Source: Planctomycetota bacterium (lineage in GTDB: Bacteria > Planctomycetota > PLA2). Taken from it: 25,399 nt of DNA. How positions within the stretch are numbered: position 1 is the stretch's first letter; every line of letters begins with the position of its first letter. The stretch lies in contig JAKLKT010000002.1 of NCBI GenBank assembly GCA_023150495.1, positions 1-25,399 of the forward strand, in the 5' to 3' direction. Below the pieces are notes generated by a model that had not been told where the DNA came from, did not search any database, and saw only the letters and a list, made by a program, of their open reading frames with translations. This document shows, piece by piece, positions 1-25,399 of the stretch. The translations under genes were made by a program, and so were the position numbers.

Positions 1-658
1 CCTTCGCCTCCTTCGCGGCCTTGCCCTTGAGCTCGACCACGGGCTCGGCGCTCGGCGCGTCGCCCTCGGCCCCGGCGGCCGCGGCCGCCTCGGCCGGCGC
101 GGCCTCCTCGACCTTGCGCTGCGGGACGACGTGCACGATGAGATCGCTCGCGTGGCCCGCGGCGCGCACGTTGGGCGGGAAGACGACCTCCCGCACGTGG
201 ACGCCTTCGAAGAGCTTCAGCGCGGAGACGTCGATGCGGATCTCGTTCGGGATCGAGTCGACGCGGGAGAAGACCTCGATCTCGGCCTTCACCAGCTGGA
301 GCTCGCCGCCCTCGCCGACGCCCGCGGGGACGCCGAACGTGTGGACGGGCACCTTGATCCTCACCTCGTCGCTCATCTCGACGCGGACGAAGTCCACGTG
401 CTGGACGTACTCGCCGAGCACATCCCACTTCACCTCGCGGAGGAGCGCGGTCTGCTCCTGCTCGCCGAGCTTCAGCCGGACGAGCGCGCTGTGGGCCTTG
501 AGCACCTCGCCGATGTCCTTGGCCTTCGTGAAAAGCGGGACGTTGCTCTGCTTGCCGCCGTAGAGGATGCAGGGCACGCGGCCCTGGCGGAGGGCGCGCC
601 GCGCCTGGGCGCTGCCGCTGGTCTCGCGCTTCTCGACGGGAAGATCGAGGATCTGCAT
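1..658 (-). CDS. rplY: 50S ribosomal protein L25 / general stress protein Ctc (TL5-type long form), 3' end runs off the window
   Basis: Manual translation from ATG at 658: MQILDLPVEKRETSGSAQARRALRQGRVPCILYGG...EVKWDVLGEYVQHVDFVRV...VPVHTFGVPAGVGEGG..., with an Ala/Glu-rich tail. GAGG lies upstream. Located downstream of prs, the usual prs-rplY order. Absent from the ORF track because no stop falls inside the window. Confidence 0.95.
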   Translation of the reverse strand, partial: MQILDLPVEKRETSGSAQARRALRQGRVPCILYGGKQSNVPLFTKAKDIGEVLKAHSALVRLKLGEQEQTALLREVKWDVLGEYVQHVDFVRVEMSDEVRIKVPVHTFGVPAGVGEGGELQLVKAEIEVFSRVDSIPNEIRIDVSALKLFEGVHVREVVFPPNVRAAGHASDLIVHVVPQRKVEEAAPAEAAAAAGAEGDAPSAEPVVELKGKAAKEAK

Positions 659-733
659 GGGTACCTCGCTTGGGAGCCCGGTATGGTAGCGGATCCCGCA
701 AGCCTCGCCAGCGCCCGGCCCGGGGGCCGGAAC

Positions 734-749
734 CGGGGGGGCTCCGGGG
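734..749 (-). repeat. C-tract motif family A (CCCCGGAGCCCCCCCG), copy 1
   Basis: Exact 16-mer also at 1795-1810 and 22324-22339. This copy lies 6 nt after the prs stop. Confidence 0.6.
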
Positions 750-755
750 GGGTCC

Positions 756-1709
756 CTACTCGTCCAGGTCCATCTGGAAGAGCCGGGAGACCGACTCCGC
801 GTGGTGGATCCTGAGGATCGCCTCCCCGAGGAGCCGCGCGACCGACAGCACCCTGAGGTTCGGCCGCTGCTTCGCCTCGGGGAGCGGGATCGTGTCGGTC
901 ACGACGGTCGCCTCGACCGGCGCGGCGTCGAGCAGCGCCATCGCGTTCCCGCAGAGGAGCGCGTGGGTCGCCGCGAGGTAGATCTCCTTCGCGCCGAGGT
1001 CGTGGACGGTCTTCGCGGCCTGCGTGATCGAGCTCCCGGTCGAGATCATGTCGTCGATCAGCAGCACGCCCTTGCCTTTCACCTCGCCGATGACGCTCAT
1101 CACCTCCGTCACGCGATCGGAGACGCGCCGCTTGTCGACGATCGCGAGGCCGGCGTTGAGCCGCTTCGCGTAGCCGCGCGCGAGCCGCGAGGAGCCGACG
1201 TCGGGCGCCACGACGACCAGGTCCTTGATGTCGAGGCGGCGGAAGTAGCGGCTCAGCACGGGCGACGCGTAGAGGTGGTCCACGGGGATGTCGAAGAACC
1301 CCTGGATCTGGGCGGCGTGCAGGTCGAGCGCGAGCACGCGCGACGCGCCCGCCTGGACGATCATGTTCGAGACGAGCTTCGCGGAGATCGGGACGCGCCC
1401 CTCGTCCTTCCGGTCCTGGCGGGCGTAGCCGAAGTAGGGGACGACGGCCGTGATCCGCTCCGCCGAGGCGCGCTTGAAGGCGTCGATCAGGAGCACGAGC
1501 TCCATCAGGTTGTCGTTCACCGGCGGGCAGGTCGGCTGGAGGACGAAGACGTCCGCGCCGCGCACGTCCTCCTCGATCTTCACGCGCACCTCGCCGTCCG
1601 GGAAGCGCGTCACGCTGGCCTCGCCGAGCCGGATGTTCAGGTGCTCGCACATGCGCTCCGCGAGCGGCCGGTTGGCGGTGCCGCTGAAGACCTTCATCGA
1701 GTTGGCCAT
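756..1709 (-). CDS. prs: Ribose-phosphate pyrophosphokinase (PRPP synthetase), 317 aa
   Basis: C-terminal half of ORF 756..2678. MANSMKVFSGTANRPLA..., FPDGEVRVKIEEDVRG, PYFGYARQDRK, DLHAAQIQGFF, VAPDVG, LIDDMISTG. AGGAG SD before ATG 1709. Confidence 0.97.
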   Translation of the reverse strand: MANSMKVFSGTANRPLAERMCEHLNIRLGEASVTRFPDGEVRVKIEEDVRGADVFVLQPTCPPVNDNLMELVLLIDAFKRASAERITAVVPYFGYARQDRKDEGRVPISAKLVSNMIVQAGASRVLALDLHAAQIQGFFDIPVDHLYASPVLSRYFRRLDIKDLVVVAPDVGSSRLARGYAKRLNAGLAIVDKRRVSDRVTEVMSVIGEVKGKGVLLIDDMISTGSSITQAAKTVHDLGAKEIYLAATHALLCGNAMALLDAAPVEATVVTDTIPLPEAKQRPNLRVLSVARLLGEAILRIHHAESVSRLFQMDLDE

Positions 1710-1794
1710 CGGTTCTCCTGTCGCCGCGCCCCTCCCCGGACGCGGCGTCCTTGCGCGGCGTTGATTCTTCCATCCCGCGGCGACCGCGGGAAGG

Positions 1795-1810
1795 CCCCGG
1801 AGCCCCCCCG
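1795..1810 (+). repeat. C-tract motif family A, copy 2
   Basis: Exact CCCCGGAGCCCCCCCG, 9 nt after the glmU stop (G-rich on the mRNA). Confidence 0.6.
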
Positions 1811-1819
1811 GATGAGCCG

Positions 1820-2767
1820 TTACGGAAGCGTCGCGCCGTCGGGAACGACGGCCCCGCGCGGCACGTGCGCGTGCGGGCCGATGCGGCACTTCCTCCCGAT
1901 GCGGGCGCCGGCGCCGACGAACGTGAACGGCAGGAGCGTCGTGCCCGGGCCGATCTCCACGTCGACATCGATCCTCGTGGAGTCGGGGTCCGCGATTCGG
2001 ACCCCTTCGAGGAGGAGGCGGTCCACCGCCCGGCGGCGGAGGATCCGCACCGCCTCGGCGAGCTCGAGGGGGTTGTTGACGCCGAGCGCGGCCCCCTCGT
2101 CGAGCGTCCGGAAGGCGTCCACCGGCAGGCCGTCGGCGAGGAGGAGGCGCGGGACGTCGGTCAGGTAGTACTCCCCCTGGGCGTTCTCGGGGGTCAGGCG
2201 CGCGAGCGCGGGGGCGAGCCGGTCGATGCCCGCCACCATGACCCCGGTGTTGATCTCCCTCACGGCGCGCTCCGCGGGGGTGGCGTCCGCGGTCTCGCGG
2301 ATGTCCTTGAGGCGGCCGTCCGGGCCGCGGAGGATCCGGCCGAGCGAGCCCGGCTCGCGCACCTCGGCGGAGAGGACGGTGAGCGCGCGCTGGGCGCGGG
2401 CGTGGTCGCGGACGAGGTCCCTTAGCACCGCGGAGGTGAGGAGCGGGGTGTCGCCGCAGACGACGAGGACATCGCCGCCAAAACCCCTGAGCGCGGGCAG
2501 GGCGCACTGGACCGCGTGACCCGTCCCGCGCTGCTCCGCCTGGTGCGCGAGGACGACGCCGCTCTTCGCGAGCGCGGCCTTGACCGCGTCGCCGCCGTGG
2601 CCGTGGACGACGACGACGGGCCCCGAGGCCACGGGCTGAAGCGCCGCGAGGACGTGCTCCAGGAGCGCGCGGCCGCACGCCTCGACGAGCACCTTGGGCA
2701 CGTCCGCCTTCATCCGCTTGCCTTGGCCCGCGGCGAGGACGACGGCGGCGAGAGGTCTTTCCTGCAT
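1820..2767 (-). CDS. glmU: Short GlmU-like protein: GlcNAc-1-phosphate uridyltransferase domain plus a truncated left-handed beta-helix, 315 aa
   Basis: VVLAAGQGKRM..VPKVL, QAEQRGTGHAV, VVCGDTPLL, GRILR, EINTG, NAQGEYYLTD, GVNNPLEL, then only a few hexapeptide repeats before TAA. Sits upstream of prs as in glmU-prs clusters. Confidence 0.88.
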   Translation of the reverse strand: MQERPLAAVVLAAGQGKRMKADVPKVLVEACGRALLEHVLAALQPVASGPVVVVHGHGGDAVKAALAKSGVVLAHQAEQRGTGHAVQCALPALRGFGGDVLVVCGDTPLLTSAVLRDLVRDHARAQRALTVLSAEVREPGSLGRILRGPDGRLKDIRETADATPAERAVREINTGVMVAGIDRLAPALARLTPENAQGEYYLTDVPRLLLADGLPVDAFRTLDEGAALGVNNPLELAEAVRILRRRAVDRLLLEGVRIADPDSTRIDVDVEIGPGTTLLPFTFVGAGARIGRKCRIGPHAHVPRGAVVPDGATLP

Positions 2768-2840
2768 GGCTACCCGGCCAGGATTCGAACCTGGACTAAG
2801 AGATCCAAAGTCTCCTGTGCTACCGTTACACCACCGGGTA
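2767..2840 (-). tRNA. tRNA-Gln(UUG) with encoded CCA
   Basis: Reverse complement folds as TACCCGG/CCGGGTA acceptor stem (U1-A72), GGAGA-CTTTGGA-TCTCT anticodon arm (TTG), CCAGG-TTCGAAT-CCTGG T arm, discriminator G, then CCA. Confidence 0.97.
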
Positions 2841-2869
2841 TCGGCTCATGGGGCGCGTTTGAGGAGCCG

Positions 2870-2883
2870 GCCCCCGCACCCCC
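2870..2883 (+). repeat. C-tract motif family B (GCCCCCGCACCCCC), copy 1
   Basis: Exact 14-mer also at 15700-15713, 16649-16662 (reverse) and 19737-19750. This copy lies 5 nt after the cinA stop. Confidence 0.6.
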
Positions 2884-2885
2884 TA

Positions 2886-2891
2886 AGCCTA
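2886..2891 (-). promoter_or_regulatory. Candidate -10 element (TAGGCT) for the tRNA-Gln-glmU-prs transcript
   Basis: TANNNT hexamer overlapping the cinA stop codon, 45 nt upstream of the tRNA 5' end. Same hexamer as before mqnC. No recognisable -35. Confidence 0.3.
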
Positions 2892-4103
2892 ACCCAGAAG
2901 GCGGTGGCGGAGCAGGTCGAGCGCGATCCACGCGAAGCGGCGGCGGACGGCGTTCCGGTCGCCGCGGCAGGAGACCTTCTCGACCGCCTCCCCCTTCGGG
3001 CCGACGATGGCCACGAACCCGCGCCCGGTCGGGGTCCCCTTCTCGTCGAGGTCGGGGCCGGCGACCCCCGTCGTCGCGATCCCCACGTCCGCCGAGAGCT
3101 TCTTCCGCGCGGCGCGCGCCATGCGGAGAGCCGTCTCCTCGGAGACGGTGCCCTCCTTCGAGAGCACGGTCTTCGGCACGTCGAGGAGCTCGTGCTTCGC
3201 CTCCGCGACGTAGGCGACGATCGACCCCTTGAGCACCTGGGACGCGCCGGCCTGGTCGACGACGAGGCTCGCGAGCATGCCGCCCGTGATCGACTCCGCC
3301 AGCGCGAGCGTCAGCCCGCGCTCCTTCATCGCGCCGAGGACGACGCCCGCGAGCGTCTGGTCCCCCTCGCCGAAGACGTAGGGGCCGAGCCTCTTCCGGA
3401 TGTCGCTCGCGCGCTGCTCCGCGGACGCGCCGGTGATCGTGATCGTGATGATCCCGTCGCGCACGTTGACGCCGACGACCGGGTCGCGCGCCCGGTCGAG
3501 GAGCTCGCCCAGCTTCTCCGCCACCTCCGCCTCGCGGAGCCCGAACACGCGCAGCACGCGCGAGGGCATGGGCTTCGTCCCCGCGAAGGTCGCCTTCATG
3601 TCCGGCAGCACGGACTGCTCGAAGATCGCCTCGAGCTCGAGCGGCACGCCCGGGAGCGCGTAGACCGGGGTGCCCCCCATCTCCACGCGGAGCCCCGCTG
3701 CCATTCCGACCGGGTTCGGGAGGATGACCGCGCCCTCGGGCACGCGCGCCATGCGGGCGTTCCTCCGCGGCGCCTTGCCGCCCGCCTTCTCCATGACCTG
3801 CGCCTTGAGCGTGCGGTCGGGCACGAGGAGCTTCCCGGCGGCGCCCGCCAGCGCCTCGCGCGTCACGTCGTCGGGCGTCGGGCCGAGCCCGCCCGTCACG
3901 ACGACGGCGTCCGCGCGCCCCGCGAGGCTCTTGAGCGAGTCCGCGATCGCGAACTCGTCGTCCCCGACCGTGTCGGTCGCGACGACGAGGAACCCCGCGT
4001 CGGTCAGCCGCTGCGCCATGTAGGGCGCGTTCGTGTTGATCGTCCGGCCCCCGAGCAGCTCGTCGCCGACCGAGAGTATGGCTGCGCGCGTGAGCTTCAT
4101 CAT
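2889..4103 (-). CDS. cinA: CinA family protein (molybdopterin-binding-like N-terminal domain plus NMN deamidase PncC domain), about 404 aa
   Basis: AAILSVGDELLGGRTINTNA, VVVTGGLGPTPDDVTREA, YALPGVPLE, LAESITGG, YVAEAK, GIATTGVAGP. ATG ATG at 4103/4100 preferred over the track start at 4136. Confidence 0.93.
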   Translation of the reverse strand: MMKLTRAAILSVGDELLGGRTINTNAPYMAQRLTDAGFLVVATDTVGDDEFAIADSLKSLAGRADAVVVTGGLGPTPDDVTREALAGAAGKLLVPDRTLKAQVMEKAGGKAPRRNARMARVPEGAVILPNPVGMAAGLRVEMGGTPVYALPGVPLELEAIFEQSVLPDMKATFAGTKPMPSRVLRVFGLREAEVAEKLGELLDRARDPVVGVNVRDGIITITITGASAEQRASDIRKRLGPYVFGEGDQTLAGVVLGAMKERGLTLALAESITGGMLASLVVDQAGASQVLKGSIVAYVAEAKHELLDVPKTVLSKEGTVSEETALRMARAARKKLSADVGIATTGVAGPDLDEKGTPTGRGFVAIVGPKGEAVEKVSCRGDRNAVRRRFAWIALDLLRHRLLG

Positions 4104-4245
4104 GGATTCCGACTTGCCGCTCCGCGAGCGGCGCACCCCATGCTACCGCCCGCTCCAAGGCGCCCGCTGCTCGCCGGCTGCCGCGGCCCAAGCTGACGTC
4201 CCGCAGCGGCGAAGGAACGGACGTTCGACACGATGCGCGGACCTC

Positions 4246-5313
4246 TCACGCCGAGAACCGGATGTTGAGGATGTCGCCGTCGGCGACGACGTACTCCCTC
4301 CCCTCGAGCCGCTGCTTCCCCTTCGCCTTGACGTCCCGCATGGAGCCGAGCGAGCGGAGGTCCTCGTAGGGGGTCACTTCGGCCCGGATGAACCCCTTCG
4401 CGAGGTCGCTGTGGATCTTCCCGGCCGCCGTGACCGCGTCGTCGCCCTCCTCGACGGTCCAGGCGCGCACCTCGTCCTCCCCCACCGTGAAGAACGACAG
4501 GAGGCCGAGGCCGCGGTAGCAGGCGAGGTTGAAACGGTCGCGCAGGGGCTCGGTGATGCCGTACTCCTCCGCGAAGAGGGCCCGGTCCTCGCCCTCGAGC
4601 CCGCTCAGGTCGGCCTCGAGCTTCAGGCAGGCCTCGAACCGGTGCCGGACATCGAGGGGTGAGGGGGGCAGGGGGGGAGCGGGGACGCCCTCCGCGAGGT
4701 TCACGACGACGACCGCGGGCTTCCTCGTGAGGAGGAGGAACCCCTTCACGAACGCCTCCTCCTCGGGGCGCAGCTCGACCTCGTGGGCCCCGCGCCCCTC
4801 GCGCAAGGCGGTGGCGAGGCGCTCCACGACCGCGCGCTCGCGCTCCACGCGGTCGCGCTCCTGCGGCTTCTTCCACTCGGTGGCGAGGCGCTCGAGGCGC
4901 CGCTCGCAGACCTCGAGGTCCGCGCTCAGGAACTCGAGTGCCAGGAGCTCGAGGTCGCGCGCGGGGTCCGCGGAGGGCTCGTCGTAGGCGTAGGACGACG
5001 TCGCGAACGCGCGGAGCACGAGCGCGAGGCCGTCCGCCTGCCGCATCTGGCCGAAGAGCTCGCCCCTGCGGTCGCTCTTCGCCGAGCCCGAGGGGATCCC
5101 CGGGTGATCCTCCACCGTGACCGTCGCCGGCGTGTACTTCTTCGGCTGGAAGAGGTCCCGGAGCCACTCGAGCCGCTGGTCCCTCACCTGCACGACCGCC
5201 ACGGAGGGCGCGGCGCCCGGCACCCCGGGCAGGAGCGGCACCTGCTTCGACGAGATGGCATTGAAGAGCGTCGTCTTCCCGCCGCCCGGACGTCCCACGA
5301 GTGCGATCTTCAT
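4246..5313 (-). CDS. ychF: YchF/OLA1-family ATPase (divergent paralog-like; TGS/DUF933 C-terminus), 355 aa
   Basis: MKIALVGRPGGGKTTLFNA, VRDQRLEWL..PKKYTPATV..D, SFFTVGEDEVRAWT, AGKIHSDLAKGFIRAEV, EGREYVVADGDILNIRF. GGAGG SD. Confidence 0.9.
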   Translation of the reverse strand: MKIALVGRPGGGKTTLFNAISSKQVPLLPGVPGAAPSVAVVQVRDQRLEWLRDLFQPKKYTPATVTVEDHPGIPSGSAKSDRRGELFGQMRQADGLALVLRAFATSSYAYDEPSADPARDLELLALEFLSADLEVCERRLERLATEWKKPQERDRVERERAVVERLATALREGRGAHEVELRPEEEAFVKGFLLLTRKPAVVVVNLAEGVPAPPLPPSPLDVRHRFEACLKLEADLSGLEGEDRALFAEEYGITEPLRDRFNLACYRGLGLLSFFTVGEDEVRAWTVEEGDDAVTAAGKIHSDLAKGFIRAEVTPYEDLRSLGSMRDVKAKGKQRLEGREYVVADGDILNIRFSA

Positions 5314-5332
5314 CGTGCCCCCCCTCCCATGG

Positions 5333-6079
5333 TCAAGCGGCCTCCCGCTTCCGCGCGAGCCGCGCCCCGACGAAGATCGCCCCCTCGTAGAGGAGGAGGA
5401 GCGTCACGGAGAGCGCGGTCTGGCTGATCACGTCGGGCGGCGTCAGGAGCGCGCCGACGACGAACGCGAGCACGATCGCCCAGCGCCGGTGGCGCCGGAA
5501 CGTCCCTGGCTCCACCACGCCGAGGCGCATGAGGAAGACCATGACGAGCGGGAGCTGGAACACGACGCCGAAGATGAACATCATCCAGGCGACGAGCGAG
5601 ACGTAGGGGCCGATCGAGATGAAGCTCTCGAGGCCCGTCGTGTCCGCCGCGAAGCCGACGAGGAACTCGAACGCCCAGGGGAGGACGTAGACGTAGGCCA
5701 GCGCCGCTCCGGCGAAGAAGAGGAGGAACCCCGGGAGCGCGTAGTACTTCACCGATCGCCGCTCGTGCGAGTAGAGCCCGGCCGCGACGAACCCCCAGAT
5801 CTGGTGCAGGATGTAGGGCCCCGCCAGCGCGATCCCCGCGAAGATGGAGATGACCATGCTCGCCATGAACCCCTCGGCGAGCGCGGTCTGGATGAGCCTC
5901 GTGTTCCTGTGCTTCTCGATCGCCTGGTCCAGCGGCGCGCGCAGGAAGGAGAAGACGCGATCCGCCTGCCAGAACGCGATGCCCGCGCCCGCGCAGGTGG
6001 CGACCACGCAGCGGAGGAGGCGCGTCCGGAGCTCGTCCAGGTGCTCCGAGAGGGTCATGCGCGTTCCGCCTTCGCTCAC
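5333..6079 (-). CDS. tatC: Sec-independent protein translocase subunit TatC
   Basis: MTLSEHLDELRTRL, QIWGFVAAGLYSHE, FGVVFQLPLV, GALLTPPDVISQ, LLYE, with six hydrophobic segments. Start uncertain (GTG 6085, GTG 6079 or ATG 6058); 6079 chosen from promoter geometry. Confidence 0.95.
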   Translation of the reverse strand: MSEGGTRMTLSEHLDELRTRLLRCVVATCAGAGIAFWQADRVFSFLRAPLDQAIEKHRNTRLIQTALAEGFMASMVISIFAGIALAGPYILHQIWGFVAAGLYSHERRSVKYYALPGFLLFFAGAALAYVYVLPWAFEFLVGFAADTTGLESFISIGPYVSLVAWMMFIFGVVFQLPLVMVFLMRLGVVEPGTFRRHRRWAIVLAFVVGALLTPPDVISQTALSVTLLLLYEGAIFVGARLARKREAA

Positions 6080-6087
6080 GGGCACGG

Positions 6088-6093
6088 ATTCTA
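6088..6093 (-). promoter_or_regulatory. Candidate -10 element TAGAAT for tatC-ychF
   Basis: Near-consensus -10 hexamer 8 nt upstream of GTG 6079. No -35 seen. Confidence 0.5.
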
Positions 6094-6142
6094 CGCGGGC
6101 CGGAGAAGGTTCGGGCCCGAGGGGTCTTCCCGGGAAATGCGA

Positions 6143-6166
6143 CGGGCGGCGCCGCTGCGCCGCCCG
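6143..6166 (-). terminator. GC hairpin (10-bp stem, 4-nt loop) after the coiled-coil gene; possible terminator or 3' stabiliser
   Basis: CGGGCGGCGC-CGCT-GCGCCGCCCG is a perfect stem 30 nt downstream of TAG 6197. Only a weak U-tract (TCGCATTT) follows. Confidence 0.4.
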
Positions 6167-6196
6167 CCTCTTCCGTATCGTCCGGGACTTCCCGGT

Positions 6197-7557
6197 CTAG
6201 TACTGGATGAAGGTCTGGAGGACGTCCTCGGTCACGACGATCGCGCCGAGCGTCGCCGCCGTGTCCATGACCTCGCGGATGCGCGCCGCGCGCTGCGCCT
6301 TCGCCTTCTCCTCGTTCGCCGCCGCCTCCTCGGGCGTGCCCGCCTCGGCCTCGATGTCGACCGGCAGCCGCTCTCGGCGAGGCGGCGCTTGGCGAGATCG
6401 CTCGGGTAGTAGCGCAGGTTGCCGTAGATGTGGACGCGGAGCTTCTTGTGCGGGTCGTAGAACGGGCTCGAGAAGCTCATCCCCTGGGCGACCGGCACGC
6501 GCGCGCTGAAGAGCTTGGTCACGCGGGCCTTGGCGCTCGTGTCGCTGACATCGATGACCTCGACCTCAGCCACGTTCTCGCGCACGTTGCCCTTGCCGAT
6601 GCGCCAGACGCGGAACTTCATGTTCGGCGCGACGCGGAAGTTCTTGCCCTTGTCGAGGAAGACGAGCCCCTGCCGCGCGTCCGCGACGAGGACCTCCCCG
6701 TCCTTCGGGTCCTCCTTCATCGCGATCTCCATCTTGCTCTTCTCGTTGATGATGCGGCTCAGGAGCGCCTGCTTCTCGATGTCGGACATGCGCTTCGACT
6801 TGCTGTACTCGGCGACGAGCGCCCCGATCTTCGCCTGCGACTCGTCGTTCCTCGCCGACGCCTGGTTCACCTGGTCCTGCATCTGGTCGGCGCGCGTCTT
6901 CTCGGTGTCGAAGGCCTGCGCCTTGCTCGCGATGTCGGTCTGGAACTGCGTGGCCTGCTCGTTGACCTTCGCCTGGAGCTGCGCGGTCCGGGTCTGGTAG
7001 CTCTTGTACTCGGTCTCGAACATGCCGTTGTTGTCCTCGATCGCCTTCGCCGCGTAGGCGAACTGCGACGCGAGCGGGGCGAGGAAGCCCTGGAAGGTGA
7101 TCGTCTCCTTCACGAAGGGCGTGCCGAAGAGCTGGATCGAGGTGGTGTCGCCCGTCTCGGTGACCCTCACGGTGTTGCCCGTCTTGTCCACCTGGTACTG
7201 GCGGTTCTTGACCTTCGCCGTGCTCTTCGAGGCGAGCTCCGCCGCCTGGTCCATCATCCACTGCGAGACCTTGTCCTTGATGAGGGCAGCCGTGGGATAG
7301 ACGGTCTTGCCGCCCTCCTCCTTGGGCTGGAGCTCGTTGATCCCGAGGCCGGCGATTTCGACCCACGCGCCGTAGGCCTTGCGCGCGCCGTCGAGGATCT
7401 CGATGCTCTGCGCGTTCTGCGCCCTGAGCTTCGCCGCCTCCGCCTGCCACGTGGACGCGTCGTCCGACTTCATGAAGAAGAGGCCGATCGCGACGACCAG
7501 CAGCACGATCATGGCGATGAACGGCATGTTGCCGATGCCGCGTTCCCGCATACGCAT
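6197..7557 (-). pseudogene. Membrane-anchored coiled-coil protein with a probable C-terminal BRCT-like region, interrupted by a frameshift/deletion near 6364-6370
   Basis: ATG 7557 with AAGGAG SD, an N-terminal TM helix (MPFIAMIVLLVVAIGLFF) and long heptad-like Q/K/E/A stretches. After ...RLAESGC the frame becomes Arg-rich nonsense, while the adjacent frame reads PVDIEAEAGTPEEAAANEEKAKAQRAARIREVMDTAATLGAIVVTEDVLQTFIQY* to TAG 6197. The BRCT call is from recall of similar planctomycete proteins and is not verified. Confidence 0.7.
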
Positions 7558-7626
7558 GAAGAGCTCCTTGGGCCCGTGGACAGGGGGCCGAGTGGTTCCG
7601 CCGGGCCGCTTCAACCCGGACGCGAA

Positions 7627-7656
7627 ACCTTACCCGAGCCGGCGGAGCCGCGTCAA
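7627..7656 (-). promoter_or_regulatory. Sigma70-type promoter TTGACG-N18-TAAGGT for the coiled-coil gene
   Basis: -35 at 7656-7651, -10 at 7632-7627, about 70 nt upstream of ATG 7557. Divergent from the coaE promoter. Confidence 0.6.
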
Positions 7657-7725
7657 CGGGGCAGTCGCCCGCTTGGCGGGGCCCCCGGGGTCCCTTCCCG
7701 GCAGGCGTCGGGGGGCTTGGACGCC

Positions 7726-7754
7726 TTGACGCCCCCCGGCCCCCCTGCTAACGT
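7726..7754 (+). promoter_or_regulatory. Sigma70-type promoter TTGACG-N17-TAACGT with extended -10 (TGn) for coaE-rho
   Basis: -35 at 7726-7731, TG at 7746-7747, -10 at 7749-7754. The spacer contains C-tract motif C (7732-7745). Confidence 0.75.
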
Positions 7755-7832
7755 CCCTGCCGGCCAAGGCACCTTCCCGGCTCCTCCGGCCTTCCGCCCT
7801 GGCATCCTTTTCCCCTACCGGCCGCTTCGGCC

Positions 7833-8426
7833 ATGTCTCGCCTCGTCATCGGGCTCGTCGGCGGCATCGCCTCGGGCAAGAGCACGGTCGCGAGGCTCTG
7901 GGCCCTCGAGACGGCGGCCGTCCACGTGGACGCGGATGCGATCGCGCGCGAGGTCCTCGGGCGAAGGGAGGTGCTCGCCGCCCTCCGGCGGCGGATCAAG
8001 GGCCTCGGAAAGGGAAGGATCGACCGCCAGATGCTCGCCGAGAAGGTGTTCAAGGACCCCCGCGCGCTGAAGGCGCTCGAGGAGGTCACGCACCCGCGGA
8101 TCCGCGAGGCGATCGTCCTCGCGATCGGGCGAGCCAAGGCGCGCCACGTGCTCCTCGACGCGGCACTCCTCCAGGAGACCGGCGCGGACGAGCTCTGCGA
8201 CGCCGTCGTCTACGTCGCCTGCCCCGCGCGGAAGCGCCGTGCGCGCACGCGGCGCACCCGGGGCTGGACGGACGCGCACCACCGGGCTCGCGAGGCGCGG
8301 CAGTGGTCCTGCATGAGGAAGCGCGCCCGGGCGGATCTCTCGATCGACAACTCGGACGGGCAGGAGCGCACCCGGAGCGAGGTGCGACGGCTCATCGCGC
8401 GGCTCGGTCCGCGCACCAAGAGGTAG
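7833..8426 (+). CDS. coaE: Dephospho-CoA kinase, 197 aa
   Basis: [57 protein letters not shown]. Confidence 0.95.
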
Positions 8427-8430
8427 AAGC

Positions 8431-9834
8431 ATGGCAGCGAAGCGAGGCGCCGCGAAGGCGGCCCCGTCCCGGCGTCGGGCGGCGGAGGAGGAGGAAGCGG
8501 TCGAGACGGCGGCCCCCGAGGCCCCCCCGGCTCCGCCCCCCGTCGACCTCGGCGACATCCTGAAGCGGCTCGACAAGGGCGAGGCCCACATCCATGAGCT
8601 GCAGAAGCTCGGGCTGCCCGAGATCATCGATCTCGCCGGCAAGCGCGGGATCCCCGACGCGAGCGGCATCACGAAGCAGGACCTGATCCTCCGCGTGCTC
8701 CGCACGAGCGCCGCCGACGAGGGCGCGCTGATGGGCGAGGGGGTGCTCGAGATCCTGCCGGACGGCTTCGGGTTCCTCCGCTCGCCGCTCCATTCCTACA
8801 CGGCGTCGCCCGACGACATCTACATCTCGCCCTCGCAGATCCGGCGGCTCGGCCTCCGGAGCGGCTGCCACATCGCGGGCGCGATCCGGCCGCCGAAGGA
8901 GGGCGAGCGGTACTTCGCGCTCCTGCGGGTCGAGACGGTCAACAGCGGGCCGCCGGAGCTCGCGGCGACGCGGCCGGTCTTCGAGGACCTGACGCCGCTC
9001 TACCCCGACAAGCGGCTCATCCTCGAGACGCGGAAGGAGACCGTCGAGACGCGCATCATCGACATGCTCTCCCCCGTCGGGAAGGGGCAGCGCGGCCTCA
9101 TCGTCTCGCCGCCGCGCGCGGGCAAGACGATCATCCTCCAGCTCATCGCGAACGCGATCAGCGCGAACCACCCCGAGTGCGACCTCATCATCCTCCTCCT
9201 CGACGAGCGGCCCGAGGAGGTGACGGACATGGAGCGGAACACGAAGGCGGAGGTGATCTCCTCGACCTTCGACGAGCCGCCGTCGCGGCACTGCATCGTC
9301 GCGGAGATGGTCATCAACAAGGCGAAGCGGCTCGTCGAGGCGGGGCGCGACGTCGTGATCCTGCTCGACTCGATCACGCGCATGGGCCGCGCGTACAACG
9401 CCGAGGCGCCGCACAGCGGCCGCATCCTCACCGGCGGCATCGACGCGGCGGCGCTCCAGAAGCCGAAGCGGTTCTTCGGCGCGGCCCGCAACATCGAGGA
9501 GGGCGGCAGCTTGACGATCCTCGGCACCGCGCTCATCGACACCGGCTCGCGGATGGACGAGGTGATCTTCGAGGAGTTCAAGGGCACCGGCAACATGGAG
9601 CTCGTGCTCGACCGGCGCCTCGCCGAGCGCCGCATCTGGCCGGCGATGGATCTCCAGCGGTCGGGCACGCGCAAGGAGGAGCTCCTGCTCCACCCGGACG
9701 AGCTCCAGCGCGTCTACCTGCTGCGGAAGATCTTGAACGAGATGCAGCTGCCGGAGGCGATGACGCTCCTCAGGAGCCGGCTCGAGAAGACGCAGAGCAA
9801 CGCGGAGTTCCTGCTCTCCCTCGACCTCCGGTAG
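8431..9834 (+). CDS. rho: Transcription termination factor Rho, 467 aa
   Basis: [112 protein letters not shown]. Confidence 0.99.
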
Positions 9835-9835
9835 A

Positions 9836-10435
9836 TCAGCCCTCCTTCCGCTCCCGCGCGAGCTCGAGGACCTTCAGCACGTACGCGCGCGTCTCGCCAT
9901 ACGCCTTGTGGCGGAGCGCGCGCGCCGGGTCGGGCTCCTCCGCGAGCCACTGGTCGACCTTCCCCGGGCCCGCGTTGTACGCCATCAGCGCGAGGCGCAC
10001 GTCGCCCCGGTACCGGTCGAGCATCCGGCGGAGGTAGCGGCAGCCGAGGTCGAGATTCACCTCGGGGTCGAAGAGCTCGTCGATCGTGACGTCGCGGCCG
10101 GCCATGTCCCGCGCCGTCGGGATCCGCACCTGCATGAGGCCGTAGGCCTGCGCGCGCGACACGGCCGACGGGTTCCCCCCGGACTCCGCCTCCACGACCG
10201 CGGCCACGAGGTCCGCGTCGAGGTTGTGGCGCGCGGCCGCCATCGCGATGTCCGGGAGGAGCTCCTCGACGGAGCGCCGGTGCGCGATCACGAGGATGGC
10301 GATGCTGCCGAGCAGCGAGAAGAGAAGGCCGCCCCAGATCAGGGGCCGGCGGCTGCCCTGCGGCGCCTCGGGGAGGGGGGGCGCGGGGGGGAGGGAGCCC
10401 TCTGATCCGGGGAGCGTCGCGGCCTCGTCCGGCAC
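9836..10435 (-). CDS. Membrane-anchored lytic transglycosylase (SLT domain), about 199 aa
   Basis: Last about 200 aa of ORF 9836..13633. TM segment LIWGGLLFSLLGSIAILVIA, VVEAESGGNPSAVSRAQAYGLMQV, LFDPEVNLDLGCRYL, ALMAYNAGPG, YGETRAYV. GTG start is tentative. Confidence 0.9.
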   Translation of the reverse strand: MPDEAATLPGSEGSLPPAPPLPEAPQGSRRPLIWGGLLFSLLGSIAILVIAHRRSVEELLPDIAMAAARHNLDADLVAAVVEAESGGNPSAVSRAQAYGLMQVRIPTARDMAGRDVTIDELFDPEVNLDLGCRYLRRMLDRYRGDVRLALMAYNAGPGKVDQWLAEEPDPARALRHKAYGETRAYVLKVLELARERKEG

Positions 10436-10458
10436 CCCGCAAGCGTAACCGCGCCCGG

Positions 10459-13400
10459 CTACCCGTTCTTCCGCGCCTCCTCGGCCTTCTTGTAGGCGTC
10501 CCACCACTCGTGGTACGCGCGGATCGCGGCCTCCGCGTCCTCGGCCGAGGTCGCGTAGCTGATCTCCTGCGGCGCCCCCGACTCGACCCGCATGTTGAGG
10601 AGGTAGGAGGCGTTCCGGGGGAGGTACCACTCCTTGTCCCGGAGCGCCTTGAGCAGCACCGGGACCATCGCGTCCGACGGCGCGGCGAGCGCCGGCGCCG
10701 CCACCCAGTCGGCGAACGCCCTCACGTCGTAGCCGCGCTGCTCGAGCGCGTCCCGGAACCACACGCGCGCGTTCGCCGTGCCCTGCGCCGTGGCCCAGCC
10801 CTGGTAGCTCTTCGCCTGCTCCGCGTAGCTCTCGCTCTCGAACGCCTGGCTCGTGAGGATCTGGAGGTGGCGGACCGCGGCGCGCGTGCTGCGGCCGGTC
10901 CGGAGCATCCGGATGAGCGGGACGAGCGCGGCGTCGTCCCATCGGCGGGCGAGGCCGAGCGCCGCGGCCTCGGCGGAGAGCTCGTCGTCGCCCTTCACGA
11001 CCGCGCGCAGGAGGTCGAGGGGCCGGTCGCTCCGGAACCGCGCGAGCACGTTGACGAGCGCCACGCGCTCCGGGTCGGCCGCCGCCGTCTCCTGGAGGCG
11101 CTCCATCAGTTGCTCGACGAGCGCCGGGCTCTCGAGGCGCACGAGCGCGTCGGCAGCGGCCGCGCGGACGCGCACATCCGCCTCCGTCGCGAAGACGCCG
11201 AGGATGATCCCCGCCCCCTCGGGCTCCCCCCCTTCGACGAGGCCGTCGATCGCGCGGACGCGCACCTCGGGGTTCACGTCGCCCGCCTCGCCCTTCTTCC
11301 GGCCGAGCAGCAGCGCGCGGGCACCCTCGCGCCCCTCGTTCCCGCCGAGGATGCCGAAGCCGAAGGCCGCGGCCCCGCGCACGTCGGCCGTCTCGTTCGT
11401 CGCGAGGTCGCGGAGGACCGGCAGCGACTCGGGCGCCTTCAAGCGCGCGAGCTCGCCGGCCGCGGCCATGCGGACGAGGAGCTCCTCGTCGTCGAGGCGC
11501 GCGACGAGGAGCGGCTTCGTTACCGCGGGGTCGCGCCCCGCGAGCGCCTCGACCGCCGCCTGACGCACCTTCCAGCGCGGGTCGACGGCGAGGGTCGCCA
11601 CGCGGCCGTCGTCCAGCGACGCGCAGAGGCGCGTGAGAAGGCGCTTCGCGTCGAGGCCGATCATGTCGGCGAGGATGTCGACGAGCGGCTTCGTGGCACG
11701 GTCGCCCGCCGCGGGCACGAGGAGGTCGATGGCCGCGGCGACGAACTCGTTCGCGTCCCGCTCCGAGGCCACGGCGGCCACGAAGGACCGCACCTCCGCG
11801 TCGGTGAGCGCGGCGCCGCCCCCCGGCAGCTCCCGCGCGGTGCGCGCCGCGTCGACGCGCTCCTCGACGGAGACGAGGCTCTTGAGCGACGAGGCGATCA
11901 TCCCGCGCAGGTGGGCGGCCCTCTCCGCGGGATCGGCGTGCTCCTTGAACCACTTCTGCTCCTCGAGGAAGAAGAGGTCCCAGTTCGGCTGCGTGTCGAT
12001 CGACCACCACCTCTGCCACGCGAACTCGAGGGCGAGCGCCTTGACCTCGCGCACGAGGTCGTCCCGGATCGCGGTCAGACCCTCGCCGGCTCCGAACGCC
12101 GCCGTCCGGTCGAGGTCGCCGACGCGGACGGTGACGACCGCCGCCTCGGGGTCCAACGCTCCCGCGTCGGCCTGCGGCGCCTCGAAGAACGCGTAGCGCT
12201 TGAGCAGCGCGACGAGGCGCGCCATGTCCGCCGCGGGGAGCGCGAGCGCGGTTCCGTGCAGATAGACGGGACGCTTCGAGCCCGCGGTGGTGAACCGCAC
12301 GCGGCGCCCGCCGGCGGAGGCCGGGGCGGTGGCGTCGATCTCGAGGTCGGGAAGGTCGCGCTCCTCGACGTCGAGCAGCTCCCGCTTCGCGCGGAACAGC
12401 CGGCCGTGGTCGGTCCACCACTGCGCCCAAGCGGGGGCGTTGTCGGGCAGCGTCTGGCCGGTGATCCGCCGGAGCATCGCGTAGGAGAGCGGCATGACCG
12501 AGCCGAAGTCGCGGTAGTGCTGGTTCCGGGCGCCGACCGAGTCGATGAGCACGATCGGGATCTCCCGGTCGAGCAGGCGGACGAGCTCCGGGTCGTTCGT
12601 CCGGAGCGCGGCCTGCGCGAGCGCGAGCGCGGCCGCCGCGCGGGCGAGCGGCTCCTTCACGTGGGCGAGCCCCCTCTCCCCGCGGAGCGCCTGCACCGTC
12701 GCGGGATCGAGCGAGGGCTCGCGGTAGGCCGAGGAGTAGAGCGTGAGCGCGAGGGCGGCGTAGGAGCGCTGGCGCCAGTAGCTCGCCTCCTTCGTGATCA
12801 GCTCGTTCAGCGCCTTGACGTTCTCGGGCTCCTTCCGCGCCGCGAGCAGCCGCATCGCCCGGCCCGCGACCTGCGGCGACTCGTCCCCGAGGGAGCGGTA
12901 GAACCAGTCCGCGACGTCCTTCCAATCGGCCTGCTTCGTCTCGACCAGCCGGTCGAGGAGGCGGAGGCCGATCTCGCGCGTGAACGGCCGCTCGGACTTG
13001 CGGCGGTCGAGCAGGTCGAGGACCGCCGGCAGGTTGGCCGCGGTCACGTGGTTCATCACGAACTGCGTCGCCTCGTGGCGGAGCGTCGTGTCCGAGGTCC
13101 GGAAGAAGCGGAACGCCTCGGAGACCGCGGTGTCCTTGTCGAGGCGCACGGCCGCCTCGAGGAAGACGGATGCCTGGTTGTGCTGCTCCTTCTCGGCGGC
13201 GACGAGCAGGAGCGTGACGACGTGCTCCTTGCCGCCGATGCGGCCGACCACGTACGCGGCGCCCGGCTTCAGCCCGGCCATCTCGGGCTCCGCGGCCACG
13301 AGGACGCCGACGACGAGCGGGAGGCTCCGCTCCTTCTGCACGATGAGCCGCTCCGCCGCCTGCCGCGCGGAGGGCGCGGGCCAGCCGCGCAGCCCCTGGA

Positions 13401-13578
13401 GCGTGCGCTCGAGGGAGTCGTCGCGCTGGTCCTCCGCGGGCGCCGCGGGCGCGGCCGACTCGGGCAGGTGGAACGCCGGCTTCTTCCTGCCCTCCTGGGC
13501 GAAGGCGGGCGGGCTGTCCGCGAGGAGCGCGAAGAGCGCGAGGAAGAAGGGAGGGTTCGGGAACCTGGGCCTCCGCAT
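10459..13578 (-). CDS. Large exported HEAT/armadillo-repeat protein, 1039 aa
   Basis: Signal-peptide-like N-terminus (FFLALFALLADSPPAFA). Repeated D/E-x-x-VR-x-AA-x-x-AL units (DPRWKVRQAAVEALA, DEELLVRMAAAGELA, ETADVRGAAAFGFG, NPEVRVRAIDGL, EADVRVRAAAADAL). Confidence 0.8.
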   Translation of the reverse strand: MRRPRFPNPPFFLALFALLADSPPAFAQEGRKKPAFHLPESAAPAAPAEDQRDDSLERTLQGLRGWPAPSARQAAERLIVQKERSLPLVVGVLVAAEPEMAGLKPGAAYVVGRIGGKEHVVTLLLVAAEKEQHNQASVFLEAAVRLDKDTAVSEAFRFFRTSDTTLRHEATQFVMNHVTAANLPAVLDLLDRRKSERPFTREIGLRLLDRLVETKQADWKDVADWFYRSLGDESPQVAGRAMRLLAARKEPENVKALNELITKEASYWRQRSYAALALTLYSSAYREPSLDPATVQALRGERGLAHVKEPLARAAAALALAQAALRTNDPELVRLLDREIPIVLIDSVGARNQHYRDFGSVMPLSYAMLRRITGQTLPDNAPAWAQWWTDHGRLFRAKRELLDVEERDLPDLEIDATAPASAGGRRVRFTTAGSKRPVYLHGTALALPAADMARLVALLKRYAFFEAPQADAGALDPEAAVVTVRVGDLDRTAAFGAGEGLTAIRDDLVREVKALALEFAWQRWWSIDTQPNWDLFFLEEQKWFKEHADPAERAAHLRGMIASSLKSLVSVEERVDAARTARELPGGGAALTDAEVRSFVAAVASERDANEFVAAAIDLLVPAAGDRATKPLVDILADMIGLDAKRLLTRLCASLDDGRVATLAVDPRWKVRQAAVEALAGRDPAVTKPLLVARLDDEELLVRMAAAGELARLKAPESLPVLRDLATNETADVRGAAAFGFGILGGNEGREGARALLLGRKKGEAGDVNPEVRVRAIDGLVEGGEPEGAGIILGVFATEADVRVRAAAADALVRLESPALVEQLMERLQETAAADPERVALVNVLARFRSDRPLDLLRAVVKGDDELSAEAAALGLARRWDDAALVPLIRMLRTGRSTRAAVRHLQILTSQAFESESYAEQAKSYQGWATAQGTANARVWFRDALEQRGYDVRAFADWVAAPALAAPSDAMVPVLLKALRDKEWYLPRNASYLLNMRVESGAPQEISYATSAEDAEAAIRAYHEWWDAYKKAEEARKNG

Positions 13579-13634
13579 GAGACCGGAGAGGATCCGGGCA
13601 GCAGGTCATGGGCGGGTCATGAGGCGCGGGCACC

Positions 13635-13648
13635 CCCCCCGGCCCCCC
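13635..13648 (+). repeat. C-tract motif family C (CCCCCCGGCCCCCC)
   Basis: Exact 14-mer also at 7732-7745 and 24488-24501 (reverse). This copy directly abuts the recG stop. Confidence 0.5.
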
Positions 13649-15709
13649 CTACCCCACGTCGAAGAGCCCGAACCGCCCGGCGAAAGCCCGTTTGAGCTCG
13701 GCCTTCAGGAGCGGCTCCTTCGAGAGCGCCGGATCCGCGTCGAGGAGCGCGAACGCGTCCTTCCGCGCCTCCTCGAGCACCGCGTGGTCCCGCGTGAGAT
13801 CCGCGACCTTGAACTCCGGGAGCCCGTGCTGCCGCGTGCCGAAGAACTCGCCCGGCCCGCGCAGCCGGAGGTCCTCCTCCGCGATCTTGAAGCCGTCGTG
13901 CGTCGCCTCGAGGACGTCGAGCCGCGCCCGCGCCTCCTCGGAGAGCCGGCCCGCGGCCACGAGGAAGCAGAAGGAGGCCGCGGCGCCGCGCCCGATCCGG
14001 CCGCGCAGCTGGTGGAGCGTCGAGAGGCCGAAGCGCTCGGCGTTCTCGACGACCATCACGGTCGCGTTGCCGACGTCGAGGCCGACCTCGAGCACCGTCG
14101 TGCCGACGAGCACGTCGACCGCGCCCCTGCGGAACGCGTCCATCGTCGCGCCGCGCTCCTCGGGCGGCGTCCGGCCGGTGACGAGGCCGAGCCGCAGCCC
14201 CGCGAGCGGGCCCTCCGCGAGGCGCCGGCAGCCCTCCTCGGCCGCCTGCGCGTCGACCTCCTCGGACTCCTCGACGAGCGGGAAGACGACGTATGCCTGG
14301 CGCCCGCGCCCCACCTCCTCGCGCACCTTGCCGTACGCGAGGCCCGCGCGGCCGCGGGTGAGGATGCGCGTCCTCGGCGGGACGCGCCCGGGCGGCAGCG
14401 CGTCGATGACGGACACGTCGAGGTCGCCGTACGCGGTGAGCGCGAGCGTGCGGGGGATCGGCGTCGCGGTCATCACGAGCACGTCGGGCCGCGAGCCCTT
14501 CCGGATGAGGGTCGCGCGCTGCGCGACGCCGAACTTGTGCTGCTCGTCCACGACCACGAGCCCGAGCGCCGCGAAGGCGACGGACGGCTCGAGGAGCGCG
14601 TGGGTGCCGACCACGAGGTCGATCCCGCCGTCGGCGAGGCGCGCGAGGACCTCCTTCCGCTCCGCCTGCGGCGTGCTGCCGACGAGCAGCGCGGTCGAGA
14701 CCTCCGAGCCCCGGAGGTAGGCCCCGAGCGTCGCCATGTGCTGGCGGGCGAGGACCTCCGTCGGCGCGAGGAAGGCGACCTGCTTCCGGTTCGCGACCGA
14801 GACGAGCGCCGCGTAGACGGCCACGGCGGTCTTCCCCGAGCCCACGTCGCCCTGGAGCAGCCGGTGCATGGGCTCCGGCGACCGCAGGTCGCGGAGGATC
14901 TCCGCGAGCGCGCGCTCCTGCGCGTCCGTGAGCGCGAAGGGCAGCCGCGCGCGGATGCGCGCATCGAGCGTCCTGCTCCACCTGTGCGCGATCCCCCGCT
15001 CGAGGCGCGTCTTCCGGTGCCGGATCGCGAGCGCCACCTCGTAGAGGAAGAGCTCCTGGTACCGGAGCCGGTCCTTCGCCCGCTCGAGCGCCTCGCGATC
15101 CGCCGGGAAGTGCGCGTCCCTGAGCGCGGCCGGGAGCGGCGCGAGGTTCCGCGCGGCCCGGATCCGCTCGGGGAGCGGATCCTCGACCTTGCCGACCGCC
15201 TCCTCGATCGCGACGTGGATCGCGCGCCGCAGCGCCGGCGCCGTGACGCCCTCGCTCAGCGGGTAGATGGGGACGATGCGGCCGGCGTGGAGGGGGTCCT
15301 CGCCGCGCAGCACCTCGAGCTCGGGCTGGGTGAGCCGGCCGTTCCTGAACCTCCCGAAGAGGATCACGTCGGCGCCCGCGGGGATCCTCTTCGCGAGCCA
15401 CGGCATGTTCCACCAGCGGACGTCGACAAAACCGCTCGCGTCCGTGACGGTCGCCTGCACGTAGGAGGTCCGCCCGCGCAGGTGGACGGCGCGGACCGCC
15501 TCGACGCGGCCGCGGACGACGGCGGTCTCGCCGTCCTCGAGGCTCGCGAGGGGCCGGAAGGTCGTCCGGTCCTCGTGCCGTCGCGGGAGGTGGAAGAGGA
15601 GGTCGCGGACCGTCAGGAGCCCGAGCGCGCGGAGCGCCGAGGGCTTCGCCATGCCGAGGCCGGGCAGGTTCCCGGGGTCGTCGGCGAGCTCCACGGACGG
15701 CCCCCGCAC
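13649..15709 (-). CDS. recG: ATP-dependent DNA helicase RecG, about 686 aa
   Basis: Wedge/OB region (LTVRDLLFHLPRRHED, PIYPLSEG), RLLQGDVGSGKT, LAPTEVLARQH, VVDEQHKFG, MTATPIPRTL, AERFGLSTLHQLRGRIGRG, DGFKIAEEDLRLRGPGE. Alternative GTG start at 15694. Confidence 0.98.
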   Translation of the reverse strand: MRGPSVELADDPGNLPGLGMAKPSALRALGLLTVRDLLFHLPRRHEDRTTFRPLASLEDGETAVVRGRVEAVRAVHLRGRTSYVQATVTDASGFVDVRWWNMPWLAKRIPAGADVILFGRFRNGRLTQPELEVLRGEDPLHAGRIVPIYPLSEGVTAPALRRAIHVAIEEAVGKVEDPLPERIRAARNLAPLPAALRDAHFPADREALERAKDRLRYQELFLYEVALAIRHRKTRLERGIAHRWSRTLDARIRARLPFALTDAQERALAEILRDLRSPEPMHRLLQGDVGSGKTAVAVYAALVSVANRKQVAFLAPTEVLARQHMATLGAYLRGSEVSTALLVGSTPQAERKEVLARLADGGIDLVVGTHALLEPSVAFAALGLVVVDEQHKFGVAQRATLIRKGSRPDVLVMTATPIPRTLALTAYGDLDVSVIDALPPGRVPPRTRILTRGRAGLAYGKVREEVGRGRQAYVVFPLVEESEEVDAQAAEEGCRRLAEGPLAGLRLGLVTGRTPPEERGATMDAFRRGAVDVLVGTTVLEVGLDVGNATVMVVENAERFGLSTLHQLRGRIGRGAAASFCFLVAAGRLSEEARARLDVLEATHDGFKIAEEDLRLRGPGEFFGTRQHGLPEFKVADLTRDHAVLEEARKDAFALLDADPALSKEPLLKAELKRAFAGRFGLFDVG

Positions 15710-15713
15710 CCCC
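15700..15713 (+). repeat. C-tract motif family B, copy 2
   Basis: GCCCCCGCACCCCC, 6 nt after the usp stop and overlapping the recG start region. Confidence 0.6.
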
Positions 15714-15719
15714 CGTACT

Positions 15720-16604
15720 TCACGCCTTCGGCGGCACCGCGAGCACGGAGCAGGGCGTGTCGCGGACGACGCGCTCCGCCGTGCTCCCGAGCAGGAGCGT
15801 CTTCAGGTTCGACCGGCCGAGCGTGCCGAGGACGACGACGTCGATCTTCTTCCCCGTGGCGTAGTCGATGAGGCCCTGGCCGTGGCTCGTGTGCTCGAAG
15901 AGCTCGCAGGCGACCTTGACGTCCGGGACGAGCTTCCTCTGCTCCGCGACGAGCGCCTCGAGGCGCTGCTTCAGCGCCGCCTGGAACTGGCGCTGGTAGG
16001 TCGGCGAGGCCTGGGGCGTCGGCGCGCCGTAGTGGAGCGGCGGCGGCGCGAAGACGTGGACGGCGTGGAGCGGGCAGCGCTCGAGCCGTGCGAGTTGGAG
16101 CGCGGCGAAGAGGGCCCGCGCGGACTGCTCGGAGAAGTCGATCCCCACCATCGCGGAGTGGAAGTCCGCCGCGTGCCGTCCGTCGACGAGAAGCACCGGG
16201 ATCGGCGACTTCCGCGCCATCTTGAGCGCGAGCGAGCCGGCGCCGCGACCCGCGCCGGTCACGCCGAACGCGCCGATCACCACGAGCTGCGCGTTCGCCT
16301 CCTTCGCCTTCGCGAGGATCGTCTCGAGCGGATCGCCGACGACGACATCGAGCTTCGTCTTCGGGGGCACGATGCCCGCGCCGAACTTCTCGAGCTCGCG
16401 CCTTGCGCCGTCGAGGGCGCCCTTCCGGACGTCGCTGCCCTTGGGCATCATCTGCTCGAGGTCATCCACGACCCGCGGCTCGATGACATGGAGGAGGGAG
16501 AGGGCGGCGCCGTCGCGCTTCGCGATGCGCGAGGCCTGCTCGAGGGCGCACTTCGAGCAGTCGGAGAGGTCGACGGCGCAGAGGACCGACGTCAGGTGTT
16601 CCAT
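15720..16604 (-). CDS. Universal stress protein with tandem UspA domains, 294 aa
   Basis: VLCAVDLSDCSKCALEQA...LVVIGAFG...SPIPVLLV, then VGIDFSEQSARAL...VVLGTLGRSNLKTLLLGSTAERVVRDTPCSVLAVP. GGAGG upstream and TATCAT at 16614-16619. Confidence 0.93.
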   Translation of the reverse strand: MEHLTSVLCAVDLSDCSKCALEQASRIAKRDGAALSLLHVIEPRVVDDLEQMMPKGSDVRKGALDGARRELEKFGAGIVPPKTKLDVVVGDPLETILAKAKEANAQLVVIGAFGVTGAGRGAGSLALKMARKSPIPVLLVDGRHAADFHSAMVGIDFSEQSARALFAALQLARLERCPLHAVHVFAPPPLHYGAPTPQASPTYQRQFQAALKQRLEALVAEQRKLVPDVKVACELFEHTSHGQGLIDYATGKKIDVVVLGTLGRSNLKTLLLGSTAERVVRDTPCSVLAVPPKA

Positions 16605-16648
16605 CGCCTCCGGATGATACCGGGAGCCCCTCGGCGCCCGGAAGAAGG

Positions 16649-16662
16649 GGGGGTGCGGGGGC
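16649..16662 (-). repeat. C-tract motif family B, copy 3
   Basis: Reverse-complement copy, 12 nt after the MBL hydrolase stop. Confidence 0.6.
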
Positions 16663-16674
16663 GCGCCGCGCCAG

Positions 16675-17310
16675 CTACCAGGGGAAGGCGCCGGTCAGGA
16701 ACGGGTTGCTTCGCCGCTCCTTTCCGATCGTCGTCGCCGGGCCGTGGCCCGGATAGACGCGCGTCGCATCGGGCCACGCGAGGAACACCTCCCGGAGCGT
16801 CCGGCGGAGCGCGGCCGGGTCGCTGCCGGGGAGGTCGGAGCGGCCGATGGAGCCCTCAAAGAGGCAGTCGCCGCCGAACACGACGCCCTCCACGAGGAAC
16901 GCGACGTGGCCGGGGCTGTGGCCGGGCGCGTGGAAGACCTCGAAGCGGAGCCCCGCGGCCTCCACCGTCTCGCCGGGCCTGAGCTCGCGGTCGACGACGG
17001 GATCCTCGTACCCCGAGAGGCCGAACATCGCGGCCTGCGCGTCGACGTTCTCGAGCAGGAAGCGGTCCTCCGGGTGGATCGCGAACGGGATCCCGTAGCG
17101 CTCGCGGAGGTCCGGCACGGCCCCGATGTGGTCCAGGTGCCCGTGCGTGTTGAGGATGATCTCGGGCTTGAGCCCGAGCTCCTCGATCCGCCCGGCGATC
17201 CGGTCGGCCTCGTCGCCCGGGTCGATGAGGACGCACGGCTGCCCCTCGCCCTTCGCGACGAGGTAGCTGTTCTCCTGGAACGGCCCGGTGACCAGCGTCT
17301 CAACCAGCAC
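16675..17310 (-). CDS. MBL-fold metallo-hydrolase (glyoxalase II-like, YcbL/GloC family), 211 aa
   Basis: GPFQENSYL, LIDPGDE, LNTHGHLDHIGA (HxHxDH), APGHSPGHV, GDCLFEGSIGRSDLPG, VYPGHGPATTIGKERRSNPF. Confidence 0.92.
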   Translation of the reverse strand: MLVETLVTGPFQENSYLVAKGEGQPCVLIDPGDEADRIAGRIEELGLKPEIILNTHGHLDHIGAVPDLRERYGIPFAIHPEDRFLLENVDAQAAMFGLSGYEDPVVDRELRPGETVEAAGLRFEVFHAPGHSPGHVAFLVEGVVFGGDCLFEGSIGRSDLPGSDPAALRRTLREVFLAWPDATRVYPGHGPATTIGKERRSNPFLTGAFPW

Positions 17311-17334
17311 GTGATCTTTTCCCGATTCGGGCGC

Positions 17335-17390
17335 CCCATGTCCTTGCGCCGCAACGGCTTGCGGCAGGAGGGTGCGGCATTCGTGCCGCA
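17335..17390. repeat. Composite intergenic element, copy 1: about 30-bp spaced imperfect palindrome plus TGCGGCA-TTCG-TGCCGCA hairpin
   Basis: Same architecture and spacing as 23586-23642; see findings. Confidence 0.5.
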
Positions 17391-17478
17391 GACGACGGCA
17401 GGGACCGGGCGCCGGGTGCCTCGATGCGCATGCGCCCGACTACTGTATCCGGGCTGCAAGGCATCCGGCCGGCACGCG

Positions 17479-18585
17479 CTACTTCCGCTTCCCCGTGATC
17501 GGGGCGCCCGGCCGGCGGCGGTCGAGGATCCTGAGCTCGCCGCGGTCGAGGAGCAGCACGAACGCGTGGAGCGCGGTCGTGTAGGCGGCCTGCTGGTCGG
17601 CGAACACGGCGATCCCGCCGAAGGGGTCCTTCGAGTCGCACGTCACGCCGAACGCCTTCCCCTCGCACACGCAGCGGAGCACGCCGCCCTCCTCCTGCGC
17701 GTCGGCGATCCGCACGAAGTACGTCTCCTTGAAGCGCTTCCACTCCTCCGCGCCGAGCATGCGGCACGAAAGCCCCCCGAAGAACATGTTGAGGCAGGGC
17801 GATCCGTGCCCCTCGCACACGAGATTCAGGTTCTCCATGAGGTAGCGCGCGCTGCCCTCGAAGGCGTCGTCGCGCTCCATCCCGAGCGCGTGCCAGGCGA
17901 AGAGGGCGCCGGCCGTCCGCCCGACGTTGGTCTCCGCGAAGCCGGACTGCCGCTGGCCCGGGTCGTACGGGAAGCTCCCGTTCGGCAGGCGCGCGGCCCG
18001 GTAGTACTCCCGCGCGCGCCTGATCGGCTCCGCGCGCTCGTGCCCCTCGATCGCGCCGCAGAGCCCGAGGGCGGTGGCGACGCAGCTCGACGACGCGAGG
18101 AGCGTGGACGGGTATCCGCCGTGCCCCCAGCCCCCGTTCGCATCCTGCGCGGCGACGAGCAGGTCAAGGATGCGCTCGAGCGTCCCGTGCGCCTGCCGCG
18201 CCTCGATCCCGCGCAGCTCGAGCTCGCCGAAGAAGAGCGCCGCGGCGGCGAGCGGCCACGTGTACTGGCAGACCTTCCGCGAGTCCGCGACGCCGTGCGC
18301 GCCGGGCAGCGCGTCCGGGTCGAGGAGCCGCTTCCCGAGCGCGTCGATCCAGCGCACGAGGTACTCGCGGATCGCCCGCACGCGGTCCGGACCCGTGCGC
18401 GTGCCGCCGTCCATCAGGTAGACGAGGCCCGTGATCGCGTACGTGAAGGGCTTTCGCGGCGTGCCTTCGGAGTCGACGAGCTTTCCCACCTCGCGTTCGA
18501 GCCAGGCGACCGCGCGCCTCGCGGGGTCGGGCTCGCCCCCGGCGGCGGGAAGGAGGAGGAGCGCGAGGAGGAGGGAGGTGCGCAT
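17479..18585 (-). CDS. Exported protein with prenyltransferase/squalene-oxidase-like (alpha/alpha barrel) repeats, 368 aa
   Basis: Signal-peptide-like MRTSLLLALLLLPAAG. Repeats resembling QW/Q-x-x-x-GGW motifs: AAQDANGGWGH, RLPNGSFPY, ADAQEEGG. Function unknown. Confidence 0.65.
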   Translation of the reverse strand: MRTSLLLALLLLPAAGGEPDPARRAVAWLEREVGKLVDSEGTPRKPFTYAITGLVYLMDGGTRTGPDRVRAIREYLVRWIDALGKRLLDPDALPGAHGVADSRKVCQYTWPLAAAALFFGELELRGIEARQAHGTLERILDLLVAAQDANGGWGHGGYPSTLLASSSCVATALGLCGAIEGHERAEPIRRAREYYRAARLPNGSFPYDPGQRQSGFAETNVGRTAGALFAWHALGMERDDAFEGSARYLMENLNLVCEGHGSPCLNMFFGGLSCRMLGAEEWKRFKETYFVRIADAQEEGGVLRCVCEGKAFGVTCDSKDPFGGIAVFADQQAAYTTALHAFVLLLDRGELRILDRRRPGAPITGKRK

Positions 18586-18641
18586 CCACTTCCGCTACGC
18601 GCGGGGGCGCCAAGCGCTCCCCCCGGGCCGTTGGAGCCGCG

Positions 18642-18650
18642 TGATAGGCT
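18642..18650 (+). promoter_or_regulatory. Extended -10 promoter (TG-a-TAGGCT) for the mqnC operon
   Basis: TGnTANNNT 10 nt before ATG 18661. No SD before mqnC. Confidence 0.5.
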
Positions 18651-18660
18651 GAATCCCCCG

Positions 18661-19731
18661 ATGGCAAAGCTGCTCGACCGGGCCTCTGAGAAGGCCGCGG
18701 CCCACGAACGCCTGGACTTCGACGAGGGGGTGGCGCTGCTCACGGAGGGCGAGACCCACGTCCTCGCGGCGCTCGCCCACAAGCGGCGGCTGCACCTCCA
18801 CCCCGAGCCCGTCGTCACCTACATCGTCGAGAGGAACATCAACTACACGAACGCCTGCGTCACCTACTGCCGCTTCTGCGCCTTCTACCGGGCGCCGGGC
18901 GACAAGGAGGTGTACGTCCTCTCGCACGAGCAGATCGGCAGGAAGATCGAGGAGCTGCTCGAGGTCGGCGGCATCCAGATCCTCCTCCAGGGCGGCCACC
19001 ACCCGGACCTCCCGCTCACGTGGTACGAGGACATGCTCCGCTACATCAAGGAGCGCTATCCGGTCAACGTCCACGGCTTCTCGGCGCCCGAGATCGAGCA
19101 CATCGCGAAGGTGGAGGAGCTGCCGGTCGAGACCGTGATCCGACGGCTCCGCGAGGCGGGCCTCGGCACGATCCCCGGCGCCGGCGGCGAGATGCTCGTC
19201 GACCGCGTGCGCCGGATCATCGCGCCCCTGAAGACGACGACCGAGGCGTGGATCGACGTCCACCGCACCGCGCACAGGGTGGGCATGCGCTCCACCGCGA
19301 CCATGATGTTCGGCCACGCGGAGACGCTCGCGGAACGGGTCGAGCACATGGAGCGCGTCCGGCAGCTGCAGGACGAGACCAAGGGCTTCACCGCGTTCAT
19401 CCTCTGGACCTTCCAGCCCGAGAACACGGCGATGTGGCGGTACAGCAAGCTCGAGTCGCACCAGTACCTCCGCACGGCCGCGGTCGCGCGGCTCTACCTC
19501 GACAACGTCAGGAACCTCCAGGCGTCGTGGGTCACGCAGGGCGCGCGCGTCGCGGAGATCTCGCTCCGCTGCGGCGTGAACGACATGGGCTCGACGATGC
19601 TCGAGGAGAACGTCGTCTCCGCCGCGGGCACGACCTACGCGCTCGACGGCCCGGGGATCGAGCGGTCGATCCGCATGTGCGGGTTCGAGCCGCGCCGCCG
19701 GAACGTCTACTACGAGGCGGTGCTCTCGTGA
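18661..19731 (+). CDS. mqnC: Dehypoxanthine futalosine cyclase (radical SAM), 356 aa
   Basis: C-terminal part of ORF 16744..19731. RNINYTNACVTYCRFCAFYR (CxxxCxxC), ILLQGGHHP, SAPEI, PGAGGEML, TATMMFGH, FILWTFQPENT, NLQASWVTQG, NDMGSTMLEENVV. Confidence 0.93.
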   Translation: MAKLLDRASEKAAAHERLDFDEGVALLTEGETHVLAALAHKRRLHLHPEPVVTYIVERNINYTNACVTYCRFCAFYRAPGDKEVYVLSHEQIGRKIEELLEVGGIQILLQGGHHPDLPLTWYEDMLRYIKERYPVNVHGFSAPEIEHIAKVEELPVETVIRRLREAGLGTIPGAGGEMLVDRVRRIIAPLKTTTEAWIDVHRTAHRVGMRSTATMMFGHAETLAERVEHMERVRQLQDETKGFTAFILWTFQPENTAMWRYSKLESHQYLRTAAVARLYLDNVRNLQASWVTQGARVAEISLRCGVNDMGSTMLEENVVSAAGTTYALDGPGIERSIRMCGFEPRRRNVYYEAVLS

Positions 19732-20876
19732 GGGCGGCCCCCGCACCCCCCCGGCTTTCCGTCCCCGCGGTCTTCCGCACGAGCGACATCCTCCCGCAGG
19801 TCGAGAAGGCGCTCGCGGGCGAGCGCCTCACGTTCGAGGACGGCGTCCGCCTCTTCCAGTCGGAGGACGTCAACGCGCTCGGCTGGGCCGCGAACGCGGT
19901 CCGCGAGCGGCTCCACGGCAACGTCGCCTACTACCTGAAGAACCGCCACATCAACTACACCAACATCTGCAAGTACGACTGCATGTTCTGCTCCTTCTAC
20001 CGGAAGGAAGGGCAGGAGGGGGCGTGGCTCTGGTCGGTCGACCAGGTGCTCGAGCACGTCGCGCCGTACAAGGACAAGGGACTGAGCGAGTTCCACATCG
20101 TCGGCGGCGTGCATCCGACGCTCCCCTTCTCGTACTACACGGACATGCTGCGCGCCTTGAAGCGCGAGCACCCGGGCGTCGCGATCAAGGCGTTCACGGC
20201 GATCGAGATCGCCTACCTCGCGGAGCTCACCGGGAAGAGCCTCGGCGACGTGCTCAAGGAGCTCAAGGCGGCGGGGCTCGACATGGTGCCGGGCGGCGGC
20301 GCCGAGGTCTTCGCCGACCGCGTGCGCTACAAGGTCTGCCGCGACAAGGCCGACGCCGACCGCTGGTTCGAGGTGCACGAGACCGCGCACGCGCTCGGGA
20401 TCCCCACGAACGCGACGATGCTCTACGGCCACATCGAGACGGTCGAGGAGCGCGTGGACCACATCCTGCGCCTGCGCGACCTGCAGGACCGGACGGGCGG
20501 GCTCAAGAGCTACATCCCGCTCGCGTACCACCCGGACTTCAACCGCCTCGCGAAGCTCGGCGCGCCGAGCGGGCTCGACGCGCTCCGGAACGTCGCCGTC
20601 GGCCGGCTGCTCCTCGACAACGTGCCGCACATCAAGGCCTACTGGATCATGCTCGGCGTGAAGGTGGCGCAGCTCGCCCTCTCGTGGGGCGCGAACGACA
20701 TCGACGGCACGGTCACGTGGGAGCGCATCTACCACATGGCGGGCGCCGAGACGCCCGAGGGGCTCACCGAGGAGCGCCTGCGCGAGGTCATCCGCGAGGC
20801 GGGACGCGAGCCGGTGGAACGGGACGCGTTCTACAACGTGGCCGGATCGGAGGGGGCGCGGGGGAACCCGTCGTGA
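19728..20876 (+). CDS. mqnE: Aminofutalosine synthase (radical SAM), about 382 aa
   Basis: [77 protein letters not shown]. The only upstream canonical start is the GTG overlapping the mqnC TGA (GTGA). Confidence 0.92.
19737..19750 (+). repeat. C-tract motif family B, copy 4
   Basis: 5 nt after the mqnC stop. Encodes the APAPP N-terminal extension of MqnE. Confidence 0.6.
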
Positions 20877-21106
20877 CCACCGTCCGGCTCTACGCGGGCG
20901 TGCGGGAGAGGGCGGGCCGGGCGCGGATCGACGTGGACGGGAGCTCCGTCGCCGCCCTGCGCGCGGCGCTCGCGAAGGCGTGCCCGGCGATCGCGGGGCA
21001 GCTCGCGTCCTGCCGCTTCGCCGTGGACGACGAGTTCGTCGCGGACGACGCGCCGGTGAGGCCGGGCGCGGTCGTGGACGTCATCCCGCCGGTCTCCGGA
21101 GGCTAG
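20873..21106 (+). CDS. moaD: MoaD/ThiS-family sulfur carrier protein, 77 aa
   Basis: End of ORF 20024..21106: [15 protein letters not shown]...RFAVDDEFV...[11 protein letters not shown]-terminal Gly-Gly. GTGA overlap with the mqnE stop. Confidence 0.92.
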
Positions 21107-21108
21107 CC

Positions 21109-22317
21109 GTGGGGATCGCGGCGCGCCGCCCGACCAAGGTGGTCCGCGTGGGCAACGTCCTCATCGGCGGGGAGAACCCGGTCGTCGTCCAGTCGATGAC
21201 GGACACCGACACCGCGGATGTCGCCGCGACCGTCGCGCAGGCGCGCGCGCTCGCGGACGCCGGCAGCGAGATCGTCCGGATCACGGTCAACAACGAGGAT
21301 GCCGCGAAGTCCGTCCCCGAGATCGCGAGGCGGCTCGACGGGGTCCCGCTCGTCGGCGACTTCCACTTCATCGGCCACCGGCTGCTCAAGGGCTTCCCGG
21401 CCTGCGCGAGATCCCTCGCGAAGTTCCGGATCAACCCGGGCAACGTGGGCCGCGGCGCGCGCCGCGACGAGAACTTCACCACGTTCATCGAGATCGCGAG
21501 GGACCTCGGGAAGCCGGTGCGGATCGGCGTCAACGCGGGGAGCCTCGACCCGGAGGTCCTCGCGCGGAAGATGGACGCGAACGCGAAGCGCAAGGAGCCG
21601 AGGAGCGCCGAGGAGGTCGAGAACGAGGCGCTCGTCGAGAGCGCGCTCGAGAGCGCCGAGGCCGCGCAGGCCCTCGGGCTCCCGGCCGACCGGATCATCC
21701 TCTCGTGCAAGGTCTCGCGGCTGCCGCAGATGGTGGCGGTCTACCGCACGCTGTCCCGGAAGACGGACCTCCCGCTCCACCTCGGCCTCACCGAGGCGGG
21801 CATGGGGATCAAGGGCGAGGTCGCGACGGCCGCGGCGCTCTCGATCCTCCTCGCGGAGGGCATCGGCGACACGATCCGCGCGAGCCTCACGCCGGAGGTG
21901 AAGGGCGACCGCACGCGCGAGGTGCGGCTCTGCGAGGAGCTGCTCCAGGCGCTGGGGCTCCGCTCCTTCCGCCCCTCGGTGACATCGTGCCCCGGCTGCG
22001 GCCGCACGACGTCGACCTTCTTCCGCGAGCTCGCGGAGCGGATCCAGTCGCACCTCGAGCGGAGCCGCGCGGAGTGGAAGACGCGCTACCCCGGCGCCGA
22101 GACGCTCAAGGTCGCGGTGATGGGTTGCGTGGTGAACGGGCCCGGCGAGTCGCGCGCCGCGGACGTCGGCATCTCGCTGCCGGGCAGCGGCGAGGAGCCG
22201 AAGGCGCCGGTCTACGTCGACGGGGAACGGCGCGTGCTCCTCGAGGGAGAGGGCATCGCGGAGGAGTTCATGGCGCTCGTCGAGGAGTATGTGAGGGGGC
22301 GTTGGGGGCCGAAGTGA
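21109..22317 (+). CDS. ispG: 4-hydroxy-3-methylbut-2-en-1-yl diphosphate synthase (flavodoxin-type), about 402 aa
   Basis: [92 protein letters not shown] 2 nt after the moaD stop. Confidence 0.97.
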
Positions 22318-22754
22318 GGGGTCCCCCGGAGCCCCCCCGCCTCCGCGACGATTTCCGGATCGTGGACGGAGAGATCGACCCTTCCGCCTCCTTCGAGGCC
22401 GTCCGCGACCCGCGCTGCGGCGCGATCGCGACCTTCCTCGGCACCGTGCGCGGCGAGAACGCGGGCCGGAAGGTCCTCCACCTGGAGTATGAGGTGCTCG
22501 AGTCGATGGCCATGAGGCAGTTCGCGCGGCTCGCGGGGGCGCTCCGGGAGAAGGGCGCGTGGCACGTGGCGATCCACCACAGGCGCGGGCGCGTGGAGGT
22601 CGGCGGCGTGAGCCTCGCGATCGCGGTGTCGGCGCCGCGGCGCGCGCACGCGCTCGAGGCCTGCGCGGCGGCGATCGAGCGGCTCAAGAAGGACGTGCCG
22701 ATCTGGAAGAAGGAGGTCTACCCGGACGGGCACCTCTGGCGGGAGGGCAGTTGA
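22314..22754 (+). CDS. moaE: Molybdopterin synthase catalytic subunit MoaE, about 146 aa
   Basis: End of ORF 21705..22754: [17 protein letters not shown]...[38 protein letters not shown] overlap with the ispG stop. Confidence 0.93.
22324..22339 (+). repeat. C-tract motif family A, copy 3
   Basis: 6 nt after the ispG stop. Encodes the PPEPP N-terminal extension of MoaE. Confidence 0.6.
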
Positions 22755-23572
22755 GCTCCGACGAGCGCCGCTCGATCTACGTGATCTCCGACTCGACGGG
22801 CGAGACGGGCGCCAAGGTCGTGCAGGCGGCGCTGCTCCAGTTCCGGCACGAGCAGGTGCGGCTCCGGATCGTCTCGAACATGCGCGACCCGGCGGCGCTC
22901 GCGGAGACGATCGACCGCGCGGCCGGCGAGGGGGCGCTCGTCGTCTACACGCTCGTGAACGCGGAGCAGCGGGTCGGGCTCCTGAACCGCGCGGCCCAGT
23001 ACGGCGTTCAGGCGGTCGACCTCATGGGCCCGCTGATGGCGCGGATCGGCGCGTGGCTCCACGAGTCGCCGGTGAGCCAGCCCGGGCTCCTGCACCGGAT
23101 GGACGCGGAGTACTTCCGGCGGATCGAGGCGCTCGAGTTCACGGTGAAGAACGACGACGGACAGAACCCGAAGAACTTCGTGCACGCCGACATCGTGGTC
23201 GTGGGCGTGAGCCGCACGTCGAAGACGCCCGTGTGCGCGCACCTCGCGCAGAGGGGGTACAAGGCGGCGAACCTTCCGCTGGTCCTCGACGTGAAGCCGC
23301 CGCCGGAGATCGACCTCGTTGAGCCGCGCCGCGTGTTCGCGCTGCACATCACGCCGCGGGCGCTCTTCGAGATCCGCCGGACGCGGCTCGCCGCGATGGG
23401 CGTCGAGGTGTCCTCGGAGGGCTACGCGGACCTCCCGCACATCCAGCGCGAGCTCGCGTGGGCGCGCGACATCGTGCGCGCGCACGCGGGCTGGACGACG
23501 ATCGACGTGACGAACCGCGCGATCGAAGAGACCGCCACCGAAATCCTCGCCCGCTTCCAGGTCAACGGTTGA
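22751..23572 (+). CDS. ppsR: Pyruvate,phosphate/water dikinase regulatory protein (DUF299 kinase/pyrophosphorylase), about 273 aa
   Basis: IYVISDSTGETG, YFRRIEALEFTVKNDDG, ADIVVVGVSRTSKTP, YKAANLPL, IDVTNRAIEETA. TTG start overlaps the moaE TGA. Confidence 0.93.
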   Translation: MSSDERRSIYVISDSTGETGAKVVQAALLQFRHEQVRLRIVSNMRDPAALAETIDRAAGEGALVVYTLVNAEQRVGLLNRAAQYGVQAVDLMGPLMARIGAWLHESPVSQPGLLHRMDAEYFRRIEALEFTVKNDDGQNPKNFVHADIVVVGVSRTSKTPVCAHLAQRGYKAANLPLVLDVKPPPEIDLVEPRRVFALHITPRALFEIRRTRLAAMGVEVSSEGYADLPHIQRELAWARDIVRAHAGWTTIDVTNRAIEETATEILARFQVNG

Positions 23573-23585
23573 CCTGCGCCGCGGC

Positions 23586-23642
23586 CGCAAGTGCTTTTCA
23601 GCACACGACTTGTGAGCGCCGGACTGCGCCACCGCTGGCGCA
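23586..23642. repeat. Composite intergenic element, copy 2: spaced imperfect palindrome plus TGCGCCA-CCGC-TGGCGCA hairpin
   Basis: Same architecture as 17335-17390. Confidence 0.5.
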
Positions 23643-23720
23643 CCTGGACCGACACCCGCTTCCGCACCTAGGCTCCCGCCGGCGGGCCCGGGGCCCTTCC
23701 CGCACGCAGGCGCCGCCGTC

Positions 23721-23726
23721 TAGGAT
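23721..23726 (+). promoter_or_regulatory. Candidate -10 element TAGGAT giving a leaderless ECF sigma mRNA
   Basis: Exactly 6 nt before GTG 23733. No SD. TTCCCG lies 18 nt upstream as a possible -35. Confidence 0.45.
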
Positions 23727-23732
23727 CAGGGC

Positions 23733-24440
23733 GTGGGGTTCGCCACCACGAGGTGGAGCGTGGTCAGGGCTGCGGGCGGCGGCTCGACCCCGGAGGCCCG
23801 GGCGGCGCTCGGGACGCTGTGCGCCGCCTACTGGTACCCGCTCTACGCGTTCGCGCGCCGCACCGGCCGCGACGCGCACGAGGCCGAGGACTCGGTGCAG
23901 GGGTTCTTGGCGAACCTGATCGAGCGGAACACGCTCGCGGTCGCGGATCCGGGACGCGGCCGGTTCCGGGACTTCCTCCTCGCCGCGTTCCGGAACCACC
24001 TCCGCAACGAGGCGGAGTCCGCGAGCGCGATCAAGCGCGGCGGCGGCCGCCTCACCCTCTCCCTCGATGCGGGGGCGGCGGAGGGCAGGTTCCTCGCCGA
24101 GCCGCGCCACGACGCGACGCCCGACCGTCTCTACGACCGCGACTGGGCGATCGCGGTCCTCGAGCGGGTCCTCGCCGGCCTGCGCCAGAGCTACGTCTCG
24201 GCCGGAAAGGAGCCGCTGTTCGACGCCCTCAAGGAGACGATCGCCGGCGGCGAGCGGGCCCTCCACGCGAGCCGCGCCGAGGTGCTCGGAATGACACCCG
24301 GCGCCCTCAAGGTCGCGGCACACCGGCTGCGACAGCGCTACAAGCGGGCGCTCCGCAACGAGATCGCCGCCACGCTCGCCGAAGGCGAGGACGTGGACGA
24401 CGAGATCAGGGCTCTGTTCGCGACCCTCGCCCCGGTGTAA
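23733..24440 (+). CDS. ECF-type RNA polymerase sigma factor of the kinase-associated PVC type, 235 aa
   Basis: FATTRWSVV, LCAAYWYPLYAFARR, EAEDSVQGF, DPGRGRFRDFL, YDRDWA, LKVAAHRLRQRY. Immediately upstream of a Ser/Thr kinase. Confidence 0.9.
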   Translation: MGFATTRWSVVRAAGGGSTPEARAALGTLCAAYWYPLYAFARRTGRDAHEAEDSVQGFLANLIERNTLAVADPGRGRFRDFLLAAFRNHLRNEAESASAIKRGGGRLTLSLDAGAAEGRFLAEPRHDATPDRLYDRDWAIAVLERVLAGLRQSYVSAGKEPLFDALKETIAGGERALHASRAEVLGMTPGALKVAAHRLRQRYKRALRNEIAATLAEGEDVDDEIRALFATLAPV

Positions 24441-24487
24441 CCTCCCGCCGTGACTCCTGTACCGGAAGGTATGGATGCTCGACGCAA

Positions 24488-24501
24488 GGGGGGCCGGGGG
24501 G
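24488..24501 (-). repeat. C-tract motif family C (reverse copy)
   Basis: GGGGGGCCGGGGGG between the ECF sigma stop and the kinase ATG. Confidence 0.45.
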
Positions 24502-24508
24502 GACGCGG

Positions 24509-25399
24509 ATGAGCGGCTGCCCCCGCTGCGGAGCCCCGCTCGAAGCGGCCGCGGTGCACGGGCTCTGCCCCCGCTGCCTGCTCGAGGCCGGTTTCGGCGC
24601 GGACGAAGGCACGCCGCCGGGCGGCTGGATGCCGCCCGACGTCGAGAGCCTGCGCCCGCTCTTCGAGGACCTCGAGGTGGTCCGGCCGTTGGGCCAGGGC
24701 GGGATGGGCGCCGTCTACGAGGCGCGCCAGAGGAAGCTCGACCGCCGCGTCGCGCTGAAGGTCCTGCCGCCCCAGCTCGGCGAAGAGCCCGGCTTTCCCG
24801 AGCGGCTCGAGCGCGAGGCCCGCACGCTGGCGAAGCTCTCCCACGGGAACATCGTCGGCATCCACGATTTCGGCAAGGCCGGCGACCTCCACTACCTCGT
24901 GATGGAGTTCGTCGACGGCAAGAGCCTGCGACAGCTGCTCGCGGACGCGCGGATGGAGGCGGCGAGGGCGGTCGAGATCGCGGTCCAGCTCTGCGACGGC
25001 CTCCACTACGCGCACGAGCAAGGCGTCATCCACAGGGACATCAAGCCCGAGAACATCCTCGTCGACTCCGGCGGCCGCGTCCGCATCGCGGACTTCGGCC
25101 TCGCCAAGCTGATCGAGGAGACGAAGACGAGCGCTCTGACCGGTCCCCATGACGTGATGGGAACCGCGCACTACATGGCGCCGGAGCAGGTCGAGCGCTC
25201 GCACGCGATCGACCGGCGCGCCGACCTCTACTCGCTCGGTGTCGTGCTCTACGAGATGCTCACCGGCCAGCTGCCGATCGGCCGGTTCCCGCCGCCGTCA
25301 CACCGCGCCCGGACCCACACCCATCTCGATGCCGTCGTTCTCGGGCTCCTGGAGCACGACCCGGGGCGGCGCCCTCCGACCGCGCTTGCCGTGAGGAAC
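24509..25399 (+). CDS. Hanks-type Ser/Thr protein kinase with N-terminal zinc-ribbon (CPRC...CPRC); runs off the window
   Basis: Manual translation: MSGCPRCGAPL..HGLCPRCLL, LGQGGMGAVY, VALKVL, YLVMEFVDG, IHRDIKPENIL, IADFGLAK, MGTAHYMAPEQ, DLYSLGVVLYEMLTG. Absent from the ORF track because no stop falls inside the window. Confidence 0.96.
   Translation, partial: MSGCPRCGAPLEAAAVHGLCPRCLLEAGFGADEGTPPGGWMPPDVESLRPLFEDLEVVRPLGQGGMGAVYEARQRKLDRRVALKVLPPQLGEEPGFPERLEREARTLAKLSHGNIVGIHDFGKAGDLHYLVMEFVDGKSLRQLLADARMEAARAVEIAVQLCDGLHYAHEQGVIHRDIKPENILVDSGGRVRIADFGLAKLIEETKTSALTGPHDVMGTAHYMAPEQVERSHAIDRRADLYSLGVVLYEMLTGQLPIGRFPPPSHRARTHTHLDAVVLGLLEHDPGRRPPTALAVRN

Follow-up and report, generated by a model that had tools for sequence, protein, structure and literature searches.

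A gene whose start codon begins within the preceding tRNA gene raises the question of how the locus can yield both an intact tRNA and a translatable mRNA. The case considered here lies in a stretch of 25,399 nt (the window) from a genome that we refer to as G000, in which the terminal A of a tRNA-Gln(UUG) gene is also the first nucleotide of a glmU-like gene. On the minus strand the order is cinA, a 48-nt spacer, tRNA-Gln(UUG), the glmU-like gene, prs and rplY.

The upstream gene, cinA (2889..4136, minus strand, with the start placed at ~4100 by the gene callers), has the Pfam MoCF_biosynth, CinA_KH and CinA domains. The glmU-like coding sequence (1820..2767, minus strand) encodes 315 aa plus a stop, and its translation matches Pfam NTP_transf_3, NTP_transferase and Hexapep. 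The product has an N-terminal uridyltransferase domain, with the LAAGxGxRM loop present as LAAGQGKRM at residues 11-19, followed by a short hexapeptide stretch. Matches to the NCBIfam GlmU models are limited to profile positions 1-300 of ~452 and are below cut-off. With the bifunctional GlmU profile (TIGR01173 / NF0109xx) residues 7-303 align to profile positions 2-296, and the score is 274.2 bits against an equivalog cut-off of 366.85. The full C-terminal left-handed beta-helix acetyltransferase (profile ~300-452) is missing, the protein ending at residue 315, and a tblastn search with GlmU C-termini found no separate copy of this half in G000, an assembly that is 77% complete. We refer to the gene below simply as glmU. 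A search of genome contigs for related loci gave distant GlmU homologues of at most 46% identity, and the assignment to a phylum draws on an ESM Atlas cluster in which most labels are Planctomycetota. The next gene, prs (ribose-phosphate pyrophosphokinase; 756..1709, minus strand, start from the called genes; Pfam Pribosyltran_N, Pribosyltran and Pribosyl_synth), starts 110 nt past the glmU stop. Comparison of G000 with the genomes G001 and G002 shows that the spacer between them (1710..1819, minus strand) has a GC hairpin, a conserved GGAAGAAT box, which we infer to be a promoter, and an AGGAGAA SD 4 nt before the prs ATG. As prs has a promoter-like box and SD of its own, the relevant unit is the tRNA and glmU and not the whole cluster. 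The last gene, rplY/ctc (2..658, minus strand; ribosomal protein L25/TL5 by Pfam), runs off the window end.

The tRNA gene (2767..2840, minus strand) was identified by ARAGORN as tRNA-Gln with anticodon TTG, and Rfam RF00005 matches 2770..2840 at 63.9 bits, the gathering score being 29. U1-A72 and G73 are identity elements of the bacterial tRNA-Gln acceptor, and this gene has the U1-A72 pair, the discriminator G73 and an encoded CCA (5' TACCCGG ... CCGGGTA-G-CCA 3'). It is the single UUG-anticodon Gln tRNA found in the G000 assembly, and the copy in the sister species G001 is 100% identical to it (74/74). Encoded CCA ends practically every normal-length tRNA in this 72% GC genome, so that the CCA of tRNA-Gln is genuinely encoded and not a three-letter coincidence. 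The letters at the junction on the minus strand are ...CCGGGTA-G-CCA-TG-CAG-GAA, and the nucleotide at 2767..2767 is both A76 of the tRNA and A1 of the glmU AUG (2767-2765), giving a 1-nt overlap that is seen in the sequence as read, in the ORF table and in six independent assemblies. CCA followed by TG is no rarity as such, as it occurs at 4 of the ~31 tRNAs of this genome; it is the start of a conserved gene under purifying selection at this site that goes beyond chance.

The glmU ORF (2767..1820) gives a protein with the N-terminus MQERPLAAVVLAAGQGKRM. In the codons from the upstream in-frame TGA (2846-2848) to the ATG, read by hand, there is no ATG, GTG, TTG, CTG or ATN, and the next in-frame ATG after the start falls within the KRM of the catalytic loop. 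All ten of the ten glmU orthologues of the family have an M-x(1-7)-[ED/Q]RPLAA start at the same aligned position. Judged by these codons and orthologues, the ATG at 2767-2765 is the sole possible start codon. There is no SD-like GGAGG core 5-12 nt before it: the sequence there, CCGGGUAGCC, is acceptor stem and tail, and an SD is lacking because positions -5 to -15 are the acceptor stem of the tRNA. The 3' end of the tRNA is thus within 0-2 nt of the start, on the same strand and with neither promoter nor SD between, as would be expected for a tRNA-punctuated leaderless mRNA. For a genome of 72% GC, the codons following the AUG (CAGGAAAGA) contain unusually many A residues.

The junction does not depend on one assembly. 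Six Logan assemblies, each from a different run, have the same 201 bases around it, 13 contigs have a called protein identical to the 315-aa product, and a strain contig of 98% identity crosses the junction without indels. Reads from two RNA runs, one run that is probably DNA and one of unspecified type were mapped to 1800-4200; they confirmed the DNA sequence and gave no RNA coverage at 2700-2900. In G001 (90% aa identity) the junction is the same, and comparison of glmU between G000 and G001 gives a dS of 0.355 (0.36 when rounded) and a dN/dS of 0.18. With the junction kept across the six assemblies and G001, and this dN/dS, we are dealing with neither a mis-assembly nor a dead gene, and the overlap has persisted under purifying selection. 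The preliminary description of this DNA had reported the shared A, the lack of an alternative in-frame start before the conserved motif and the lack of an SD, and all three are borne out, the first by sequence, ARAGORN, Rfam, the six assemblies and G001, the second by the codon reading and the ten orthologues, and the third by the position of the acceptor stem. The collapsed or deleted spacer that it had allowed for is ruled out by the six assemblies and the strain contig.

Gene starts in this genome were surveyed with a crude set, consisting of long ORFs with GC3 > 0.88. An SD-like core is barely enriched, being present at 29% of these starts and at 23% of the control position. TANNNT with its first base at -12 to -15 shows a sharp peak, with 16.7% of the crude starts having it (~1% expected), or 12.7% once cases that could be mimicked by an in-frame stop are removed. 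This spacing is a hallmark of leaderless promoters, and it predicts that ribosomes here routinely start at a 5'-terminal AUG or GUG. The genome, on these counts, has a strong leaderless-promoter signature and makes weak use of SDs.

In the case of glmU itself a leaderless mRNA derived directly from transcription would have TANNNT ending ~7 nt before the start, and positions -12 to -7 are GGCCGG. As these are acceptor stem in both G000 and G001, a leaderless glmU mRNA could come only via RNA processing. A scan for consensus sigma-70 promoters near glmU gave no match, the consensus being poorly suited to this GC-rich genome. The promoter of the tRNA-glmU unit putatively lies upstream of the tRNA, and the candidate -10 is the hexamer TAGGCT (2886..2891, minus strand), which overlaps the cinA stop TAG. 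Its proposed function is suggested by TANNNT being the -10 signature of this genome and by conservation in the family, in which TANNNT (TAGGCT, TACACT or TAGACT) is upstream of tRNA-Gln in 7 of 10 loci, at -17 to -24 in five genomes; for G000/G001 the position is -51/-63. The putative -10 is separated from the tRNA by a structured 5' leader (2841..2885, minus strand), a GC-rich hairpin found only in this genus by folding and by alignment of G000 and G001, with its stem preserved by paired changes (GUGCG/CGCGC vs GUGUG/CACAC). It must be kept in mind that TAGGCT is 51 nt before the tRNA with the hairpin between, and that the hairpin could instead terminate cinA. Two further candidates in this region were rejected. 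An upstream ORF might pass ribosomes to glmU, and the only frame ending near the ATG (TAG at 2772-2770) is a spurious 473-aa alternative frame of cinA with no Pfam match, for which the last possible start is the anticodon TTG itself. An 8-bp inverted repeat flanking the tRNA and glmU was taken as chance, neither arm being conserved in G001.

The distance from the tRNA-Gln CCA to the glmU start was compared within the family for what are apparently 11 species in the collection (G000 to G010). It is -1 nt in G000 and G001, 6 nt in G010, 9 nt in G005 (with an in-frame GTG directly after the CCA), 28 nt in G008, 32 nt in G007 (with the SD GGAGAGG) and ~55 nt in G004. At 82 nt in G003 and 90 nt in G006 glmU has a leaderless-type promoter of its own (GATAAT-N6-ATG and TACCCT-N6-ATG respectively), and at 200 nt in G009 the tRNA is followed by a hairpin and U-tract terminator, and glmU has a TTG start preceded by GGAG. 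The genus has a third species, G002, in which the tRNA is absent upstream of glmU: homology to G000 starts only at GCC-ATG, and neither cinA nor the tRNA is upstream. On this comparison the tRNA context is dispensable for glmU, as G002 has glmU without it. The order has a sister family, in which 300-950 nt separate the tRNA from glmU and the tRNA is sometimes inverted. Beyond the order, Actinomycetota, Sumerlaeota and Coprothermobacterota also have tRNA-Gln(UUG) ahead of glmU, where the spacer measures 19 to >100 nt and the SDs are ordinary. The cross-phylum adjacency is seen at 12 of 80 named loci, and the adjoining tRNA is always Gln(UUG), a distribution from which we judge the synteny to be old. 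Given this old synteny and the variable spacing within the family, the 1-nt overlap, confined to two species, is best seen as the recent, genus-specific end of a continuum of spacer loss.

Close packing is not peculiar to glmU. tRNA-Val(CAC) is followed at +8 nt (7 nt in G001) by the start of a PP-loop ATPase gene, and tRNA-Glu(UUC) at +20 nt (21 nt in G001) by that of a CarboxypepD_reg protein gene, with no promoter between in either case; in the latter the 1-nt insertion in the G001 spacer identifies the second ATG as the start. Past tRNA-Ala(GGC) comes a hairpin, and after it an ATG at +40. The contrast case is tRNA-Thr(CGU), the neighbour of which has its own TAGAAT box. In G002 the tRNA is absent at all three loci examined. 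A metagenome scan with an 18-mer of the tRNA-Gln end plus ATG gave 38 contigs, none with glmU and most with short or wrong-frame ORFs. Two unrelated metagenome genes, for DUF819 and DUF5615, do begin on the CCA A and have full-length Pfam coverage from the N-terminus. The number of such starts is by a rough estimate about what uniform spacing predicts, and it thus appears that overlap is tolerated but not demonstrably favoured.

The enzymes available for tRNA maturation bear on how such a junction could be resolved. Two PolyA_pol-family genes are present in each genome checked, the pair in G000 being a nucleotidyltransferase of CCA-adding/repair type, which has an HDIG domain, and a PcnB-like enzyme. 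RNase E/G was found in G001, G004, G008 and G009, and was not found in G000 (assembly 77% complete). Canonical RNase Z was absent from searches of G000 and G001, the best TIGR02651 match being 79-101 bits against a cut-off of 293. What G000, G001 and G004 encode is an MBL protein of 224 aa, below cut-off and without the tRNA-binding arm (profile positions 150-197), and only G009 has a near-complete RNase Z match. RNase Z-dependent maturation would be indicated by a canonical gene together with a tRNA gene lacking CCA, and here the CCA is encoded. On the side of demand, CAA accounts for only 3% of Gln codons, so that the demand for tRNA-Gln(UUG) is low and a transcript shared with glmU is plausible.

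The reading that we prefer, a serious possibility that we hold tentatively, is that cleavage of a tRNA-glmU cotranscript, at or within the CCA, gives a leaderless glmU mRNA, with the tRNA restored by the CCA-adding enzyme. The sequences show the anatomy and how it is conserved, the leaderless signature across the genome and that the enzymes are encoded, and from these we infer cotranscription, the cut site, the repair step and leaderless translation. tRNA-Gln(UUG) and glmU would be one transcription unit driven from the putative -10 TAGGCT at 2891-2886, and excision of the tRNA would need RNase P together with a 3' endonuclease, for which the family's RNase E/G-type enzyme is the likeliest candidate. 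A cut between C75 and A76, or elsewhere in the CCA, would place the 5' end of the glmU mRNA at or <=2 nt from the AUG, where it would carry a 5' monophosphate from processing and not an end from transcription initiation. The released mRNA would be translated as a leaderless message, and the CC-ended tRNA completed by the CCA-adding/repair enzyme. A cut after A76, further downstream or in the A-rich codons 2-4 would give a mature tRNA at the cost of that copy of the mRNA, and the two products would partly compete. The RNase E cut signature has U at +2 (PMC5222698), and we would expect this preference to put an RNase E cut exactly at GCC|AUG, that is at C75/A76. The overlap probably arose when one genus lost a short spacer, in a family whose glmU genes are commonly leaderless, and such compaction would be tolerated because the lineage initiates without leaders, with no glutamine-sensing device involved.

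The preliminary description had already argued that the position of the 3' cut decides the fate of glmU. The logic is sound, in that it determines whether an intact AUG survives, and cotranscription is likely, as a -10-like box is present upstream of the tRNA only; the specific proposals are the weak part. In particular a cut by RNase Z after the discriminator to give a CC-AUG mRNA is unlikely, there being no canonical RNase Z in G000 or G001 and all tRNAs encoding CCA. There are also points against a cut in the CCA. Other genes that abut tRNAs do so with spacers of 6-20 nt, from which mRNAs with short leaders and not true leaderless mRNAs would result. The usual E. coli-type route for tRNAs with encoded CCA is a cut downstream followed by exonucleolytic trimming back, and that route would destroy the AUG.

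This last point leads to the main rival, that the unprocessed tRNA-mRNA precursor is translated by SD-independent internal initiation, and that maturation of the tRNA simply destroys that copy of the mRNA, with no cut within the CCA and no repair. Encoded CCA on all tRNAs, together with the failure to find a canonical RNase Z, matches the setting in which the E. coli exonucleolytic pathway operates, and the A-rich codons after the AUG would suit an RNase E site as well as a start region free of structure. As SDs are little used genome-wide, SD-less internal initiation also exists here. However the AUG is 3 nt from a stable 7-bp acceptor stem, and it is for this reason that we disfavour precursor translation relative to a processed leaderless mRNA. 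The ~15 nt upstream that are needed by the 30S subunit would be locked in the tRNA fold, the glmU orthologues of relatives are set up as leaderless, and the similar packing at other tRNAs suggests a productive rather than a wasteful pathway. We regard precursor translation as rather unlikely, though it is the alternative to be taken most seriously.

Regulatory coupling is a good deal less probable. The proposal is that a choice between RNase Z and RNase E cuts ties UDP-GlcNAc synthesis, and with it prs and rplY, to tRNA-Gln maturation and glutamine status. The old and unexplained synteny of tRNA-Gln(UUG) and glmU, at 12 of 80 named loci, in three further phyla, is what can be said for it, together with the rare CAA, read by tRNA-Gln(UUG), at glmU codon 15 in the catalytic loop, for which the chance probability is ~0.2. 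Against this, the overlap is present in two species only, the other members of the family having spacers of up to 200 nt with SD-like sites, a terminator or promoters of their own, while G002 has glmU without the tRNA and canonical RNase Z was not found. The preliminary description had suggested comparison of spacing in relatives, with variable spacing and a normal SD to count against it; the spacing does vary (-1 to 200 nt), with SD-like GGAGAGG or GGAG in some cases, so that the comparison goes largely against it. Its extension to prs and rplY is not needed, as prs has its own SD and promoter-like box. The link to glutamine as nitrogen donor was unsupported by our tests, the synteny being its sole support, and no glutamine- or charging-sensing element was found, Rfam finding the tRNA only.

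It is also very improbable that glmU has a promoter inside the tRNA gene, for example with TCGAAT of the T-loop as -10, to give a leader of ~10 nt or none independently of processing. Promoters in or against tRNA genes do occur, and at C298 a tRNA-Thr gene is followed by CCA-TC-TAGAAT-N7-GTG before an RNase HII-like gene. However the 3' half of tRNA-Gln is free of TANNNT, the GGCCGG at -12 to -7 is no such box, TCGAAT does not have the near-invariant A of position 2 and its end is 16 nt upstream of the ATG, and the consensus scan yields no match. The weakest reading, that the spacer is collapsed or mis-assembled, the start codon wrong or the gene in decay, has for it that G000 is a fragmented MAG of 764 contigs, and we give it almost no credence and reject it on the unchanged junction in the six assemblies, the strain contig and G001, the lack of another in-frame start and the dN/dS.

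The preferred reading, of processing at the CCA followed by repair, has counterparts elsewhere. Mitochondrial tRNA punctuation was reportedly described by Ojala, Montoya and Attardi in 1981. As in mitochondria, the tRNA abuts the start codon without a leader, and ribosomes competent for a 5'-terminal AUG are required. The setting differs, in that this is a ~5-Mb, 72% GC bacterium of free-living type with CCA encoded in the genome, whereas mitochondrial tRNAs have no encoded CCA, and RNase Z cuts them after the discriminator. A bacterial tRNA-mRNA cotranscript is known from the E. coli thrU-tyrU-glyT-thrT-tufB operon, in which tufB has a leader of ~100 nt with an SD. It resembles what we propose here, in that a tRNA promoter would drive a downstream protein gene and tRNA excision would separate the two, but glmU has a spacer of -1 nt and lacks an SD.

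Human mitochondrial tRNA-Tyr and tRNA-Cys have a one-base overlap that is repaired after cleavage (PMC4787750; reviewed in PMC4284800). There too one shared nucleotide leaves one product incomplete and a nucleotidyltransferase can restore the tRNA 3' end; the overlap here, for which processing is proposed, is between tRNA and mRNA rather than between two tRNAs. In Propionibacterium acnes there are endonucleolytic cuts inside the encoded CCA, with repair by tRNA nucleotidyltransferase proposed (PMC3848588). That species is likewise GC-rich and leaderless-rich with no obvious RNase Z, and a cut within its CCA leaves a repairable tRNA; it differs in that the cut is between the two Cs, is unlinked to an mRNA 5' end and involves no gene overlap. 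Actinomycetota and Deinococcus have leaderless mRNAs that derive from transcription, with initiation at a 5'-terminal AUG or GUG (e.g. PMC4633059), unlike the 5' end proposed for glmU, which by its position cannot stem from transcription initiation. Among the papers searched, which covered tRNA-Gln with glmU, tRNA punctuation in bacteria and leaderless mRNAs of Planctomycetes, there was no direct precedent. The ingredients, namely tRNA punctuation, leaderless translation and 3'-end repair, are known; what is unexpected is the setting, a large GC-rich genome with encoded CCA.

In more general terms, it is possible, though we are less confident of this than of the proposal for the single locus, that a free-living GC-rich lineage, probably planctomycete, regularly makes leaderless or near-leaderless mRNAs by tRNA excision, and does so at glmU by a cut within the CCA and repair by the CCA enzyme. 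With regard to annotation, gene callers and tRNA finders need to permit overlaps of tRNA and coding sequence, and operon and TSS prediction in Planctomycetota-like MAGs should take a tRNA promoter to be an mRNA promoter as well. The locus lends itself to a clean test, as one nucleotide decides between two products and sister genera provide natural spacers of 0 to 200 nt. If the general proposal is right, tRNA punctuation would not be restricted to organelles and tiny genomes, but would operate in large bacterial genomes where leaderless translation is common. The output of an essential cell-envelope enzyme would be tied to the processing of a rare-codon tRNA. The CCA repair enzyme would be part of normal gene expression, with a routine role in an organism in which all tRNA genes encode CCA and the CCA-adding enzyme is usually deemed to serve for repair only.

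The glmU-like gene that begins on the terminal A of the tRNA-Gln(UUG) CCA (window 1820-2767, minus strand) encodes a protein of only about 315 aa, as do its counterparts throughout the family of 11 species. Of the roughly 452 positions of the GlmU profiles, the family proteins match 1-300, and by this profile match most of the acetyltransferase beta-helix is missing. The GlmU proteins of order-level relatives are apparently full-length, and a tblastn search of G000, the genome of the window, found no separate GlmU C-terminal half. The ESM Atlas has a cluster of GlmU-like proteins of about 322 aa, with the label mostly Planctomycetota.

A glmU gene directly preceded by tRNA-Gln(UUG) in the same orientation is also present in Actinomycetota, Sumerlaeota and Coprothermobacterota (loci L053, L058, L061, L068, L077, L080, L088, L093, L094, L107 and L109), and our literature search found no mention of this cross-phylum synteny. 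The catalytic loop LAAGQGKRM has its Gln at codon 15 of the gene in the window (2723-2725, minus strand), and that codon is CAA, which the upstream tRNA reads and which accounts for only 3% of Gln codons in the G000 genome. It is also CAA in G001 (the sister species with the identical junction), G002 (the third species of the genus) and G009 (a further family member), and not in other genera; the probability of this codon arising by chance is about 0.2.

Other gene starts lie close to tRNA genes. G000 has starts 8 nt after tRNA-Val (C512:1530-1615, L151), 20 nt after tRNA-Glu (C666:1891-1990, L152) and 40 nt after tRNA-Ala (C446:11144-11260, L153), all on the same strand as the tRNA and with no promoter-like box between, and the first two are kept in G001. 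Among metagenome contigs, genes for a DUF819 membrane protein (L129:2365-3504, minus strand, and L130) and a DUF5615 protein (L125:219-584, plus strand, and L134) also start on the terminal A of the CCA of this same tRNA-Gln, and the N-termini of these proteins are already within Pfam coverage. In G002 the adjacent tRNA is absent at all three of the tRNA-abutting genes examined (L003, L155 and L160). For glmU and for the neighbour of tRNA-Glu, homology breaks off within a few bases of the start codon, and no tRNA-Gln(UUG) turned up in the 86%-complete G002 assembly.

Between the putative -10 box and tRNA-Gln there is a GC-rich hairpin (2841-2885, minus strand) that is seen in this genus only and includes a C/G-tract motif. 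Paired changes between G000 and G001 preserve its stem, and the hairpin may serve as a terminator of cinA or as a processing signal. An exact 8-bp inverted repeat (2842-2849 and 1812-1819) brackets tRNA-Gln and glmU, but it is probably due to chance, as it is not conserved in G001, which reads AGGAGCCG / CGCGTCAT. In the glmU-prs spacer (1710-1819, minus strand) there is a conserved GGAAGAAT box, and 4 nt upstream of the prs ATG lies an SD, AGGAGAA. These features point to separate, conventional expression of prs.

At C298:236-254 of G000, the CCA of tRNA-Thr(CGU) is followed by TC-TAGAAT-N7-GTG, the GTG being that of an RNase HII-like gene. By sequence this would be a leaderless-type promoter, and its -35 region must then be inside the tRNA-Thr gene.

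Over the whole G000 genome, TANNNT begins at -12 to -15 in 13-17% of crude gene starts, most commonly as TAGAAT, TACAAT or TAGACT, and SD use is weak. Judged from these start regions, the organism has a strong genome-wide signature of leaderless genes.

Follow-up and report, generated by a model that had tools for sequence, protein, structure and literature searches.

Six genes on the same strand fill positions 18661-23572 of the window, a stretch of 25,399 nucleotides from a Planctomycetota MAG (77% complete). By sequence reading they are mqnC, mqnE, moaD, ispG, moaE and the gene of a ppsR/PDRP-type regulator (Table 1). The question raised by this locus is why ispG lies between the genes for the two subunits of molybdopterin synthase. 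We consider it quite likely that the locus is an ordinary compact operon, and that the odd placement of ispG is a by-product of the fusion of two gene units and of the replacement of one ispG by another.

Table 1. Features of the six-gene locus, with positions in the window
Feature	Position	Strand	Properties
Putative leader/promoter block 5′ of mqnC	18612..18660	+	Conserved in the genus; has TGATAGGCT (extended -10-like)
mqnC	18661..19731	+	ATG start; cyclic dehypoxanthinyl futalosine synthase, radical SAM; TIGR03699 and CVTYCRFC
mqnE	19728..20876	+	GTG start inside mqnC stop (GTGA); aminofutalosine synthase, radical SAM; TIGR03700 and CKYDCMFC
moaD	20873..21106	+	GTG start inside mqnE stop (GTGA); molybdopterin synthase small sulfur-carrier subunit; PF02597
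ispG (gcpE)	21109..22317	+	GTG start, 2 nt past moaD stop; MEP-pathway enzyme; long form, 402 aa; NF001540
moaE	22314..22754	+	GTG start inside ispG stop (GTGA); molybdopterin synthase catalytic subunit; PF02391
ppsR/PDRP-family bifunctional kinase-pyrophosphorylase	22751..23572	+	TTG start inside moaE stop (TTGA); PF03618, NF003742

An earlier, sequence-only reading had described six genes, with moaD and moaE split by ispG, together with their junctions, and our own reading of the sequence bears this out. The junctions are, in order, GTGA, GTGA, TAG followed by 2 nt (TAGccGTG), GTGA and TTGA. Start codons are predicted, each being the only in-frame ATG, GTG or TTG that retains residues conserved in relatives. 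All five successive junctions amount to 2 nt or less, far closer than expected of unlinked genes, and the tight packing is kept across the window's family. The 4-nt overlap of mqnE and moaD can be read, as an in-frame NTG over TGA, in all 10 family loci having that junction. It had also been pointed out that all five downstream starts are non-ATG. This is correct for the window but is not a general trait: non-ATG starts at the junctions are characteristic of the window's genus, while lower-GC relatives have ATGA there. Coding-like NTGA junctions in the genome as a whole use GTG 246 times, ATG 236 times and TTG 28 times, and the run of four non-ATG overlaps is only mildly unusual (p roughly 0.04-0.08, judged post hoc).

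All six proteins match their families in profile searches, and a motif check found their catalytic motifs kept. MqnC scores 473.6 bits with TIGR03699 (cut-off 428.1), against 331.4 with the MqnE model, and MqnE scores 499 bits with TIGR03700 (cut-off 434.6), against 384.7 with the MqnC model. Both have the radical-SAM CxxxCxxC motif, at residue 66 of MqnC and residue 81 of MqnE. IspG scores 434.6 bits with NF001540 (cut-off 345), and the three cysteines and the glutamate that are [4Fe-4S] ligands are present in SCPGCGR and GCVVNGPGE.

MoaD reaches 54.3 bits with PF02597 (cut-off 22.5) and has the C-terminal Gly-Gly, in the ending ...PPVSGG. With the MoaD equivalog TIGR01682 it scores 59.2 bits, under the cut-off of 66.15, though this is still its top-scoring NCBIfam model. 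Among the genome's five ThiS-family genes, only the moaD of the operon has a bacterial MoaD as best match; the remaining four are one thiS and three SAMP1/CysO-like genes. MoaE scores 104.7 bits with PF02391 and falls below the cut-offs of both NCBIfam equivalog models. Its top match among solved structures is human MOCS2B (E 4.9e-26), the two proteins share the VPIWKKE lysine motif, the conserved active-site lysines being kept in a stretch at residue 125 of the window's MoaE, and the best solved relatives of MoaE are all MPT synthases. Gene neighbourhood also suggests that MoaD is the partner of MoaE, as moaD is found directly 5′ of moaE in relatives.

The sixth protein matches PF03618 over the full length of the profile (291 bits, positions 1-256) and NF003742 with 281 bits (cut-off 225), and its P-loop, GVSRTSKT, is intact. 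It scores 129.8 bits, against the 350 required, with the PpsR-specific equivalog NF049928, and is therefore classed at the subfamily level only. The sole dikinase found in the genome, encoded on another contig, is a pyruvate,phosphate dikinase (PPDK; TIGR01828, 1190 bits). For this gene, previously read as ppsR, a PDRP/PpsR-family label is better.

The six genes have the features of an operon: the same direction, junctions that overlap or span a few nucleotides, and no internal terminators. From this spacing, they are probably read as one polycistronic message. Transcription would most likely start in the block of ~50 nt just 5′ of mqnC, which is nearly identical in three genomes of the genus; the sequence further upstream diverges. 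This block may act as a promoter. A sigma-70 consensus scan found no promoter in it, and that consensus is not informative for Planctomycetota promoters. No SD-like motif was seen within 20 nt before the mqnC ATG. A G-rich SD-like motif precedes each downstream stop/start signal, and GGAGG occurs 6 nt 5′ of the ispG start, within moaD. The close spacing suggests that the downstream genes could be translated by coupling or by re-initiation at the overlapping stop/start signals. Inside the six-gene unit, we found no terminator-like site on the + strand, no promoter-like match and no Rfam match.

We surveyed synteny in the whole class, which is represented by 40 genomes in two families (the window's and a sister family). 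The survey shows two older units: mqnC-mqnE-ispG, with a short form of IspG, and moaD-moaE-ppsR. The genes of the first are contiguous at each of the four sister-family loci retrieved. Of the 11 sister-family genomes having both mqnE and ispG, 10 have them side by side, and in the eleventh mqnE abuts a contig end. The link between the futalosine genes and ispG is real and conserved. As for the second unit, 35 of 36 class genomes have moaE next to ppsR. Directly 5′ of moaE, moaD is present in 9 of 12 sister-family loci examined; the other three have moaE-ppsR and no match to MoaD, which is a short query. None of these 12 loci has mqn genes beside the moa unit. The two units of the sister family lie on one strand 1.4-27 kb apart (9.5 kb in one genome), with unrelated genes between them, such as those for a fatty-acid desaturase, a glycosyltransferase and an epimerase. 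We found no description of either the mqnC-mqnE-ispG or the moaE-ppsR linkage in a literature search.

In the window's family, which has eight genera (g1 to g8), the mqn-ispG and moa-ppsR units are fused, and some form of ispG is inside the operon in six of the eight. Five genera have it after moaD (g1, g5, g6, g7 and, with an insert, g3); there, ispG is of the long form and has moaE directly next to it where the contig allows. The order in g8 is mqnC-mqnE-ispG(short)-moaD-moaE-ppsR. In g2 and g4, moaD and moaE are adjacent, and the long ispG is 4.5 kb off or on another contig. Altogether, moaD is directly 5′ of moaE in three genera of the family. In g3, moaD is followed by at least 2.3 kb of inserted accessory sequence, with ispG-moaE-ppsR on another contig, and g7 has lost the ppsR adjacency. 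The gap between moaD and ispG is the only non-overlapping junction (2 nt here and as much as 43 nt in relatives). The separation of moaD from moaE appears to be a derived state, which several genera have either reversed or disrupted further. The order from mqnC to ppsR is not unique to the source genome, so the outcome that the sequence-only reading had named as fatal to its proposal, an order confined to one genome, was not seen.

Each genome has one copy of ispG. In the IspG tree, long and short forms fall into separate clades, and the branch between them is 2.5 substitutions per site long and has 100% support. The nine long forms of the window's family are monophyletic (100%), and the IspG of g8 clusters with the short forms of the sister family (98%, long branches). 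Of 176 other Planctomycetota genomes, about 20 have the long IspG, and at the 16 loci examined among them no moa, mqn or ppsR gene lies within 1.5 kb of it. A tree of the concatenated operon proteins, which is built on the operon genes themselves and not on independent markers, places g8 as sister to g2, nested in the family (93/97 support). A nested g8 would need long coexistence of both ispG forms and several independent losses, or else re-acquisition of the short form. For a basal g8, the AU test does no more than fail to reject the scenario (p = 0.166). At least two relocations of the long ispG are needed, whether its first site was in the operon or outside it.

These data are consistent with the following history. 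The class ancestor would have carried mqnC-mqnE-ispG (short) and moaD-moaE-ppsR on the same strand. In the window's family, loss of the DNA between the units would have produced mqnC-mqnE-ispG-moaD-moaE-ppsR, a state that seems to survive in g8. Elsewhere in the family, the deeply divergent long-form ispG would have displaced the short one, settling on the far side of moaD, in front of moaE, and this arrangement would have been inherited through five genera. Since the split would have come with the fusion and the displacement of ispG, it is best explained as a historical by-product. As far as the sequences tell, MoaD continues to work with MoaE, and the arrangement implies no new sulfur chemistry.

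The sequence-only reading had proposed a coordinated respiratory-cofactor operon. On such a view, selection would keep the fusion in order to co-express the making of the menaquinone head group (MqnC/E), isoprenoid supply (IspG), Moco synthesis (MoaD/E) and PEP/pyruvate flux control (PDRP) for quinone-linked molybdoenzyme respiration. This proposal is compatible with the fusion history and adds to it a claim of selection. Its gene identities, the packing and the mqn-ispG link stand, but the link between menaquinone and Moco is a later fusion in one family. We regard such selection as possible but doubtful. The class-wide conservation of the mqnC-mqnE-ispG trio, the persistence of the fused order and tight junctions across eight genera, and the molybdopterin oxidoreductase genes of the genome all point in its direction, as does the presence of two deeply different ispG forms at two junctions of one operon, which selection for retaining ispG predicts. 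However, g2 and g4 moved ispG out, g3 has its insert and g7 separated ppsR, so co-expression of all six genes is dispensable. In addition, the units are kept apart by unrelated genes in the sister family, moaA, moaC, moeA and the other mqn genes lie outside the unit, and ispG is beside neither mqn nor moa at any of 25 other Planctomycetota loci examined. It is also conceivable, though improbable, that an internal promoter arrived with the incoming long ispG or arose through its insertion, such that ispG-moaE-ppsR is transcribed apart from mqnC-mqnE-moaD. The lack of overlap at the moaD/ispG junction and the g3 insert at that position would fit this idea, and the promoter scan, being uninformative for this phylum, does not oppose it. 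Nevertheless, the 2 nt between the moaD stop and the ispG start leave no intergenic room, the GGAGG is inside moaD, and the scan showed neither promoter-like nor terminator-like sites on the + strand.

The class-wide pairing of moaE with ppsR, which overlap by 4 nt in the window's genus, and the location of ppdK on another contig could mean that the PDRP-like kinase acts on another protein instead of PPDK or in addition to it, for example in Moco or quinone synthesis. We judge this very improbable: the regulator is a typical, full-length member of its family with an intact P-loop, its canonical target is encoded in the genome, an adjacency kept in a single class may simply have been inherited, and PpsR is beside MoaE at none of nine MoaE loci from other lineages. 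There is likewise only a slim chance that the pairing and the repeated retention of ispG reflect a regulatory circuit, in which the kinase, with a target beyond PPDK, or a shared demand for reductant or Fe-S clusters would tie menaquinone, isoprenoid and Moco synthesis to PEP/pyruvate status. The sequence-only reading had further speculated that MoaD, with MoaE, supplies sulfur for making a thio-modified naphthoquinone (methionaquinone, for instance), and had suggested looking for Moco genes and molybdoenzymes. These are present: the MAG has moaA, three moeA genes, one thiF/moeB and four to five molybdopterin-oxidoreductase genes, and moaC was found in all four close relatives. One moaE was found in the 77%-complete MAG, and all 17 high-quality class genomes have a match, nearly always one. 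A single moaE together with the Moco pathway and molybdoenzyme genes, which require it, indicates that MoaD/MoaE is the housekeeping molybdopterin synthase. The sole support for a sulfur-modified quinone is the position of moaD beside mqnC/mqnE in the window's family, and we give the idea almost no credence. It is opposed by the single moaE found, by the lysine motif and solved relatives of MoaE, and by the conservation of moaD-moaE-ppsR across the class without mqn genes beside it. Family profile searches found no methyltransferase or methylthiotransferase in the six-gene unit, and a literature search found no report linking mqn and moa sets in one cluster. A dedicated thio-quinone sulfur-carrier system, recognizable by an extra or alternative MoaD/MoaE pair or by an absent Moco pathway, was rejected as a candidate, as neither sign was seen.

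On the explanation by fusion and displacement, the main value of this locus is as a clean, datable example of operon building and remodelling, in which two class-conserved units would have joined within a single family. A deeply divergent form would then have taken over from the essential, single-copy ispG at a site one slot away. The genes of a two-subunit enzyme are split without apparent harm, which shows that moaD-moaE adjacency is not obligatory. The mqnC-mqnE-ispG and moaE-ppsR linkages could guide functional work on menaquinone/isoprenoid co-regulation, and a tempting, unsupported hypothesis of a sulfur-modified quinone is removed.

Bacterial moa operons (E. coli moaABCDE) and MoaD-MoaE fusions, such as M. 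tuberculosis MoaX (PDB 9jbd; PMC4326299), have the same subunits as the window, with the C-terminal GlyGly of MoaD and the lysine motif of MoaE. In the window, however, 1.2 kb of unrelated ispG lies between moaD and moaE, no moaA/B/C is beside them, and they have futalosine genes on one side and a PDRP regulator gene on the other. One copy of each was found, and the remaining Moco genes occur in this genome or its close relatives. Futalosine gene sets (mqnA-E) are known in Streptomyces, Helicobacter and Thermus (PMC3914697). The window's MqnC and MqnE resemble these in passing the curated equivalog cut-offs with intact radical-SAM motifs, but only these two genes are present here, joined to ispG across a Planctomycetota class.

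E. coli ppsR-ppsA and bacterial or plant PDRP-PPDK are regulator-target pairs. The window's regulator belongs to the same kinase/pyrophosphorylase family, has an intact P-loop and coexists with a PPDK gene. Unlike in those pairs, it is encoded away from its target, it overlaps moaE, and its pairing with moaE is class-wide. Xenologous or paralogous gene displacement within operons is a general concept, and the swap of two divergent forms of ispG, with one copy per genome and the new site within about 250 bp of the old one, corresponds to it. In contrast to displacement in the exact slot, the incoming ispG lies beyond moaD, where it splits the genes of a two-subunit enzyme.

The sequence-only reading described six co-directional genes joined in order by GTGA, GTGA, a TAG followed by a 2-nt gap, GTGA and TTGA, and direct reading of the sequence found this description to be exact. 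The window has a G+C content of 72%, so ORF lists are noisy, and the gene identities were checked by profile searches, which agreed with that reading for all six. MqnC and MqnE each scored highest against their own equivalog model, above its cut-off, and IspG reached 434.6 bits on NF001540. MoaE and MoaD passed their Pfam thresholds, with MoaD falling slightly below the TIGR01682 cut-off, and the sixth gene encodes a full-length PF03618 kinase/pyrophosphorylase. The expected motifs are in place: CxxxCxxC is intact in both radical-SAM enzymes (MqnC and MqnE), IspG retains CxxC and GCxxNGPGE, MoaD ends in GlyGly, MoaE has the VPIWKKE that is common to human MOCS2B, and the P-loop of the ppsR-like regulator is intact. 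Pyruvate,phosphate dikinase, encoded by a ppdK that lies apart from the operon, is the only dikinase found in the source genome, and the product of the sixth gene is therefore best described as a PDRP-type regulator.

Features of the window (six operon genes by direct sequence reading)
Feature	Position	Strand	Start
460-aa protein, no Pfam match	6232-7614	-	
1039-aa HEAT-repeat protein	10459-13578	-	
Divergent gene, 368 aa, no Pfam match	17479-18585	-	
Conserved block before mqnC	18612-18660		
mqnC	18661-19731	+	ATG
mqnE	19728-20876	+	GTG
moaD	20873-21106	+	GTG
ispG	21109-22317	+	GTG
moaE	22314-22754	+	GTG
ppsR-like gene	22751-23572	+	TTG
Region assessed for fold stability	23565-23740		
Small hairpin	23587-23606		

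The source genome is a MAG of 3.9 Mb in 764 contigs, with 77% completeness. Its only moaE is that of the window, and of its five ThiS-family genes only the window's is MoaD-like, the rest being one ThiS and three SAMP1/CysO-like genes. Also present are moaA, three moeA, one thiF/moeB gene and four or five molybdopterin-oxidoreductase genes. We did not find moaC in this incomplete MAG; both congeneric genomes and two other members of the family have it. A moaE match occurs in 36 of the 40 class genomes, including 17 of the 17 high-quality ones, and is nearly always single. Given this near-universal single moaE and the Moco genes, MoaD and MoaE are the housekeeping molybdopterin synthase. The speculation that MoaD could be a sulfur carrier for a thio-quinone found no support, the Moco pathway being complete as far as sequence can show.

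The non-ATG starts are peculiar to the window's genus and only mildly unusual. Coding-like NTGA junctions in the whole genome number 246 for GTG, 236 for ATG and 28 for TTG, with the 73 for CTG serving as a background gauge, and 21% of gene ends have A before TGA; given these figures, GC3 pressure by itself does not explain the use of GTGA over ATGA. Four consecutive non-ATG overlaps have a probability of roughly 0.04-0.08, calculated post hoc. In lower-GC relatives the identical junctions are ATGA, so the weak starts do not reflect a conserved requirement. The conserved trait of the junctions is their tight packing: mqnE and moaD overlap by 4 nt in 10 of the 10 family loci containing both sides, and most of the remaining family junctions lie between an overlap of 4 nt (-4) and a spacing of some tens of nt.

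An SD-like, G-rich motif lies 4-10 nt upstream of every downstream start, and mqnC is without one. The three genomes of the genus hardly vary over the block of about 50 nt directly upstream of mqnC but differ beyond it, where one relative has a 2-kb insertion. The block holds an extended -10-like element, TGATAGGCT, about 10 nt upstream of the SD-less ATG, and we infer that the operon's own promoter lies within it. The predicted scheme is that transcription from this promoter would give mqnC a very short mRNA leader, and that the downstream genes would be translated via coupling at the overlapping stop and start signals. No sigma-70 promoter or intrinsic terminator was found on the operon strand, in a scan that is uninformative for Planctomycetota, and no Rfam family, the Moco riboswitch included, was found in 17300-24000.

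The region after ppsR does not fold more stably than shuffled sequence (z = 0.07). Just downstream of the ppsR stop, in very GC-rich surroundings, there is a small hairpin that contains A/T, GTGCTTTTCAGCAC. On the other side of the operon, the divergent gene upstream of mqnC encodes a protein with a hydrophobic N-terminus; in a congeneric genome this gene is 2 kb further off. The genes for the HEAT-repeat and 460-aa proteins have housekeeping neighbours (recG, rho, tatC, ychF, cinA and a glmU-like gene).

The gene order was compared across the class, here consisting of one order with 40 species genomes in two families, the window's and a sister family. In the sister family, the genes form two units. 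Of the 11 sister-family genomes with both mqnE and ispG, 10 have the two genes next to each other by coordinates (in the eleventh, mqnE abuts a contig end), and all four fetched loci (L143 to L146) carry mqnC-mqnE-ispG contiguously on one strand. This trio is 1.4-27 kb upstream of moaD-moaE-ppsR and shares its strand, and the genes between the units are unrelated (fatty-acid desaturase, glycosyltransferase, epimerase). Among the 12 sister-family loci examined, nine encode MoaD upstream of moaE, and three have moaE-ppsR and no match to the short MoaD query. None of 25 loci from other Planctomycetota families has an mqn gene beside ispG. Literature searches gave no title or abstract describing an mqn-moa or mqn-ispG cluster.

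In the window's family, whose genera are labeled g1 (with the window) to g8, the two units have fused, and the arrangement varies among genera. The window's order, whose restriction to this genome would have counted against the sequence-only reading, recurs in other genomes, and the separation of moaD from moaE by ispG is real and common to four or five genera.

Gene orders in the window's family
Genus	Order
g1 (window and two genomes), g5	mqnC-mqnE-moaD-ispG-moaE-ppsR
g7	mqnC-mqnE-moaD-ispG-moaE; ppsR on separate contig
g6	mqnC-mqnE-moaD-ispG, then contig end
g3	mqnC-mqnE-moaD, followed by small ORFs on the opposite strand over at least 2.3 kb, up to contig end; ispG-moaE-ppsR on separate contig
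g2	mqnC-mqnE-moaD-moaE-ppsR; ispG 4.5 kb downstream
g4	mqnC-mqnE-moaD-moaE-ppsR; ispG on separate contig
g8	mqnC-mqnE-ispG-moaD-moaE-ppsR

Two of these genera show local peculiarities. The g7 genome G036 has an intact moaE and, 3 kb downstream, a second copy of the gene's last ~45 codons (locus L065, 10273-10407) with 64% identity to those of the window. Together with the location of ppsR on a separate contig, this partial copy suggests an insertion at the moaE-ppsR junction. The stretch directly after moaD in the g3 genome G031 (locus L147, 4170-6516) is lower in GC, and one of its ORFs weakly resembles a restriction-endonuclease-fold toxin (PF15646, E 6e-5, below cut-off).

Two deeply divergent forms of IspG have a patchy distribution across Planctomycetota, one of ~320-370 aa and the other of ~400 aa with four insertions. 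The window's 402-aa protein shares 71-77% identity with the long forms of its own family, 37-40% with the short form of the sister family (BLASTP) and 34% with the product of the in-operon ispG of g8. The g8 protein and the sister family's form share 48-50% identity, a divergence similar to that of MoaE and PpsR between the families. With the query used, at most one ispG is detectable per class genome, and the sister-family genera g9, g10, g18 and g22 gave no match. In a tree of 37 IspG proteins, a branch of 2.5 substitutions per site separates two clades with 100% support. The nine long forms of the window's family are monophyletic (100%) and are placed among those of other Planctomycetota families, and g8 clusters with the short forms of the sister family (98%, with a long-branch warning). 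Of 200 phylum genomes sampled, 176 gave a match; the long form occurs in about 20 of these, at 55-65% identity, and two genomes (G177 and G138) have both forms.

The simplest history has four steps. The class ancestor would have had two neighbouring units, mqnC-mqnE-ispG, with the short form, and moaD-moaE-ppsR; in the window's family the DNA between them would have been lost, producing the state seen in g8; the long-form ispG would then have been acquired once, displacing the short form; and this gene would have come to sit after moaD, being inherited through five genera and moved out or separated elsewhere. Arrival of the long ispG together with moaD or moaE was considered and rejected, since in 16 long-form loci of other families no moa, mqn or ppsR gene lies within 1.5 kb of ispG. 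A search around ispG for repeats of the kind an insertion could leave found only the mqnC/mqnE paralogy. In a maximum-likelihood tree built from the concatenated operon proteins, g4 is basal (91/84) and g8 lies inside the family as the sister of g2 (93/97), a topology that would require a more complicated history. This topology is moderately supported, but the alternative in which g8 branches as the sister group of the remaining genera is not rejected by an AU test (p = 0.166), so the order of events is one that we infer rather than demonstrate.

The pairing of moaE and ppsR extends across the class: ppsR directly follows moaE in 35 of the 36 class genomes with both (by coordinates), and the pairing is absent from nine MoaE loci of other lineages. 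Inheritance is the default reading of this class-wide pairing, and a functional link has a low probability. The best explanation for the separation of moaD and moaE is that operon fusion and gene displacement produced it as a by-product. The proposed coordinated respiratory-cofactor operon has partial support: the case is strong for mqnC and mqnE with ispG, but weak for the link to Moco, which reflects a later fusion that is broken in several genera.
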